In this document: positions 1 through 64,000 of the stretch, piece after piece
How the letters are laid out: each line of letters starts with the position of its first letter
Numbering within the stretch: the stretch's first letter is position 1
NCBI GenBank assembly: GCA_016932555.1
Contig: JAFGCQ010000004.1
Span: forward strand, 990 to 64,989
Direction: 5' to 3'
DNA: 64,000 nt
Origin: Candidatus Zambryskiibacteriota bacterium
GTDB lineage: Bacteria; Patescibacteriota; Minisyncoccia; Phycocordibacterales; WO2-35-19
Made by a program: the position numbers and the translations under genes
The notes under the pieces: generated by a model
Told to the model about the DNA's origin: nothing
Seen by the model: the letters and a program-made list of their open reading frames with translations, nothing else
The model's database searches: none

Positions 1-875
1 AAAGCGGTAAATTCATCAAAAATAACAGCCTTGCCTTCAGCCATAGCTTTGGACAAAGGACCGTAAATCTCTACAGTTTCAATAGTTCCACCTTTAGCTG
101 GACGGATACCGGTTTTACCCCAAACATTTGACTCTTTGGTTTGGGGACTACAATAAACCATTTCTGGATCTCTAGCAGTGAAATCTCCGGCCACAAGACG
201 AGCTAAAGAAGTTTTACCAGTCCCTGTCGGTCCATGCAAAAATATCGGTTTGCCAGTAAGCATCCTTTCACCGACAGCGTCAGCATTATTTTTAACACTA
301 GGAGTCATACAAATGTGTCCCGTTTCTGAAAGTTCCTCTTTATATTTTATAAGTTCTGTTTCTCTTAAAACTAGCGGATCCATTTCTGACATTTTCCCCT
401 CACTTGTCTTAATCTCACTATTAGCCATTTTTATAACATTTTCGTTTCTTTTCTTAGTAGAAAACGAAACTGTCGGATCCAAAATTTCAAATTGACGACG
501 CATTCTAAATCTTTTTAATTCATCAATATTTTTTATTTCCTTCAAAACTGGATCAATTTCTGGTTCTGTTTTCAATATCTCTTCATAATCAATGTTTGCC
601 CTATTACCCAAAATTTCGGATTCGTATTCTGTTTTTTGCTTTTTCAAGGTTTCTTTAGCTTCACCGAAACTTTCGTAATCTTCTATTTTAAATTCCCTTG
701 CTTTCGCATTTATTTCTTCCATTGGTTCTTTGTAAAACTTCTCAAAAATTGCACCATTAGAACTTTTGAGATCCGTAATGGCTTTCCTTAATTCTTTTCT
801 CTGTTCAGAAATTTCGTGAAAATTAAGAGATTTTTCACTTTCGTTTGGTAGTGTTGAATTAGGTATTTTTTCCAT
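1..875 (-). CDS. AAA+ ATPase, truncated by the window edge (C-terminal part missing)
   Basis: Absent from the ORF track because it runs off the edge. Reverse translation from the ATG at 873-875 gives a long charged N-region, then Walker A FLHGPTGTGKTSLARLVAG. Confidence 0.6.
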   Translation of the reverse strand, partial: MEKIPNSTLPNESEKSLNFHEISEQRKELRKAITDLKSSNGAIFEKFYKEPMEEINAKAREFKIEDYESFGEAKETLKKQKTEYESEILGNRANIDYEEILKTEPEIDPVLKEIKNIDELKRFRMRRQFEILDPTVSFSTKKRNENVIKMANSEIKTSEGKMSEMDPLVLRETELIKYKEELSETGHICMTPSVKNNADAVGERMLTGKPIFLHGPTGTGKTSLARLVAGDFTARDPEMVYCSPQTKESNVWGKTGIRPAKGGTIETVEIYGPLSKAMAEGKAVIFDEFTA

Positions 876-904
876 AGCGATATTTTATCACAAATTTAAA
901 ATCT

Positions 905-979
905 TGGAGCCGTTGGTGAGAATTGAACTCACGACCTACTCCTTACCATGGAGTTGCTCTGCCCCTGAGCTACAACGGC
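905..979 (-). tRNA. tRNA-Thr (anticodon GGT), CCA encoded
   Basis: Hand-folded cloverleaf: acceptor GCCGTTG/CAACGGC, anticodon loop ATGGTAA, T-loop TTCAATT. Confidence 0.85.
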
Positions 980-1001
980 TTATTTATTTTTATATCATAT
1001 T

Positions 1002-1928
1002 TTATTGAATCTTGCAGACTCTTTGAAGTTCCGCTAGATCTTCTGGGGTGAGATTCAGAGAAGTTTGATTATCGCCGCTTGATAGATAATACATAATCGA
1101 ATCTGGATTATCGACATGCTCTAAACCTAGGGCGTGACCAAATTCGTGTGTTAGAGCTAATATCAAGTCTTTTTTATTGCCATATTGATAAACATTTATC
1201 TCTTGACCATTATATTCGGCTTGGTTGAACTCTAGCCCTCTATCGTATCGTTTATTATAATCTCTGGCTATTTGATTGTATTCAGATGCTTTATTGTTGC
1301 GAGTCTTTAAAAGTGTATTTAATTCAACACCCATTTGGTTTACAGCAGAAGCTTCGGTGTTTAATCTTAAAGCTTCAGAGTTTAAATAATGTCTTTCTGC
1401 TTCCAAAGATTCAAATATGGCTTGTAAGGCACCTGCCTGCGCAGGCAGGCCGCCTCTACTATTCCAATCTTGGACTTCGGCTTCATAAGCTGCTTTGCGA
1501 CTTTGAAATATAGCTAAAGCTTTTTCATAAGCGGAAACTCGGCTTTCATATTGGTTTTTAAAACTATTGAATTCCTGATCCAATTTTTTAAAAACTTCTT
1601 CAATAGCTGAAAGACCAAATTCAGTTCTCTGTTTTTGCAAGGTAGCCAGCTGTCTTTCATCGTAAACTAAATTAACCTTAAAATCGGCTCCCTCTTCGTA
1701 AGAAAAAACATTTTTATTCAAGGCCCTCTCCCAAACTTCCTCGGCTTCAAACAAATAAATTTTAAATTCAGCTTCAGTAATACCAAACTCTGTGTCAAAT
1801 CGACCAATTTCGTATTTAAGAGCCCGATCGCAAGGGTTTAAAGTCTTTTCATAAACAAAGTAGCCTGAAGCGCCGATGAGCGCCAAAAGCGCTATTATCG
1901 CCAAGCCATTTCCCAGTTTTTTTAGCAT
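1002..1928 (-). CDS. Membrane-anchored matrixin-like zinc metalloprotease
   Basis: N-terminal TM helix, coiled-coil middle, HEFGHALGLEH zinc motif followed by an IMY Met-turn. Carries the palindrome insert (GLPAQAG). Confidence 0.75.
   Translation of the reverse strand: MLKKLGNGLAIIALLALIGASGYFVYEKTLNPCDRALKYEIGRFDTEFGITEAEFKIYLFEAEEVWERALNKNVFSYEEGADFKVNLVYDERQLATLQKQRTEFGLSAIEEVFKKLDQEFNSFKNQYESRVSAYEKALAIFQSRKAAYEAEVQDWNSRGGLPAQAGALQAIFESLEAERHYLNSEALRLNTEASAVNQMGVELNTLLKTRNNKASEYNQIARDYNKRYDRGLEFNQAEYNGQEINVYQYGNKKDLILALTHEFGHALGLEHVDNPDSIMYYLSSGDNQTSLNLTPEDLAELQRVCKIQ
1432..1449. repeat. 18-nt perfect GC-rich palindrome CCTGCCTGCGCAGGCAGG, in-frame inside a CDS
   Basis: Sequence equals its own reverse complement. 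Same core at 61388-61407, variant at 35063-35082. Confidence 0.9.
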
Positions 1929-2000
1929 AAATTAAATATATCATAAAAAAGCCGCCCCAATAAAAATAATTATCAAGGCAGCTCGCTTTTAAAAATAAAA

Positions 2001-2354
2001 CTAATGCACCTCTTTGGAAAAAACAAAGGACATAAAGAAATCTTGCTGCTCTTTTCTCGCTAGAGCATCTTTGATTGCTGGCCTTAGTATCTCAGACAAG
2101 GCTTCAGCCGCTTCAATAGTAAGTAATAATTTAATTCTTCTTTTACCGCCGCGCCTCACAAGTTCCAATTGCATAGGCTCAAGCTTGCCGTTTTTTACAT
2201 CTTGCGGTCCAATTTTTTGCTGGAAGACAAGTATTAAATCACTTGAATAAACTCCAGCTGGAAATACAGATACTTGTCGGCCACCACCAAGAAATCTGCA
2301 ATAAGCCATAGGTTTTTTGAGCATGTTGAAACAGTTAAAGAATGTTTTGAGCAT
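2001..2354 (-). CDS. Hypothetical protein
   Basis: ORF-track 2001-2396 trimmed to the internal ATG, which is preceded by a strong GGAGG Shine-Dalgarno. Confidence 0.45.
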   Translation of the reverse strand: MLKTFFNCFNMLKKPMAYCRFLGGGRQVSVFPAGVYSSDLILVFQQKIGPQDVKNGKLEPMQLELVRRGGKRRIKLLLTIEAAEALSEILRPAIKDALARKEQQDFFMSFVFSKEVH

Positions 2355-2477
2355 AAAGACCTCCTTCTGCCTTAGATAATACCCAAAATTTCGCAAAAAA
2401 CAATCTCCAACAAAGAAAAAAGGAGGAGGGCTCCCCTTCTCCTTTTTGAGTGTGGTCTAATATTTTTTACCTTGACA

Positions 2478-2507
2478 CAGACTACTTGTCCTGAGTTGAG
2501 CCGAAGG
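2478..2507 (+). repeat. GC-rich short repeat CAGAYTACTTGTCCTGAG..GAGYCGAAGG, intergenic copy
   Basis: About 26/30 identical to 6036-6065 inside gatA, same orientation. Confidence 0.7.
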
Positions 2508-2646
2508 AGTGGTTTACTATGAGCCTGTCGAATAGACGATGCCCGCCACGTGATAAATTGTGTAGCAATTTATTTTACGTGGTTAGAACTGCAATTATGA
2601 GTAACCACACGCATTTTCCTGAAATAATTTATGCTAAAATAACTTC

Positions 2647-3129
2647 ATGAAGAAAATCAATATTTATATTGATGGAAATAATCTTTATCGCAGTGCCAAA
2701 GAACTCGGATTTGAAATTGATTATAAAAAATTTAGAGGCTGGCTTCGCCAAAAATACAATCCGCAATTTGTTTATCTTTTCATAGGTCTCGTTCCAGAAA
2801 GGGCAAAATTCTATGAATATTTGCAAAAATCAGGGTTTATTTTGGTTTTCAAACAAACCGTATCGGTTGGAGAAAAAATAAAGGGAAATTGCGATGCAGA
2901 ATTAGTGTTAAAAACCACTTCTGATTTTTATACCAAAGCTTTTGATTCCTGTATTTTAATAACAGGAGATGGGGATTTCGGCTGTTTGGTAGAATTCTTG
3001 CAAGAAAATAAATCGATGAATCGTGTTATAGCTCCCGATGAAAATAAATGCTCTTTTTTATTAAGAAATAAAAATGTTGAGATAACATTCTTAAACGACC
3101 ACTACCACAAGTTTTCTAAAAAGATATAA
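2647..3129 (+). CDS. NYN/LabA-like domain protein (putative RNase)
   Basis: INIYIDGNNLY ... ITGDGDFGCLVEFL pattern typical of NYN/LabA domains. Confidence 0.65.
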   Translation: MKKINIYIDGNNLYRSAKELGFEIDYKKFRGWLRQKYNPQFVYLFIGLVPERAKFYEYLQKSGFILVFKQTVSVGEKIKGNCDAELVLKTTSDFYTKAFDSCILITGDGDFGCLVEFLQENKSMNRVIAPDENKCSFLLRNKNVEITFLNDHYHKFSKKI

Positions 3130-3250
3130 AAGAAAAAGCCCCCGGTGCAGACGAATCTACACAAGGGTCTTTTTCATAGTGATACCTAGAGTATATACCT
3201 AAAAAAATATCTGTCAAGCAAAGTTGTGGATGATGTTAGAACTGATATAT

Positions 3251-3288
3251 TAAAAAGAAAAAGCCCGTTGATATTATCTCTGGGCTTT
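3251..3288 (-). terminator. Rho-independent terminator downstream of 3334-3705
   Basis: AAAGCCC/GGGCTTT stem followed on the minus strand by TTTTTCTTTTT. Confidence 0.5.
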
Positions 3289-3333
3289 GTTTACCGAGAA
3301 GAGTTTTTAACCCAATCCTCCTCGCCCTTAACT

Positions 3334-3705
3334 TCATGCAGGGCTTTGAACACTGAGTGTTGAGTATATGTTTTCCAGAGATATTCGGTTTTCTATCCCT
3401 GCTGCACCAGGAGCATCTGCACTTCCACGAATTTCAGGATGCTGATAATGCCAGTTGCGAGTCCATTCTTTGTCAGTCTCAACAATAACTGCATCAACTG
3501 GTATTCCATGTTCTTTAGCAAAGACAAAAATACTCGCTACAGCAATCTGACCGTTCAAACAGAATGCTTTATTTCCCAAGTATTCAATAACCTGTTCAGC
3601 GTTATTGTTCAGATTCTGGCGCAAATAAAAATAAGAGTATTTTGGTGAAATATTCGTTGGCGCGACCGATGGGATTTGGTCAGGAATATCCCACCCTTCA
3701 GTCAA
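3334..3705 (-). CDS. Hypothetical protein, possibly a 5'-truncated gene fragment
   Basis: Only a TTG start, no internal Met. The first codons overlap a duplicated tRNA-Asp 3' end. Confidence 0.3.
   Translation of the reverse strand: MTEGWDIPDQIPSVAPTNISPKYSYFYLRQNLNNNAEQVIEYLGNKAFCLNGQIAVASIFVFAKEHGIPVDAVIVETDKEWTRNWHYQHPEIRGSADAPGAAGIENRISLENIYSTLSVQSPA
3660..3674 (-). repeat. Direct duplicate of the tRNA-Asp 3' end (att-like)
   Basis: GCGCGACCGATGGGA is identical to 3862-3876. The duplicate reads ...TCCCATCGGTCGCGCCA in tRNA sense. Confidence 0.7.
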
Positions 3706-3862
3706 GGGCGGGATTTCACGACCCTGGCTCGCCTGTTTTGATTGCTATCAAAACATAGCTGTGCCTTTCAAGTCACCAACGCAAGCCAGAGCAGTCTGGC
3801 TTGCTTCTGTTCCGAGCATAGACACAAAAATCACTAGCAGAAACTAGTGATTTTTGGTCTTG

Positions 3863-3937
3863 CGCGACCGATGGGACTTGAACCCACAACCTCCCGCGTG
3901 ACAGGCGGGTGCTCTAACCAAGTTGAGCTACGATCGC
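3863..3937 (-). tRNA. tRNA-Asp (anticodon GTC)
   Basis: Cloverleaf: acceptor GCGATCG/CGGTCGC, anticodon loop CTGTCAC, T-loop TTCAAGT. An AT-rich terminator hairpin follows at about 3820-3858. Confidence 0.9.
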
Positions 3938-4052
3938 ATTTTTATATATTTTTCAAAAATCTCTCTTTTCCTTTTTAGAAATAATTTTGAAAAACCTATC
4001 CTATTATACATAAAATCATAGAGTTTTAAAGACCCTATGCTATAATTTAAAC

Positions 4053-4256
4053 ATGCAACCAGAAGAACAAAATAAAATAGCCGAACTAGAGGCTAAGATT
4101 GACGCAATTTATAAGTCAGTCGAGAAAACTCGTAAAATAATGCTTTGGACGAGCATAATTACTGCAGCAGTCATCATTTTGCCACTAATCGGGCTCTTAT
4201 TCGTGATACCTTCGTTTATAGATTCTTACACTACTGCTCTAGACGGCCTTCTGTAA
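4053..4256 (+). CDS. Small single-pass membrane protein
   Basis: ORF with one clear hydrophobic helix; no recognised family. Confidence 0.4.
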   Translation: MQPEEQNKIAELEAKIDAIYKSVEKTRKIMLWTSIITAAVIILPLIGLLFVIPSFIDSYTTALDGLL

Positions 4257-4467
4257 GCTTATTCCTCATTTCTATAATCATAGTAGTAAACCAAGTTAAG
4301 AAAGAAGCCAGGCCAACAACAAAAAAAGTTAGAACATATTGCATGATAGTGTTTGGCCCTTGAGATGACTGCTCCATAGGGCCCCAAATAGCTATGAGCA
4401 TGAGAATAGCGGTAATCACCATGCAGGAAAGGAATATTCTTAATGTGGCTTTTTGTAATTTGCGCAT
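4231..4467 (-). CDS. Small two-helix membrane protein
   Basis: ORF with two hydrophobic segments; convergent with 4053-4256. Confidence 0.4.
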   Translation of the reverse strand: MRKLQKATLRIFLSCMVITAILMLIAIWGPMEQSSQGPNTIMQYVLTFFVVGLASFLTWFTTMIIEMRNKLTEGRLEQ

Positions 4468-4541
4468 ATTTTATTAAATTATTTTTAATGGCTTGTCATG
4501 TGGGACGTGAATTTGCGAAGTGAATTTTTACGTTCTTTACG

Positions 4542-4618
4542 TGGTGCCGACGATTGGACTCGAACCAATGACCTGGCGCTTATGAAACACCCGCTCTAAC
4601 CACCTGAGCTACGTCGGC
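4542..4618 (-). tRNA. tRNA with CAT anticodon (Met, or Ile2 if lysidine-modified), CCA encoded
   Basis: Canonical cloverleaf: acceptor GCCGACG/CGTCGGC, anticodon loop TTCATAA, T-loop TTCGAGT. Confidence 0.85.
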
Positions 4619-4716
4619 AATATATCCTTAAATTATCCACATTTTTGGTCATTTTGCAAAGCTTTGTTTCTTAATTTTTTTATGGTAAACTGCAATTTAC
4701 AGATTGGTTTTGTTAT

Positions 4717-4787
4717 TGCGGGGTAGAGTAATAGTAACTCGCAAGGCTCATAACCTTGAAATTTTGGTGCAAATCCAAACTCCGCAA
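4717..4787 (+). tRNA. Atypical tRNA-like gene with CAT anticodon
   Basis: Foldable cloverleaf (TGCGGGG/CTCCGCA acceptor, GAGT/ACTC D-stem, CAAGG/CCTTG anticodon stem, TTTGG/CCAAA T-stem). The D-loop AATAGTA lacks GG and the T-loop is TGCAAAT, not TTC. Confidence 0.5.
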
Positions 4788-4845
4788 CCGCGTAAAAGAA
4801 TTGCTGCGCAATTCTCACGCGGCTGCGCCAGCAAGCCGAGTGAAC

Positions 4846-4875
4846 AAAAACACCCATGTTGGGTGTTTTTGTTTT
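4846..4875 (+). terminator. Rho-independent terminator ending the tRNA-like transcription unit
   Basis: AAAAACACCC-ATGTT-GGGTGTTTTT followed by GTTTT. Confidence 0.65.
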
Positions 4876-4922
4876 AAGCGAGCCACGTTATGAGCGATAG
4901 CAAATTTTACATGGCCATGATT

Positions 4923-5597
4923 TTAAATAAGATAAAACTCTTTAAAGACCGCTTCATAGAGGGAGATGATGCGGCGAATTTCACGCTGATTGACCAAAAA
5001 ATCGTTGCCTTCGTGAGCAATCTTATTGCGCGCTTTATGAGCTTCCCAGGCTAAGTCTATGGTTACAAAATCGCTTTTTTCTACAACTTTCATTTTGTCT
5101 GCCATTGTGTCACCTGGCAGTTTAAGTTTTTCCAAGAGTTCATCAAGCATGATATCAGCTTCTATGATAGCAAGTCTCCAATCTGAAGAGTTTTCTGATT
5201 CTGAAAGTTTTACAATTCTTTCCCATTTTTCATTTTTTTTATCTTTACTTGAACTTTCCATTGGAATATTTGCTAGCATATCTGATGGATAAACTTTAGC
5301 TCTTTCTTCCCGTGAGATTCGATTCCATTTCTGGGTGAATACATAAGCAGCAAACATAGCAAAAAGAGCAATAATTAAACTAAGGATTTTCCACCAAAAA
5401 GCAGTGGATTTAAAGAAAGCTATTATACCAACTAGTTTAATACCATAAAAAGAAATTTCTCCAGAAATAAAATAATTTATGATATTTGGCACTATAGCGC
5501 CGACAATAGCGGTCAAAAATAAAAGTACTACCGTCATTTCTACAGCATCAAAATTCCAACCCTCTAACCAACTCTCTGATTCTTTGTCATTATTCAT
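4923..5597 (-). CDS. Membrane protein with a cytoplasmic helical C-terminal domain
   Basis: Three or four N-terminal TM segments; no recognised family. Confidence 0.45.
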   Translation of the reverse strand: MNNDKESESWLEGWNFDAVEMTVVLLFLTAIVGAIVPNIINYFISGEISFYGIKLVGIIAFFKSTAFWWKILSLIIALFAMFAAYVFTQKWNRISREERAKVYPSDMLANIPMESSSKDKKNEKWERIVKLSESENSSDWRLAIIEADIMLDELLEKLKLPGDTMADKMKVVEKSDFVTIDLAWEAHKARNKIAHEGNDFLVNQREIRRIISLYEAVFKEFYLI

Positions 5598-5609
5598 ATT
5601 TTAAAATTA

Positions 5610-7079
5610 TTAAGTTGTCTCTCCCAGAAAATTTTTGCCAATTTCGAATAAAACATTTTCATTGCCATGAGCAGACATAAGTTGTATGCCAATCGGCAGA
5701 TCTTTGTCATTTATTTTAGCAAATCCAGACGGGATCGAAATAGCGGGTATGCCGGCGATATTAGCTGTAACCGTAAAAATATCAGCCAGATAATTTTCTA
5801 AGGGGCTAGTTTTTTCTCCTATCTTCCAGGCTGGTGTCGGAGCCGTCGGAGTTAAAACTACATTTACTTCATTAAAAGCTTTATTGAATTCATTCTTAAT
5901 AACTTCTCTAGCTGCCATAGCTTTGCCATAATAAGCGTCATAATAGCCGGCTGAGAGCACGTAGGTGCCAAGTATAATCCGCCTTCGTACTTCCGGACCT
6001 AAGCCTTCACCCCTAGTTTTTTTGTAAACTTCCATCAGATTACTTGTCCTGAGCGGAGTCGAAGGGTTGCCGTCCAAAGATAAACCGTATTTGATACCAT
6101 CATATCTGGCCATATTTGATGAGACTTCTGCCGGCATAATTATGTAATAAATAGTGAGTGATTTGTCTATATTTGGTAGTTTAATATCTTTAATTTCAAA
6201 ACCCAAATTTTTTAATTTTTCTACTGATTCTTCAAAATTTTCTTTCACTTCTCTCGAAATACCATCCTGCTCAAGTAAATGATAAGGCACGCCGATTCTT
6301 AAATCCCGAGATGAATCTTGGAGTGACCCGACCGATTTGCCGTCATGGCGGACAGGAATATGCGAAGTGCTATCATACTTGTCCTGACCTTTTATAACAT
6401 TAAAAATTATTTCAGCATCAGCAACTGATTTAGTGATAGGTCCTATTACATCAAGAGATGACCCCATGGCCATAAGGCCATAGCGAGATACGCTGCCGTA
6501 AGTTGGCTTCAACCCTACACAGCCACAAAAGCTGGCTGGTTCCCTGATTGAACCACCCGTATCCGATCCTAAGGCTCCTAGAGCCATATTAGCCGCTACA
6601 GCGGCCGCAGAGCCACCAGAAGAGCCACCAGCTACTTTTTCCGGATCATGGGGATTTCTGGTCACTCCAAACGCTGAATTCTCGGTAGAGCCACCCATAG
6701 CGAATTCATCCATATTGGTTCTGCCTATAAATATTCCATTTTGTTCAAGAATTTTCTTCGCTGCAGTAGCTGTGTATGTCGCTTTGTAATTTTCTAAAAT
6801 CTTAGAAGCAGCGCTGGCCTTCTTGCCTTTTATTAAAATATTATCCTTTATAGCTAAAGGTATACCGGTTAAATCTTTGGAATCGCCTTGATCAATGATT
6901 TTTTGAGCCAATTTGGCTTGCTCTAAAATATCATCATAAACTTCCAAATAAATATTAAGTTCTTTATTTTTATCTTCAATCTGCAGAAGGGCACCTTCTG
7001 TAAGTTCTTTAGCCGAAATCTCTTTGCTATCTAGCAATTTTCTCGCTTCTTTAATTGTCAAATCTTCTATTTGTGTCAT
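5610..7079 (-). CDS. gatA: Asp/Glu-tRNA(Asn/Gln) amidotransferase subunit A
   Basis: Amidase signature GGSSGGSAAAVA and full-length GatA-like sequence, followed by gatC. Confidence 0.9.
   Translation of the reverse strand: MTQIEDLTIKEARKLLDSKEISAKELTEGALLQIEDKNKELNIYLEVYDDILEQAKLAQKIIDQGDSKDLTGIPLAIKDNILIKGKKASAASKILENYKATYTATAAKKILEQNGIFIGRTNMDEFAMGGSTENSAFGVTRNPHDPEKVAGGSSGGSAAAVAANMALGALGSDTGGSIREPASFCGCVGLKPTYGSVSRYGLMAMGSSLDVIGPITKSVADAEIIFNVIKGQDKYDSTSHIPVRHDGKSVGSLQDSSRDLRIGVPYHLLEQDGISREVKENFEESVEKLKNLGFEIKDIKLPNIDKSLTIYYIIMPAEVSSNMARYDGIKYGLSLDGNPSTPLRTSNLMEVYKKTRGEGLGPEVRRRIILGTYVLSAGYYDAYYGKAMAAREVIKNEFNKAFNEVNVVLTPTAPTPAWKIGEKTSPLENYLADIFTVTANIAGIPAISIPSGFAKINDKDLPIGIQLMSAHGNENVLFEIGKNFLGETT
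6036..6065 (+). repeat. GC-rich short repeat, in-frame copy inside gatA (encodes PSTPLRTSN)
   Basis: Matches 2478-2507. Local GC island in an AT-rich gene. Confidence 0.7.
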
Positions 7080-7107
7080 TCGTTTTTTATTTGTAATTAG
7101 TGTCGTG

Positions 7108-7395
7108 TTAAAGTATTTTTTTGACTTTCAAATAATCGCCTTCTCTCTCCGGAAATTCTCCAATGAGCTCTTCTCTACTATCAGGCTTCTCCGGATCAGA
7201 TTCGTCTTCACGCATTACATTTCGAATTTGATTTTCATCAAATTCGTCCCGCGAAGCTTTAGTGAAGTGGGAAATCTGGCCTATATAATCCAAAATGTCA
7301 TCAATTTCGGTACTGAGTTTCTCTATTTCTTTTTCGGTCATCTCTATCCTCGCCAAATCGGCCAGCTTTTTTATGTCTTCTTTAGAAATGCTCAT
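7108..7395 (-). CDS. gatC: Asp/Glu-tRNA amidotransferase subunit C
   Basis: 95 aa; N-terminus IKKLADLARIE...EKL is typical of GatC; sits directly upstream of gatA. Confidence 0.8.
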   Translation of the reverse strand: MSISKEDIKKLADLARIEMTEKEIEKLSTEIDDILDYIGQISHFTKASRDEFDENQIRNVMREDESDPEKPDSREELIGEFPEREGDYLKVKKIL

Positions 7396-7415
7396 ATTTG
7401 GATTATAGCATTTTC

Positions 7416-10052
<2,637 letters not shown>

Positions 10053-10056
<4 letters not shown>

Positions 10057-10628
10057 CCCACCCAATTTATTAGATAAGTTTTTAACATAACATTCCTAGT
10101 TTCAGAGCCTTTAGTGTAATAAACCCATACTGTGACTTCTATTTCTCTCCCATTGGGTAATTCTTCAATTTGAATTTTTCTATTAAAAGTGGTACTGTTC
10201 CCACCTAAGGATTGACTATAAATAAATTGGGCATTTTGTTGTAAATTTGGGCAATTTCCGGCTGGGCAAAGTACTAAATCCAATGTCCCATTAGAATTTA
10301 CATTAGCTCGGCAAAATTGACCCGTAGAACAATCAGCAGCTCCCGTTATTCCATCCAGCCAATTGCCTCCTCCACCATTTATTATTTTAAGTTGATTTGA
10401 ATCTCTTATGTTCCTCACTATCTCCATACCTTCTTGAGCTAAATAAAAAGCGGTAATTTCATCTTTAGCTATAATATTTTGGGACAAGCTCTGCCTGACT
10501 GCTCCAAAAACTGCAGTGATGGCGAGAGTGACAGCTAATATAGCCACTATGGCTTCAAGCACTGTAAAACCACCCTGCGGATTTATATTGAATATTGAAT
10601 ATTGAATATTGAATATTTTTTTAATCAT
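10053..10628 (-). CDS. Prepilin-type minor pilin
   Basis: GGFTVLEAIVAILAV N-methylation/cleavage motif after a 19-aa leader. Confidence 0.7.
10586..10617. repeat. Heptanucleotide tandem repeat TATTGAA x4.6 within codons 4-14 of the minor pilin
   Basis: Four full units counted, 10586-10613, plus a partial unit. Confidence 0.9.
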
Positions 10629-10632
10629 AATT

Positions 10633-11235
10633 TTATAAATCCAAAGTTCTCCTAGAAGCTACAGTCTGCAATGAAAATTCGGTTTTAGTGGTTGCATCTT
10701 CTCCGACATGGCCTTTTACGACAATGAGTACGTATGGTTGAATATCATCACCAGGATTACTACCATAAACATAAAATTTTAAATCATCAATGATGGCTTC
10801 TTGTGAAGTAATTCTTTCAAAATCTCCTCCATTGTAAGATTTTTCAATAGAATGTTTAATATCATTAAATTTATATTGTACTCTGACATTATTTGTTAAA
10901 TCGGTATCATAAAAAGTCACTGACAGCGTCCCACTTCCATCATTGTTAATATTGCAATCGCCCACATCAGGATCCGGACTGAGAGCACAATCATAATTTT
11001 TGCCAAACTTTATAATCCTGGCCATGTCTTCAACTACAATATTTAAATTGTCCACTACTGTCTTAGATGTCCTAGACTTTCGGTTAGCATCAATGATACT
11101 AATAATAGATCCAGCAGAAATAGCCACTACTAAAAGAAATAAAGTAATAGCTACCGTCATCTCTATCAGAGTAAAGCCCGCCCGCTTCGCAGGAATTTTC
11201 AATTTCCGATTTCCAATTTTCAATTTATTTCTCAT
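10633..11235 (-). CDS. Prepilin-type minor pilin (PilW/GspJ-like)
   Basis: AGFTLIEMTVAITLFLLVV motif. Start moved to the ATG just after the upstream stop (ORF track extends to 11268). Confidence 0.65.
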   Translation of the reverse strand: MRNKLKIGNRKLKIPAKRAGFTLIEMTVAITLFLLVVAISAGSIISIIDANRKSRTSKTVVDNLNIVVEDMARIIKFGKNYDCALSPDPDVGDCNINNDGSGTLSVTFYDTDLTNNVRVQYKFNDIKHSIEKSYNGGDFERITSQEAIIDDLKFYVYGSNPGDDIQPYVLIVVKGHVGEDATTKTEFSLQTVASRRTLDL

Positions 11236-11239
11236 AATT

Positions 11240-11860
11240 TTATTGTACTGAGACTTGACCGCTAGCATCTACCGTTATGAGAGAAGTTTTACTCCCACCT
11301 GCAGATTGCAAAGTAATTTTTACTGGTGGAAAATCTTTATCAATTCCTCCAACATTGGTTAAAAGAATTTTTGCTGCAGTATCAGGCCTAAAAAACCGAA
11401 TATCTGCTTGAAACAAAGATCCACCGCCTTCAAAACACCAATTTTTTACAGAACCACAAACGTCCTTAATTGTTATTCCCTTATCAAATTTTGTTGTTTC
11501 GATTTCTTCCCCTGCATCATATTTTTCATTATGATTTTTATCTGCATAAAAAATATATTTATCAGATAAACCTTGTCTCATATAAATCCCATACCCCACA
11601 TTAAAAATATCCCCCGCCACACCTAGTTGGCCTTTTACGCCTAAACTATAAATTTGAGCTTGGCGAATCATTAAAGCTAATTCATAAGCTTCGGTATTTA
11701 CAGCCAACTGTTCATCCCATTGCCTTTGTTGCATCACAAAAACAGTTATAATAATCATCGCTATAGATATAGAGACCAAAAGTTCTATCAGAGTAAAACC
11801 TCCACTTCGCTGAAGCTTCACAGGATAAGCTATTTTTAATTTTAAATTTTTAAAAAACAT
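11240..11860 (-). CDS. Prepilin-type minor pilin (GspH/FimT-like)
   Basis: GGFTLIELLVSISIAMII motif. Confidence 0.7.
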   Translation of the reverse strand: MFFKNLKLKIAYPVKLQRSGGFTLIELLVSISIAMIIITVFVMQQRQWDEQLAVNTEAYELALMIRQAQIYSLGVKGQLGVAGDIFNVGYGIYMRQGLSDKYIFYADKNHNEKYDAGEEIETTKFDKGITIKDVCGSVKNWCFEGGGSLFQADIRFFRPDTAAKILLTNVGGIDKDFPPVKITLQSAGGSKTSLITVDASGQVSVQ

Positions 11861-12689
11861 TTAAGAGAAATTTAATCTGAAAAATATCCAGATTTAATAA
11901 AAAGCTCAAAATAATTCCCAAAGAAAGGAAAGGGCCGAAGGGAATTTCAGATTTAATTGTAAAATTATTACTGAAAAGGGGCAAGTTTATATGTGATTTA
12001 ATTTTCTTAATTAATAAAACTAAAACTGAAAAAACCGCTCCTATCCAAAAAGCCAAAATTATCGCCGATAATCCCATCGCCGGCCCCAAGAAAAAACCTA
12101 AAACCGCTATGTATTTAACATCACCAAAACCGAACCAACGTCCTTTGGATATGAGAAATATTAACAGAAATGGGAGAGCCAGAATAATGCCCGTTACTAA
12201 ATTAAACAAGATTGCAGGCAAGCTTAGAGCTAAAAGCTTAAAGCTTAGAGCAAAAACAAAAAAGGCGATAAGAAAAGCGTCGGGGATAATAAAATGTTTG
12301 AGATCGTAAATAGAAATAAGTAAAATAATCGAAAATAAAGCCGTAATCAAAAGAAAACTAATTCCCATCTCTAAGCTCCAAGCTCTAAGCTCTAAGCTTA
12401 AAAAACCTGTCTCAAACGCCACTAAGACAACTAGAATACCCATGATTATCTCTATAATTATTGCCGATATTGGTATTTTAGCTTGACAGTATCGACATCT
12501 ACCTTTCAAAAATAAAAAAGAAAAAATGGGAAACAAATCTTTATTTTTAAGTTTAGTATTGCAAGAAAAACAAATTGAACGGCCCTTAAAAAAAGGTAAA
12601 CCCGTATTATACCGATCTGCTATAACACCCACAAAACTTCCTAAAGCAGTTCCAAATAGAAATATGACAACATCCCACAAATATAACAT
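11850..12689 (-). CDS. pilD: Prepilin peptidase (A24 family)
   Basis: Cys-rich CFSC...CRYC segment, multiple TM helices, IYDLKHFIIPD and GFGDVKY catalytic Asp motifs. ATG at 12689 preferred over the TTG at 12722. Confidence 0.8.
   Translation of the reverse strand: MLYLWDVVIFLFGTALGSFVGVIADRYNTGLPFFKGRSICFSCNTKLKNKDLFPIFSFLFLKGRCRYCQAKIPISAIIIEIIMGILVVLVAFETGFLSLELRAWSLEMGISFLLITALFSIILLISIYDLKHFIIPDAFLIAFFVFALSFKLLALSLPAILFNLVTGIILALPFLLIFLISKGRWFGFGDVKYIAVLGFFLGPAMGLSAIILAFWIGAVFSVLVLLIKKIKSHINLPLFSNNFTIKSEIPFGPFLSLGIILSFLLNLDIFQIKFLLNVF
12223..12250. repeat. Heptamer array CTTRRAG x4 inside pilD
   Basis: Inverted relative to the array at 12369-12396. Confidence 0.8.
12369..12396. repeat. 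Heptamer array CTCYAAG x4 inside pilD
   Basis: Reverse complement of the array at 12223-12250, 118 nt away. Confidence 0.8.
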
Positions 12690-12783
12690 TTTTTTATAAT
12701 CATACCATCTCGGCTCTCTCAAATCTATATGTCAAAGGCAATCTTTAAAATGCTTTGATAATTTTAATTCTTCTTTTATAACA

Positions 12784-12809
12784 CAAAACCCCGCGTATGC
12801 GGAGTTTTG
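12784..12809 (-). terminator. Terminator downstream of the pilin gene 12841-13302
   Basis: 11-bp stem with one mismatch, GTAT loop, T-run on the minus strand. Confidence 0.6.
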
Positions 12810-12840
12810 TACCCAAATTTTCTAAATAATTATGTAGTGA

Positions 12841-13302
12841 TTATGGATTGTTACAAGTAACATCACCATCGGGCTGGATAGCGTCTTGCTGTTTTGATGC
12901 TCCACTGCTATCTATGCACCAATACTTGCCACTCTGAGAAAGCAAGTTAGCCGATACTGCATAAGCGGGGGCTGCAGTGGTAACACATTTAAGTGTTACA
13001 CCGGTTGGGAACGAGTCTGTTCTTGTATAAGGGGTCAGAACCGCATCGGCAAACATAGCAAGAGCTGGCGCGCCGTCATTACATGCAGGATCATTTCCTG
13101 CAGCACCATAATTCCCATTAGTATCGTAATAAAGTTCTGCAGCTGCTCTTATACCAGAAAGCTGGGCTTTGACTTTAGCATCATTACCTCTACTTCGAGC
13201 AGTATTAAGTGAAGCTAAAACAACTGAGGAAAGAATACCAATAATAGCGATAACAACTAGAAGTTCGATAAGCGTAAAACCTTTATTTTTTAATTTAGAC
13301 AT
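12841..13302 (-). CDS. Type IV pilin (major-pilin-like)
   Basis: Short leader MSKLKNK, then GFTLIELLVVIAIIGIL; C-terminal Cys pair. Confidence 0.8.
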   Translation of the reverse strand: MSKLKNKGFTLIELLVVIAIIGILSSVVLASLNTARSRGNDAKVKAQLSGIRAAAELYYDTNGNYGAAGNDPACNDGAPALAMFADAVLTPYTRTDSFPTGVTLKCVTTAAPAYAVSANLLSQSGKYWCIDSSGASKQQDAIQPDGDVTCNNP

Positions 13303-13325
13303 AATTTTAAAAATAAACTAATTAA

Positions 13326-13343
13326 TTCTCTCTCGAGAGAGAA
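13326..13343. repeat. 18-nt perfect palindrome TTCTCTCTCGAGAGAGAA between the two pilin genes
   Basis: Self-complementary; 23 nt upstream of the start codon at 13302. Confidence 0.85.
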
Positions 13344-13431
13344 GCTTGTGTATTATCGACCAATCAAGCTTTACTTATATTATATAAAACTCTCATATTT
13401 TGTTAAATAATATGTGGATAACACTAATAAT

Positions 13432-13878
13432 TTAAGGACAAGAAGTGACAGGACCTCCTATTTCTTCACTTATTACTCTAGAAGCACCTCGGTTATCAAC
13501 ACAATAATACTCATTACCAGAATATAGAGTAGCTTTTACAGCGTAATCAACACTATTGGCTCTACATCTTATTTCTGTAAAATCAGGTAGATTGCCAGCA
13601 GCAATTAAAATACCGGGTTTACCATTATTTGGATCAAAATCATTAAATATACCCTGACTACAATTGTTTGCATCGCTGTAGTTACCATTATTAGCATAAT
13701 ACATACTAGCCGCTGTTCGAAATTGGCTTAGTTGGCTTTTTATTTGAGTATCATAAGCTCTTTCTCTTGATTTGGAAAGACTATTTAAAATAACTGAAGC
13801 AATGATGCCTATGATAGTTATAGATATCAGTAATTCAATTAAAGAAAAACCCTCTGAAAAATTTGAATTTTTAAACAT
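13432..13878 (-). CDS. Type IV pilin paralog
   Basis: GFSLIELLISITIIGIIASV prepilin motif. Confidence 0.8.
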   Translation of the reverse strand: MFKNSNFSEGFSLIELLISITIIGIIASVILNSLSKSRERAYDTQIKSQLSQFRTAASMYYANNGNYSDANNCSQGIFNDFDPNNGKPGILIAAGNLPDFTEIRCRANSVDYAVKATLYSGNEYYCVDNRGASRVISEEIGGPVTSCP

Positions 13879-13885
13879 ATTTTTA

Positions 13886-15094
13886 TCATATACCCGAAGC
13901 GATATTGTAAATCGGCATAAGCACCGAGGCTAACAAAACACCGACTCCAACGCCAAGCATCACGATCATTATCGGCTCAATCATACTTACCAAAGTATCA
14001 ACTGCTGCCATAACTTCTCTCTGATAGAATTTGGACATAGTTTTCATAATATTTCCCAACTCCCCAGTTTCTTCACCCACTTTTATCATTTGAGTAAGTA
14101 TATTGGGAATTTCTTCATTATCTTTCAAAGAAGCGGAAAGGGGTTGCCCGCCTCTTATTTTAATTTCTGCTTCTTCTAATATTTCTTTATATACTTCATT
14201 ATCTATAACTGAAGCAGTAACTTGAATGGCTTTTAACATTGGAATACCCGAAAGCACCATGGTGCTTAAGTTATCAGAAAAACGTGATAAATAAAGTTTG
14301 CGATATAAGTCGCCGACATAGGGTATGTAAAGTCTAGCGTTTGATATCCATCTCTTGCCCTCCTTAGTAGTACCATACCAAAACAGACCGCCAATTAAAG
14401 CAATTAGTCCAAAAACCATATACATCCAATAAGCGACAAAAAAATCACTTACCCAAAATACAATTTGAGTATAAAACGGCACTTCTTGAGCCGATTCTTT
14501 GATTATCAGGCCAATTTTCGGCACTATCACTGTAAACATGATGACCATAACTGCGATAAAGGTAAAGATAATAAAAGCCGGATATATGAGAGCATGTTTA
14601 GCTTTAGAACTAACTTCATAAGTACGATCTAAGTAATCAGCCAAGAATGAAAAAACTTGATCGAGATGTCCTGATTCTTCTCCTGATTTGACCATATTAA
14701 TATAGAAATTGGAGAAAACTTCGGGATGTTTAGAGAGAGCACCTGATATTGAAGATCCTGATTGTAAGTCATCAACTATTTGCAGTAAATGTTTTTTCAA
14801 AGCTGGATTTTCACTTTCGGTACCAAGTAATTTAAAAACTTTCAGAGCAGAAACCTGAGCCTCAAAAAGAGTGGACATCTGGCGAGATAATATGACAATT
14901 TCTCTATTGGAAACTTTGTTAAAAAAGGGAATTCTTTTGAGAATATCGCCATCACCTTCTTCTATTGGCTTTATTGAAGAAATAATTAAGCCTCTGTTTT
15001 GCAATGCAGAGATAGCGGCTTCCATACTGAAAGCTTCTACTTCACCTTCTTGTTTGATACCATTTCTATTAATTGTTTTATACGAAAAAAGCAT
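13886..15094 (-). CDS. pilC: Type IV pilus platform protein (GspF/PilC family)
   Basis: Two-repeat GspF architecture with three TM segments. Confidence 0.85.
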   Translation of the reverse strand: MLFSYKTINRNGIKQEGEVEAFSMEAAISALQNRGLIISSIKPIEEGDGDILKRIPFFNKVSNREIVILSRQMSTLFEAQVSALKVFKLLGTESENPALKKHLLQIVDDLQSGSSISGALSKHPEVFSNFYINMVKSGEESGHLDQVFSFLADYLDRTYEVSSKAKHALIYPAFIIFTFIAVMVIMFTVIVPKIGLIIKESAQEVPFYTQIVFWVSDFFVAYWMYMVFGLIALIGGLFWYGTTKEGKRWISNARLYIPYVGDLYRKLYLSRFSDNLSTMVLSGIPMLKAIQVTASVIDNEVYKEILEEAEIKIRGGQPLSASLKDNEEIPNILTQMIKVGEETGELGNIMKTMSKFYQREVMAAVDTLVSMIEPIMIVMLGVGVGVLLASVLMPIYNIASGI

Positions 15095-15097
15095 AGA

Positions 15098-16147
15098 TTA
15101 CAACATCTTTTCCAAAACATTTGGATTACTTGAGTAAAGGAAAGCGTTTTCTACACTGATATCTCCTTTATTTACCAGATTTACTAAACATCTATTAAAA
15201 TCAATCATACCCTCTTCCGAGCTAGTTTCTATCACAGTGTTTATCTCATGAGTTCTTTTATCTCGAACAAGATTTGCCACTGCTGTGTTGTTTATAAGAA
15301 GCTCATAGGCTGGTATTAAGCCCCCAGATATTCTTGGGATCAATCTTTGAGAAAAAATTCCAGATAAGGAGCTAGCTAATTGCAAGCGAATTTGGTTTTG
15401 TTGTTTAGAATCAAATGAGTCAATGATACGATCAACTGTTTGAGCGGCGTTATTAGTGTGTAGAGTCGAAAATACTAGGTGTCCAGTCTCAGCTGCTGAA
15501 ACTGCGGTAGCCATAGTTTCAGCGTCCCTCATTTCACCAACCATAATAACATTTACATCTGCCCTAAAAGAATCTCTAAGAGCCAAATTAAACCCTGGGG
15601 TATCTATACCGATTTCTCTTTGGTGAATAATAGACTTCTTAGGTGTAAATAAGTATTCTATTGGATCTTCTATGGTAATTATATTTTCCAATCTTTCGCC
15701 ATTTATAAGTTCAATTAAAGAAGCTAAGGTGGTAGATTTACCATGACCTGTAGGACCAACTACTAAAAAGAAACCTGATTTTAATCTAGCGAAGTTTTCT
15801 AAAGCTTTGGGTAGATTCAAATCAGATATAGAGAGTATTTCTTTGGGAATATGGCGAAGGCTTAAACAAATTCTTTTTTGTTCAACATAAACATGCACTC
15901 GAAATCTTTCTTTATTGTGTTCATAGGATACGTCAGCACTTTTCCTTTCCAGAAAAGATTTTTTCTTGGATTCTGAAAGTATTTTATCTAAAATGCTCTC
16001 TATGATTTCTCTAGAGAATTTTTCAATTTTGGAAATGGGCATTAAATGGCTGGCCACTCTAATATAGGGAATTCGACCTTCAGAAATGTGCAAATCAGAA
16101 GCTCCTTCTTTAACTAAAATTTCAATTAAATTGTCTAAATAATTCAT
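15098..16147 (-). CDS. pilT: Twitching-motility retraction ATPase
   Basis: Walker A GPTGHGKST, Walker B and His box of the PilT family; about 350 aa. Confidence 0.85.
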   Translation of the reverse strand: MNYLDNLIEILVKEGASDLHISEGRIPYIRVASHLMPISKIEKFSREIIESILDKILSESKKKSFLERKSADVSYEHNKERFRVHVYVEQKRICLSLRHIPKEILSISDLNLPKALENFARLKSGFFLVVGPTGHGKSTTLASLIELINGERLENIITIEDPIEYLFTPKKSIIHQREIGIDTPGFNLALRDSFRADVNVIMVGEMRDAETMATAVSAAETGHLVFSTLHTNNAAQTVDRIIDSFDSKQQNQIRLQLASSLSGIFSQRLIPRISGGLIPAYELLINNTAVANLVRDKRTHEINTVIETSSEEGMIDFNRCLVNLVNKGDISVENAFLYSSNPNVLEKML

Positions 16148-16149
16148 AA

Positions 16150-16548
16150 TTAATTTTTTGAATTTTTAATAATTCTCATAGTTTCTTCGACTACTTCAAG
16201 GGGCGTAGCAGCGGATTTAATAATATAAGCAGCAACACCTAATTCTTTAGATATATTAATGTCTTCTTCATTGTTTTGGTTAGTGAGCATTACTATCGGA
16301 ATACCCTCTCCCAACTTCTCTTTTCTCATCTTTTTTAGAGCCTCTATACCGCTCATATCAGACATAACTATATCTAAAAGGATAAGATCGGCTTGCAATC
16401 CTGATTTAAGTTTTTCTATGAAAGAAGTTCCCGAGTTGCAAGCCTCAACTTCAACACCAGAGTTATTAAACTTAGTAACATACATATTAACCAAAAAATC
16501 ATCGTCATCAACTAATATTATTTTGTATTTTTTCTCTTCATTAGTCAT
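16150..16548 (-). CDS. Single-domain response regulator (CheY-like receiver)
   Basis: DDD acidic pocket, LLDIVM phospho-acceptor Asp, conserved Lys region. Confidence 0.8.
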   Translation of the reverse strand: MTNEEKKYKIILVDDDDFLVNMYVTKFNNSGVEVEACNSGTSFIEKLKSGLQADLILLDIVMSDMSGIEALKKMRKEKLGEGIPIVMLTNQNNEEDINISKELGVAAYIIKSAATPLEVVEETMRIIKNSKN

Positions 16549-16596
16549 ATTTTTATATTGTTTATATTATATATTGAACTCATAAATACCACCATC

Positions 16597-18360
16597 TTAA
16601 AAGGTGTTAAATTCTTCGTAAGGGATAATTTTTTCAAAGGATTTTATCAAAGCATCATCTTTCATAGTCATCATACCTCTTTCTCTGGCATATTTCCAAA
16701 TAGATTGCTCTGTAGGATTTTTGAGAATTATCTCCTGCAAGCCCTTATCAACCTTCAATACTTCCATAATAGCAGCGCGGCCCTTTATACCACTTGGACA
16801 ATTAGGTGCTGGTGATATTTTATAAACTTCTTTACCAAAATTTATCTCCCCTCTAAATTGTTCCGGTAAATCTAAAAATTGTTTTTCTATTCTCATTCGT
16901 AAACTTTCATCTATTGGCATAGCTTCGCCAGCCCCCGGTGCTAAAGTCCTAGCTAACCTTTGGGCAATGGCCAAAATCAAAGTCGGAGCAATAAGATAAG
17001 GATCAACCCCCATATCAACCAAACGAGGAATAACTCCAATGGCATTATTGGTGTGAATAGTAGAAAACACCAAATGACCAGTTAAGGCTGCCTGAATAGC
17101 TAATTGGGCGGTTTCTTTGTCTCGAATCTCACCGACCATTATAATATCGGGGTCTTGCCTTAGAGTAGTGCGTAACCCTGAAGCAAAAGTATAACCAATT
17201 TCAGGCATTACTTGAGATTGACTCATACCTTCCATGTTATACTCCACTGGATCTTCAAGAGAAAGAACGTTTTTATGCTCTTTATCAACTTCATTCATCA
17301 TAGAATAAAGAGTGGTAGATTTACCACTACCGGTAGGACCAGATATTAAAATCAAACCATAATGCCTTTTTATGGCTTCTGTGATGTAATCTACATTTCT
17401 TTTGCTTAATCCTAAATCAATCAATTTACGAATACCCTTTTCCTGATCTAAAATACGGATAACTACCTTTTCACCAAAAGAAGTGGGAAAAGTAGAAACT
17501 CTGAAATCAATTTTCTTTTCATTTAATTTGGCACTAAATCTACCATCTTGAGGTTTTCTCTTTTCATCAAGGCGCATATTAGATATTATTTTAATCCTAG
17601 CTACTACTGCACTGTGGATTTTTGTCGGCAAGACAATACTAGTGTTCAAAATTCCATCTATTCTGAAACGCACTTTTACATTTACTGAGGTTGGTTCTAT
17701 GTGAATATCAGAAGCTAAACCGTCAATTGCATACCTCAAGATATTAGCTACTATTTTGGTAACTGGAGCATTTTCGATAACTCTGGTGCCTTTTTCTTTC
17801 TTAACAGTTAAATCAGTTTCGTTATCTTCTTCAATTTTAGTAAGTTTTTCTTGTTTTTCTTCAGATTTATTTTTATCTTTAGAATCAGAAGAAAATTCCA
17901 TCTCCAGTTCTGTCAGAGCTTTAGTCACTTCACCAGTAAGACCCTTATAAAGTTTAAGAACATCTTCAAAATCTTTTCTGGATATAAGAAAAGCTTTAAA
18001 AGGCATGTTTGCCTTAGAAGAAATAAAACTTAAAGCATCTCGAGCTAAAATATTATCAGGATCAACTATACCAACTTCCAAAACACCATCTTTGACAGCT
18101 AAGGGTACAAATTGGTAGTAAGCGGCAGATTCTTCTGCAATATAATCTAAAACTTTTTGATCTATTGAGGCTATTTCAACTTTTTTAACAGGGACAGTAT
18201 AATATTCTGATTTAGCCCTTAGAATATCTTCTTCGCTTATACCAAAAGAGACTAAAGCATCTTCAACATCTTCTTCTGAGTCGCTTTTCTTAATTTTTAT
18301 AGAAGAAAGATCTTTGGTCTCAATAACACCTTGTTTTACAAGAACATCTAATATACTCAT
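16597..18360 (-). CDS. pilB: Type IV pilus assembly ATPase (GspE/PilB family)
   Basis: Walker A GPTGSGKST and GspE N-terminal domains; 587 aa. Confidence 0.85.
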   Translation of the reverse strand: MSILDVLVKQGVIETKDLSSIKIKKSDSEEDVEDALVSFGISEEDILRAKSEYYTVPVKKVEIASIDQKVLDYIAEESAAYYQFVPLAVKDGVLEVGIVDPDNILARDALSFISSKANMPFKAFLISRKDFEDVLKLYKGLTGEVTKALTELEMEFSSDSKDKNKSEEKQEKLTKIEEDNETDLTVKKEKGTRVIENAPVTKIVANILRYAIDGLASDIHIEPTSVNVKVRFRIDGILNTSIVLPTKIHSAVVARIKIISNMRLDEKRKPQDGRFSAKLNEKKIDFRVSTFPTSFGEKVVIRILDQEKGIRKLIDLGLSKRNVDYITEAIKRHYGLILISGPTGSGKSTTLYSMMNEVDKEHKNVLSLEDPVEYNMEGMSQSQVMPEIGYTFASGLRTTLRQDPDIIMVGEIRDKETAQLAIQAALTGHLVFSTIHTNNAIGVIPRLVDMGVDPYLIAPTLILAIAQRLARTLAPGAGEAMPIDESLRMRIEKQFLDLPEQFRGEINFGKEVYKISPAPNCPSGIKGRAAIMEVLKVDKGLQEIILKNPTEQSIWKYARERGMMTMKDDALIKSFEKIIPYEEFNTF

Positions 18361-18372
18361 AACAAAATGCGA

Positions 18373-18666
18373 CTAAAAATTAGAAAATGGGTTATCGCGA
18401 CCGACTGGTATTGATATTAGGGGGGTAGCTATACTTTTTAGCGATTCAAATTTTTCATTTATTATTATATCCATATCAAAACTTACCACTTCAATTTGAT
18501 CTAATAAACTTTCCATTCTTTGGCTAGCTGTAACATTTTCATCAATAAGCAACGCCTCCTCTTGATCAGGCATATACATTACTTTATAAGCAATAACAAG
18601 AAGTCCGATGAGAATTATCAGCATAATCTGTGTTCGTATTTTGCTTTTTGCTTTTTGGTCAGCCAT
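18373..18666 (-). CDS. Small single-pass protein in the pilus locus
   Basis: One TM helix; the pilus role is suggested only by position between the PilO-like gene and pilB. Confidence 0.35.
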   Translation of the reverse strand: MADQKAKSKIRTQIMLIILIGLLVIAYKVMYMPDQEEALLIDENVTASQRMESLLDQIEVVSFDMDIIINEKFESLKSIATPLISIPVGRDNPFSNF

Positions 18667-18689
18667 TATCTTAATTTTTTAACAAATAA

Positions 18690-19235
18690 TTAATCAAACC
18701 AATAAGTTTCAAACTCCACGTCGTATGAATTTATGCCTTTGTTTGTAGTATTTAATTTCATGGATTTTATATCTAGTAACCTCAAACTTTTTTCAAGATC
18801 CAAGATGAAATAATTGAAATTCTGATGAGAAGTGTCAAAAGAAAAACCGATAATTGCAGATTTATAATTGTTTTGAACTATTGATTCATCCTCAGAATTC
18901 AGATTTTGAGATGTTTGAACTTCTATTAAACTTATCCCCCCTATTGATATACCGTACCTAGCTGCCACATCGGCGATTTGAGAAACCAGTCTCACAAAAT
19001 CTAAAGATTTTGGCAAAATAGTGTCTATTTTTTCCTTATCTTCATTTGATATTTTATTTAATTCGTCCAATAATTCCTGTTTTTTAATTTCAATATTTTG
19101 GGCCACACTTAGAGAATTTTCATAATCTTGCTTATCTTCTAAAGTCGCAAAAACATCTTGAACTGTCGGATAAGCAAAAAGATACCCAATGATTATGGCA
19201 AGCAGTATAAGTCCAAATTTAAAAACATTACTCAT
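18690..19235 (-). CDS. PilO-like pilus assembly protein
   Basis: N-terminal TM plus coiled coil; position after the PilN-like gene. Confidence 0.5.
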   Translation of the reverse strand: MSNVFKFGLILLAIIIGYLFAYPTVQDVFATLEDKQDYENSLSVAQNIEIKKQELLDELNKISNEDKEKIDTILPKSLDFVRLVSQIADVAARYGISIGGISLIEVQTSQNLNSEDESIVQNNYKSAIIGFSFDTSHQNFNYFILDLEKSLRLLDIKSMKLNTTNKGINSYDVEFETYWFD

Positions 19236-19250
19236 AAATAAACTGATGTT

Positions 19251-19823
19251 TTATGGCGAATAAATGGCAATTTCCGGATCAACTTCAATCTTTAAAGAAA
19301 AAGATACTCTACCTTTATCGGTTAAATTCAAGTTAGAAAAAGTTACTGATCTGAAAAATTCGTTTTTATTAAAAATATCTTCCTGTAAAGCCAAAGTGGC
19401 ATAGCTTGAAGATTCACCTTCCAGATCAGCAGTTAAGCCCCCCTGCTCAGACATATTATAACTGAAGTTATCAAACCAAACACGACTAACTGTTGTGGAG
19501 GAGAGATTCTCCAAAAAATTTGATACTACTTTATGTTTGTTAATCAAAGTTTTAGTTAAATCTAATTTTCTATCAAAAGCCAGTATTTCGTTAATAATTT
19601 CTTTATCCATGTTTTTCTCAACTTCAGCTAACTGGGCCTGCAAATCTCGAATTTCTTTATCTAAAGTAAATTTATAGAAATAAACAAATCCAGAGACAAT
19701 GAGAGTCGACAAAAATAAAGCTACTGATAAAACACCTAAAAAACCAGTACCTTTTTTCTTATAGGTCTTTTCAGTATTTACTGAACCCTTGGGTATAAAT
19801 GATGATCTAAACTCGGGTGCCAT
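19251..19823 (-). CDS. PilN-like pilus assembly protein
   Basis: TM plus coiled coil; position after pilM. Confidence 0.5.
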   Translation of the reverse strand: MAPEFRSSFIPKGSVNTEKTYKKKGTGFLGVLSVALFLSTLIVSGFVYFYKFTLDKEIRDLQAQLAEVEKNMDKEIINEILAFDRKLDLTKTLINKHKVVSNFLENLSSTTVSRVWFDNFSYNMSEQGGLTADLEGESSSYATLALQEDIFNKNEFFRSVTFSNLNLTDKGRVSFSLKIEVDPEIAIYSP

Positions 19824-19888
19824 ATTGTTTTAATTATACTCTATCTAAATATAAGAATAAAAATAAAATTGTTAATTACTTTTCATTT

Positions 19889-20992
19889 TTAAATCTCCTG
19901 TAAACACCGAAGTGCTGATCCAGTAGCCACAGTAAATTCTGGTCCAGTTTCTTTGAGAATATTTTCTAAAAATGCAGGCACTTCGACATTTTCAAAAGGA
20001 TTGCCAGAAATAACTTCTACTTTAAAATTTTCTGCTGCTAAATTTCTAAAACCCTTTAAAGCTGAACCGCCACCAATTAGAAATATACTTTTGATGTTTT
20101 GTTTATTTCTTTTTTGGAAATCAAACAAAAATCTGTTAGCTTCAGAAAAAATGCTGCCAGCTACGAGAGAGACTGATTCTGACAAGTCGATGCCATCTTT
20201 GGTTTTATTCATTCCAATAGATCTTTTTGCTATCTCCGCATCTTCCAATGAGACATTTAAGGTTCTGGCAATATTAGCCGTAATATCCTGAGAACCTCTA
20301 TTTATGATATGAGAATTATAAACTAAACCTCTATCTATAATGTAAAGTTTAGTAGTAGAAGCACCCATATCAAGTATCATGATTGGACCTTTAATTCCTT
20401 CCAAAACTGATCTCATAGAAGCAAAAACTTCTATCTCAAAAAATTTAGGGTCAAGGCTTGTTCTTTCCGATATTTCTTTATATTGATCAATAATATTGTT
20501 ATGGATAGCCACTAAAAGAATATCTACTGTTTTAATACTCTCTTCACCTTTAATTAGAGGTTTTCTTTCAGTATCTTTTCTAGGAATAATAGACCAATCT
20601 AAAGTCACCTCAGAAATAGGTACCGGAATATATTTTCTAGCTTCCATTTTAACCATATTATCCATTTCCTCTTCTTCAATTTCAGGAGTTTCCACCACAG
20701 ATAAAAGAGAGGCTTTAAATGGAATAGCTAAACCACAAGTGCGAGTAGTTAATGCTACTTCTTTTTCAGTTAATAAATCATTCATCGCTTGAACTAATTT
20801 CTCGGTTGACAAATTAACAGATTGGCCAACTGAAGCCCCTCCATAGGGACCTAAAGATAGCTCTCCATAAGTTTCAAGTATTGCTTTGTCTCCTTTTTTC
20901 TTAAGTTGAACTATCTTAATTGAAGAAGAACCAATATCAATACCTAAAGCGTTAACAACTTTTCTTTTAAAAAGATTGGAAAAAAAACCCAT
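19889..20992 (-). CDS. pilM: Type IV pilus assembly protein PilM (actin-like ATPase fold)
   Basis: GIDIGSSSIK and DMGASTT phosphate motifs. Confidence 0.75.
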   Translation of the reverse strand: MGFFSNLFKRKVVNALGIDIGSSSIKIVQLKKKGDKAILETYGELSLGPYGGASVGQSVNLSTEKLVQAMNDLLTEKEVALTTRTCGLAIPFKASLLSVVETPEIEEEEMDNMVKMEARKYIPVPISEVTLDWSIIPRKDTERKPLIKGEESIKTVDILLVAIHNNIIDQYKEISERTSLDPKFFEIEVFASMRSVLEGIKGPIMILDMGASTTKLYIIDRGLVYNSHIINRGSQDITANIARTLNVSLEDAEIAKRSIGMNKTKDGIDLSESVSLVAGSIFSEANRFLFDFQKRNKQNIKSIFLIGGGSALKGFRNLAAENFKVEVISGNPFENVEVPAFLENILKETGPEFTVATGSALRCLQEI

Positions 20993-21061
20993 ATATTAAA
21001 AAGTTATAAAGTTTTTAAACTTGCGTAAGACATTTTTTTGCCTTTTACTAATAATATCATA

Positions 21062-21727
21062 ATGTCTTTATTTAAATTAGTAAATAACTGGATAAAGAAA
21101 ACTAGAGAGTTAATTTTTGATATCATTGCGCCCCATAATCAAAATATTCACAAACTTTTACAGCTTCCTCCAGAAACAATGAGAGATCTTCTGCCAAAAT
21201 CGGCAGTTTTTATGAAAGATGTTTTTGTACTCTTTGATTATCAAAACAAATTGGTCAGATTAATCATCAAAGCTATCAAATATAAAAATAACAATAATTT
21301 ACGTAGACGCATTGCTGGTATTTTATATGAAGAAATAATGGTTATGGCTTCTGATACTTCATTATTTGAAAATTCAAAAATTGTCCTTTTGCCTATGCCA
21401 ATGAGTAAATTAGAAAAAAGAAAAAAAAATTTCAATCAATGTGAAGAGCTTTGTAAAGAAATCAAAAAATTAGATAACCAAAATATAGAAATTTCTTTTA
21501 ATACTCTTAAAAAAATCAGAGAAACTAAAAGACAAACCGAGCTTAGCCGTTCTGAAAGAGAAAAAAATGTTAAAAATAGCATGAAAGCTACTCTTCAACA
21601 AGATCAGAGTCGCGTAGTTATCGTCTTAGATGATGTCTACACGACTGGTGCCTCTTTCAAAGAAGCTCGCCGAGCTCTTCTTTCTGCCGGTGCTCAGAGG
21701 ATAATTGGCCTTTTTATCGCCCATTAA
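21062..21727 (+). CDS. comF: ComF-family phosphoribosyltransferase
   Basis: VIVLDDVYTTGASFKEA PRPP motif. ATG at 21062 preferred over the TTG at 21038. Confidence 0.7.
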   Translation: MSLFKLVNNWIKKTRELIFDIIAPHNQNIHKLLQLPPETMRDLLPKSAVFMKDVFVLFDYQNKLVRLIIKAIKYKNNNNLRRRIAGILYEEIMVMASDTSLFENSKIVLLPMPMSKLEKRKKNFNQCEELCKEIKKLDNQNIEISFNTLKKIRETKRQTELSRSEREKNVKNSMKATLQQDQSRVVIVLDDVYTTGASFKEARRALLSAGAQRIIGLFIAH

Positions 21728-22314
21728 TCTCTTTCGTAAATTCCTGTAAGACCACCGGAAGCGATAAGATGATTTCTTATAAATCCTTCGAGTTCATCGT
21801 TATTTGTCTCTACTGGCAAATCAAGTTTAGTATCTAAAGCATAAAATTTAAATAAATAATGATGACTACCCGATGGCGGACATGGCCCGCCATAACCAGA
21901 ATTACCGAAGCTGGTTTGACCTTCTATTGCGCCTTTGGGTACATTGCCTTCGGTTATTTTATTTATATTTGGATCAATATTCCAGACAGTCCAATGCACC
22001 CAAACACCCGATGGGGCATCAGGATCGTCAGCAATAAGAGCCAAACTTTTAGCTTCAGGTGGTATATTTTCAATTTTAAAAGGCGGATTTATATTTTCCC
22101 CATCACAAGTATATTTGGATGGGATTTTACCACCCTCTTCAAAGGCGACGCTGGTTATTTTTAATATTTTCATATCTCCAATATTAATCATATTTTTATT
22201 AGATTCAAAACTAACAATAAAATCTGCTAAAGGTTCTGACCAATATCCTTTAGTAAAAATTAATCCTAATCCTAAAACAATAATTAATAAAAGTATTATT
22301 TGTAATTTACTCAT
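21724..22314 (-). CDS. YbhB/YbcL (PEBP) family protein with signal anchor
   Basis: DDPDAP...HW...GYGGPCPP...HHY motifs. Confidence 0.8.
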   Translation of the reverse strand: MSKLQIILLLIIVLGLGLIFTKGYWSEPLADFIVSFESNKNMINIGDMKILKITSVAFEEGGKIPSKYTCDGENINPPFKIENIPPEAKSLALIADDPDAPSGVWVHWTVWNIDPNINKITEGNVPKGAIEGQTSFGNSGYGGPCPPSGSHHYLFKFYALDTKLDLPVETNNDELEGFIRNHLIASGGLTGIYERD

Positions 22315-22319
22315 AACTC

Positions 22320-22586
22320 TTATTTTGCGATAAAATTCTTAAAATTTTCAACTATTCCCTTTTCAGATTCAAATCTGGTAATCTTAGCTTGTTTAAAATC
22401 ACGCTGCAACCAATTTAAAAATCCTTCAACCGCTTCCTTTTTACCCTCAATTTCCATATAAACTGTATTATCCGGATCATTACGAATAAAACCTTTAATA
22501 TCAAACTTCCCAGCTTTAACTTTAGCCATATAACGTAGGCCTATGCCTTGTACTTCTCCCCAAATTTTTGCATTAATATGAATCAT
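22320..22586 (-). CDS. Acylphosphatase
   Basis: GEVQGIGLRY motif; 88 aa. Confidence 0.8.
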   Translation of the reverse strand: MIHINAKIWGEVQGIGLRYMAKVKAGKFDIKGFIRNDPDNTVYMEIEGKKEAVEGFLNWLQRDFKQAKITRFESEKGIVENFKNFIAK

Positions 22587-22665
22587 TTTTATTGGAAGAG
22601 TTGTCTGATTTTTTAAGCTCTTTTCTTACAATAAATAATTGAAGATTTGAAACAAGCTGTTTAAA

Positions 22666-23202
22666 TTATTTCTTCTTAAATGGGAAGCCGAGAGTTTTGA
22701 GGAATTCTAGAGTGTCAGATTTATTTTTGAGATTAGTGACAATAGTAACGGCAAAGCCGAAAACATCCTTGAGATCTTCGTCGGAGGTTTCGGGGAAAAC
22801 AGTATGCTCTTTGACAGCTAAAGTGTAATTGCCCATTTCATCAACAGCCCCGGAGAAAATACCCCTGAAATCTTTGGTTCGCGGCAAAGCTATATTTAAA
22901 AGACGATCCAAAAAACTCCACATCCTTTCACCCCGAAGAGTTACTTGGACGCCAACAATATCTCCTTCCCTAGTTTTGAAAGAAGCAATTGATTTTTTAG
23001 CACCTTTTTTAATCGGTCTCTGGCCAGTAATTTTAGAGAGTCGATCTATGACCACTTCTAAACGGTTTTTATCTTTCGATGAACCGGTGCCGGAGCTTAT
23101 AACTACTTTTTCAATCTTTGGTGCTTGCATAATATTCTTTAACTTGAATGTATCTTTCAAGTTTTTGTATGATTCTTTTGTTCTATCTTTCATCATTTTC
23201 AT
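22666..23202 (-). CDS. rplE: 50S ribosomal protein L5
   Basis: Family-typical sequence; follows L24. Confidence 0.9.
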   Translation of the reverse strand: MKMMKDRTKESYKNLKDTFKLKNIMQAPKIEKVVISSGTGSSKDKNRLEVVIDRLSKITGQRPIKKGAKKSIASFKTREGDIVGVQVTLRGERMWSFLDRLLNIALPRTKDFRGIFSGAVDEMGNYTLAVKEHTVFPETSDEDLKDVFGFAVTIVTNLKNKSDTLEFLKTLGFPFKKK

Positions 23203-23211
23203 GTCAGCTTT

Positions 23212-23433
23212 TTAATTTTTAATTCTTTTAACATTTGATACATGTATCGGTGCGGCTTGATCAACTATTTTACCTTTTTCGTTACTCTTTTTTCTGCGTT
23301 GATGAACTTTTTTAATATTTATTCCTTCAATTAAAACCATGTCTGATTTAGGAAAGGCGCGTAAAATTATACCAGATTTACCTTTATCCTTACCAGTTAA
23401 TACTTTTACTTTATCTCCTTTTTTTACATGCAT
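23212..23433 (-). CDS. rplX: 50S ribosomal protein L24
   Basis: [19 protein letters not shown] motif. Confidence 0.85.
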
Positions 23434-23437
23434 ACTC

Positions 23438-23537
23438 TCGAATATTACGAATAAGATCGAATAATACGAATCCTATTTTTGCTATTAATTTGATTGTTCT
23501 TTATTTGTAGCATTCGATTAAATTTGTGGTTATTCGC
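23438..23537 (-). repeat. 100-nt intergenic element, copy A (between rplN and rplX)
   Basis: 99/100 identical to 33287-33386. Contains four CGAAT motifs about 9-10 nt apart. Confidence 0.9.
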
Positions 23538-23914
23538 TAGATGACTTCTGAAGCTAATGAAATAATGGCCTGATGGCCGGCCTCAGCAATTTCTCGAGGA
23601 ATAGGACCAAAGATTCTTCCTGCTCTTGGAGTAATTTCACCCTTCTTCTTATCTACTACAACTAATGCATTTTCATCAAATCGGATATAAGAACCATCTT
23701 TTCTGCGTAGTGGTGTCTTTTGGCGAATTACCATTCCTAATAGTACTGCTTTTTTCTTTATTTCTTTGCGAGGTTCAGCTTTTTGAACTGAAAATTTAAC
23801 CAGCTCGCCAATTCTAGCATAGCGCTTTTTAGAAGAACCTAATATTTTAAAAACCCGGCCGATTTTAGCACCTGAATTATCTGCTATTTTAACTATAGAA
23901 TTTGGCTGAATCAT
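23537..23914 (-). CDS. rplN: 50S ribosomal protein L14
   Basis: MIQ...ADNSGAK start; full-length match to the family. Confidence 0.9.
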   Translation of the reverse strand: MIQPNSIVKIADNSGAKIGRVFKILGSSKKRYARIGELVKFSVQKAEPRKEIKKKAVLLGMVIRQKTPLRRKDGSYIRFDENALVVVDKKKGEITPRAGRIFGPIPREIAEAGHQAIISLASEVI

Positions 23915-23940
23915 AATTTATGTTTTTACGATTTTACTAT

Positions 23941-24231
23941 TTACTTAATTATTATAAAATGCTTATCTTTTGATATTGGTTTAACTTCCTTGATTTCAAC
24001 TTTATCACCTATTTTCTTAGTATTACCAATATCATGGGTTTTATATTTTTTATTTACTTTGTAATATTTTCTGTATTTTTTATGTTTAACAAATCTTATT
24101 ACTGAAACCGTGCAAGTATCTTTCATTTTGTCTGATACTACAATACCCTTCAAGATTCTCGATCTGATTCCATTTTTCTTCTCTTCTGTTTTTTCTATTT
24201 TTTTATCCATAATTCTTAATTCATTATTCAT
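23941..24231 (-). CDS. rpsQ: 30S ribosomal protein S17 (N-terminal extension)
   Basis: LKGIVVSDKMKDT...V..HKKY core. Confidence 0.85.
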   Translation of the reverse strand: MNNELRIMDKKIEKTEEKKNGIRSRILKGIVVSDKMKDTCTVSVIRFVKHKKYRKYYKVNKKYKTHDIGNTKKIGDKVEIKEVKPISKDKHFIIIK

Positions 24232-24406
24232 TATTTATCTTCGTCAAAATTCTAGCAATTTCTTTTTTCAGATTTTTCTGCCTTTTAACATCCTTACTTT
24301 TACTACCAGCTATACCAAATCTTATATCACGCAAGGCTAGCTTTTTTTCATCAAGCTCTTTTTGTAAATCTTGTGTGATATTTTTTTTTGGTTTTTCTTT
24401 TTTCAT
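24224..24406 (-). CDS. rpmC: 50S ribosomal protein L29
   Basis: 60 aa; helical Lys-rich; positioned between L16 and S17. Confidence 0.8.
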   Translation of the reverse strand: MKKEKPKKNITQDLQKELDEKKLALRDIRFGIAGSKSKDVKRQKNLKKEIARILTKINNE

Positions 24407-24417
24407 AATCGTCTTTT

Positions 24418-24434
24418 ATTCGTATTATTCGATC
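24418..24434 (+). repeat. 17-nt fragment of the CGAAT element, inverted orientation (rplP-rpmC spacer)
   Basis: ATTCGTATTATTCGATC is the exact reverse complement of 23455-23471. Confidence 0.7.
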
Positions 24435-24444
24435 ATATTCACAG

Positions 24445-24864
24445 TTATTGGCGAGTAACTATTTTAGTTTTTACTGGCATTTTACAGCCACCTTTACGCA
24501 AAGATTCTCGGGCAATAATTTCCGAAGTGCTTTCAGCTTCAAAAAGAACTTGACCCGGTAAAATTCTTACTTGGTAACCTTCAATATCTCCTTTACCTTT
24601 ACCCATTTTCACTTCCGCCGGCTTTTTAGTAAAAGGCATATCTGGGAAAATACGGACCCAAACTCGGCCAGTTTTACCAAGATTTCGGCTAATAATTTTT
24701 CTAGCAGCTTCTATTTGATTAGAAGTAACTCGACCGGCAGAAATAGCTTTAAGACCATGTGAACCGAAAGAAATTTCTATCCCGCGAGTAGCTGGGCTTA
24801 TCTTGTTTGGATTTTTGCGCATTATATGCCATTTCCGATATTTAACTTTTTTAGGGAATAACAT
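24445..24864 (-). CDS. rplP: 50S ribosomal protein L16
   Basis: MLFPKKVKYRK start; family-typical sequence. Confidence 0.9.
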   Translation of the reverse strand: MLFPKKVKYRKWHIMRKNPNKISPATRGIEISFGSHGLKAISAGRVTSNQIEAARKIISRNLGKTGRVWVRIFPDMPFTKKPAEVKMGKGKGDIEGYQVRILPGQVLFEAESTSEIIARESLRKGGCKMPVKTKIVTRQ

Positions 24865-24895
24865 GATTTTAGGTTAATTGGTCAATTAAAATAAT

Positions 24896-25558
24896 TTATC
24901 CTTGCTTAGTAAAAATCTCACCCTTATAAATCCAAACCTTGATGCCAACTTTGCCGAGAGGCAATTTTGCTTCATAAAAAGCGTAATCAATGTCTGCCCG
25001 CAAAGTTTGCAAAGGAATTTGCCCAACCTTTTTACTCTCTACTCTAGCCATATTAGATCCTCCTAAGATACCAGAAAGAGTAATTTTCACACCTTTAACA
25101 TCACGGTTAGCAAAAGCTTTATCAATAATTGTTTTCATCACCCTACGAAAAGGCATCCTTTTTTCTAATCCTTCAGCTACCATCTGGGCAGCAATCATTG
25201 CACTAGACTCGGGTGACTTAACTTCTTTAATATCAATTTTTAATTCTTCGTTTAGATTAAATTTTTTGCGTTTTATAAAAACTAATATATCGCTTCTAAG
25301 TTTCTCCAACCCTTCACCATTGCGTCCAATAATAAAGCCGGGTCTAGATGATTCAATAATTATTCTAAAAGTTTTCACGCTTCTTTCTATTTCAATAGAA
25401 TTAACAAAAGATCCTTTCAAGCGTTTATATAAATATTCGTAAATTAAAACATCGCTTTTTAAATTTTCTTTATATTTATCTTTTACATCAAACCAGCGAG
25501 ACTTCCAATCACGAATGATGCCCAATCTATGAGAATATGGATGTACGGTGTGAGTCAT
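24896..25558 (-). CDS. rpsC: 30S ribosomal protein S3
   Basis: KH domain and S3 C-terminal domain sequence. Confidence 0.9.
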   Translation of the reverse strand: MTHTVHPYSHRLGIIRDWKSRWFDVKDKYKENLKSDVLIYEYLYKRLKGSFVNSIEIERSVKTFRIIIESSRPGFIIGRNGEGLEKLRSDILVFIKRKKFNLNEELKIDIKEVKSPESSAMIAAQMVAEGLEKRMPFRRVMKTIIDKAFANRDVKGVKITLSGILGGSNMARVESKKVGQIPLQTLRADIDYAFYEAKLPLGKVGIKVWIYKGEIFTKQG

Positions 25559-25565
25559 AATAATA

Positions 25566-25913
25566 TTAGCTTTTAGTTTTTAATTCATCTGATAAAACAA
25601 GCTTAATTTTTGAGGTTCTTTTTTTGATGGGATGAGCAGCTCCATGAGCTACTGGGCGGCGCCTAAAAAGAGTTTGGCCTTTATTTACAGTGATCGATTT
25701 AATTTTCAAATTATCGGTTTCAATACCAATGTTTTTAGCATTAGCTAGAGCCGAATTTAAAAGCTTTTGCAAGGGGCCAGTGGTTTTTTTGGTAATAAAA
25801 TTTAGTCGATTTCTGGCTTCCTTTACTGACTTGCCTCGAATAGCATCTGCTACTAAACGGACTTTCCGAGGAGATTGGCGATAATTATTAAGCTGTGCTG
25901 CAACTTCAACCAT
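25566..25913 (-). CDS. rplV: 50S ribosomal protein L22
   Basis: SPRKVRLVADAIRGK motif. Confidence 0.9.
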   Translation of the reverse strand: MVEVAAQLNNYRQSPRKVRLVADAIRGKSVKEARNRLNFITKKTTGPLQKLLNSALANAKNIGIETDNLKIKSITVNKGQTLFRRRPVAHGAAHPIKKRTSKIKLVLSDELKTKS

Positions 25914-25918
25914 ATTTT

Positions 25919-26266
25919 TTATTTACCGCTAGTGTTTTCTGCAGCAGTTTTAGCAGCTTTAGCTTGATTTATTTCTTCTTCTTTCTTTTTAGCTTCAAGT
26001 TCTTTTTGCATCTTACCACCATGTTTGATGAATTTGCGGGTGGGAGAAAATTCGCCCAAGCGGTGTCCGACCATATCTTCACTGACTAAAACTTCGATGT
26101 GATCTTTCCCATTATGAACTCCAAAAGTAAAACCGACCATTTCTGGAGAAATTACACAAGATCTAGACCATGTTTTAATAACCTCGGTATCTTCCGGTTT
26201 TTTCCCTTCAATTTTTTTAAGAACCCTTACATCTACGTAAGGTCCTTTTTTTAGCGATCGAGACAT
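25919..26266 (-). CDS. rpsS: 30S ribosomal protein S19 (Lys/Glu-rich C-terminal extension)
   Basis: [11 protein letters not shown] start at the internal ATG (ORF track extends to 26332). Confidence 0.9.
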
Positions 26267-26343
26267 TTTTTCAATATTAAACCCGCCTGGCGGGAATAGG
26301 TTATATACTAACAAATTAGGCCTCAAAGTCAATCCTTTTCTTA

Positions 26344-28023
26344 CTACATCTTATCAGGAACTTTGATAGCAAGGAGATTGAGACCAAATTTTAGAATGTT
26401 ATGAGTAGCTCGAGTGAGAGCGATTTTATAAGGCGAAGATAGGTCTTTTTCGTTTACTATCCTTTCTTTACCGTAAAAACTGTTAAAAGCTCCTGCTAAT
26501 TCGGTGAGATAAGTCACAATGTAATGTGGCGCATACTCCTCACCCGCCCTTTTGACTACTTCTGGAAATCGATAAATATATCTCTCAAGTTCAGTAATCT
26601 CAAAATCTTCCGGCCTTTTAGTTTTGGAATTTAAGAATTTGAATATTGTTTTGAAATTTGGATTTTGAAATTTGGATTTTTCAAGCACGGAGTTGGCTCG
26701 AACCGCTGTGTATTGTAAATACGGCCCTGAATCACCTTCAAAAGAAATGGATTTGTCAAAATCAAAAATAATGTCCCCGCCAATGGCTTGTTTCAGTATT
26801 GAATATTTAATAGCGCCAATTGCCACTATTTCGGAAATTTGCTTCTTTTCTTCTGGAGAAAGCTCTCTGTCCTTTAATTTTTCTTCCACTTTCATCTTTA
26901 TTTGATTAATTAAACTTTCAGCCATAATCACTTCTCCTGTCCTCGAAGACATCTTGCCGCCAGGTAAGCGCAACATACCGTGAGAGAGATGTAGCAGCTT
27001 GCCTTTAAGCTCAGGGAAAACTTCACCAATTGCTACCTCAACAACATCAAAAAAAGAATCTTGTTCATTGGCAGTAATGGTGATTGATTTATCATATATG
27101 TATTTCTCCTTTTTGAGCTTAGCGAGCCCTATTTCTTTAGCTTCGTAAGTGGGAATACCATCTGTATTTACAAAAACTCGAGTATGGGTCTTGGGCTTGA
27201 AATTTTCGCCGCGAAAAATTACCGCTCCATTCGATTTTTCAAATATTTTTTTTACCCCGTCATCTACATTAGCAGATTCTTCGGGGGACATGTTTTTTTC
27301 TACAATTTTTTTGCCCACTTGCCCAGCCTCACTTTCATAAAAATGAAAATCAAATTTACTACCTAACTGCTCATAAATTTTTTCAAAAGAATTCAGAGAG
27401 AACTTTTTACCCTCTTCATATAATTTATTTATTTTCGGATCAGATTTTTCGTAAATTTTTTTATTTATTTCTTTTATTTCCTCTTTATGATTCTCGTAAT
27501 TTATGCCGCCATAAACATAAGCTCCGCTCCAATCCAGCTCTGGTTTTTGAATTTTGCCCCAAATAGTCTTGGCCACATGAAGTCCCATGTCGCCGTGATA
27601 ACTTACTGGTATAGTTTTTGCTCCACTGACCTCTAAAATGCGTGTTATTGATTCACCAATAGCATTGTTCATTAAATGGCCGATATGAAATTCTTTGAAC
27701 GGATTAGGTGCTGTGTGGTCAATTAAAATTTTTCCTTTGCCCGATGTAGCTTTAGCGAATTTAGGTCCTTCTTTATTTATTTCGTTAACAGAGTCAGTAA
27801 AAAATTCTTTAGACAAATAAAAATTTATAAAGCCACCGACCCATTTCACTTTCTCTATTTCCGGAATTTTATGGTAAGAGAGCGGTTTACCGATTTCCTC
27901 AGCTTTATCTCCTGCAAAAAATGAAAAATCGCCATTTTGTAAATCCTTGGGATGCATTAGGATGATCTCTTCCATTTTAAGTTCTTTTTTAATCCAATCC
28001 TTTATCTTTTTTTGAATTTCCAT
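26344..28023 (-). CDS. argS: Arginyl-tRNA synthetase
   Basis: Class I HIGH motif (FHIGHLMN); DALR-type C-terminal domain ending ...PDKM. Confidence 0.85.
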
Positions 28024-28145
28024 ACTTTTATATTACCAATTTTTGATTCTAAAATCTTGTCTCATTATAGTTGACTAATTGTTATTAATATGGAGAATAC
28101 TATACGGAATAGATATTTGAAATAGGATATTTGAAAGGAGAAAAA

Positions 28146-29099
28146 ATGACAATAATCAAATATAAACCTTATCAAGAAAGATTGCTGGATTGGCAATATC
28201 AAAATTTGCTTAGATTTATTCGATGTTCATCTGAAACTTATCTTGCTAAAAATCCATATCAGGATAGAGGTCGTTGGACAAATTTAGAAACACCAAGAAT
28301 GGTTTTTAAATTTGAAAACGGTTTTCCTATAATTACTGAAAGAAAAATTTCTTTCTGGAAAACTGCCATTACAGAAATTATTCTTTTTTTAAACGGCGCC
28401 CGCAAATTTGAGGATATGTTAAAAGCCGGGTGCGGTTGGTGGGCTGAATGGACCTCATTGGAAAAATGTAAAGATTTGGGTCTTCAAGTTGGAGATTTGG
28501 GTCCGGGATCATATGGTCCAATTCTTCATAATTTACCAAATTTCGTATGGGATCAGCAACCATATGGTTGTTCAAGTTATAAAAATCAACCTTTCAATCA
28601 AATAGAACATCTGATTCAATCTCTCAAAGATGGGCCTGGACTTAATACCCATGTGATATCTACTTGGTATCCGCCGTTTGATATGCAACACAGCAAATTA
28701 CAGCGCCAAGTTTCGGTAGCGCCCTGCCATGGCACCAAAATGCAATTTACAGTAATCAATGGCAAAAAGCTTGTCTATACCATGACTCAGCGCTCTGGTG
28801 ATGTGCCGGTTGGTGTTGTCTCAAATATCATTCAGCATGCAGCACTTTGTATTATGGTAGCTCATGTCTGTAGATACGAGCCTTACAAATACATTCATGT
28901 CGTTGATGACGCTCAGATATACGAAAATCAAATAGAAAAAGTTGATGAGCTTTTAGACAGAATACCCTTTCGTTTACCCACTCTTCAACTCACCAAAGAG
29001 GGCCAAGAAATCAAAAATATTTTTGATTTCAAGGCCGATCACTTTGAACTTTCTGATTATGAATGTCATCCAGCTATGAAAATTCCAACTACACTTTAG
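28146..29099 (+). CDS. thyA: Thymidylate synthase family protein (divergent ThyA-like)
   Basis: VAPCH catalytic Cys, QRSGD, SNI motifs. AGGAG SD before the ATG at 28146 (ORF track TTG at 28131). Confidence 0.7.
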   Translation: MTIIKYKPYQERLLDWQYQNLLRFIRCSSETYLAKNPYQDRGRWTNLETPRMVFKFENGFPIITERKISFWKTAITEIILFLNGARKFEDMLKAGCGWWAEWTSLEKCKDLGLQVGDLGPGSYGPILHNLPNFVWDQQPYGCSSYKNQPFNQIEHLIQSLKDGPGLNTHVISTWYPPFDMQHSKLQRQVSVAPCHGTKMQFTVINGKKLVYTMTQRSGDVPVGVVSNIIQHAALCIMVAHVCRYEPYKYIHVVDDAQIYENQIEKVDELLDRIPFRLPTLQLTKEGQEIKNIFDFKADHFELSDYECHPAMKIPTTL

Positions 29100-29110
29100 A
29101 AAGGAAAGAT

Positions 29111-29692
29111 ATGTTATTGGGAAAAACTATCTCAATTATCTTTACCGCTCCCGTTTATGCTAAAAATAATCGTCTGATTATTGGCAATGGTAAATTTATT
29201 CCTTGGTTAGGTAAAGTTTCTTCAGATTTAAAGAGATTTAAAAAACTTACCTTAAATCAAACTGTGATTATGGGACGCAAAACCTGGGACTCTTTGGAAC
29301 ACAAACCTTTGCCAGATAGACAAAACATAATTCTTAGCAGAAACCCAGATATAATCTTCGAACCAAGCGATATTCCACTCAAAGATTGGACTTTTCTAGA
29401 AATAGGAGTGACCAAATCTTTTGAAAGTGCTATTTTAATGGCAAAATCTCAAACAGTATGGATAATAGGCGGTGCTGAAATTTACAAATTAGCTTTGCCT
29501 TATGTTGATTATATTCACAGAACTCTTATTTCTGGAAGATTTGATGGAGACATCTTCTTTCCAGAATATAACCTAAATGAATGGAGAAAAGATAAAGAAA
29601 AATCTATCTTTTTAAAAGCCAAAGAATTAGAAAATACGATGGATGAATATGATTCTTTTTATGAAGTTTTTGAAAGAAAGGAGGTGATATGA
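29111..29692 (+). CDS. folA: Dihydrofolate reductase
   Basis: IPW...DLKRFKKLT...VIMGRKTWDS...IIGG motifs. Internal ATG with AGGAAAG upstream. Confidence 0.8.
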   Translation: MLLGKTISIIFTAPVYAKNNRLIIGNGKFIPWLGKVSSDLKRFKKLTLNQTVIMGRKTWDSLEHKPLPDRQNIILSRNPDIIFEPSDIPLKDWTFLEIGVTKSFESAILMAKSQTVWIIGGAEIYKLALPYVDYIHRTLISGRFDGDIFFPEYNLNEWRKDKEKSIFLKAKELENTMDEYDSFYEVFERKEVI

Positions 29693-30174
29693 CAGAAAAA
29701 AAAATAATGGAAATGATTCATGCCAGAGTCGATGCCCAGCGTAAAAAAATGGAAGAATGCATTCGTCTTGGTATATGTCCACTTTGTTGGGAAAATTTAG
29801 CAAAATGGCATAATGCTCCAATATTAAGATATGGAGATTTTTGGGCCATTACAGCTAATGATCATCCTTATGAAGGTACGAAAATTCATCTCTTGGCGAT
29901 TTATAAGCATCATATAAATTCAATTGACCAAGTAGAAGTAGCTGCAGAGAATGAACTTTTCAGACTTTTTTCTCTGTTCTGTAAAAAAAATAAAATTGTT
30001 GGTGCTTCGATATTAATGCGTACAGGTGAAATGAACTACACTGGAGCAACTTTGGCACATCTTCATGCCCATTTTATTTCTGGGGTTTCTAGAGAAGAAG
30101 TAGAGAAATTTTCAGAAATCAAATATCCAAATTCATTTATCATATCGGTTCTTGGTTACAAGATTCCGAAATGA
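29689..30174 (+). CDS. HIT-family (histidine triad) protein
   Basis: HLHAHFI triad; ATGA overlap with the folA stop. Confidence 0.7.
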   Translation: MTEKKIMEMIHARVDAQRKKMEECIRLGICPLCWENLAKWHNAPILRYGDFWAITANDHPYEGTKIHLLAIYKHHINSIDQVEVAAENELFRLFSLFCKKNKIVGASILMRTGEMNYTGATLAHLHAHFISGVSREEVEKFSEIKYPNSFIISVLGYKIPK

Positions 30175-30180
30175 AAATTA

Positions 30181-30220
30181 CCCCGCACTTTTTATAAAAG
30201 TGCGGGGCTTTTTATTTTTT
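30181..30220 (+). terminator. Terminator between convergent genes
   Basis: 12-bp stem CCCCGCACTTTT/AAAAGTGCGGGG followed by CTTTTTATTTTTT. Confidence 0.7.
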
Positions 30221-31060
30221 CACTTTTAATATTTTGACTTCAGCAGCTTTTAAAGTCTCGAAGCCTTTAAGCACACTGTAGCCCTGATTAAAGATTAATC
30301 TTTTGATTTGGCATTTAGCTAACATACGAGCACAATCAGCACAAGGAAAATCTGTGACGTAAACTGTTGCACCCTTAAGAGAAATACCCTCGCGAGCACA
30401 GGTTGCAATGATTCCTTTTTCGGCGTGAAGTGATAGATAAATTTCAGATCCAGCTATATCGCCTGCATCAAAATTTATCCGCGGATCACTAAAAATTGCG
30501 GTTTCGTATTCGTTTGGATAATGCTTATTGTAGGCACAGGCAATCATCTTCCCGTCACGAAAAGCCAGAGCTCCAATTTGTCGCCACCAATCTGGTGATT
30601 TTTTACCGAGGTTAAAAGCTGCTATCATACGAAGAGTGTCGATTTCTTCGTAAGTTATCTCCATATCCGGCATAATTGGTTCTTGCCTTTTGACTGCAGT
30701 CATATCCCACCTAGCCCAGATCGGCTCAAATTTCACCTCACAATCACAATTTTTGAGATATTTCTCGGCAAAAACATGAGAAATATCCTCATCCGGCATT
30801 AAACAATCCTCTTCTATAGATATAGAATCTTCCAGAAAAAAAATTTTGACGGAGTTTTTTATAGACGGATTTCTTTTAAGACCGGAAATTATAGTGTAGA
30901 CATCAACTGCAGGCAAAGCGCAGATATTCCTTTTTAATCTGGGAATAAGAGCTTCTGCCAAATCTTGAGATATAAGATGCAAGTGAAAGGGCTCGTGGTC
31001 CTTAAGCCAAAGAAGATATTGCCGATTTATAACCGGCATATAGGCAATGAGATTATTCAT
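30212..31060 (-). CDS. Fusion protein: unknown N-terminal domain (about 130 aa) plus dCMP/cytidine deaminase domain
   Basis: HAE...PCADCA zinc-binding deaminase motifs in the C-terminal half. Confidence 0.7.
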   Translation of the reverse strand: MNNLIAYMPVINRQYLLWLKDHEPFHLHLISQDLAEALIPRLKRNICALPAVDVYTIISGLKRNPSIKNSVKIFFLEDSISIEEDCLMPDEDISHVFAEKYLKNCDCEVKFEPIWARWDMTAVKRQEPIMPDMEITYEEIDTLRMIAAFNLGKKSPDWWRQIGALAFRDGKMIACAYNKHYPNEYETAIFSDPRINFDAGDIAGSEIYLSLHAEKGIIATCAREGISLKGATVYVTDFPCADCARMLAKCQIKRLIFNQGYSVLKGFETLKAAEVKILKVKK

Positions 31061-31646
31061 TTTTCACCCCGATTTCTTTCAGATGGTCATTGATAGTTTT
31101 TTGAATTTTTTCAGGTAAACCTTCAACTCCATCCGACATGAGTCGAAGAGTTTTGGCAGTAGTCGAAGTAGCTGCTTTAGCTTCCAGATGTTTTATTTCT
31201 CCGCAAAAAGCGCTCAGTTCTTTTTTGTCTTGATCTGTAAAAGAACTGGTGGTTTTAGACATAATAAGCACATCAGGTCGAACTAGTTTGATAAGATCAT
31301 ACTTATCTTGATCTGTATCTCTGCGAGTAATGACATTTACCGAAGAGAGCATCGAAAGAACTTCTATTCTTTCTTCAAAAATATCAAAAGGTCTCTTGGG
31401 GCCTTTCATTTTTCTGGTTAATTCATCAGAGTCAACTCCAACAATAAGTATATCCCCGTATGATCTGGCTTCGGCTAGATAGCGACCATGACCAACATGG
31501 AACATATCCCAAACACCTTGAGTTAAAGCGATTCTCCAACCACCTTCTTTGAGTTGTTGGACAATATTTTTTAAATCCTCAAAATTAGGTATGTATTTAT
31601 CATCTAAACGATTTTCACCCTGCAGAATACTCTTCAATGTAGACAT
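31053..31646 (-). CDS. Cytidylyl/adenylyltransferase-like nucleotidyltransferase (RfaE domain II/TagD-like)
   Basis: WDMFHVGHGRYL HxGH motif, ...STT near the C-terminus. GGAGGAG SD before the internal ATG (ORF track TTG at 31745). Confidence 0.65.
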   Translation of the reverse strand: MSTLKSILQGENRLDDKYIPNFEDLKNIVQQLKEGGWRIALTQGVWDMFHVGHGRYLAEARSYGDILIVGVDSDELTRKMKGPKRPFDIFEERIEVLSMLSSVNVITRRDTDQDKYDLIKLVRPDVLIMSKTTSSFTDQDKKELSAFCGEIKHLEAKAATSTTAKTLRLMSDGVEGLPEKIQKTINDHLKEIGVKNE

Positions 31647-31806
31647 AACTCCTCCTTTCAAATCAAAGATTATTTCAAAATAACTCCTATCCAGTTTTCT
31701 ATCATAAACACAATTAAAAGACAAACCCCGATTGCAAATCTGCAATCGGAGTTATTTTAGAGTCTTGTTACTACCCTAAGTTCTTTAAGGTGGTGAACTG
31801 GGTTGT

Positions 31807-32142
31807 CTATAGTTTTTTATCTTTTAACATTTTCGCCACTGCTATCAGTAAAATTTTTTCATCATCGTCAAATTGGCTATATCTCTCTTTGATTGTTTCT
31901 TCAATAGCAGTTGAGAGAGAAATAGGTTCATCACTCATGAGTTCTGTCAGATCACCCTCAATAATATTAATCTTATTGCAATTACCAAGTTGGCAAAATT
32001 TTTCAGGACGAAGATTAAATTGCCCCTCAGGATTACCGTAAGGACAATTTGAACCATCTACCCAACACTTTTGCTGTTCGTTACACTTGAGTTGTTGAAC
32101 AAAACTCAAAGACAATAAATGTTCCTTAATACTTGATTCCAT
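31807..32142 (-). CDS. Cys-rich hypothetical protein
   Basis: Five Cys within residues 20-55; no recognised family. Confidence 0.35.
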   Translation of the reverse strand: MESSIKEHLLSLSFVQQLKCNEQQKCWVDGSNCPYGNPEGQFNLRPEKFCQLGNCNKINIIEGDLTELMSDEPISLSTAIEETIKERYSQFDDDEKILLIAVAKMLKDKKL

Positions 32143-32208
32143 GAGAAACCTCCAATGAAAATAAAGATCAAAATTCCTTTTAAATTTTTAGCATACTACC
32201 CAAAAAAC

Positions 32209-32240
32209 AAAAAGACTTGTAGAAAAGTCTTTTTGTTTTG
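32209..32240 (-). terminator. Bidirectional terminator after rplK
   Basis: AAAAGACTT/AAGTCTTTT stem flanked by A-runs and T-runs. Confidence 0.65.
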
Positions 32241-32258
32241 TAATTTATTTTTGTTTTT

Positions 32259-32306
32259 CCCCTCTCCTGCATCTAGAGGAGGGCAACTTGTGAAGCAAGT
32301 GGGAGG
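32259..32306 (+). repeat. GC-rich hairpin-plus-tail element (family B) abutting the rplK stop codon
   Basis: CCCCTCTCC..AGAGGAGGG hairpin plus ...GTGAAGCAAGTGGGAGG tail. Same architecture as 58407-58451. Confidence 0.6.
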
Positions 32307-32726
32307 TTATCGCACTTCCACTCCCATACTCCTACATTGTCCAGCAATGATCTCTATGGCAGCATCGATGTTATTAGCGTTAAGATCTGGCATTTTAATT
32401 TGAGCTATTTCTTCAAGTTGTTTTCTGGTGATAGTGCCCACCTTTTGAGCTGGCGTTTTGCCAGCACCCTTTTCCAGACCTAAAGCTTTTTTAATAAGAC
32501 TTGAAGCTGGTGGAGTTTTTAATATGAAATCAAAAGTTCGATCTTCATAAACATTAAGTTCAGCCGGAACTAGACCTTCCATATTTTTGGTAGCTTCATT
32601 AAATTTAGTGATAAATTCACCGATATTGATACCAGCCGGACCCAAAGCTGTACCCACCGGCGGAGCCGGCGTAGCTTTTTTTGCTTCTATTACCAACTTT
32701 ATTTTTTTAACTACTTTCTTTGCCAT
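32307..32726 (-). CDS. rplK: 50S ribosomal protein L11
   Basis: [16 protein letters not shown] motif. Confidence 0.9.
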
Positions 32727-32736
32727 AATTGTTAAT

Positions 32737-33282
32737 TTATATCTTCTTTACCTGCAAAAAGTCAAGCTCTACTGGAGTTTCGCGACCAAACATTGGGACC
32801 AAAACTTTAACCTTACCTTGTTCTTCATTAACTTCACCCACCTTGCCTTCCAAATCTTTAAAGGGTCCATCTATAATCCTTACTGATTCATCAAGAGAAA
32901 GATCAATATTATGTTTTACTTTATCAGAATGCATCCTGTTAAATAGCTCCTCTATTTCTTTTTTATCCAAAGGTACCGGAAAAACTCCAGCGCCAACAAA
33001 TCCTGTTACTCGAGGAGTGTTTCGAACCACATACCAAGAATCATCAGTTACAATCATATCTACCAGTACATAACCTGGATAAATTTTTTCTTCCTCTTCA
33101 ACTCGTTTATTACCCTTTATCTTGATCTTTTTTTCAGTTGGGACAATAACATCAAAAATTTTATCCTCCATACCCAAAGATTCTATGCGCTGTTTTAGAT
33201 TTCTCATTACAGCATTTTCATAACCAGAATAAGTATGAACAGCATACCAATTTCTTTCGCTTCTTATTTGTTGTTTGCTCAT
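32737..33282 (-). CDS. nusG: Transcription antitermination factor NusG
   Basis: [17 protein letters not shown] domain and C-terminal KOW. Confidence 0.9.
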
Positions 33283-33286
33283 ATGA

Positions 33287-33386
33287 TCGAATATTACGAA
33301 TAAGATCGAATGATACGAATCCTATTTTTGCTATTAATTTGATTGTTCTTTATTTGTAGCATTCGATTAAATTTGTGGTTATTCGC
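33287..33386 (-). repeat. 100-nt intergenic element, copy B (between secE and nusG)
   Basis: 99/100 identical to 23438-23537, same orientation relative to the operon. Confidence 0.9.
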
Positions 33387-33389
33387 AGA

Positions 33390-33566
33390 TTAAATAAAGA
33401 AACTAAGAATTTTAGAAAATATAAAATCAAAAAAACCTAAAAATATAGACACCAAAATAGATATTACAACCACTACTATTGAAAAAATTATAGACTGTTT
33501 TCTAGTAGGCCAGTTAACATGAGAAAGTTCGTTTTTAGTTTCTTTTATGTAATTTGTTAAAGACAT
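33390..33566 (-). CDS. secE: Preprotein translocase subunit SecE (58 aa, below the ORF-track cutoff)
   Basis: Hand translation MSLTNYIKETKNELSHVNWPTRKQ plus one TM helix; directly upstream of nusG. Confidence 0.7.
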   Translation of the reverse strand: MSLTNYIKETKNELSHVNWPTRKQSIIFSIVVVVISILVSIFLGFFDFIFSKILSFFI

Positions 33567-33595
33567 AGTATAAATTTCTAATTTTAATTAATTCT

Positions 33596-33620
33596 ATCAA
33601 AAAACCCCGTCTGGGGTTGT
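33596..33620 (-). terminator. Terminator after 33707-34519
   Basis: AACCCC/GGGGTT stem followed by TTTTTT on the minus strand. Confidence 0.6.
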
Positions 33621-33706
33621 TTGATTATACTTCAATAATACACAAACCACAATTCTTGTCAAATTTATATTCATGACATTTGATCTCATTCACGGTTATT
33701 CGAGAG

Positions 33707-34519
33707 TTATTTGATTTCGTAAGTAATAGTTATATTAGAAGTAATCTTGGTTTCTCCGGCAGGCAAATCAGCCGCCATCGGTACCGCAGATACAGCCATC
33801 TCTTCCACTCCACCACCTCGGCCATAAGCTTCGTAAGGATAAACTCCATTTTCATTATAGTACATAATTTTACCTAAGCGCACTCCAAGTTGGTTAGCTA
33901 GAATTTTAGCTTTTTCTTTGGCTTTTTTGATAGCCTCTTCTCTAGCTTCTGCGATATATTTATCCCTATTATCAACAGTGAATTCCATTCCGCTTATATT
34001 TGAAACACCAATATTGCCGATTTTAGTTACTAAATTGCCAGCTTTATCAGTTTCTTTAATTTTAACAGTAATAGTTTGATTAACTTCATAGCCCACTAAA
34101 ACTTGTTTGCTAGTTGGGCAAGGGTAGGTAACGCAAGCTACTCTATTCCATTCATATTTAGGATAAACATTATAACCGATAGTTTTGATATCTTTATCTT
34201 CTATCCCCTCTTCCTCAAGAATAGACAGGGCTTTATTAATTTTTTGCTCAGCTTTCTCTTGAGCACCAGCTACAGTATCACTAATCTCAACTACAGAAAA
34301 ATTAAATGTAGCGATATCAGGAATAGCATAAGCTTCACCCTCACCAGAAACTGAAATTGTAGATTGAGGATAAAATTCATCACCGATAGTTGGTATAGTC
34401 TTAAGTTCACTTATAACTTTAGTTAAGAGAAAAGCCGAAAGCAACATTAAAGAAATAGCTGCCCACTTAGAGATTCTTTTAAATCCTTCTTCACCTAAAA
34501 ACTGATTAAACATATTCAT
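33707..34519 (-). CDS. SIMPL (DUF541) domain protein with signal anchor
   Basis: ISVSGEGEAYAIPDIATFNFSV start of the SIMPL domain. Confidence 0.7.
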   Translation of the reverse strand: MNMFNQFLGEEGFKRISKWAAISLMLLSAFLLTKVISELKTIPTIGDEFYPQSTISVSGEGEAYAIPDIATFNFSVVEISDTVAGAQEKAEQKINKALSILEEEGIEDKDIKTIGYNVYPKYEWNRVACVTYPCPTSKQVLVGYEVNQTITVKIKETDKAGNLVTKIGNIGVSNISGMEFTVDNRDKYIAEAREEAIKKAKEKAKILANQLGVRLGKIMYYNENGVYPYEAYGRGGGVEEMAVSAVPMAADLPAGETKITSNITITYEIK

Positions 34520-34544
34520 ATTTTTATAATTAATAAATGATAAT

Positions 34545-35363
34545 TTATAGATTATAGTAGCATAAATCTGATAAATTTTGAAATAAACAAGCTATAGTTA
34601 GAGGTCCGATACCTCCCGGTACTGGTGAAATTGCTTTTAATTTATTAACTAATTCAGTAAAATCAACATCGCCCACTATTCTATCTTTCATCTTGTTTAT
34701 TCCTACATCAATAACTACCTGTTCTGGATTTATAAATTTCTCCGTTATAATACCTGCTTTACCGACAGCTGAAATTAATAAGTCGCATTTTTTTGCAATT
34801 TTTTCCGGATTTTTGGTATTGATGTCACAGCGAAAAACTTTTGCACCTCTTTTTTCAAGCTCATCAGCTATAGGTTTACCAGCTAAAATTGACTGGCCTA
34901 TAACTGCCGCTTTTTTGTCTTTAATTTCAAAATTATAAAAATTTAACAACGATATAACTGCACGTGCTGTGGCTGGAATAATTCCACTTCCTGATACTAG
35001 CCCGTCTACATCTTTTCTTTTATCAATCAAATTTATTATCTTTTCTGAATCAAAACCTTTAGACCTGCCTGCGCAAGCAGGTAATGGTAACTGTACAATA
35101 ATTCCATCTACGCTTTTATCTCCATTTAATTTTTTAATCTCTTCTATTAATTCTTTCTCAGTAATATCTTCGTTAAAATTCTTTAACAAAACTTCTACTC
35201 CGATCTCCTCTCCAAATTTGCGCTTGTTTTTAATATAAATACTTGAATCCGGCCGATCTCCAACTTGCACAATGGCTAAACAAGGCTTGCAGCCCAATTT
35301 TTTTACCCTCCTTATTAAATCTTCTTTAATTTTCTCCTTAACAGGAGCCCCATATAAAATCAT
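34545..35363 (-). CDS. folD: Bifunctional methylene-THF dehydrogenase/methenyl-THF cyclohydrolase
   Basis: VQLPLP and GGIGPLT motifs; carries the palindrome insert ACAGRSKG after LPLP. Confidence 0.9.
   Translation of the reverse strand: MILYGAPVKEKIKEDLIRRVKKLGCKPCLAIVQVGDRPDSSIYIKNKRKFGEEIGVEVLLKNFNEDITEKELIEEIKKLNGDKSVDGIIVQLPLPACAGRSKGFDSEKIINLIDKRKDVDGLVSGSGIIPATARAVISLLNFYNFEIKDKKAAVIGQSILAGKPIADELEKRGAKVFRCDINTKNPEKIAKKCDLLISAVGKAGIITEKFINPEQVVIDVGINKMKDRIVGDVDFTELVNKLKAISPVPGGIGPLTIACLFQNLSDLCYYNL
35063..35082. repeat. 20-nt near-palindrome ACCTGCCTGCGCAAGCAGGT (one mismatch), in-frame in folD
   Basis: Variant of the 1432/61388 palindrome. Confidence 0.85.
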
Positions 35364-35366
35364 GAT

Positions 35367-35963
35367 ATGATGATATATATGGATCCCAAAGAAATCAAAT
35401 GGCAGAGATTAAAGAAAATTGTTTTTATTGCTTTTTTGGTTGCTATTGTTGCCAGTCTCATTATTTATTGGGTGTATGGTGAAAATTTTGAGCTGGAAAA
35501 TTTAAAATATCATATAAGCGAATTTGGTATTTGGGCGCCTCTTATTTTTATAATTCTTTTCACTATCAGCACCATTTTCATTCCCTCCACACCATTTATG
35601 ATAATTGGTGGTATTTTGTTCGGCTTTAAATTAGGGTTTTTCTATTCTATAACTGGAGGAATGGCAAGCGCCATTATAGTTTTTTACATTGCCAGAAGTT
35701 TGGGTAAATCAAATATAGAAAAAATACTGGAAAATAAATATCTAAAACCTCTAGATAAATATAACGGCCGTTTAGAATCAGGAGGAATTTGGGATCTTAT
35801 ATTCTTAAGGCTTTTGCCGATAATGCCTTTTAATGTTTTGAATATCTTAATGGGAGTTTCTAAAATAAATTTAAGGAATTATATAATAGGAACTCTCATA
35901 GGGTTCCTGCCAAATAATGCTTTAACTATTTATCTGGGAATTTTAGCTATAAAATTATTTTGA
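35367..35963 (+). CDS. TVP38/TMEM64 (DedA-related) membrane protein
   Basis: Multi-TM with family-typical IPSTPFMIIGGILFG segment. Confidence 0.65.
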   Translation: MMIYMDPKEIKWQRLKKIVFIAFLVAIVASLIIYWVYGENFELENLKYHISEFGIWAPLIFIILFTISTIFIPSTPFMIIGGILFGFKLGFFYSITGGMASAIIVFYIARSLGKSNIEKILENKYLKPLDKYNGRLESGGIWDLIFLRLLPIMPFNVLNILMGVSKINLRNYIIGTLIGFLPNNALTIYLGILAIKLF

Positions 35964-36353
35964 GTTATTACTATTTTTTCTATCTGCTTCGCCTATTACT
36001 CTCTCTATATCTTGAGCAATAGACTGCAAACTTTCATCTGACTTTATGACATAACCAACTGCACCCATAGACATTACATCACTTATCTTTTTAACGCTGG
36101 AAAGGTTTGAAGAAACCAAAATAGGCACTTTGGGCAAATCTTTTGACTCTTGAAGTTTTCTCAAGAATGCGGTGCCATCTAACTTAGGCATCATAAGATC
36201 TAGAATTATTAAATCAGGTTTTTCAGATTTAAGTTTTTCTAAGCCTACTTCTCCATCTTCCGCTACTAGTAATTCATATTTTTCCGCCGGCAAAGCTTTT
36301 TCTAAGGTTTTTGCAAAAAATTGATCGTCATCTATAACTAAAATTTTCTTCAT
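35955..36353 (-). CDS. Single-domain response regulator
   Basis: Receiver-domain motifs (DDD, ILDLMMP, K). Confidence 0.8.
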   Translation of the reverse strand: MKKILVIDDDQFFAKTLEKALPAEKYELLVAEDGEVGLEKLKSEKPDLIILDLMMPKLDGTAFLRKLQESKDLPKVPILVSSNLSSVKKISDVMSMGAVGYVIKSDESLQSIAQDIERVIGEADRKNSNNSK

Positions 36354-36389
36354 ATTGAATTATTATTTTGTAATATTTTTATATTAACA

Positions 36390-38165
36390 TTAACTGAGCG
36401 GGATAGTAAAGAAGAAGCTTGAACCTATACCTTCTCTTGAAACCACTCCAACATTGCCACTGTGAGCTTCAGCAATGCCTTTAGCAATTACCAATCCTAA
36501 TCCTGTACCTTTACTTTCATCGTCAATCTGATCCATCTTAACCTGCTTGTAGGTTTGGAATAAATCTTTTAAATGATCTTGAGAAATACCTATTCCCGTA
36601 TCTGAAACTACAACACAAAGAGACGGTTTTCTTATTCTAAAATTAGAAATTTCGGGAAAAACCTTAAATTTATCCTTGTTTATGTTTATAGAAAAATTGC
36701 TTTTAGAATCTAGAGTAAAAGCAGAAACTAAAATAGAACCACCTTGGGAAGTAAATTTCATAGCATTGGAAATAAAGTTATTCAGGATTTGTTTAACTGC
36801 TTGAGGATCGAATTTGATTATTTCTGGAATATTTTCACTAAGAGAACTTTCTAGAGACAAATTTTTACTGTTAGCTGAAATTTTAAAGAAGGTGATTCTA
36901 TTTTCTATCACATTTTTTATGTTTGCATCTTCTTTGTTTATCTCAAATTTACCGGCCTGCAATTTAGAGAGATCTAGAATATCATTGACCATCTCCAGCA
37001 TAGACGATGAGCTTTGATGAGCCATGTTCAAATATTCTTTATACTCATCAGAATCGGCTTTGATAGAACCAGCAACCATAAGTTCTATAATTTTCTTTAT
37101 GCTATCTAGAGGTGATCGGAGTTCGTGAACAATCATAGAAGTGAATTCTTCTCTGACTTTTTCAAGTTCTATGTCATGAGTAATATCATGAAAAACTACT
37201 ACTGCTCCAAGGTTTTTGTTTTTATTTTTTTCTGGAGAATGGACTACTGGATAAACGCCAATTTCAAAAAATGTATTATCAATTTCTATTCTTTTTGAAA
37301 TATAGGGCTCATTTTTAGAAATAGCTTCTTCTAAACGGCCATGAATATCAAATTTGCCCCCTAAATTATCTACAAAATCAAAAATGCTCAAAACTTTATC
37401 CTTTTCAGAATAATTAAAATTTATAATTCTCTTAACTGCCGGGTTGGCGACTACTATTCTATATTCCGGATCAACCATTAAAACTCCATCGCCCATACTT
37501 TCAACCATAGCATTCAATTTACCCTGCTCTATTTTAACTACTTCTTGCAACCTAGAAACTGCTTCTGAAGCTTGTCCTGTAATTTTGTAGAGGATAGTCA
37601 TATCTTCCTCTTTATAAAGACCGGTTTCTGTATGAGCAATAGTTAAAACACCAGCCACTTGACCACTAATAACTAATGGAATATTAAATAAGGAACCGAC
37701 TTTCTTTTTTACTTCATCTACGATAATAGCTCCCGAAATTACTTCATCAAAATCTGAAAGTTTTATATTTTTATTAGTTAAAGCAGAAAGAGAAGCCGCC
37801 ATGCTTTTTTTTATATCATTTAAAAACTTGTAGTTAACGGATTTTTCAATATGAATATTTACTTTTATCTTTTCAGGAGTAGTGACCGCATAACCCACAG
37901 CTGTGTAATCAATAAATTGAATGAGTGAGCCAGTAATAATTTGTAATATTTCTTCAACATTTAAAGAATAGCCCGCCCTTACACCTAACTCTTTAAGAAT
38001 AGACAGTTCATAAAGTCGGCGACTAGATTCTTCTCTTTCCTTAACAATAGCTTTTTTTTGGTTTATTAAATAAAAAATCAAATAAAAAACTAGGCCTAAA
38101 AGTACTAATAGGCCTACTAGACACGAAATTAGAGTGCCTGAAGAAAAAGCTAGCATTTTAGACAT
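36390..38165 (-). CDS. Sensor histidine kinase (TM, GAF-like, PAS, HisKA, HATPase)
   Basis: H-box HELRSPL; G-boxes DTGIGI and GTGLGL. Confidence 0.8.
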   Translation of the reverse strand: MSKMLAFSSGTLISCLVGLLVLLGLVFYLIFYLINQKKAIVKEREESSRRLYELSILKELGVRAGYSLNVEEILQIITGSLIQFIDYTAVGYAVTTPEKIKVNIHIEKSVNYKFLNDIKKSMAASLSALTNKNIKLSDFDEVISGAIIVDEVKKKVGSLFNIPLVISGQVAGVLTIAHTETGLYKEEDMTILYKITGQASEAVSRLQEVVKIEQGKLNAMVESMGDGVLMVDPEYRIVVANPAVKRIINFNYSEKDKVLSIFDFVDNLGGKFDIHGRLEEAISKNEPYISKRIEIDNTFFEIGVYPVVHSPEKNKNKNLGAVVVFHDITHDIELEKVREEFTSMIVHELRSPLDSIKKIIELMVAGSIKADSDEYKEYLNMAHQSSSSMLEMVNDILDLSKLQAGKFEINKEDANIKNVIENRITFFKISANSKNLSLESSLSENIPEIIKFDPQAVKQILNNFISNAMKFTSQGGSILVSAFTLDSKSNFSININKDKFKVFPEISNFRIRKPSLCVVVSDTGIGISQDHLKDLFQTYKQVKMDQIDDESKGTGLGLVIAKGIAEAHSGNVGVVSREGIGSSFFFTIPLS

Positions 38166-38595
38166 TCATTACGCCTTTGAGTAGTTTATTAGCACCAACA
38201 ACCATAAAAATATACCCCATTGCAAAAAAGGCGGTGCTTATAATATTAAACCAGATACCAGGGAACCAAGAGTTCATGAAAACCGCAATAGTGCCTAAGA
38301 CAATAAATAACATCCCCAAGCTGATAAAATTCAAGATAGAACCAAAAAGACCTCCTTTAAGCTTTTTAACTGCCCTAAAAACCAAATAAGTAGCAATAAG
38401 ACCAATAACAACAGAAAGTAATAACGAAAGATCACTAGTAAAACGAGAAGCATAAGCGATACCATCATTAGAAATGGAAAAATTAACTTGTTGGGCTAAA
38501 ACTAATTTCGGTGAGATGATTCCTATCATACTTATCAATAAAAACTTCTTCATTTTGTTAGAAGCCTTTATTTTTTTGTTTTTTTGCTTTTTCAT
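38158..38595 (-). CDS. Membrane protein
   Basis: Signal peptide plus three TM helices; overlaps the kinase start. Confidence 0.4.
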   Translation of the reverse strand: MKKQKNKKIKASNKMKKFLLISMIGIISPKLVLAQQVNFSISNDGIAYASRFTSDLSLLLSVVIGLIATYLVFRAVKKLKGGLFGSILNFISLGMLFIVLGTIAVFMNSWFPGIWFNIISTAFFAMGYIFMVVGANKLLKGVMNV

Positions 38596-38647
38596 TTTTG
38601 TTTAACCCGTTAGTTTTTTAGTCTCTAACGGGATTCATATTTTTTAT

Positions 38648-38920
38648 TTACTTATTAAATTGAATTGATGGATATTTTTCAAAAATAGAGTTGACAGCAT
38701 TTCTAACAATTTCACCAGAAAGCGCTACATATTCATCTATCAATTTCTGCAATATCGCTTGTTCAGAATCGTTAATCTCAGTTACTTCTCCATCGTCAGT
38801 AACTTTTAAACCCTGAATATTTCGAGCTTTAAGTACTGCAATTTGCGGACCCAAAATAACAATTTGTTTCTTGATAATTTCAGTCAATATTTGTTTGTAA
38901 TCTACATTTTGATTATCCAT
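38648..38920 (-). CDS. Hypothetical protein
   Basis: ORF only. Confidence 0.35.
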   Translation of the reverse strand: MDNQNVDYKQILTEIIKKQIVILGPQIAVLKARNIQGLKVTDDGEVTEINDSEQAILQKLIDEYVALSGEIVRNAVNSIFEKYPSIQFNK

Positions 38921-39024
38921 TCCGTTTTTAAATTAGGTGGTAATGTGTTATTTACATTATATCAAAATAATTCTCTTGCATTTTGTTGTTGTGGATTGCT
39001 CAAACAAAAATAGGGTCTATATCT

Positions 39025-39099
39025 TGGGGTGACTAGCCGGATTCGAACCGGCGAAGACGGCTCCACAAACCGTCGTGTTACCACTACACCATAGTCACC
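39025..39099 (-). tRNA. tRNA-His (anticodon GTG) with encoded G-1 and CCA
   Basis: Cloverleaf with the extra 5' G pairing with discriminator C; anticodon loop TTGTGGA. Confidence 0.9.
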
Positions 39100-39146
39100 A
39101 TAAAAACTTTAATATTCTGACACAAAAAACTTCAATTTGCCAGATT

Positions 39147-39779
39147 TTAAAGGTAATCCGGCGACTCTTCCGCAATACCTACTTTATGATTAGCATAGCG
39201 AGCCAAAGCGTAAAGAGCACTTGAAAGCCGATTGATATAAGCTTTAGTTTGTTTACTAATATGTTTTTTATGGTTTTCGGGCTTATTATCATTTTGGGAT
39301 ATTGGTAATTCTGGCTGTAATACTTCTTCCGATAAGGTAATTATTCTCCTTTCGGCCCTGCGAGCAATAGTGCGAGCAATATCAAAGAGAGTACTGAGCC
39401 CCGCTCCACCAAGCTGCCATTTGGTCATTTCTGCCGAACCACCAGCAATAAAAAAAGAATTTACTGGTGATAATTCTTTTTCAATTTCATCTATAATATC
39501 TTCTAGTTCTTTAACTTTTGTTTTATCAATTCTATTATTATTACCCCAAACTTCAGATTGGATTATGAAAAGATTCTTCTGCATTTCATGAACAATTTCT
39601 GCTAAAGTTCTTTTTCCCAATTTATAATCCAGATGGATAGACTGAACTTTACAAAGCCCTAAAAAAGAATTGATTTCATCTAATACACCAAGAGCTTCAG
39701 CGGTAGTTGAACTTTTAGCGATTCTTTGATCGCAACCCCAGTTCATTTTGCCATTATTCCCATTTTTTATGTAAAGCAT
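39147..39779 (-). CDS. PduO-type ATP:cob(I)alamin adenosyltransferase-like protein
   Basis: LGVLDEINSFLG and later helical-bundle segments. Internal ATG preferred over the GTG at 39797. Confidence 0.6.
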   Translation of the reverse strand: MLYIKNGNNGKMNWGCDQRIAKSSTTAEALGVLDEINSFLGLCKVQSIHLDYKLGKRTLAEIVHEMQKNLFIIQSEVWGNNNRIDKTKVKELEDIIDEIEKELSPVNSFFIAGGSAEMTKWQLGGAGLSTLFDIARTIARRAERRIITLSEEVLQPELPISQNDNKPENHKKHISKQTKAYINRLSSALYALARYANHKVGIAEESPDYL

Positions 39780-39841
39780 ATATTTAAATAAATCCACAAT
39801 TAAAAACCAGTAAGAAAATTTCTTATTAAATTTTGGAGTTA

Positions 39842-40081
39842 TTAAACTTTGTTAACTTCAGTCCCTTCCTTAACCAGATTATCTACCTTCATACCAACGA
39901 CATCACCAGCAGAAGCTTTCTCTACCGACTTGTGTTCAACCTGAAGTGAAGCTATTTCTTGCTCAAAATCAGCACCATGGCCCTCAAATTTGATTTTATC
40001 ACCAATCTTAATTGAAGCTTCAAGCTCGATAATAGCAACTCCAATATTATTAAAATAATGTATTACTTTCCCGACCTTCAT
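39842..40081 (-). CDS. Small translation-elongation-factor-like beta-barrel protein
   Basis: 79 aa, KVIHYFNNIGVAIIEL...GDKIKFEGH...; resembles stand-alone EF-Tu-domain-2-like proteins. Confidence 0.5.
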   Translation of the reverse strand: MKVGKVIHYFNNIGVAIIELEASIKIGDKIKFEGHGADFEQEIASLQVEHKSVEKASAGDVVGMKVDNLVKEGTEVNKV

Positions 40082-40122
40082 AATAAGTGATTATACCACA
40101 AAAATTGCATATGTGGTCTTTG

Positions 40123-40205
40123 TGCTCGGGACAGGACTTGCACCTGCACGTCTTACGACACACGCACCTCAAGCGTGCCTGGCTACTAAATTACAGCACC
40201 CGAGC
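40123..40205 (-). tRNA. tRNA-Leu (anticodon GAG), type II, atypical D- and T-loops
   Basis: Acceptor GCTCGGG/CCCGAGC, anticodon loop TTGAGGT, long variable arm. T-loop is TGCAAGT and the D-loop lacks GG. Confidence 0.7.
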
Positions 40206-40244
40206 ATTCATTTTAAAGTATAGCTACTTTCCCAGGTTTTTCAA

Positions 40245-40270
40245 ATTTAAAATCACCCCTCGGGGTGATC
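40245..40270 (-). terminator. Terminator after rplS
   Basis: ATCACCC/GGGTGAT stem followed by TTTTAAATTT on the minus strand. Confidence 0.6.
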
Positions 40271-40272
40271 CT

Positions 40273-40752
40273 TTATTCTGATTTTTCTTCAGTTTTTTCC
40301 TCTGTTCCATTATCTGCTTTAGCAGATTCTTCAGAATCATTTACTTTTGTTTGTGTGTTTGTGTCAAATTCTTCTTCTACTTCAGGTACTTCCTTGATAT
40401 TTCTCATTTGCCTTCTAACTTCCTTGGTTGCCTTTTCGCGGATATGATAAAGCTTGGCGCGGCGGACCTTAGATCTTTTTATCACTTCTATTTTTTCAAT
40501 AGCTGGAGAATAAATTGGAAATATTCTTTCTACTCCTACTCCGCTAGCCATTTTACGAATAGTGAGAGTACCTCCAGCTTCTTTGCCATGCTTTACTGCC
40601 AAACAAAGACCTTCAAAATCTTGCAGGCGAGTTTTCGGCTTACCGGTTTTTTTATCCTTTTCAACAATTTTTTGAGTCACACAAATAGTATCTCCAGAAC
40701 GAATATCTAAGTTTTTGCGTTTCTCTATGTCTATTGGTGATATCTTGATCAT
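40273..40752 (-). CDS. rplS: 50S ribosomal protein L19 with acidic C-terminal extension
   Basis: FEGLCLAVKHG...TIRK...GVGVERIFPIYSP...VRRAKLY core. Confidence 0.85.
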   Translation of the reverse strand: MIKISPIDIEKRKNLDIRSGDTICVTQKIVEKDKKTGKPKTRLQDFEGLCLAVKHGKEAGGTLTIRKMASGVGVERIFPIYSPAIEKIEVIKRSKVRRAKLYHIREKATKEVRRQMRNIKEVPEVEEEFDTNTQTKVNDSEESAKADNGTEEKTEEKSE

Positions 40753-40824
40753 AATTTTTATTTTAAGTTTTCGAATTATGAATCTTGAATTATGCTTAAT
40801 TCTTAATTCATACCTCTTGCCTGA

Positions 40825-41673
40825 CTAGTGTTTCTTCCCCACTTTTCTTCGACTGACGATAAACTTCTCTGAATATTTCTTGGGCGATCTGGTTTTTTGA
40901 CCTTTGCCAGTCGGTTTACCCCATTTAGAAACAGCTCTCCTTCGGCCGCGACCCTGTCTCCCCTCACCACCACCATGCGGATGATCAACCGGATTTTGGG
41001 CGGTGCCTCTAACAGTTGGTCTTATGCCTTTCCATCGGCTTTTGCCAGCTTTACCATAATTTTCAAGTTTTTTTTCTTCATTAGAAACTTCTCCGACACT
41101 GGCCCAGCAAGTTTCTTTAACCTTTCTAACCTCAGACGATGGCATTTTGAGATCTACCATTCCAGCGTCTTTAGCAATTACTTGAACGAAATTACCAGCA
41201 CTGCGAGCAATTTTGGCTCCACTTTTGGGTTTTAGTTCAACATTATAAATAAAAGTGCCAATTGGAATATCTTTAAGCGGCATTCGATTGCCCGTTTTTA
41301 TTTCTGCTCCTTCGGCTGTTAAAAACTCCTCGTTAAGATTTATACCTTTAGGTAAAAGTATATATTTTTTTTCACCATCTCTATAAATTACAAGACCAAT
41401 AAAACCAGTGCGATTTGGGTCATATTCTATAGAAGTTACTCTGTAAGGAATACCAATTTTGTTATATTTAAAATCAACTTCTCTAAAAAGCCTTTTGTTT
41501 CCTGACCCTTTGTGGCGAGTAGTAATCCGACCAGCATTATTTCTGCCAACTGCTCTTTTGCGTCCAAAAGTTAAAGATTTTTCTGGTTTGGTTTTAGTTA
41601 GTAAAGACTTATAAAACACATTGGCCATATGCCTTCTGGATTTAGTTTTTGGTTTGTATTTTTTGATGCTCAT
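40825..41673 (-). CDS. rplB: 50S ribosomal protein L2
   Basis: Full-length family match including NPVDHPHGGGEG. Confidence 0.9.
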   Translation of the reverse strand: MSIKKYKPKTKSRRHMANVFYKSLLTKTKPEKSLTFGRKRAVGRNNAGRITTRHKGSGNKRLFREVDFKYNKIGIPYRVTSIEYDPNRTGFIGLVIYRDGEKKYILLPKGINLNEEFLTAEGAEIKTGNRMPLKDIPIGTFIYNVELKPKSGAKIARSAGNFVQVIAKDAGMVDLKMPSSEVRKVKETCWASVGEVSNEEKKLENYGKAGKSRWKGIRPTVRGTAQNPVDHPHGGGEGRQGRGRRRAVSKWGKPTGKGQKTRSPKKYSEKFIVSRRKVGKKH

Positions 41674-41711
41674 TTTATTTTCTTATTTCGTAACTCTTAA
41701 CTCGTATCCCG

Positions 41712-41999
41712 TTACTCTATCTTATCTCCTTTTTTCAGATAAACATAAGCTTTTTTCACTCCTGATTTGGTACCTTTTTTACCTCGTATAAAAACTCGCT
41801 TTGTTGGATTCTTAACAATATTAATTTTTATAGGCTTAATTTTGTAAAAAACTTCAATAGCTTTAGCAATTTGGTTTTTAGTGGCCTCTGAAGAAACCTC
41901 GAAGGTATGGGTATTCGCTTCTGCAGCTAAATTAGCCTTTTCAGTAATTCTAGGTCTTAAAATAATATTTGCGTATTTTGCTTTTAAATCTTTCATCAT
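41712..41999 (-). CDS. rplW: 50S ribosomal protein L23
   Basis: ILRPRITEK...FEV motif; position in the cluster. Confidence 0.85.
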   Translation of the reverse strand: MMKDLKAKYANIILRPRITEKANLAAEANTHTFEVSSEATKNQIAKAIEVFYKIKPIKINIVKNPTKRVFIRGKKGTKSGVKKAYVYLKKGDKIE

Positions 42000-42008
42000 G
42001 TTTAAATT

Positions 42009-42677
42009 TTATTTAAGCTTTAAAGATAAAATTTCAATTGATTTTTTTGGATTAACAATAATAAGGTTCCTATATTGAAGCAAATCTAAAATATTCAAAT
42101 CTTTCACTTGTCCAATCTTCAGATTACTAAAATTACCGAAGCTCTTTAAAATATTGTTATCTTTTTCTCCCAAAATTAAAAAGCATGCATTTTTTCTTCC
42201 CTTCAACGAATCAAATCCTTTAATTTTAGTTAATGAAGTCAAGATGTTTTTAGCTTCTTTAGCTTTCGGCTCTTTAAAGACAAAATTGTCAATTAAAATA
42301 ATTTCGCCATCGCTAAGTTTTTTAGAAAGTATACTGAAAAGCGCTTTGACCTTCATTTTTTTATTTATTTTTCTAGAATAATTTTTGTCAGCTCTGGGTC
42401 CGTGAGCTACACCGCCGCCGATCCAGATAGGTGACCGGCGAGAACCATGCCTAGCTTGACCAGTACCTTTTTGTTTCCAAGGCTTCCTGCCAGTACCGGA
42501 AACTTCACCTCGAATCTTAGCGTGAGCGGTACCAGTACGTTTATTCGTCATCATGGAATCCACCATTTGACGAACCAGTCTTTCAGTTTTGGTATTCCAA
42601 GATAAACCAAAAACTTCTAGGGGAAGTTTTATTTCTCCTGTTTCTTTCCCTTCTTGATTGTAAATTTTTGCTTCCAT
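42009..42677 (-). CDS. rplD: 50S ribosomal protein L4
   Basis: GTGRKPWKQKGTGQARHGS motif. Confidence 0.9.
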   Translation of the reverse strand: MEAKIYNQEGKETGEIKLPLEVFGLSWNTKTERLVRQMVDSMMTNKRTGTAHAKIRGEVSGTGRKPWKQKGTGQARHGSRRSPIWIGGGVAHGPRADKNYSRKINKKMKVKALFSILSKKLSDGEIILIDNFVFKEPKAKEAKNILTSLTKIKGFDSLKGRKNACFLILGEKDNNILKSFGNFSNLKIGQVKDLNILDLLQYRNLIIVNPKKSIEILSLKLK

Positions 42678-42713
42678 AATTTTAATCTCGAGTTACGATA
42701 AACAAGTCAAGAG

Positions 42714-43346
42714 TTACGATTTCGAATTTCGTGTTTCGTTACTCACATTTTTTACTTCAACTAATGTTCCTCTTCTACCGGGTATTGCTCCAGAGACCAA
42801 TAAATTGTTGTTCTCCATATCAATACCTACTACTTTAAGATTTTTAACTGTTATTCTTTTACCTCCCATGCGACCAGCCATTCTAGTACCTTTAAGAACT
42901 CTTTGTACACCACCAACTCCGATAGAACCCGGTTCTCTTTCAGAATGTTTCTGGCCATGAGTACGGGGACCACCATGAAAACCATGTCTCTTCACAACCC
43001 CCTGAAAACCTTTAGCTTTAGATATGGCTGAAACAGCAACAGTATCTCCTATTTCAAAAATATCAGCTAAAATCTTTTCATTTTTTTTGAATTCTATATT
43101 TTCTACTCTAAACTCCTTAAGAACAGCTGGTTTTAATTCTCCCAAGTGGCCCTTAAGCGGTTTAGAGATTTTGTTCTCCTTGCGATAGCCGAAAGCGACT
43201 TGAACAGCATTATAGCCATCTTTTTCGTTAGTTTTGATGAAAGAGACTACATTAGGTTCCACGTTCAAAACAGTCACCGGAGTCACTCTGTTATCTTCCC
43301 CAAAGATTTGGGTCATATTTACCTTTTTGGCCAATAAAAATTTCAT
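42714..43346 (-). CDS. rplC: 50S ribosomal protein L3
   Basis: KKVNMTQIF start region; FQGVVKRHGF motif. ATG at 43346 preferred. Confidence 0.9.
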   Translation of the reverse strand: MKFLLAKKVNMTQIFGEDNRVTPVTVLNVEPNVVSFIKTNEKDGYNAVQVAFGYRKENKISKPLKGHLGELKPAVLKEFRVENIEFKKNEKILADIFEIGDTVAVSAISKAKGFQGVVKRHGFHGGPRTHGQKHSEREPGSIGVGGVQRVLKGTRMAGRMGGKRITVKNLKVVGIDMENNNLLVSGAIPGRRGTLVEVKNVSNETRNSKS

Positions 43347-43366
43347 GCTACAAATTTCCACAAATT

Positions 43367-43385
43367 AGATCGAATGATACGAATA
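43367..43385 (-). repeat. Fragment of the CGAAT element in the rpsJ-rplC spacer
   Basis: AGATCGAATGATACGAAT is an 18-nt exact match to 33303-33320. Further CGAAT/ATTCG motifs run to about 43430. Confidence 0.7.
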
Positions 43386-43460
43386 AAGACTTTTTTATTC
43401 GCGCGAATAAAAAATGCCGCTCGGCTCCGAATAAATTAACAAATATTCCGTTAAATTGCA

Positions 43461-43482
43461 AGCCCCCGCCGAGGCGGGGGCT
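43461..43482 (-). other. GC-rich stem-loop between rpsJ and rplC
   Basis: AGCCCCCGCC-GA-GGCGGGGGCT; 10-bp self-complementary arms, 6 nt after the S10 stop. Confidence 0.6.
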
Positions 43483-43488
43483 TAAGAG

Positions 43489-43914
43489 TTACATTATCTT
43501 TACATCTATGTTCACCCCTGAGGGTAAAGATAGATTGGTCAGAGAGTCCATTATTTTAGGAGAAGGATTGATAATATCAATCACCCTGCGATGAATTCGC
43601 ATTTCAAACTGTTCTCTCGCATTTTTATAGATAAATGGCGAGCGATTAACGGTATATTTCTTAATTTGAGTAGGTAAAGGGATAGGCCCCACTACCTGAG
43701 CATCATAACGCAAAGCGGTATCTATAATCTGCTTTACTGAAATATCAAGCACTTTGTATTCATAAGCCATTACCCTGATACGAAGCTTAGAAATTAAGTC
43801 TTCTTTCTTTTTTTTAGAAGATTTTTTTGCAATAGTTTTCTTCTCCTTTTTATCTTTTTCTTGCCCGACTTTGTTTTTCAGGCGGGTTTCTTTTTTTAAT
43901 GTGCTCTCTGCCAT
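43489..43914 (-). CDS. rpsJ: 30S ribosomal protein S10 with Lys-rich N-terminal extension of about 40 aa
   Basis: Core KLRIRVMAYEYKVLD...; no alternative start nearer the core. Confidence 0.85.
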   Translation of the reverse strand: MAESTLKKETRLKNKVGQEKDKKEKKTIAKKSSKKKKEDLISKLRIRVMAYEYKVLDISVKQIIDTALRYDAQVVGPIPLPTQIKKYTVNRSPFIYKNAREQFEMRIHRRVIDIINPSPKIMDSLTNLSLPSGVNIDVKIM

Positions 43915-43928
43915 ATCAATAAATTTTA

Positions 43929-45131
43929 CTAGGCAACAATTTTGGTTACTACTCCAGCTCCAACAGTCTTGCCTCCTTCACGAATAGCAAATCTTTGCTG
44001 TTCTTCAAGGGCCACTGGAGCTACTAATTTTACTTTAAAAGTAACAGTATCACCCGGCATTACCATTTCCACTCCTTCAGCAAGAGTAACTTCACCGGTT
44101 ACATCAGTAGTCCTGATGTAAAATTGAGGTTTATAGCCAGTAAAGAATGGAGTATGTCGACCGCCTTCTTCTTTCTTTAATACATAAACTTCAGCTTCAA
44201 AATCGGTATGAGGAGTGACAGTACCCGGTTTAGCAATAACTTGGCCACGATGGACATCTTCTTTTTTGAGACCGCGTAAAAGAATACCAGCGTTGTCGCC
44301 ACATTGACCTTCTTGAAGTTGTTTATTGAACATTTCTACACCAGTAACAGTAGTTTTCTGGGCATCTTTAAGCCCAATAACTTCAACTTCCTCACCAACC
44401 TTAACAACACCTCTTTCTATCTTACCAGTAACTACAGTACCTCTGCCTTCAATAGAAAATATGTCTTCAATGGGCATAAGAAATGGTTTATCTAGATCTC
44501 TTTCAGGAGTCGGGAAGTAAGTGTCAAGGGCATTGACCAATTCCATAATTTTTTGCGCCCATTCATCACTAGCATCTTTAGCTTCTAAAGCTTTAAGGCC
44601 AGAACCTCTAATAATCGGAGTATTCTTACCATCATACTGGTTTTTGTCCAAAAGCTCTCGGATTTCTTCTTCAACTAAATCAATTAAATCAGCTTCTTGA
44701 ACCATATCACACTTGTTTAGAAAAACGATAATTTTTGGTACACCCACTTGGCGGGCCAAAAGGATATGCTCTCTGGTTTGAGGCATCACACCATCAGTAG
44801 CGGCAACTACTAGAACAGCCCCGTCCATTTGAGCCGCCCCAGTAATCATGTTTTTGATATAGTCGGCGTGTCCTGGAGCATCAACGTGAGCATAGTGTCT
44901 AGTTGGGGTCCAATATTCACTGTGGTGCAGAGCAATAGTAATACCTCTAGCTTTTTCTTCAGGAGCATTGTCAATATTACTAATATCTTCCACCCTAGCT
45001 CCATAACCCTCATCTTTTTTCATATCAAGAATCTTGAGGATAGCAGCTGTTAAGGTAGTTTTACCGTGGTCAACGTGGCCCACAGTACCAACATTTATAT
45101 GTGGTTTTGAACGATCAAATTGTTCTGCCAT
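43929..45131 (-). CDS. tuf: Elongation factor Tu
   Basis: [18 protein letters not shown] motifs; 400 aa. Confidence 0.95.
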
Positions 45132-45274
45132 AATTTTTGATTAAAATTTATTATTAATTTATTTTTTAAAATAAGCGTTAAAAACGCAACTCGCAATCCT
45201 CCCACTTTCGCGGGCAAGCGAGTCTTTTATTTCAATAAGTTAAATATTAACAAATCTACAAAACAAGTCAAATT

Positions 45275-45847
45275 TTACCAACAATTTTCCAGTGGAACGG
45301 CTTGGCAGCCAATAGGATCATTTGTTACGGCAGGATTACTAGTTATTTGCCAAGACCAAATTTCGTTAGTCGCGGGAATATATCTGTGATAATCAAAAAA
45401 TTTAGTTCCATAAGCAGGCCAACTATCTGCGACACTTTCTATTATGAACTTATAATTAAATCCATCAGAACAATATAAATAACCACTCCATTCGACAGTA
45501 ATCCCCGAGGGGTCAACTGGTAATTCTGATATGTAAGTTGGGGCAAGGTCTGGTATATAACCATTTAGTCCGCTAGTATTTTTAAAAGCATCGGGACAAA
45601 GATTACAAAAACCATACCAATCTTTGTCTGGAAGCTGACAAGCGCCAGTAAAGGGGTATGATCCATGATCTAAATGATAAAGCTCTAGAGCAGTTTGTAT
45701 TGCTAACATATCTTCTTTTCTTTTGGCATCTCTAGCGTTACCCTTAACTTCATCTAGATTTGCAATTGTAATACTGGATAAAATACCAATAATGGCAATA
45801 ACTACCAGAAGTTCCACTAATGTAAAACCCTTTTTATATTTTTTCAT
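45275..45847 (-). CDS. Type IV pilin-like protein (third paralog, outside the main locus)
   Basis: MKKYKK leader, then GFTLVELLVVIAIIGIL. Confidence 0.7.
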   Translation of the reverse strand: MKKYKKGFTLVELLVVIAIIGILSSITIANLDEVKGNARDAKRKEDMLAIQTALELYHLDHGSYPFTGACQLPDKDWYGFCNLCPDAFKNTSGLNGYIPDLAPTYISELPVDPSGITVEWSGYLYCSDGFNYKFIIESVADSWPAYGTKFFDYHRYIPATNEIWSWQITSNPAVTNDPIGCQAVPLENCW

Positions 45848-46119
45848 TGTTTCGGTTGAATAAAAGGCGGACCCTGATTATAAATAACTTCATATCCGGC
45901 GGGTGCTTTAATTTCTAAACTAGGACCCATAACTCTTTTTATGAAAAAAGAACCAATGAGAACTAGAGTGGCTATTAATACTAGTATTGTCAAAAATGAT
46001 TCTAAATTCAATTTAGAGAAAAAACTTCCATAATGCTTTTTTTTGATTTCTGGTTTATTTGGTCTACCGCCTATTTTTATAGCAGGATACTCAATTTTCT
46101 CTTCATTGTTATTAAACAT
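45844..46119 (-). CDS. Single-pass hypothetical protein
   Basis: ORF with one TM helix; 4-nt overlap with the pilin-like gene. Confidence 0.35.
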   Translation of the reverse strand: MFNNNEEKIEYPAIKIGGRPNKPEIKKKHYGSFFSKLNLESFLTILVLIATLVLIGSFFIKRVMGPSLEIKAPAGYEVIYNQGPPFIQPKQ

Positions 46120-46154
46120 AAAATTAAGCCGCTTTTTGTAAACGATTATTTCTA

Positions 46155-46985
46155 TTAATAGCCATAAGATGTTCGCCTAAACGCTTGGTTAAATTTTACC
46201 TCTTTATTAGTTGAATCTGTTCTTAATTCCGGAGTTTTATTAATCTTTTTTATTAAACTTTCATCAGCTATTAATTTAAAAGCTGGTTTCTCGGTTTTAA
46301 TTTCAACTGCAGTTTCTGGTTTAGGATTTAATATTTCAGGCACTTTATCTTCAATTAAAGCTTCATTGGGATGAGCTTTGACCCAATCTGAAATTTTTCT
46401 GTCATTCTCTAAATCGATATCTTCTCTAGCGCTGCCGGGTTTTATTATATCCCTAGCTTTTTGCAGTAGATTATTTATTTTATCTGCATCCCTAAAAAGC
46501 TCGGATAAATCAAGTTTATTGCCTACTCTTAAAGTATCACCACCCAAACCATATTTGGCCGGATCTTGAAATAATTTGTTTGTTAGTGCCCTTAACGTGT
46601 ATGATTTTTGGGTCTCCGTTAATTCGCTAAATTTTTCAGTAAACTCATTTAAATCTTCTTTCAAAAAATTCCATACTGAGTCTCCTGACACTACCTTATG
46701 CTCAAACGAAGACTTTGGCGAAGCTTCAATTTGACTTTCTTCTAAAACAGGCTGAAAACTTTGTCTCGACAGCAATCTATTTTCCGTAAAGTTAGGTGCT
46801 TCTTTTCTTTCTTCCTGAGATTTAGAGATTTCTATACCATTTTCTAAAGTAGATTTTGGTTCAGATTCTATTTCTTCAGATATTATAGAATTTTTCTGCT
46901 CTTCTAACCATTTTTGCTTATCTTGAATGCTCCAATTCTCAAAATCTTCGGGGAATGATTTTTTATTTTGGGATACAGATTCCAT
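46155..46985 (-). CDS. Hypothetical protein
   Basis: ORF only; acidic and low-complexity. Confidence 0.35.
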   Translation of the reverse strand: MESVSQNKKSFPEDFENWSIQDKQKWLEEQKNSIISEEIESEPKSTLENGIEISKSQEERKEAPNFTENRLLSRQSFQPVLEESQIEASPKSSFEHKVVSGDSVWNFLKEDLNEFTEKFSELTETQKSYTLRALTNKLFQDPAKYGLGGDTLRVGNKLDLSELFRDADKINNLLQKARDIIKPGSAREDIDLENDRKISDWVKAHPNEALIEDKVPEILNPKPETAVEIKTEKPAFKLIADESLIKKINKTPELRTDSTNKEVKFNQAFRRTSYGY

Positions 46986-47023
46986 ATTTAGATTATAAAT
47001 TAAAAAACCGATAAATTAAACTC

Positions 47024-47052
47024 TTGACTTGTTAATTACTCAGGTATATAAT
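47024..47052 (+). promoter_or_regulatory. Sigma70-type promoter upstream of nusA
   Basis: TTGACT, 17-nt spacer, TATAAT. Confidence 0.6.
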
Positions 47053-47073
47053 AGTTGTAATACTGAAAGATAG

Positions 47074-47103
47074 AAATTCCGCTTAACCCGCGGAATTTTT
47101 ATT
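47074..47103 (+). terminator. Terminator-like hairpin in the nusA leader (possible attenuator)
   Basis: AAATTCCGC/GCGGAATTT stem followed by TTATTT; about 15 nt after the predicted transcription start. Confidence 0.5.
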
Positions 47104-47182
47104 TCAAGTTTTTATTCATATCATTCGACTTGTCCGTTCGTAGTTTTAGTGAAGTTGAATCTTATCCGTAAAATTCACAAAC

Positions 47183-48319
47183 ATGTTTGATTTGAAAGTT
47201 ATAAATTCGGTTCTAGACCAATTAGAAGAAGAGCGCGGTATACCAAAAGAGAAAGTCATCGAAGCTATCGGGGAAGCTTTAGCTTTTGCCTACAAAAAAG
47301 AGTATGGTAAACGTGGACAGATTATTCGAGCCAATTTTGACATAAAAACCGGTAGCGTAGAAATGAATCAAATTAAAATTGTAGTCGACAATTCCAAAGT
47401 TTTTATGAACAAAGAAGATCTGGAAAAAGCCATTGAAACTGCTGAAGAAGATGATGATGATCGAGTACTTTTTAATACTGAACATCATATCCTTTTGCCT
47501 GACGCTAAAAAGATCAAAAAAGATGCCGTAGTTGGAGATGAAATAATTTTCCCACTTGAATCCAAAAACGACTATGGCCGTATTGCTTCACAAACAGCTA
47601 AACAAGTTATTATTCAAAAAATTAGAGAAGCTGAAAGAAATTCGGTTCTTAAAGAATTTGGGGAAAGAGAAGGCGATATTATCACTGGCACTGTCCAGAG
47701 GATAGAAAGAGGAAATATTTTTATAGATGTTGGCCGAGCTGTCGGTATTTTGCCTTACGAAGAACAAATACCCGGAGAAAGATTCGGTCAAGGTGAAAGA
47801 ATCAGATCCTATCTCTATAAAGTAGAAGATGGCCCCAAGGGTGTAGCTCTGAGACTTTCACGTTCTCATCCGCGTTTTCTTATAAAACTCTTTGAGAATG
47901 AAGTTCCGGAACTCAGCAGTGGTGCCATTGAAATTAAATCTGTAGCCAGAGAGGCTGGTTCGAGATCTAAAGTAGCTGTAGTTTCTAACGATGATTATAT
48001 AGACCCAGTAGGATCATTAGTTGGACAAAGAGGTGTCAGGGTAGCTACAGTTACAAGTGAGCTTGGTGGTGAGAAAATTGACATTATTGAATGGTCTCCC
48101 GATTCAGCTGAGTTCATAGAAGATGCACTCTCTCCGGCTAAAATAGTTTCTATTAATATAGATGAAGAAAATAGACAAGCTAGCGTAGTGGTAGCCGAAG
48201 ATCAACAATCATTAGCTATTGGTAAAGGTGGCCAAAATGTACGCTTAGCTGCTAAATTAACTGGTTGGCGAATAGACATTAAGTCAATTGAAGGTGAAAA
48301 ATTAGAAACTGCCGTATAG
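47183..48319 (+). CDS. nusA: Transcription termination/antitermination factor NusA
   Basis: N-terminal domain, S1 and two KH domains (GKGGQNVRLA). Confidence 0.9.
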   Translation: MFDLKVINSVLDQLEEERGIPKEKVIEAIGEALAFAYKKEYGKRGQIIRANFDIKTGSVEMNQIKIVVDNSKVFMNKEDLEKAIETAEEDDDDRVLFNTEHHILLPDAKKIKKDAVVGDEIIFPLESKNDYGRIASQTAKQVIIQKIREAERNSVLKEFGEREGDIITGTVQRIERGNIFIDVGRAVGILPYEEQIPGERFGQGERIRSYLYKVEDGPKGVALRLSRSHPRFLIKLFENEVPELSSGAIEIKSVAREAGSRSKVAVVSNDDYIDPVGSLVGQRGVRVATVTSELGGEKIDIIEWSPDSAEFIEDALSPAKIVSINIDEENRQASVVVAEDQQSLAIGKGGQNVRLAAKLTGWRIDIKSIEGEKLETAV

Positions 48320-48427
48320 TAAAAATTATTTAATAAAAGATATCAAGGTATTGGAATATTGATCTTGATTTTTTGTGATATAATAATAAGCGTAGAATTT
48401 GGAATTAATTACAAATAATTTAAAATT

Positions 48428-49150
48428 ATGAAAAATAATATATTGGTTTTTATTGCTTTTATTTGTTTATTAGTTATACCAGTTTCGTTATTAGCCGTCA
48501 CCGTTAACAGTACGGGTACTCAAAATCAAGAACAAAAAGCGCCAGCTGAATCTGTTAGTGCTATCAAAGAGCAAGAGAGAAATCAAGTTGAAGAAATGAA
48601 GAGCGAAATAGAAGGCCAAATAGAAACTATCAGAAACAGGATAGAGGCGAAAAAAGAAGAATTAAAGCAAGAAATGGAACAAAAAAGAGAGGAGATTAGA
48701 AATTCTATTGAAGATAGGAGGCAAAATATAGCTAACCAGATTCAAAGTAATCTTAATCAGTTTATAGAAAAAATTATTGAGAGATTTGATGCCGCAATAG
48801 AGCGTTTAGAAATCTTAACAATCAGAATTGAATCACGAATTGAAAAAATAGAAGCTAGGGATATTGATGTCGAAGAAGCCAAAAGTTTGTTAGATATTGC
48901 CAATGATAAAATCGATACAGCTAAAGTTAGTGTTACTATTATTGGCTCCACACTTGAAAATGACGGAGTACCGACTACAAACACCGCAAAAGCTGAATAT
49001 GAGGCGTTTAAGATCCAAATTGCCCAAGCCAAATCTGACATAAAAGCAGCCCATACGTCACTTATAGACGTAGTAAATAGTCTCAAGCCGGGTGCTAACA
49101 AATTGAGAGAATTAGAAGAAGATACTCCAAACGAGATCTCTGATGAATAA
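48428..49150 (+). CDS. Secreted coiled-coil protein
   Basis: Signal peptide plus Glu/Lys/Ile-rich heptad sequence. Confidence 0.4.
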   Translation: MKNNILVFIAFICLLVIPVSLLAVTVNSTGTQNQEQKAPAESVSAIKEQERNQVEEMKSEIEGQIETIRNRIEAKKEELKQEMEQKREEIRNSIEDRRQNIANQIQSNLNQFIEKIIERFDAAIERLEILTIRIESRIEKIEARDIDVEEAKSLLDIANDKIDTAKVSVTIIGSTLENDGVPTTNTAKAEYEAFKIQIAQAKSDIKAAHTSLIDVVNSLKPGANKLRELEEDTPNEISDE

Positions 49151-49188
49151 TCTTTGAAATTTATTATTTATAATTTAAAATTAAAAAT

Positions 49189-49497
49189 ATGGATACATTC
49201 AACCCAAATCAAATGCCCCCGATTCAAGATAATCCTGAAAAAAAATCGATTGGGCCGCTTATCTCTGTTATTATAATTTTAGTGCTAATTATAGTAGGAG
49301 GTTTATATTTTCTAAAAACCAGATCTGAACGCAATGTTTATATTCCAAATACAGAAGAAGGCGCTGATTCTGTAGTTGAATCCTTAAAACAGCAAGAAGA
49401 ATCTGATGAGTTAGATTCTATAGAAGCCGACCTCTTAAATACTGATCTGGATAATCTCGATCAAGACGCCGCAGCCATAGAAGCAGAGTTGGAATAA
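49189..49497 (+). CDS. Single-pass membrane protein with acidic tail
   Basis: ORF with one TM helix. Confidence 0.35.
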   Translation: MDTFNPNQMPPIQDNPEKKSIGPLISVIIILVLIIVGGLYFLKTRSERNVYIPNTEEGADSVVESLKQQEESDELDSIEADLLNTDLDNLDQDAAAIEAELE

Positions 49498-49514
49498 ACA
49501 AAATAAAAAACCGA

Positions 49515-49543
49515 AAAAACCCCGTAATTCCCGGGGTTTTTTG
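49515..49543 (+). terminator. Rho-independent terminator
   Basis: AAAAACCCCG/CGGGGTTTTT stem with T-run. Confidence 0.7.
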
Positions 49544-49588
49544 ATTAGTTATCTTGATTTATAAGCATTTTTAAGTTAGACTGCTAAA

Positions 49589-50692
49589 ATGAGGTACGAG
49601 ATAAAAATAGAAAAATTGCCAAAATCTGAGGTAAAACTGGAAATATCACTTCCAGCCGAATTTTTAGATGAAGCTAGAAAAAAAGCAATAAGGAAATTTT
49701 GCGCTGAATTGGAGGTACCGGGATTCAGAAAGGGTAATGTGCCGGAAAATATCGCCATCGAAAAAGTCGGTGAAAACAAAATATTACAGGAAGCAGTGAA
49801 TATCCTCCTACAGGAACATTTTCCAAAAGTGATAGAACAGGAAAAACTTGATATAATTGGTCGACCGAATATTTCTATAACTAAGCTAGGACTCGGCAGC
49901 CCAACAGAATTTAAGGTTGAGTTCGCTACTCTGCCCGTTTTCAAATTGCCAGATTATAAAGAGATAGCAAAAAAATTAAGAATTGCGAATAACGAATCAA
50001 GAAAAGAAAAAAAGATAGAAGTCACTGATAAAGAGGTTGACGATGTACTTTTACAAATCCGGAAAAATAAGGCTCATTTTGATTGGCATAAAAGTCATCC
50101 AGAAGAGAAATCCGCCCAAGGCGGATCCGCCTTGGACGGAGGCCACAATCATCCAGAAATAAGAGATGAGGATCTGCCGCCACTGGATGATAAATTAGCA
50201 GAGGAAGCTGGTAATTTCAAAAATTTGGATGAACTTAAGGCCAAAATCAAAGAAAACATAAAATTCGAAAAAGAAAATAAAGAAACCGAAAAATTAAGAG
50301 CCGAAATTATGGAAGAATTATTAAAAGCGACCAAAATAGAAGTTCCAGATATATTAATAGAGAGCGAAATCGATAAAGCTTTAGCCCAGATGAAAGGTGA
50401 TATTGGAAGAATAGGTGTTAAATTTGAAGATTATCTAAAGCAGGTCAAAAAAACTGAAGAGGATTTGAAGAAAGAATTAAGTAGTAGCTCAGAAAAAAAA
50501 GCCGGCATCCAGCTTATCTTTAATAAAATTGCCGAAGCTGAAAAACTTGAGCCTAACAAAGAAATTTTAGAAAATGAAATTAAACACCTGATGGAGCATT
50601 ACCCCGACGCCTCCGAACAAAACGCCCGCATTTATGTTACCACCATTCTCCTAAACCAAGAAGTATTAAAACTTTTAGAAAATCAAAAATAA
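49589..50692 (+). CDS. tig: Trigger factor, apparently lacking the PPIase domain
   Basis: N-terminal ribosome-binding domain (GFRKGNVP) joined directly to the C-terminal arm domain through a short linker. Confidence 0.8.
50111..50140. repeat. 30-nt near-perfect GC-rich palindrome, in-frame in tig
   Basis: TCCGCCCAAGGCGGATCCGCCTTGGACGGA. The central 18 nt are perfectly palindromic; one mismatch in the outer arms. Confidence 0.85.
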
Positions 50693-50696
50693 AAAT

Positions 50697-51290
50697 ATGA
50701 AAAACGAAATCAAAAATCAAATATTAGTACCGACAGTGATTGAAAAGACCCACCAGGGCGAAAGAGCTTTTGATATTTACTCAAGACTTCTTAAAGACCG
50801 CATAATCTTCCTGGGCGGGCCAATCGAAGATACTATGGCCAACCTTATTATTGCCCAGTTGCTTTTCTTGCAGTCTGAAGACTCCAAGAAAGATATTTCC
50901 ATTTACATCAACTCCCCCGGCGGCGCCGTTACTTCAACTTTAGCTATTGTGGATACTATTAAATATATTAAACCGGATGTAGCCACTTACTGTGTGGGCA
51001 TTGCTGCAAGCGGCGCCGCTTTGGTGCTTTCGGCTGGTTCTAAAGGCAAAAGATATATTCTCAAAAATGCTGAGGTGATGATACATCAGCCCATCGGTGG
51101 CGCTGAAGGTCAGGCTACTGATATTGCTATCACTGCTAAACACATTTTAAAAACCAAAGAAAACTTAAATAAAATGCTGGCTGAAAATACCGCCCAGCCG
51201 CTTAAAAAAATCGAACAGGACGCCGAGCGTGATTACTTTATGTCAGCCGAGGAGGCAAAAAAATATGGCATCGTGGACAAGATCTTATAA
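50697..51290 (+). CDS. clpP: ATP-dependent Clp protease proteolytic subunit
   Basis: Full-length family match with the GxASG serine site (GIAASGAA) and MIHQP. Confidence 0.9.
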
Positions 51291-51293
51291 AAT

Positions 51294-51322
51294 TTGCGAA
51301 ATTTAGATAAATTTTGTATAAT
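51294..51322 (+). promoter_or_regulatory. Sigma70-type promoter upstream of rny
   Basis: TTGCGA, 17-nt spacer, TATAAT. Confidence 0.6.
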
Positions 51323-51476
51323 AGTTTTGTTAATCATTATTTAATTTAAATTTCGTAATTTCGTTTAAGAAAAAAGGGTGCTAAAAAACTAAAATGTCTT
51401 TGTTTTTCAATACAAAAGTGAAACTATTGAAATAAATTTCACCGCTCTAAATTAAAGCGGAATTACAACAAAATAT

Positions 51477-53006
51477 ATGTCATTAAAAATAGCAATGCTA
51501 CTCGCGGGGCTGGCAGCTCTTATTGGTGTAGGGTTCGGGTATTTTTTGCGATGGATTATATCCCTAGGCCAGAGAGGATCAGTAGAATTACGCATAAAGC
51601 AGATGGAACTTCATGCTCGAGAAGAAGCCAAGAGAATCACTGAAGAAGCAGAAAAAAAAGCTGAAGAGACTATCAAAGAAACCCGTAAAGAATTTAAAGA
51701 AAAAGAAGAAAAAATCAAAAAAACTGAAGATCGACTTATTAAAAAGGAAGAATTTTTAGACAAAAGACAAATTGATATCGACAAAGAAACTGAGCAAATA
51801 AAAGAAAAAATCACAGAAATAAAAACTATCAAGAACAGAGCTGAAAAATTAGAAAAAGAAAAAGAAGAAGAATTGCAAAAAATTTCAGGATTATCTGAGG
51901 AAGAAGCTAAAAAAACTTTAATCAAAGAAATGGAGAGGAAATATGAAGAGGATATAAGTGTAAGATTGCAAAAACTTGAAAACGAGAGCAATGAGAAAAT
52001 AGAAAACCGAGCTAAAGAAATACTTACCACTTCTATCCAACGCTTAGCTAACTCAGTCTCTTCAGAAGTTTTTTCCACTACAGTTACTATACCCTCAGAT
52101 GAAATTAAGGGTAAAATTATCGGTAAAGAGGGCCGAAATATCAAAGCTTTTGAAAGAGTTTCCGGTGTGGAAATCATTGTTGATGATACGCCCGGACTCA
52201 TCACCATCTCATCTTACGATTCGGTAAGAAGACAGGTCGCCAAAGTAGCTTTAGAAAATTTGATAACTGATGGTAGAATTCAACCGGTCAAAATTGAAGA
52301 AATGGTAGAAAAGGCTAAACAAGAAATTAATAAAATAATTAAAGAAAAAGGTGAACAAGCTACTTATGAATGTGGAGTATTCAATCTCGACCCTCGGATT
52401 ATTTCGATTCTAGGCAGACTGCATTTCCGTACTTCATACGGCCAAAATGTTTTACAACATTCAATTGAAATGGCTCATATTGCTAGTATGTTAGCCACCG
52501 AAATCGGCGCTAATGAAAATATTGCCAAAGCGGGTGCCCTACTTCATGATATTGGCAAAGCTGTGGATCATGAAATTTCTGGAACTCACGTAGAAATTGG
52601 CCGCCGAATTCTTCAAAAATTCGGTGCTGATGAAAGAATAATACGAGCTATGGAAGCACATCATGGCGAGCATCCTTACACTTCTTTGGAATCTTACATT
52701 GTTCAAGCCGCTGATGCTATTTCTGGTGCCAGACCTGGAGCTAGACGCGACAGTGTAGAAAATTATTTAAAGCGTTTGACTGAACTTGAAGCTATCGCCA
52801 ACAGTTTTGAAGGTGTAGATAAATCTTATGCCCTGCAGGCCGGCCGCGAAATCAGAATCTTTGTCACTCCAACTGAAGTCAATGATTTACAAGCTAAAGA
52901 TATGGCTCGTGAAATTGCAATTCGCATTGAAAATGAACTTAAATACCCAGGCGAAATTCGTGTGGTCGTCATCCGTGAATCTCGCAATATCGAATTTGCG
53001 AGATAG
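51477..53006 (+). CDS. rny: Ribonuclease Y
   Basis: N-terminal TM, coiled coil, KH (IIGKEGRNI), HD (LLHDIGKA). Confidence 0.9.
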   Translation: MSLKIAMLLAGLAALIGVGFGYFLRWIISLGQRGSVELRIKQMELHAREEAKRITEEAEKKAEETIKETRKEFKEKEEKIKKTEDRLIKKEEFLDKRQIDIDKETEQIKEKITEIKTIKNRAEKLEKEKEEELQKISGLSEEEAKKTLIKEMERKYEEDISVRLQKLENESNEKIENRAKEILTTSIQRLANSVSSEVFSTTVTIPSDEIKGKIIGKEGRNIKAFERVSGVEIIVDDTPGLITISSYDSVRRQVAKVALENLITDGRIQPVKIEEMVEKAKQEINKIIKEKGEQATYECGVFNLDPRIISILGRLHFRTSYGQNVLQHSIEMAHIASMLATEIGANENIAKAGALLHDIGKAVDHEISGTHVEIGRRILQKFGADERIIRAMEAHHGEHPYTSLESYIVQAADAISGARPGARRDSVENYLKRLTELEAIANSFEGVDKSYALQAGREIRIFVTPTEVNDLQAKDMAREIAIRIENELKYPGEIRVVVIRESRNIEFAR

Positions 53007-53030
53007 AAAAAACGCCTTTAGGCGTTTTTC
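53007..53030 (+). terminator. Bidirectional terminator
   Basis: AAAAACGCC-TTTA-GGCGTTTTT. Confidence 0.7.
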
Positions 53031-53095
53031 TTGAAAAAATCATCAACATTTTGGACGATCGTCAAATTTGTCAATGAAAAATTATATGATAAGCT

Positions 53096-54535
53096 CTAGA
53101 GTAAATCATAAGATTTTTCCTCCTTCGGATATACTGCATCAACATTCAAATAATCTTTAATGCGCTGGACTAAGAAAAGTGAAGATTTCGGCTCGCCCAT
53201 TATAACAAATACGCGCTTAAGTTTACTCTTTTTCTCCCTCTCCTTCGCAAAGAGAGAGCTACGTGTAGTGAGGGATGAGGTCGCTACCTTTTCTACAAAC
53301 TCCAGCAAATGCTCTGAGTCTTTGTGTGATGAATAACCAGTGATATTTTCTATGGTAGCCCTGACTTTCACTGCTTCTTTTTTCTTATTACCACCAGTGT
53401 TAATAAAAACTTTTTTTACTCCATCCTGTAGTGCTCTGCCCAAAGACCCGATAGATTGATAACCCACTAGAATAATTGTCGCTTTAGGATCAGGCAAATA
53501 ATTTGCCTCATGATTTACAATTCTACCCCCTTCCGACATGCCTGAACCGGCCATGATTATTTTAGTTCCTTCAGTTTTTTCTATTTCTTTGGATTCTTCA
53601 AAATTTTTAATAATTTTTAACCCAGGAAAATTAAAAATGTTATCACCTTGTTTAATTTCTTTTTGGATTAAATCTTTGAAATCAGAGGAATATTTTTGAT
53701 AAATAGCAGTTACCTTTTCAGCTAAAGGTGAGTCCAAAAATACCGGCACTTTGGCAATTTTTCCACCCTCTATCATCTCATTAAGTTCATAGAGTAAAAC
53801 TTGAGTTCTTTCTATGGAAAAAGCCGGTATAATAATCGCACCGCCTTTCTTTATACCTTCTTCTAGAGCTCTTTTAAATTTTTTTCTTCTGTCTTTTTTG
53901 TTTTCATGATTCCTATCGCCATAGACACTTTCCATAACAAGATAATCAACTTCTTTGGGAAATTCAGTATCAGGTAAAAGTAGTGATGGTGAATTACCTA
54001 AATCTCCAGTGAATGTTATTTTTGTTTTTGAAATCGTAACACTCAAAATAGCCGAACCTAAAATATGCCCGGCATTTTGCATTTCTAAAAAACAATCATC
54101 AAAAAGTTTTATCTTCTCTCCATATTTTTTACCTTCCCAAAAAGCAAAACTTCTTTCAATATCATTTTCATTAAAAAGTTCTTGTTTAGGGTATTTTGAA
54201 CGCATAACTTTAAGCGCATCTTGAAGCATGAGCTTCGCTAATTCCATTGTTTCTTTGGTAGAAATTATTTTGCCTTTGAAACCTTCCTTCACTAATTTTG
54301 GAATTCTACCAATATGGTCCATATGGGCATGGGTGATAAGTAAGAAATTTATACCTATCGGATTGTATTTAAAGGGTTTAAAATTTTTATCCTCGGCATA
54401 TTTTGTTCCTTGAAAAAGACCGCAATCAATCAGAATTTTTCTTTGATTGCATTCTAGCATTATATTAGCACCAGTAGTAGAACCTACGCCGCCAAAAAAT
54501 CTAAGTTTTTGGTCATCATTCATATTTTTCTTCAA
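53096..54535 (-). CDS. MBL-fold beta-CASP family RNA-metabolising hydrolase
   Basis: HAHMDHIGRIP motif; beta-CASP layout; C-terminal ...IMGEP. Confidence 0.8.
   Translation of the reverse strand: MKKNMNDDQKLRFFGGVGSTTGANIMLECNQRKILIDCGLFQGTKYAEDKNFKPFKYNPIGINFLLITHAHMDHIGRIPKLVKEGFKGKIISTKETMELAKLMLQDALKVMRSKYPKQELFNENDIERSFAFWEGKKYGEKIKLFDDCFLEMQNAGHILGSAILSVTISKTKITFTGDLGNSPSLLLPDTEFPKEVDYLVMESVYGDRNHENKKDRRKKFKRALEEGIKKGGAIIIPAFSIERTQVLLYELNEMIEGGKIAKVPVFLDSPLAEKVTAIYQKYSSDFKDLIQKEIKQGDNIFNFPGLKIIKNFEESKEIEKTEGTKIIMAGSGMSEGGRIVNHEANYLPDPKATIILVGYQSIGSLGRALQDGVKKVFINTGGNKKKEAVKVRATIENITGYSSHKDSEHLLEFVEKVATSSLTTRSSLFAKEREKKSKLKRVFVIMGEPKSSLFLVQRIKDYLNVDAVYPKEEKSYDLL
53236..53280 (+). repeat. 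Family B GC-rich element, degenerate copy, in-frame inside the beta-CASP gene
   Basis: CCCTCTCC..GAGAGAGCTACGTGTAGTGAGGGATGAGG aligns with 58407-58451. Confidence 0.6.
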
Positions 54536-54956
54536 CTTTATAATTTTCTAACTTGAATCTTTTTAACTCTTTTATATAAGCGTAAAAACACATAACAGTT
54601 GCTCCTAATACACCCATAATAAGATCCAGAACGGTATCAAAAGGATATTTAGGGCCAAGCATTACAGCTTCTCCGATTACTAATTCGTAAATTTCCCACA
54701 TTAAAGCTACAGCTACTAAACCCAAGATAGAAATTTTTAAAAATTCTATTAAATTTCTTTTTTTTGGTTTAAAAAGCTCCGTAAAGAAATATAACAAAAG
54801 AGAAAGAGCGCCTAAAGCAGTTCCAGCTAAAAAATGAACTAAGCTATCAAATTCCCAAACTGTCCAATAGAGATCATAATGATAAGCTATCTGATTTAAA
54901 ATCCCCACCAGAGCAAATAAAACAAACATTTCCCTAAAAAGCGGTTTATTTATCAT
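54516..54956 (-). CDS. Membrane protein (four TM helices)
   Basis: Hydrophobic ORF. Confidence 0.4.
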   Translation of the reverse strand: MINKPLFREMFVLFALVGILNQIAYHYDLYWTVWEFDSLVHFLAGTALGALSLLLYFFTELFKPKKRNLIEFLKISILGLVAVALMWEIYELVIGEAVMLGPKYPFDTVLDLIMGVLGATVMCFYAYIKELKRFKLENYKVEEKYE

Positions 54957-54995
54957 TTAATAATATAATATCATAAAAACTTAAAATCCCATTTA

Positions 54996-55026
54996 AAAGC
55001 GCTCGCCGCAAAGGCAAAGCGCTTTT
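54996..55026 (-). terminator. Terminator at the end of the spc/secY/adk/map/ndk block
   Basis: AAAAGCGCT/AGCGCTTTT stem. Confidence 0.6.
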
Positions 55027-55182
55027 GTAGGATTGTTTGTGATTATTCCCTAATTGCAAAAATTAAGGTGGGTGACCTCAATTGTATTGATTAGTTCTCG
55101 ATTGTTATCGAGCATCACCTCTTTACAAAGATATTGGTCTCCCTAAAAAAGTTCAAACTAGAAAATATCCAAACAATCCTAC
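55027..55182. repeat. 156-nt unit bounded by a 13-bp perfect inverted repeat, in the ndk 3' region
   Basis: GTAGGATTGTTTG (55027-55039) and CAAACAATCCTAC (55170-55182). Confidence 0.7.
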
Positions 55183-55194
55183 TTTAATTATACT

Positions 55195-55803
55195 CTATTC
55201 CAGTATTCCATCCAAGTTTACATCATACAAAATCTGTTCGGCAATTAAACGATAATTTACAAGCTCATTTTCCTTAAACCAAAGTTTTATCTCTTTATTT
55301 GCCTCCTCAGTCGAACCAGAAGCGTGTATCAAGTTGCGAACTGCCCGACCATCAGTGTCAGACACTATATATGAATCCAAAACAAAGTCTCCACGAATAG
55401 TGCCCACATCTGAAGTTCGGGGTTCTGTTCCACCAGTTACTTTACGCACCACTTCCACCGCGTGCGCCCCTTGCCAAACTAGCGCTACCACCGGACCTGA
55501 AGTCATATATTTAATTAAAGTTTCCAAAACTCTGTTTCCAGCTTCTATTGGGTTTTTTAAAGGGGGCTCTATGCCCTTTTTTTGATAGCTAGCGATAGCT
55601 TTTTCACCAGCTTTTTTTTGCCATTCCGGATCAACCGTGTAGTGTTTTCTTACAAAACTTGCATCAGGAACAACCATTTTTATCGCAATCATTTTTAAAC
55701 CCATCTTTTCATACCTTTTAATAATTTCGCCAATAAGGGATCTTTGTACACCATCGGGCTTTATAATTACTAGCGTTCTCTCTTTACTTGGATGATTATT
55801 CAT
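55195..55803 (-). CDS. ndk: Nucleoside diphosphate kinase (long form)
   Basis: ERTLVIIKPDGVQR start and NLIHAS active-site region. Confidence 0.8.
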   Translation of the reverse strand: MNNHPSKERTLVIIKPDGVQRSLIGEIIKRYEKMGLKMIAIKMVVPDASFVRKHYTVDPEWQKKAGEKAIASYQKKGIEPPLKNPIEAGNRVLETLIKYMTSGPVVALVWQGAHAVEVVRKVTGGTEPRTSDVGTIRGDFVLDSYIVSDTDGRAVRNLIHASGSTEEANKEIKLWFKENELVNYRLIAEQILYDVNLDGILE

Positions 55804-55838
55804 GATTCTAATGACTCTAAAATTTTTAATTTTTAAAA

Positions 55839-56633
55839 CTATCTTGTCAAAACTTCTATTCCATTCTTTGTAACCGCTACTGTATGCTCAAAATGAGCAG
55901 AAAGAGATTTATCACGAGTAATAAAGGTATAGCCATCAGAGAGACGCTTGATTTCACGACTACCTAAAGAAAACATCGGCTCAATAGCAATAACTAGCCC
56001 TTCTCTAAGTTCCGGCCCTTCGCCCCTCTCGGCTCGATTGGGTACATACGGTTCTTCATGGACACTATAACCTACCCCGTGACCTGACAAGCCTTCTATT
56101 ATGCCCAAATTGTATTTCATAGCCACTTGCATAATAGCCGCCCCAATATCACCTATATGGCCACCGATTTGCATAGTGTTAATGCCTTTTTCTAAAGCTT
56201 CATAAGTCGCTCTAATGAGAGTCGCGGCATCATCGCTAATTTTACCAACTGGTACAGTAATGGCTGCGTCAGTAATCATGGGTCTTACTTGTGGTGAACC
56301 AGTCAAACTATAAGTAAAACCCATATCCAAAGAAACGATATCTCCTTCAAATAAAATCCGATTGCCGTCATGATTTGGAATACCGTGAACAATTTCTTCA
56401 TTTATGGAAACACAAAGCGAGGCCGGGTAGGGTTTTGAAGCATCATCAGATTGATAGCCAAAAAAAGAGCCGACGCCACCCGCTTCATCGATAAGTTTTT
56501 CGGCGTAATCATTAAGCTCTTGAGTTTTAACCCCTGCTTTAACTTTTTGGGCCACTTTTTTTAAAATCTTCGCGTGAATCTTACCTCCTTCCCGCATCAC
56601 TGCTATTTCTTCTTCTGTTTTGTATTTGATCAT
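55839..56633 (-). CDS. map: Methionine aminopeptidase type I
   Basis: Family-typical metal-ligand segments (D..D..H..E..E). Confidence 0.9.
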   Translation of the reverse strand: MIKYKTEEEIAVMREGGKIHAKILKKVAQKVKAGVKTQELNDYAEKLIDEAGGVGSFFGYQSDDASKPYPASLCVSINEEIVHGIPNHDGNRILFEGDIVSLDMGFTYSLTGSPQVRPMITDAAITVPVGKISDDAATLIRATYEALEKGINTMQIGGHIGDIGAAIMQVAMKYNLGIIEGLSGHGVGYSVHEEPYVPNRAERGEGPELREGLVIAIEPMFSLGSREIKRLSDGYTFITRDKSLSAHFEHTVAVTKNGIEVLTR

Positions 56634-57220
56634 AATCCAATTTTGCTTATTATCTCTTTATGAACTTCATCGATTGTTTGTTCGCCGTTTATTTCTATAA
56701 ATTTATAATAGTGATTGTTTTTGAGATATTCCACAGTTGGTAAAACTTTTTCTTTAAACCAATCTAGCCTGTTTTTTATATCTTCTTCATTGTCATCAGT
56801 CCTGCCTCTATCTTTCATTAGCTTGGTAACCCATTCATTTGAAGCATTTATCGAAATAACCATTGGGTTCTCTCTTTCATAAAATTTTAAAGCATCACTC
56901 AGTATATACGCTTCACCAAGTTTACGAGGTGTACCATCAAAGAAAATAGTCACATCTGGAGAAAGCTCTTCAACCAAGCGCTTAGTCCAAATGTAGATAG
57001 GCATAAACTCAGGAACTAATTCACCCTGATCTAAAATTTTTTTGACTCTTTGGGATGTGAAAGATTGGGTTTGGGTAAGTTTTCTAAATCCTTCCCCAGT
57101 TTCTATATAGATAATTTTTTGCTCAGGATATTTTTTCTTAATTTCTTCCTGTAGGAGCTTAGCTTGGGTACCCTTACCGCAACCAGATGGCCCTAAAAAT
57201 ATGAAAGTTTGCGGTTGCAT
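56630..57220 (-). CDS. adk: Adenylate kinase
   Basis: P-loop GPSGCGKGTQ. ATG at 57220 preferred over the ORF-track start at 57247. Confidence 0.85.
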   Translation of the reverse strand: MQPQTFIFLGPSGCGKGTQAKLLQEEIKKKYPEQKIIYIETGEGFRKLTQTQSFTSQRVKKILDQGELVPEFMPIYIWTKRLVEELSPDVTIFFDGTPRKLGEAYILSDALKFYERENPMVISINASNEWVTKLMKDRGRTDDNEEDIKNRLDWFKEKVLPTVEYLKNNHYYKFIEINGEQTIDEVHKEIISKIGL

Positions 57221-57240
57221 GAAATAAGTATAACATAAAT

Positions 57241-57285
57241 CCCCCACTCGGGACTAGTCCTCGACCTCCCCTTGATCAGGGGAGG
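57241..57285 (-). repeat. Family B-related GC-rich element (hairpin CCTCCCCT-TGATC-AGGGGAGG)
   Basis: Shares both ends with 57657-57702; direct repeat flanking the DUF559 gene. Confidence 0.6.
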
Positions 57286-57305
57286 CAATGCGCGATAATT
57301 AGGAA

Positions 57306-57656
57306 ATGACAAGAGTTCATAATATCCGCAAACTTTCAGATCGCAGGAAAGAATTACGAAAAAACCAAACAAAAACCGAAGAAAAACTCTGGTGGTATTT
57401 GAAAGATAAGAGGCTGGGAATTAAATTCAGAAGACAGCACAGTATAGGAGGATATATTTTAGATTTTATATGCAAAGAAAAGAAATTGATTATAGAAATT
57501 GATGGTAGAGTACATTTGAAAAAAGATAATAAAGAATACGATAAAGTTAGAGACAAATATTTTGAAGAGTTAAATTATAAAGTTCTGAGATTTACGAATG
57601 ATGAGGTTGAAAATGGGGTTAAAGAGATTATTGATGTTATAAAGCGGTATCTTTAA
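57306..57656 (+). CDS. DUF559 (Vsr-like) endonuclease-domain protein
   Basis: TEEKLWWYLK...FRRQHSIGGYILDF...IEIDG..H...D..RD..L...GY.VLRF pattern. Confidence 0.8.
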   Translation: MTRVHNIRKLSDRRKELRKNQTKTEEKLWWYLKDKRLGIKFRRQHSIGGYILDFICKEKKLIIEIDGRVHLKKDNKEYDKVRDKYFEELNYKVLRFTNDEVENGVKEIIDVIKRYL

Positions 57657-57702
57657 CCCCCACCCCTCAATTCGTGTAGCCCTTCTCTTGATCAGGGGAG
57701 GG
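57657..57702 (-). repeat. Family B GC-rich element, inverted copy
   Basis: Its reverse complement aligns along the whole length of 58407-58451 (about 80 percent by eye). Confidence 0.75.
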
Positions 57703-57724
57703 AAAACCAAAATCATACAAAAAG

Positions 57725-57748
57725 AAAACCGCCATTCAGCGGTTTTCG
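57725..57748. terminator. Bidirectional terminator between convergent genes
   Basis: AAAACCGC-CATTCA-GCGGTTTT with T-runs on both strands. Confidence 0.6.
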
Positions 57749-57770
57749 GTTGAAAATCATTGAAGAGCGA

Positions 57771-58322
57771 TTATATCAAAATCCTCCCATTATACTCATG
57801 GAACCCGATTTCTCCACTGGTAGCCGTGAAAAAAATATGCTCCATTCCAGCAAAATTTTCGAATCCGCCCCCGAGAAAAATAGTGTTTTCATACTTAAGA
57901 AGGTTTTTATCATAGTTTCCTACACGAGTATCATTATAAAAACCGTGTGTAGCTAAACCTCGTCCACCATGGAATTCACGTTGTTTGTAGGCGTAATTAA
58001 GCGCCATTTTCAAAAAACTGATCACTTCCTTAGGATAACATCCAGAATAAGACATCCACCACACGGCCATCCATCTTCCTCTGGGTCTGAACCTATAAAA
58101 GATAGTGGTTGTACCGGCGGAAAAATCTGAAAGCGGTGTCACACAATAGTGATCTACCACTTTGTAGTTACCGGATACAAAAGTGATTCTTTTGTATCCG
58201 CTAGATTCTATGACTTTAACAGAATTCTTTTTGTTTCCAGCATATCCGTCAAGCATAGCATCGAAGAATACTTTTTCTGCTTTTTGAATGATTTTCTTTC
58301 TCTGTTTGGACTCTAGTTCCAC
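57771..58322 (-). CDS. Hypothetical protein, DUF5680-like (tentative)
   Basis: Pattern ...AMLDGYAGN...W.MSYSG....EVISFLK.AL...FHGGRG recalls DUF5680. From memory only. Confidence 0.4.
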   Translation of the reverse strand: MELESKQRKKIIQKAEKVFFDAMLDGYAGNKKNSVKVIESSGYKRITFVSGNYKVVDHYCVTPLSDFSAGTTTIFYRFRPRGRWMAVWWMSYSGCYPKEVISFLKMALNYAYKQREFHGGRGLATHGFYNDTRVGNYDKNLLKYENTIFLGGGFENFAGMEHIFFTATSGEIGFHEYNGRILI

Positions 58323-58406
58323 TGTTGGCTCCTTTCACCCATTAGGTCTGACTCAGGTTATACAACAATATAAAAATTAAAGCAAGAATAAAAAATACCG
58401 CGCGTT

Positions 58407-58451
58407 CCCTCCCCCGTCCAGGGGGAGGGCTACACGAAGTGAGGGGTGGGG
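58407..58451 (+). repeat. Family B GC-rich element abutting the secY stop codon
   Basis: CCCTCCCC-CGTCC-AGGGGGAGGG hairpin plus CTACACGAAGTGAGGGGTGGGG tail. Confidence 0.75.
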
Positions 58452-58452
58452 A

Positions 58453-59724
58453 TTAATATTCTCTTGCAGAGATTTGAGCATCAACTTTTTTAACGAGATC
58501 AAGAACCACTGAAACTACGATAAGAAGTCCTGTACCGCCTATAGCCACTGCGCTGATACCAGTAGCCGCCCTTACTATTAAAGGCAAAACAGCAATTAAT
58601 CCCAAGAAAATAGCGCCAATCATGGTTAAACGGGAAAGGATTTTGGCTATATATGAGGAAGTCGAGGAACCGGGTCGAACTCCCGGAATAAAAGCACCGC
58701 CTCTCTGTAAATTTTTGGAAAGATTCTCCGGATCAAAAGTAATAGCTGTGTAGAAATAAGTAAAAACAAAAACTAATAAGAAGTAGGCAATGCCATAAAA
58801 AATCTGGTTAGAAAGCAAAGCAAGTAGAAATTCAGAAATCTTTTGGATTATAGTATTGTCTACATTAGCTAAAAAGCGGATTATCATTTGAGGAAAAAGT
58901 AATATGGAAAGAGCAAAAATTATAGGAATCACCCCAGCTTGATTAACTCTTAAAGGTAAATAAGTGGAAACTCCACCATACATTTTATTACCTCTAACTT
59001 GTTTAGCGTAAGTTATCGGTATGGGTCTTTCTGCTTCAGTAATAACTACTACACCCCAAATCACTGCTATGGCAGCCGCCAGAAAGCCAATATACATCGG
59101 CAATTGAGATGGATCAAAAGCAAATAAAAGCTGGCTAGTCGCACTGGGTAAAATAGCAACAATGCCGGCAAAAATGATAAGCGAGACTCCGTTACCAATA
59201 CCAAATTCAGATACTAACTCACCAAGCCACATAAGAAGCATTGAACCGGCAGCAATTACTATAAGATTTGTTAGCAATTCAAAACCAGCAAGTTTACTTA
59301 AAACATTCTGATTTTGAAGAAGAATAATAAAAGCATAACCTTGCATTAAAGCTAGAGGCACAGTCAAAAATCTTGAATATTGAGAAAATTTTCTGCGTCC
59401 TAATTCACCCTCTTCTTGATACATAGCCTTGAGTTTAGGAAACATAACAGTCATAAGCTGCATAATAATAGAAGCGGTAATATATGGCGACACACCGAGC
59501 ATAATAATTGAAAGATTAGACAAACCACCACCCGAAAAGATATTTAAAAGTCCAAAGAAATCATTATCAGACATAAACTGCTCTAATTTAAAAGTATCAA
59601 TACCGGGAATTGGGATAGAGGCCATCAAACGGAAGAGAGCCAACATTACAAGGGTAAAAATTATTCTCTTTCTTAAATTTTTATCCCCTAAGACTAATTT
59701 TATTTTGTGAATAAAATTTTGCAT
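58453..59724 (-). CDS. secY: Preprotein translocase subunit SecY
   Basis: Ten-TM SecY sequence; follows rplO. Confidence 0.95.
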   Translation of the reverse strand: MQNFIHKIKLVLGDKNLRKRIIFTLVMLALFRLMASIPIPGIDTFKLEQFMSDNDFFGLLNIFSGGGLSNLSIIMLGVSPYITASIIMQLMTVMFPKLKAMYQEEGELGRRKFSQYSRFLTVPLALMQGYAFIILLQNQNVLSKLAGFELLTNLIVIAAGSMLLMWLGELVSEFGIGNGVSLIIFAGIVAILPSATSQLLFAFDPSQLPMYIGFLAAAIAVIWGVVVITEAERPIPITYAKQVRGNKMYGGVSTYLPLRVNQAGVIPIIFALSILLFPQMIIRFLANVDNTIIQKISEFLLALLSNQIFYGIAYFLLVFVFTYFYTAITFDPENLSKNLQRGGAFIPGVRPGSSTSSYIAKILSRLTMIGAIFLGLIAVLPLIVRAATGISAVAIGGTGLLIVVSVVLDLVKKVDAQISAREY

Positions 59725-59729
59725 TCAAT

Positions 59730-60149
59730 TTATTTGCTTAAATTTTTGACCTTTTTTGAAGTTTCAATATTTTCAAAAATAAAGTTTTTCTTTATTTCTT
59801 TATCAGCTAAAATTTTTGCTTTCGGAATTCGGCCGTTCTTTTTATTTATAATACCTTTTTCTAACAAAACTTGATGATTTATCTTATCTCCTGCAGAAAA
59901 ATTTTTATCTAAAATGGAAAGCTTTATTGGCATAGCTTTTTCAAGTCGAGACTTAAGAAAATTTTTACCTCGACCTCTTAATTTTGGTAATTTTTTAATT
60001 ATATCACGCATTTCTGGTCTTTTTTTCCTGCCGGCCCTGGCATTTTGGCCTTTGGTGCCGCGACCAGAAGTCTTGCCGCGTTTACCCCCCCGACCAATTT
60101 TTTTGGCTTTCCGATTAGTTCTATTTTTTTTTAAATTATGGAATTGCAT
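59730..60149 (-). CDS. rplO: 50S ribosomal protein L15
   Basis: GRGGKRGKTSGRGTKGQ motif. Confidence 0.85.
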   Translation of the reverse strand: MQFHNLKKNRTNRKAKKIGRGGKRGKTSGRGTKGQNARAGRKKRPEMRDIIKKLPKLRGRGKNFLKSRLEKAMPIKLSILDKNFSAGDKINHQVLLEKGIINKKNGRIPKAKILADKEIKKNFIFENIETSKKVKNLSK

Positions 60150-60177
60150 TGCACGAATATTACTAATAAGATTAAGT

Positions 60178-60789
60178 CTAAGAATTAATTTTTACTTTTT
60201 CTTTATTTTTCTCTTTCAGTTGTAAAAGAGCTTTTACCGCAGCTCTGGCAATATTAAGCTTGTTTTTTGATCTGGAAAGAATTTTTGAAGAAACTTCTTT
60301 TATCCCAGCCAGTTCGAGAACTACTCTCACTGCACTGCCAGCAATCACTCCTTTCCCAGGAGCAGGATTAAGAAATATTTCAGCACTAGCGTATTTGGTA
60401 TTTACCGGATGAGCAATAGAGCCTTTGTCAGTTAAAGATACTTTAATTATATGTTTTTTTGCGTCTCGGATAGCTTTTTCTATGGCAATAGGAGTATCAC
60501 CAGCTTTACCAATACCCACACCCACTCTGCCTTTTCTATCGCCAATTACTACCACAATACTAAAACTGAACCTGCGACCACCGGCAACTACTCTGGTTAC
60601 TCTTCTAATGTCTATTATTTTATTATCAAACTCTTGTTTAACCCTTGCCGGACGTCGAGAAGGTCGGCGTTCATTTTTTTGTCGAAATTTAGTTTTATTT
60701 TCATTTTTAAAATTGTTGTTTATTTTAGTTTTTTTATCAGTTTTTTCAACTTCTTTTCTATCTTCTTTTTTTATTTCTTTTTCTTCCAT
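60178..60789 (-). CDS. rpsE: 30S ribosomal protein S5 with Lys/Glu-rich N-terminal extension of about 55 aa
   Basis: RVTRVVAGGRRFSF...GVGIGKA core. Confidence 0.9.
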   Translation of the reverse strand: MEEKEIKKEDRKEVEKTDKKTKINNNFKNENKTKFRQKNERRPSRRPARVKQEFDNKIIDIRRVTRVVAGGRRFSFSIVVVIGDRKGRVGVGIGKAGDTPIAIEKAIRDAKKHIIKVSLTDKGSIAHPVNTKYASAEIFLNPAPGKGVIAGSAVRVVLELAGIKEVSSKILSRSKNKLNIARAAVKALLQLKEKNKEKVKINS

Positions 60790-60800
60790 AATAATTTTAA

Positions 60801-61148
60801 TTAAAACTCTAAACCAGCCTTCCTGGCACCCTGGGCTAAAGCAGCAATTCTACCAGTATAAAGATAGCCCTCTCTATCAAATACTACTTTAGTGATTTTT
60901 TTGGTTTTAGCTTGTTTAGCGATTTCTGCCCCAACTTCACCTGCTTTATCTAAAACCGATTTACTTTTAATGTTTTTGCTAGAAGCAAAAGCTAAACTTA
61001 CACCTTTTTCATCATCAATAAGTTGAGCAGAAATATATTTATTCGATCTAAAAACAGAGAGTCTGGGTCTTTCTGCTACACCAAAAATTTTAGCTTTTAT
61101 ACGCTTTTTTCTCCTGTTTCTTTTTTCTGTTTTTAATTTAGTATTCAT
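60801..61148 (-). CDS. rplR: 50S ribosomal protein L18
   Basis: [20 protein letters not shown] motif. Confidence 0.9.
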
Positions 61149-61153
61149 AACTT

Positions 61154-61705
61154 TTAAACTGTTTTCTTACCTTGTTTTCTTCTTATAATTTCATTCTCAT
61201 AACGAAAACCCTTGCCTTTATAAGGTTCCGGTTTTTTTAAGCTTCTTACTTTGGCAGTAAAAGCTCCGACTAACTCTTTATCAAAACCAAATATAGTAAT
61301 GAGATTCTTTTCAGCTTTTACTTCCAAGCCGTCAGGGATTAGAACTTCTACCGGATGGGAAAAACCCAGAGAAAGAATCAACTTATTGCCTGCCTGCGCA
61401 GGCAGGCCATTAACTTGGGATTTAAAACCTACGCCTTCTAATACTAATTTTTTTTCAAAACCATCATTAACTCCTTTTATCATGTTTTTTATATGAGAGG
61501 CATAAGTACCCCATAGAGCCTTAGTTTGATTATTTTCTTTGGGTATAGAAAGATTGATATGATTTTCTTCAATTTTAATTACTACATCATCACGAAATTT
61601 TCTTTCCAATAAACCTTTTGGACCTTTCACAAAAAAAACGTTATCTTTTAAGGAGACTTCTGTACCTGGTAGTATCTTTATTTCTTTTTTACCTATTCTT
61701 GACAT
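61154..61705 (-). CDS. rplF: 50S ribosomal protein L6
   Basis: MSRIGKK start; two L6 repeats; carries the insert GLPAQAG before [12 protein letters not shown]. Confidence 0.9.
61388..61407. repeat. 20-nt perfect palindrome GCCTGCCTGCGCAGGCAGGC, in-frame in rplF
   Basis: Self-complementary; same core as 1432-1449. Confidence 0.9.
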
Positions 61706-61731
61706 AATTATTTATAGTGAGCGTAGTCGAA

Positions 61732-62124
61732 CTACCAAATATTAAACAAATGTTCTCCTCCTAAATTTTCTTTTTTAGCATCAACATCGGTTCTAATACC
61801 TTCAGGAGTCGAAAAAATCGACATGCCAAAACCTTTCTTAAAAATTTTTATGTCCTTAGCTTTAGTATATAAGCGTCTTGATGGCTTAGAAATTCTTTTA
61901 ACTTCAGAGATTACCGGTTTTCCATCCTCTTGATATAATAATTCTACCTCCAGAGATTTTGTGCTGCCGCGACTTTTTTGACTTACATTACCAAGATAAT
62001 TTTTAACAGACAAAAGTTCAGCAATAGCAAGCTTTAAATTGGAAAAAGGCACGGAAACTTTTTCCTTTTTCATAATACTTGCATTCTTCACTCTTATTAT
62101 AAAATCTCCTATTGGATCGTTCAT
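61732..62124 (-). CDS. rpsH: 30S ribosomal protein S8
   Basis: MNDPIGDFIIRVKNA start. Confidence 0.9.
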   Translation of the reverse strand: MNDPIGDFIIRVKNASIMKKEKVSVPFSNLKLAIAELLSVKNYLGNVSQKSRGSTKSLEVELLYQEDGKPVISEVKRISKPSRRLYTKAKDIKIFKKGFGMSIFSTPEGIRTDVDAKKENLGGEHLFNIW

Positions 62125-62163
62125 ATATTTTCTAGGCAGTATCCTGAGCGTTAGCTGAAGGAC

Positions 62164-62349
62164 TTACCAAGAAGCTTTTTTAACTCCTGGAATTCTTCCT
62201 TCGTTAGCAAGTTCTCGAAAACAAATCCGACACAAATCAAAATCTCTCATATAACCTCTACTGCGACCACATTTAAAACAGCGTCTTACAGCTCTGGTTT
62301 TAAATTTAGGCTTTTTTTGAGCCCTTGCTATAACTGAAGTTTTTGCCAT
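62164..62349 (-). CDS. rpsN: 30S ribosomal protein S14, type Z (zinc-binding, 61 aa)
   Basis: [10 protein letters not shown]...CRICFRE Cys motif; ends KASW. Confidence 0.9.
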
Positions 62350-62364
62350 TTCTATTATTAAATC

Positions 62365-62384
62365 CGTCCGTCAGCCGACGGACG
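62365..62384 (-). other. Stem-loop between the RT stop and the rpsN start
   Basis: CGTCCGTC-AGCC-GACGGACG. Confidence 0.5.
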
Positions 62385-62419
62385 AGACCTTCTAAAACTA
62401 ACAAATATATTAAAAAAAA

Positions 62420-63424
62420 TCAAGCGCTTTGCTGTCTTGAGATAACAACGAAGCGTTTACCGTGTCTATTTTTTGGAATGTTTCTATTTAGTTTTTGCAG
62501 TAGTTTAATTTTTAAATCTCTGGAACGGCAGTGATGTAAAAGACCGTTATAAGATGAGAAATTTTTGTCAGTCACCCTATTAAATATTCTTCTTTTAGTT
62601 TTAGTTCTCAAAACTCTATGGTACGGGAAGCAAATATAACCCAAATAATCGATGCCGCTGGCATATGTTTTAAGGATAATTTTTTCAGGGTGGATTTTTA
62701 GCTTCAAATTCTGCCAGCAAAAATCTCGAATCTTAGGTATGCAAGATTCCAGAAAATTTTTATCAGGATGCATCAAAACAAAATCATCAGTATATCTAAT
62801 ATAGCCCTTTACTTTTAAATCATGCTTCACGAACTGATCAAATTTGTTCATAAAAATATTGGCAAATATTTGAGAAGTCAGATTGCCAAGAGGTATGCCG
62901 CAATTGAAACTTTCAACAATGTCCTTGGTTAGGATGATAAGCTCTTTATCAAAAGTCTTTTCCTCTAATATCCGCAGAAGCTTATTATGATCGACAGATT
63001 CAAAAAACTTTCTTATATCCAACTTCAGCACCCAGATAGTTTTGCTGTTATTTCGGGAAATTTTGAGTCCTATTTTGTGGAGTCTTTTAACCGCAGCATG
63101 AGTGCCTTTATATTTTCTGGAAGACCAAGAGTCAAAGATAAATTTTTTATCCCACATTGGCTCTATGACTCTGATTATGGCATGGTGCAAAAGTCTGTCT
63201 CTAACGCTGGCTTTGTTAATGTGCCTCCTTTTGGGATCACTTATATAGAAAGAAAAATATCCGCCATGCCTGTAATTACCGCTTTTCAAATCCTCATGCA
63301 GTTTGAAAATGTTATCTTCCAAACCAAGCTCGAATTCCGCCACATCTTTCTTGCCTCGCTTATCCTTGCGAAACTCAGCCCAAGCGTCGAAGAGATTTTT
63401 TAATGAAATAATTTTTTCAAACAT
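62420..63424 (-). CDS. Diversity-generating-retroelement-type reverse transcriptase
   Basis: RT motifs 1-7 readable: DPKRRHINKASVRDRLLHH, LKLDIRKFFESVDH, GIPLGNLTSQIFANIF, YTDDFVL, GIDYLGY. Start set at MFEKIISLKNLFDAW. Confidence 0.85.
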   Translation of the reverse strand: MFEKIISLKNLFDAWAEFRKDKRGKKDVAEFELGLEDNIFKLHEDLKSGNYRHGGYFSFYISDPKRRHINKASVRDRLLHHAIIRVIEPMWDKKFIFDSWSSRKYKGTHAAVKRLHKIGLKISRNNSKTIWVLKLDIRKFFESVDHNKLLRILEEKTFDKELIILTKDIVESFNCGIPLGNLTSQIFANIFMNKFDQFVKHDLKVKGYIRYTDDFVLMHPDKNFLESCIPKIRDFCWQNLKLKIHPEKIILKTYASGIDYLGYICFPYHRVLRTKTKRRIFNRVTDKNFSSYNGLLHHCRSRDLKIKLLQKLNRNIPKNRHGKRFVVISRQQSA

Positions 63425-63808
63425 ATGAATAGAAACAACAATAATAAAACAGCGGAGCAAACACCATTCTTTCAAGCAGTTTATAAATTGTATCTATCAT
63501 GGTATGTCAGATGCGGACAACTGCCAAAGAAAGACAGGTTTACCATTGGACAGAAGACGGAAAACTTGCTTCTGGAAATTCTCCTGTTAACGGTGACTGC
63601 CTACCACACAAGCAGCTTGGATTTAAAGAGACAATCATTACTCAAAGCCAATACTACTCTTGAATGCGTTAAAATCAGCATTAGATTGGCAAAGGACATC
63701 AAAGCTCTGGAGCAGCATTGGTACATAGATTATCAGAGAAGAATCCAAGAGATGGGCAAGATGCTCGGCGGCTGGATTGCCAGCACTTACAACAAAACGG
63801 GCAAGTAA
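63425..63808 (+). CDS. avd: Avd-like four-helix-bundle accessory protein
   Basis: LPKKDRFTIGQKTENLLLEIL ... IQEMGKMLGGWI pattern; adjacent to the RT. Confidence 0.75.
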   Translation: MNRNNNNKTAEQTPFFQAVYKLYLSWYVRCGQLPKKDRFTIGQKTENLLLEILLLTVTAYHTSSLDLKRQSLLKANTTLECVKISIRLAKDIKALEQHWYIDYQRRIQEMGKMLGGWIASTYNKTGK

Positions 63809-63822
63809 TTTGCCCGTTTTGT
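63792..63822. terminator. 13-bp perfect hairpin with the avd stop codon in its loop
   Basis: ACAAAACGGGCAA-GTAAT-TTGCCCGTTTTGT. Confidence 0.6.
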
Positions 63823-63839
63823 CTGCATGAGAGCGACTT

Positions 63840-63979
63840 CGGAGGGAAACGACACCGAGATTGTCATTCCGATTGTCGGGGTTATTGCCATTGACGTTCA
63901 CGCCATTACGGTCAGCATTGCCGACATACACCAGATTGCCGTCAGAGGCGAGAGTCGTTTCTGCATCACTCCATCCGGA
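63840..63979 (-). repeat. Candidate DGR template repeat (TR; VR not excluded)
   Basis: On the RT strand: aat gct gac cgt aat ggc gtg aac gtc aat ggc aat aac ccc gac aat cgg aat gac aat ctc ggt (NADRNGVNVNGNNPDNRNDNLG). An in-frame TGA at 63980-63982 lies just upstream. Confidence 0.45.
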
Positions 63980-64000
63980 TCAAAGGCCGTAACCGGACAG

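Follow-up and report, generated by a model that had tools for sequence, protein, structure and literature searches.

The region at 63792-63954 of the window (the whole 64,000-nt stretch of DNA that was analysed) is probably the 3′ part of a stand-alone minus-strand gene for the template repeat (TR) RNA of an apparently intact DGR, in which a hairpin overlapping the end of avd most likely acts as a bidirectional terminator and a 5′ leader would replace the 3′ spacer elements of the phage BPP-1 RNA. The DGR is of a known, ordinary kind with a neatly arranged RNA, and its host genome is Zambryskibacteria-like (CPR/Patescibacteria). Read in the sense of the RNA, the proposed order would begin with one or more target genes ending in a variable repeat (VR) outside the window. 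It would continue through a -10 box, a structured leader, the TR (63954 down to 63840), a 17-nt flank and the hairpin (63822 down to 63792), and end with avd on the opposite strand and the gene of the reverse transcriptase (RT). The features are listed below.

62420..63424, minus strand: DGR RT gene, 334 aa from the ATG at 63424 (Pfam RVT_1, E = 9.9e-25)
63425..63808, plus strand: avd (accessory variability determinant), 127 aa (Pfam bAvd PF22296, E = 2e-16)
63792..63822, both strands: perfect 13-bp hairpin with a 5-nt loop, the proposed bidirectional terminator and 3′-terminal stem-loop of the TR RNA (arm ACAAAACGGGCAA at 63792-63804, loop GTAAT at 63805-63809, arm TTGCCCGTTTTGT at 63810-63822)
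63823..63839, minus strand: TR 3′ flank, AAGUCGCUCUCAUGCAG in RNA sense, resembling the IMH* segment of BPP-1
63840..63954, minus strand: TR of 115 nt, including 25 adenines and 10 AAY codons; the TRs of 11 related loci are its homologues
63955..64000, minus strand: 3′ end of the TR-RNA leader, which continues past the window and is seen on Logan contig L001
63961..63972, minus strand: 3′ strand of helix LR2 (GGAGUGAUGCAG); it stops 6 nt short of the TR and pairs with the leader segment UUGCAUCGCUCU
64239 (window-equivalent, on L001), minus strand: leader 5′ motif GGCTAATGAAG
64246-64251 (window-equivalent, on L001), minus strand: -10 box TAGAAT

The template repeat and its protein partners

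The RT translation carries the DGR-type motif LGNLTSQ together with YTDD, and domain and motifs place it in the DGR clade; its best NCBIfam match is a group II intron RT, under the cutoff of that model. Scans of genomes and metagenomes with the RT recovered relatives at 76-81% identity in Candidatus Zambryskibacteria MAGs and groundwater metagenomes. The neighbouring protein is an Avd, scoring 60.9 bits against bAvd PF22296 (cutoff 40 bits) and matching NCBIfam DivGenRetAVD with E = 1.3e-18 at 67.2 bits, below the 80-bit cutoff of that model. The two genes are divergent, with abutting start codons and no intergenic DNA between them, and avd is convergent with the TR RNA. The lack of intergenic DNA implies that the RT promoter lies inside avd or that the RT is expressed by read-through of the hairpin.

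Eleven homologous DGR loci were compared with the window, among them L002, L003, L013, L014, L019, L021 and L022. Their RTs are 53-81% identical to the window RT, except for those of L021 and L022, which are not comparable. The Logan contig L001 (4.3 kb), retrieved by an exact Avd protein match, shares 3986 nt with the window without a mismatch and adds 289 nt beyond its end. The end of L001, 30 nt upstream of the -10 box, is probably an assembly break at the VR/TR repeat.

Beyond the hairpin, the minus strand reads through the tract tccctccgaagtcgctctc into 10 AAT/AAC codons in a frame reading ...TLASDGNLVYVGNADRNGVNVNGNNPDNRNDNLGVVSLR. The first-pass annotation had given 63792-63979 for a candidate TR together with the hairpin that follows it. 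A TR does lie there; the TR proper spans only 63840-63954, and the remainder consists of the hairpin, the 17-nt 3′ flank and ~25 nt of leader. Judged by sequence comparison, the repeat is the non-coding TR of the DGR and not a VR, as the annotation had leaned towards; this identity is borne out by homology to the TRs of the relatives and by the lack of an entering ORF. In the 11 homologous loci, 173 of the 181 mismatches between the TR and the 2-3 upstream VRs fall at TR adenines, in agreement with the adenine linkage that the annotation had named as decisive; L002 has three such VRs, differing from its TR at adenines. The TR/VR homology in the relatives stops exactly at ...TTTCCCTCCG. The VRs of L002, L003 and L019 terminate target ORFs at ...LGVVSLR*, and the hypervariable positions of the target family coincide exactly with the AAY codons of the TR.

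A partner repeat is absent from the 64-kb window and the 289-nt extension: blastn with word size 7, a repeat search and an adenine-tolerant scan recovered only the TR itself. A search through homologues of the target protein gave 0 of 43 with the V.VG ... V.G..P scaffold demanded by the window TR. The 327-aa target protein matched no Pfam family. The window's own VR is located beyond the available sequence, so the repeat is identified as a TR by its homology and by the lack of an ORF.

It is scarcely credible that the repeat is instead a diversified VR ending a target gene that enters from outside the window. The window ends 46 nt past the repeat, and non-Asn codons are interspersed among the Asn codons, as would be expected of such a VR. 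However, the GAC, GGC, GTC, CGT and GCT codons that had been offered as a sign of diversification turned out to be an invariant scaffold common to the TRs of the relatives, and all 10 AAY codons are kept in the repeat. The frame of the Asn codons is closed upstream by a TGA at 63980-63982. A protein-coding ORF through the repeat, in the frames ending at 63980 or 63898 that the annotation had singled out, was rejected, since the 289-nt extension has upstream stops in all three frames and no ORF enters the TR in any of them, as fits a TR. The repeat is bordered by the leader and hairpin that are conserved next to TRs and not by VR flanks, which in the relatives consist of CTAG or CTGA followed by a T-rich tract. 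The question of TR versus VR is settled for this locus.

A conserved hairpin at the end of avd

The hairpin encodes the last 5 Avd codons (NKTGK) and the TAA stop codon, which occupies 63806-63808 within the loop. The perfect 13-bp stem, the avd stop in its loop and the Asn-rich repeat beyond it on the minus strand are all present as first described. Only four hairpins in the whole window combine a perfect stem of 13 bp or more with a loop of 3-10 nt, and 20 dinucleotide shuffles gave none. The predicted folding energy is -25.3 kcal/mol (z = -5.9) for the minus strand and -23.6 kcal/mol (z = -5.5) for the plus strand, and none of 200 shuffles folds as well.

The first-pass annotation had staked its reading on the presence of the hairpin in homologous DGRs, and a hairpin lies 9-19 nt 3′ of the TR in all 11 related loci. 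That of the window starts 17 nt past the end of the TR/VR homology and 3 nt past the flank strand of a second predicted helix, LR1. Alignment of the hairpins showed 13 pairs with 92% of the cells paired and 6 pairs changed on both sides, compared with 41-56% for slid controls. L013, L014 and L022 have unrelated stem sequences at the same position. The stems are 12-13 bp long with loops of 5-9 nt across the loci, and those of close relatives are free of bulges. All nine relatives with an adjacent avd have the hairpin at the avd stop, as had been claimed for the window; in 7 of them the predicted loop contains the stop codon, and in L013 and L022 the codon falls at its edge. In L002, the hairpin and avd are separated by an insertion of a Fic-domain gene and a small ORF, amounting to 1.4 kb of opposite-strand genes; the hairpin stays beside the TR with the old TTA still in its loop, and the avd C-terminus is new. 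These comparisons establish the hairpin as a conserved, TR-linked and covarying feature of the DGR clade of Zambryskibacteria type rather than a chance result of gene packing. Conservation of the AAAACG part of the stem could partly stem from the coding constraint on the Avd C-terminus (K-T-N/G).

By its design, the hairpin is most likely a bidirectional intrinsic terminator that serves both avd and the proposed stand-alone TR RNA. The tracts that follow the core stem CGGGCAA/TTGCCCG are TTTTGTTGT (minus strand) and TTTTGTCTG (plus strand), so that both strands give the same reading of A-tract, GC core and U-tract. A U-rich tail follows the hairpin in most loci, including the diverged ones with unrelated stems, and is weak in L014. 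Hairpins of the same A-run/T-run style stand at other gene 3′ ends of the window. A consensus terminator scan of the locus did not call the hairpin, because its T-run pairs with the A-run and is counted as stem; hairpins of this design were called at other gene ends. As a terminator, the hairpin would end the avd mRNA and, on the other strand, make the TR RNA stop ~50 nt past the TR.

The hairpin may also correspond to the Avd-binding stem-loop of BPP-1 (Sp3-33). That it is primarily such an RNA handle and not an efficient terminator, with TR and RT on one transcript through antisense avd as in canonical DGRs, is rather unlikely, yet several observations speak for it. In BPP-1, an 11-bp stem-loop starts 8 nt past the primer-pairing TR segment and binds all five Avd protomers, and 207 of 278 surveyed DGRs, CPR members included, have a putative stem-loop directly downstream of the TR (bioRxiv 10.1101/2023.10.23.563531). 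The spacing of 3-5 nt from the LR1 flank strand gives the window hairpin the same relative position as in BPP-1, its structure is kept even where the sequence changes, and the abutment of avd leaves no upstream intergenic DNA for the RT gene. However, its form differs from that of the BPP-1 Avd stem-loop (~9-11 bp stem, flipped-out bases, tetraloop): the stem is perfect over 12-13 bp and the loops have 5-9 nt, with neither bulged or flipped-out bases nor a tetraloop. The U-rich tail, kept in diverged loci, is not needed for protein binding, and the 1.4 kb of opposite-strand genes in L002 makes read-through to the RT gene implausible there. The roles of Avd handle and terminator are not mutually exclusive.

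An avd terminator without any relation to DGR function, brought near the TR by the gene packing of a small genome, is improbable. It would account for the stop codon in the loop and for the hairpins of the same style at the ends of unrelated genes in the window. However, the L002 hairpin has remained beside the TR with its old TTA while avd, with its new C-terminus, lies 1.4 kb away, and the 9-19 nt distance between TR and hairpin is held despite RT identities of only 53-81%, or RTs that are not comparable (L021 and L022). Even less probable, to the point of being very doubtful, is a DNA hairpin or cruciform that promotes cDNA integration. The first-pass annotation had proposed a dual-use element, namely avd terminator and DGR cis element, on the model of Bordetella phage retrohoming; its position at the avd stop and its TR linkage (L002) hold up, and the parallel with the Bordetella cruciform, a VR-side element, does not. 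Closer parallels are an intrinsic terminator and the stem-loop that Avd binds 3′ of the BPP-1 TR. The BPP-1 structure is a DNA element that lies 4-34 bp downstream of the VR, beyond the TR/VR homology, and aids retrohoming in a structure-dependent manner (Guo et al. 2011, PMC3240598). Both are inverted repeats a few nt past a DGR repeat in which structure and not sequence is conserved. However, the BPP-1 cruciform flanks the VR, and its GC-rich stem of 7-10 bp is capped by a 4-nt GRNA loop (PMC3240598), whereas the window hairpin flanks the TR and has a 13-bp stem with A/T-rich ends and a 5-nt loop (GTAAT/ATTAC), differing in both position and form. Moreover, 12 of the 13 VR flanks of the relatives have no stable hairpin, the exception being one unrelated GC-rich flank. 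With this exception set aside, the VR flanks fold with -2.6 to -5.3 kcal/mol (one with 0.0), compared with -18 to -21 for the TR hairpins.

The TR-RNA leader and its long-range helices

The leader is ~220 nt long in the relatives and 285 nt here. Its identity of 84-86%, compared with 74-78% for coding DNA, shows that it is the more conserved. The motif GGCTAATGAAG is invariant, occurs once per locus and is preceded by a TATAAT-like box at a distance of 6-8 nt, which points to a -10 box and promoter of the TR RNA's own. The -10 box was recognised by alignment alone; a promoter scan of the locus returned no convincing -35/-10 pair for the TR RNA. The 5′ end of the RNA is predicted at or near GGCUAAUGAAG.

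Two helices of the leader are demonstrated by sequence covariation, with pair support counted on MAFFT alignments. The 5′ hairpin P1 has compensatory changes in 5 of 7 pairs, and none of 500 shuffles matches the observed score. LR2 has 11 pairs with 99% of the cells paired and compensatory changes in 5 pairs; L013 and L014 form it from wholly different sequences, e.g. GCGUUUGAAGCU with GGCUUCAAAUGC. A further helix, LR1, is predicted by RNAalifold and by the single-sequence minimum-energy fold to pair the flank at 63823..63839 with the leader segment UAUGAGAGAAGAACU, which is separated from the LR2 leader segment by GC. LR1 is a prediction only: its strands are complementary in every locus and 91% of the cells pair, but covariation is almost absent, the duplex energies are no better than those of shuffles in most loci (RNAduplex against shuffled leaders, z of +2.2 to -1.5 in all loci except L021 with -3.2) and alternative partners exist. 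The whole 451-nt RNA of the window folds with -161.8 kcal/mol (z = -6.2), and its minimum-energy fold recovers P1, LR1, LR2 and the terminal hairpin. No Rfam family matched the TR RNA; a permissive E-value gave one chance miRNA match (E = 0.76).

In the proposed mechanism, a complex of RT and Avd would copy the TR RNA into adenine-mutagenised cDNA, which would rewrite the target proteins in their C-terminal ...LGVVSLR domain. Two adjacent leader segments would pair just upstream (LR2) and just downstream (LR1) of the TR, looping it out. As termination at the hairpin would leave no room for anything useful 3′ of the TR, the elements of the BPP-1 3′ spacer RNA are proposed to be supplied here by the 5′ leader. 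A fuller version is offered tentatively, as possible but short of probable. The CPR clade would use a permuted, self-contained DGR RNA of ~390-450 nt ending at the hairpin, whose conserved 5′ leader supplies the primer/stop bridging strand and presumably RT-binding elements. The terminal hairpin, overlapping the avd stop codon, would be both terminator and Avd handle, and the cDNA would be cis-primed by a nucleotide further upstream, close to the invariant ACUGCUUG hinge, and start at the exact TR/VR homology boundary.

Comparison with other DGR RNAs

The DGR RNA of BPP-1 consists of the avd 3′ end, the TR and the spacer Sp (Handa et al., NAR 2018, PMC6182149; bioRxiv 10.1101/2023.10.23.563531), and the spacer RNA bridges both TR flanks, with a stem-loop directly 3′ of the TR (PMC6182149; bioRxiv 10.1101/2023.10.23.563531). 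The present DGR resembles it in the RT-Avd pair, in the adenine-specific differences between TR and VR, known here from the relatives, and in a stem-loop immediately 3′ of the TR in an Avd-encoding DGR. In BPP-1, adjacent halves of one strand, 2 nt apart, pair with the TR 3′ end and with a segment a few nt before the TR and so loop it out; the covarying LR2 and the predicted LR1 would do likewise here. However, the bridging strand lies ~250 nt 5′ of the TR in the leader, whereas that of BPP-1 lies in the 3′ spacer, and avd, being inverted, converges on the TR. The hairpin has an A-tract and a U-tract, 13 perfect pairs and a 5-nt loop, in contrast to the bulged 11-bp stem and UNCG tetraloop of BPP-1. 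If transcription stops at the hairpin, the RNA would also lack the 140-nt spacer 3′ of the TR.

In Trichodesmium erythraeum, the TR is made as a separate, abundant 265-nt ncRNA from its own promoter and serves several targets (PMC4143802). A stand-alone non-coding TR RNA would be common to both systems; it is documented experimentally there and only inferred here. The Trichodesmium TR RNA, unlike the present one, lies downstream of the RT gene, and no hairpin shared with avd is described for it (PMC4143802).

The hairpin shares with bidirectional Rho-independent terminators the A-tract, GC stem and U-tract that read alike on both strands, the position between convergent units and the overlap with a stop codon. 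It differs from ordinary ones in that one of the units is the template RNA of a retroelement, so that termination would fix the length of RNA past the template. As in other CPR DGRs, the host is of the small-genome Parcubacteria type, multiple adjacent targets carry C-terminal VRs and Avd is present. Surveys by Paul et al. 2017 and Roux et al. 2021 reportedly cover DGRs of candidate-phyla-radiation bacteria. A limited literature search returned no description of the leader RNA of this clade or of an avd stop codon in a hairpin loop.

The TR RNA of this clade is compact and probably self-terminated, and covarying helices link its 5′ leader to the TR flanks. If the proposed layout is true, the ribonucleoprotein architecture of BPP-1 could also be assembled with its accessory RNA placed on the opposite side of the template, which would help to define minimal, portable DGR RNA parts for engineering and annotation. 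A search for TRs in CPR genomes could, for example, be modelled on the motif GGCTAATGAAG, P1 and LR2.

Identity of the repeat

In the DGR cassette at the end of the window, the RT gene and avd stand back to back; four features are referred to below.

62420-63424, minus strand, reverse transcriptase (RT) ORF; RVT_1, with the DGR-type motifs LGNLTSQ and YTDD
63425-63808, plus strand, avd ORF; bAvd above the Pfam cutoff, NCBIfam DivGenRetAVD at E = 1.3e-18, below the model cutoff
63792-63822, hairpin; 5' arm ACAAAACGGGCAA (63792-63804), loop GTAAT (63805-63809), 3' arm TTGCCCGTTTTGT (63810-63822)
63840-63954, minus strand, template repeat (TR), 115 nt, assigned by homology to the hairpin-side repeats of relatives

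RT-based scans yielded two Candidatus Zambryskibacteria MAG contigs and 15 metagenome loci, and target-protein look-ups added three loci of the same layout; 11 distinct related loci were compared. Read in the RNA sense, they contain one to three target ORFs ending in ...LGVVSLR and the stop, a spacer of ~75 nt, a TATAAT-like box, a non-coding leader, a repeat homologous to that of the window, a hairpin, avd on the opposite strand and the RT gene.

On the minus strand, going upstream past the hairpin, tccctccgaagtcgctctc is followed by a block containing 10 AAT/AAC codons when read in the frame ...TLASDGNLVYVGNADRNGVNVNGNNPDNRNDNLGVVSLR; a TGA at 63980-63982 closes this frame. The first-pass annotation leaned towards a TR and allowed that the GAC/GGC/GTC/CGT/GCT codons among the Asn codons could mark an already diversified variable repeat (VR). 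The partner repeat by which it proposed to decide is absent from the window, also when the scan ignores the TR adenines. In the 11 related loci, the mismatches between the hairpin-side copy and the ORF-terminal copies fall at the hairpin-side copy's own adenines (173 of 181), and the variable positions of target homologues in the protein database coincide exactly with those encoded by AAY. The window repeat keeps all ten AAY codons and has its leader and hairpin in common with the TRs of the relatives. Thus, judged by sequence homology, the window element is the TR. Comparison with the relatives showed that the mixed codons are invariant scaffold rather than traces of diversification. The Logan contig L001, identical to the window over 3986 nt, adds 289 nt beyond its end; across the window and this extension, stops interrupt each of the three minus-strand frames upstream of the repeat, so that no gene reads into it, as the TGA had led the annotation to expect. 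L001 ends 30 nt upstream of the -10 box, near the expected start of the VR. The window's own VR was not recovered, and none of 43 target homologues fits the scaffold of the window TR.

In L006 and L007, two samplings of one population, the VR at ~4000-4085 differs solely at TR-adenine positions. Six target variants (P0001-P0006, 97-100% identical) differ almost only in the C-terminal VR-encoded stretch. These sequence differences indicate ongoing diversification in the relatives.

A conserved hairpin linked to the TR

Direct reading of the sequence confirmed the hairpin noted in the first-pass annotation: its 13-bp arms are perfectly complementary and, since the avd ORF ends at 63808, the TAA (63806-63808) lies within the loop. 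The window contains only four perfect hairpins whose arms reach 13 bp or more, versus none in 20 dinucleotide shuffles. The predicted folds are -25.3 kcal/mol on the minus strand (z = -5.9) and -23.6 kcal/mol on the plus strand (z = -5.5); the hairpin is far from a chance occurrence. Hairpins of the same design, long and with an A-run and a T-run in the arms, lie just past other gene 3' ends (3825-3856, 4843-4873, 32204-32239, 49514-49542 and 57724-57747), and these five look like the standard bidirectional terminators of this genome. A consensus terminator scan did not call the hairpin at 63792-63822, solely because the T-run was counted into the stem.

A stable hairpin is present in every related locus, starting 9-19 nt past the end of the TR/VR homology (...TTTCCCTCCG), with stems of differing sequence.

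Hairpin stems in the window and in related loci (locus; 5' arm; 3' arm)
Window; CGGGCAA; UUGCCCG
L002; CGAACGGA; UCCGUUCG
L004, L009; CGAACAG; CUGUUCG
L013; CCUGCUU; AAGCAGG
L021; CAAAACCAACAGG; CCUGUUGGUUUUG
L022; AAAGCUCGUC; GACGAGCUUU

In an eight-sequence alignment, 92% of the cells pair, versus 41-56% in slid controls, and both sides have changed in 6 of the 13 pairs. In most loci the stem is trailed by a U-rich run, and in close relatives it also has an A-run ahead of it, so that the hairpin reads as a terminator on both strands; L014 carries two hairpins and a weaker tail. Of the 9 relatives with an adjacent avd, 7 have the avd stop in the predicted loop, as the window does, and the other two (L013 and L022) have it at the loop edge. 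One arm encodes the last four or five Avd codons. A hairpin common to avd and the TR RNA, with the stop codon in its loop, is among the less ordinary features of the locus.

In L002, an insertion comprising a Fic/DOC-domain gene and a 146-aa ORF (8235-9390; 1.4 kb, opposite strand) separates the TR hairpin from avd. The last Avd codons are replaced, giving a new C-terminus, and the hairpin still adjoins the TR with the old TTA in its loop; the three VRs of this locus differ from its TR at adenines. Since the hairpin stays beside the TR despite the separation from avd, it is, on this comparison of loci, part of the TR unit and not of avd.

The first-pass annotation also likened the hairpin to the hairpin/cruciform that assists retrohoming in the Bordetella phage. 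The analogy fails: that element flanks the VR and differs in its features (PMC3240598), whereas the hairpin here flanks the TR, and the VR flanks of the relatives fail to fold (0 to -5.3 kcal/mol; TR flanks, -18 to -21), apart from one unrelated, GC-rich VR flank. The earlier interpretation is therefore upheld for the TR and not for the Bordetella mechanism or the diversified VR. Past the sharp homology boundary, the VR flank CTAGTTCTTCTCTCAT is similar to the TR flank AAGTCACTCTCAT in L002, L003, L004, L008 and L019, which recalls the IMH/IMH* pair of the Bordetella phage BPP-1.

Structure of the proposed TR RNA

The leader is 84-86% identical among loci, compared with 74-78% for neighbouring coding DNA, and matched no family in an Rfam search. 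It starts with an invariant GGCU(A/C)AUG(A/C)AG motif, which occurs once per locus and is preceded at 6-8 nt by a TATAAT-like box, a putative promoter, in 10 of 12 sequences (the window and 11 relatives). Covariation establishes two helices. The 5' hairpin of the leader, P1, covaries strongly, with compensatory changes in 5 of 7 pairs and a score reached by none of 500 shuffles. The long-range helix LR2 joins leader UUGCAUC-G-CUCU to GGAG-U-GAUGC-AG at 63961-63972, which stops 6 nt short of the TR; pairing is 99%, 5 of 11 pairs show compensatory changes, and L013 and L014 build the helix from unrelated sequences. In a second long-range helix, LR1, leader UAUGAGAG-AA-GA-A-CU can pair with the TR 3' flank AG-UC-G-CUCUCAUG (63826-63838). 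Its leader strand lies directly 5' of the LR2 strand, with two nucleotides (GC) between them. LR1 is predicted by both RNAalifold and the minimum-energy fold of the window RNA, and complementarity recurs with a shifted register in diverged loci (GAAGAACU/AGUUCUUC in L012, CACAGAGAAG/CUUCUCGUG in L021). Because covariation is almost absent and the duplex z-scores are weak, LR1 is still a prediction. For the complete 451-nt RNA, the predicted fold energy is -161.8 kcal/mol (z = -6.2).

The reading with the best support is threefold. The TR would belong to a structured RNA that is transcribed on its own from the minus strand; the hairpin would act as a bidirectional intrinsic terminator, ending the avd mRNA and setting the TR-RNA 3' end ~50 nt past the TR; and pairing of the leader with the two TR flanks would present the TR to RT-Avd, by analogy with the BPP-1 ribonucleoprotein. 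A TR RNA with its own promoter is described in Trichodesmium (PMC4143802). In BPP-1, the duplex of spacer nucleotides 47-56 with TR 118-129 supplies the priming A56, and spacer 59-70, two nucleotides on, pairs just upstream of the TR (cPRT stop). BPP-1 and this clade agree in the polarity of the bridging strand, in its adjacency and in the hairpin position relative to the downstream duplex; the bridging strand, however, is 5' of the TR in this clade. Such a permuted RNA architecture is put forward tentatively, as the less probable case, and would be of moderate-to-good interest if true; any priming site in it is presumptive. In BPP-1, Avd is bound by a stem-loop of 11 bp directly after the TR, and 207 of 278 DGRs have a putative stem-loop at this place, just 3' of the TR, so by analogy the hairpin could also be an Avd handle. 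With a perfect stem, loops of 5-9 nt and a U-tail, the hairpin is closer to a terminator than to the Avd-binding element as published.

Past the window end, at L001 4062-4123 (window-equivalent 64076-64137), the leader carries a palindromic insertion of 62 nt (caCCCCGTTAGAG...CTCTAACGGGGttcac). Confined to this genome, it caps a leader helix of locus-variable length and has no further copy in the window; it may be a small mobile palindromic element. A similar palindrome (CCCCGTTAGAAG...CTTCTAACGGGG) is found in L022 at ~5975-6090, between the VR and the TR promoter.

Genomic setting of the cassette

DGRs are already known in CPR bacteria. Among the less ordinary points of this one is the orientation of avd, which is inverted and leaves no gap to the RT gene: the start codons abut (CAT/ATG, 63422-63427), as in the relatives. 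With no DNA between the genes, each promoter must lie inside the other gene, or else RT expression depends on read-through from the TR RNA. A weak minus-strand sigma-70-like match lies within avd (63527-63499).

The cassette neighbours vary by genome, with a ribosomal-protein operon including secY downstream of the RT gene in the window (35% G+C) and trigger factor in L019. The 327-aa target protein matched no Pfam family. Some targets are fused to or beside AAA_5 ATPase and CobT_C/VWA genes (L003 5705-8089 and neighbours; L019; L021). A target homologue at L020 5001-5873 lies on a phage-like contig (HNH, MT-A70, many small ORFs), with no RT gene within 5 kb.

Adjoining secY, an ORF at 57771-58322 with a weak DUF5680 match is bracketed by 52-nt inverted repeats (57653-57704/58405-58456, 85% complementary), a possible mobile insertion. 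Two direct copies of a 107-nt repeat, 96% identical, lie at 23431-23537 and 33280-33386, and a partial inverted copy lies at 43348-43389.
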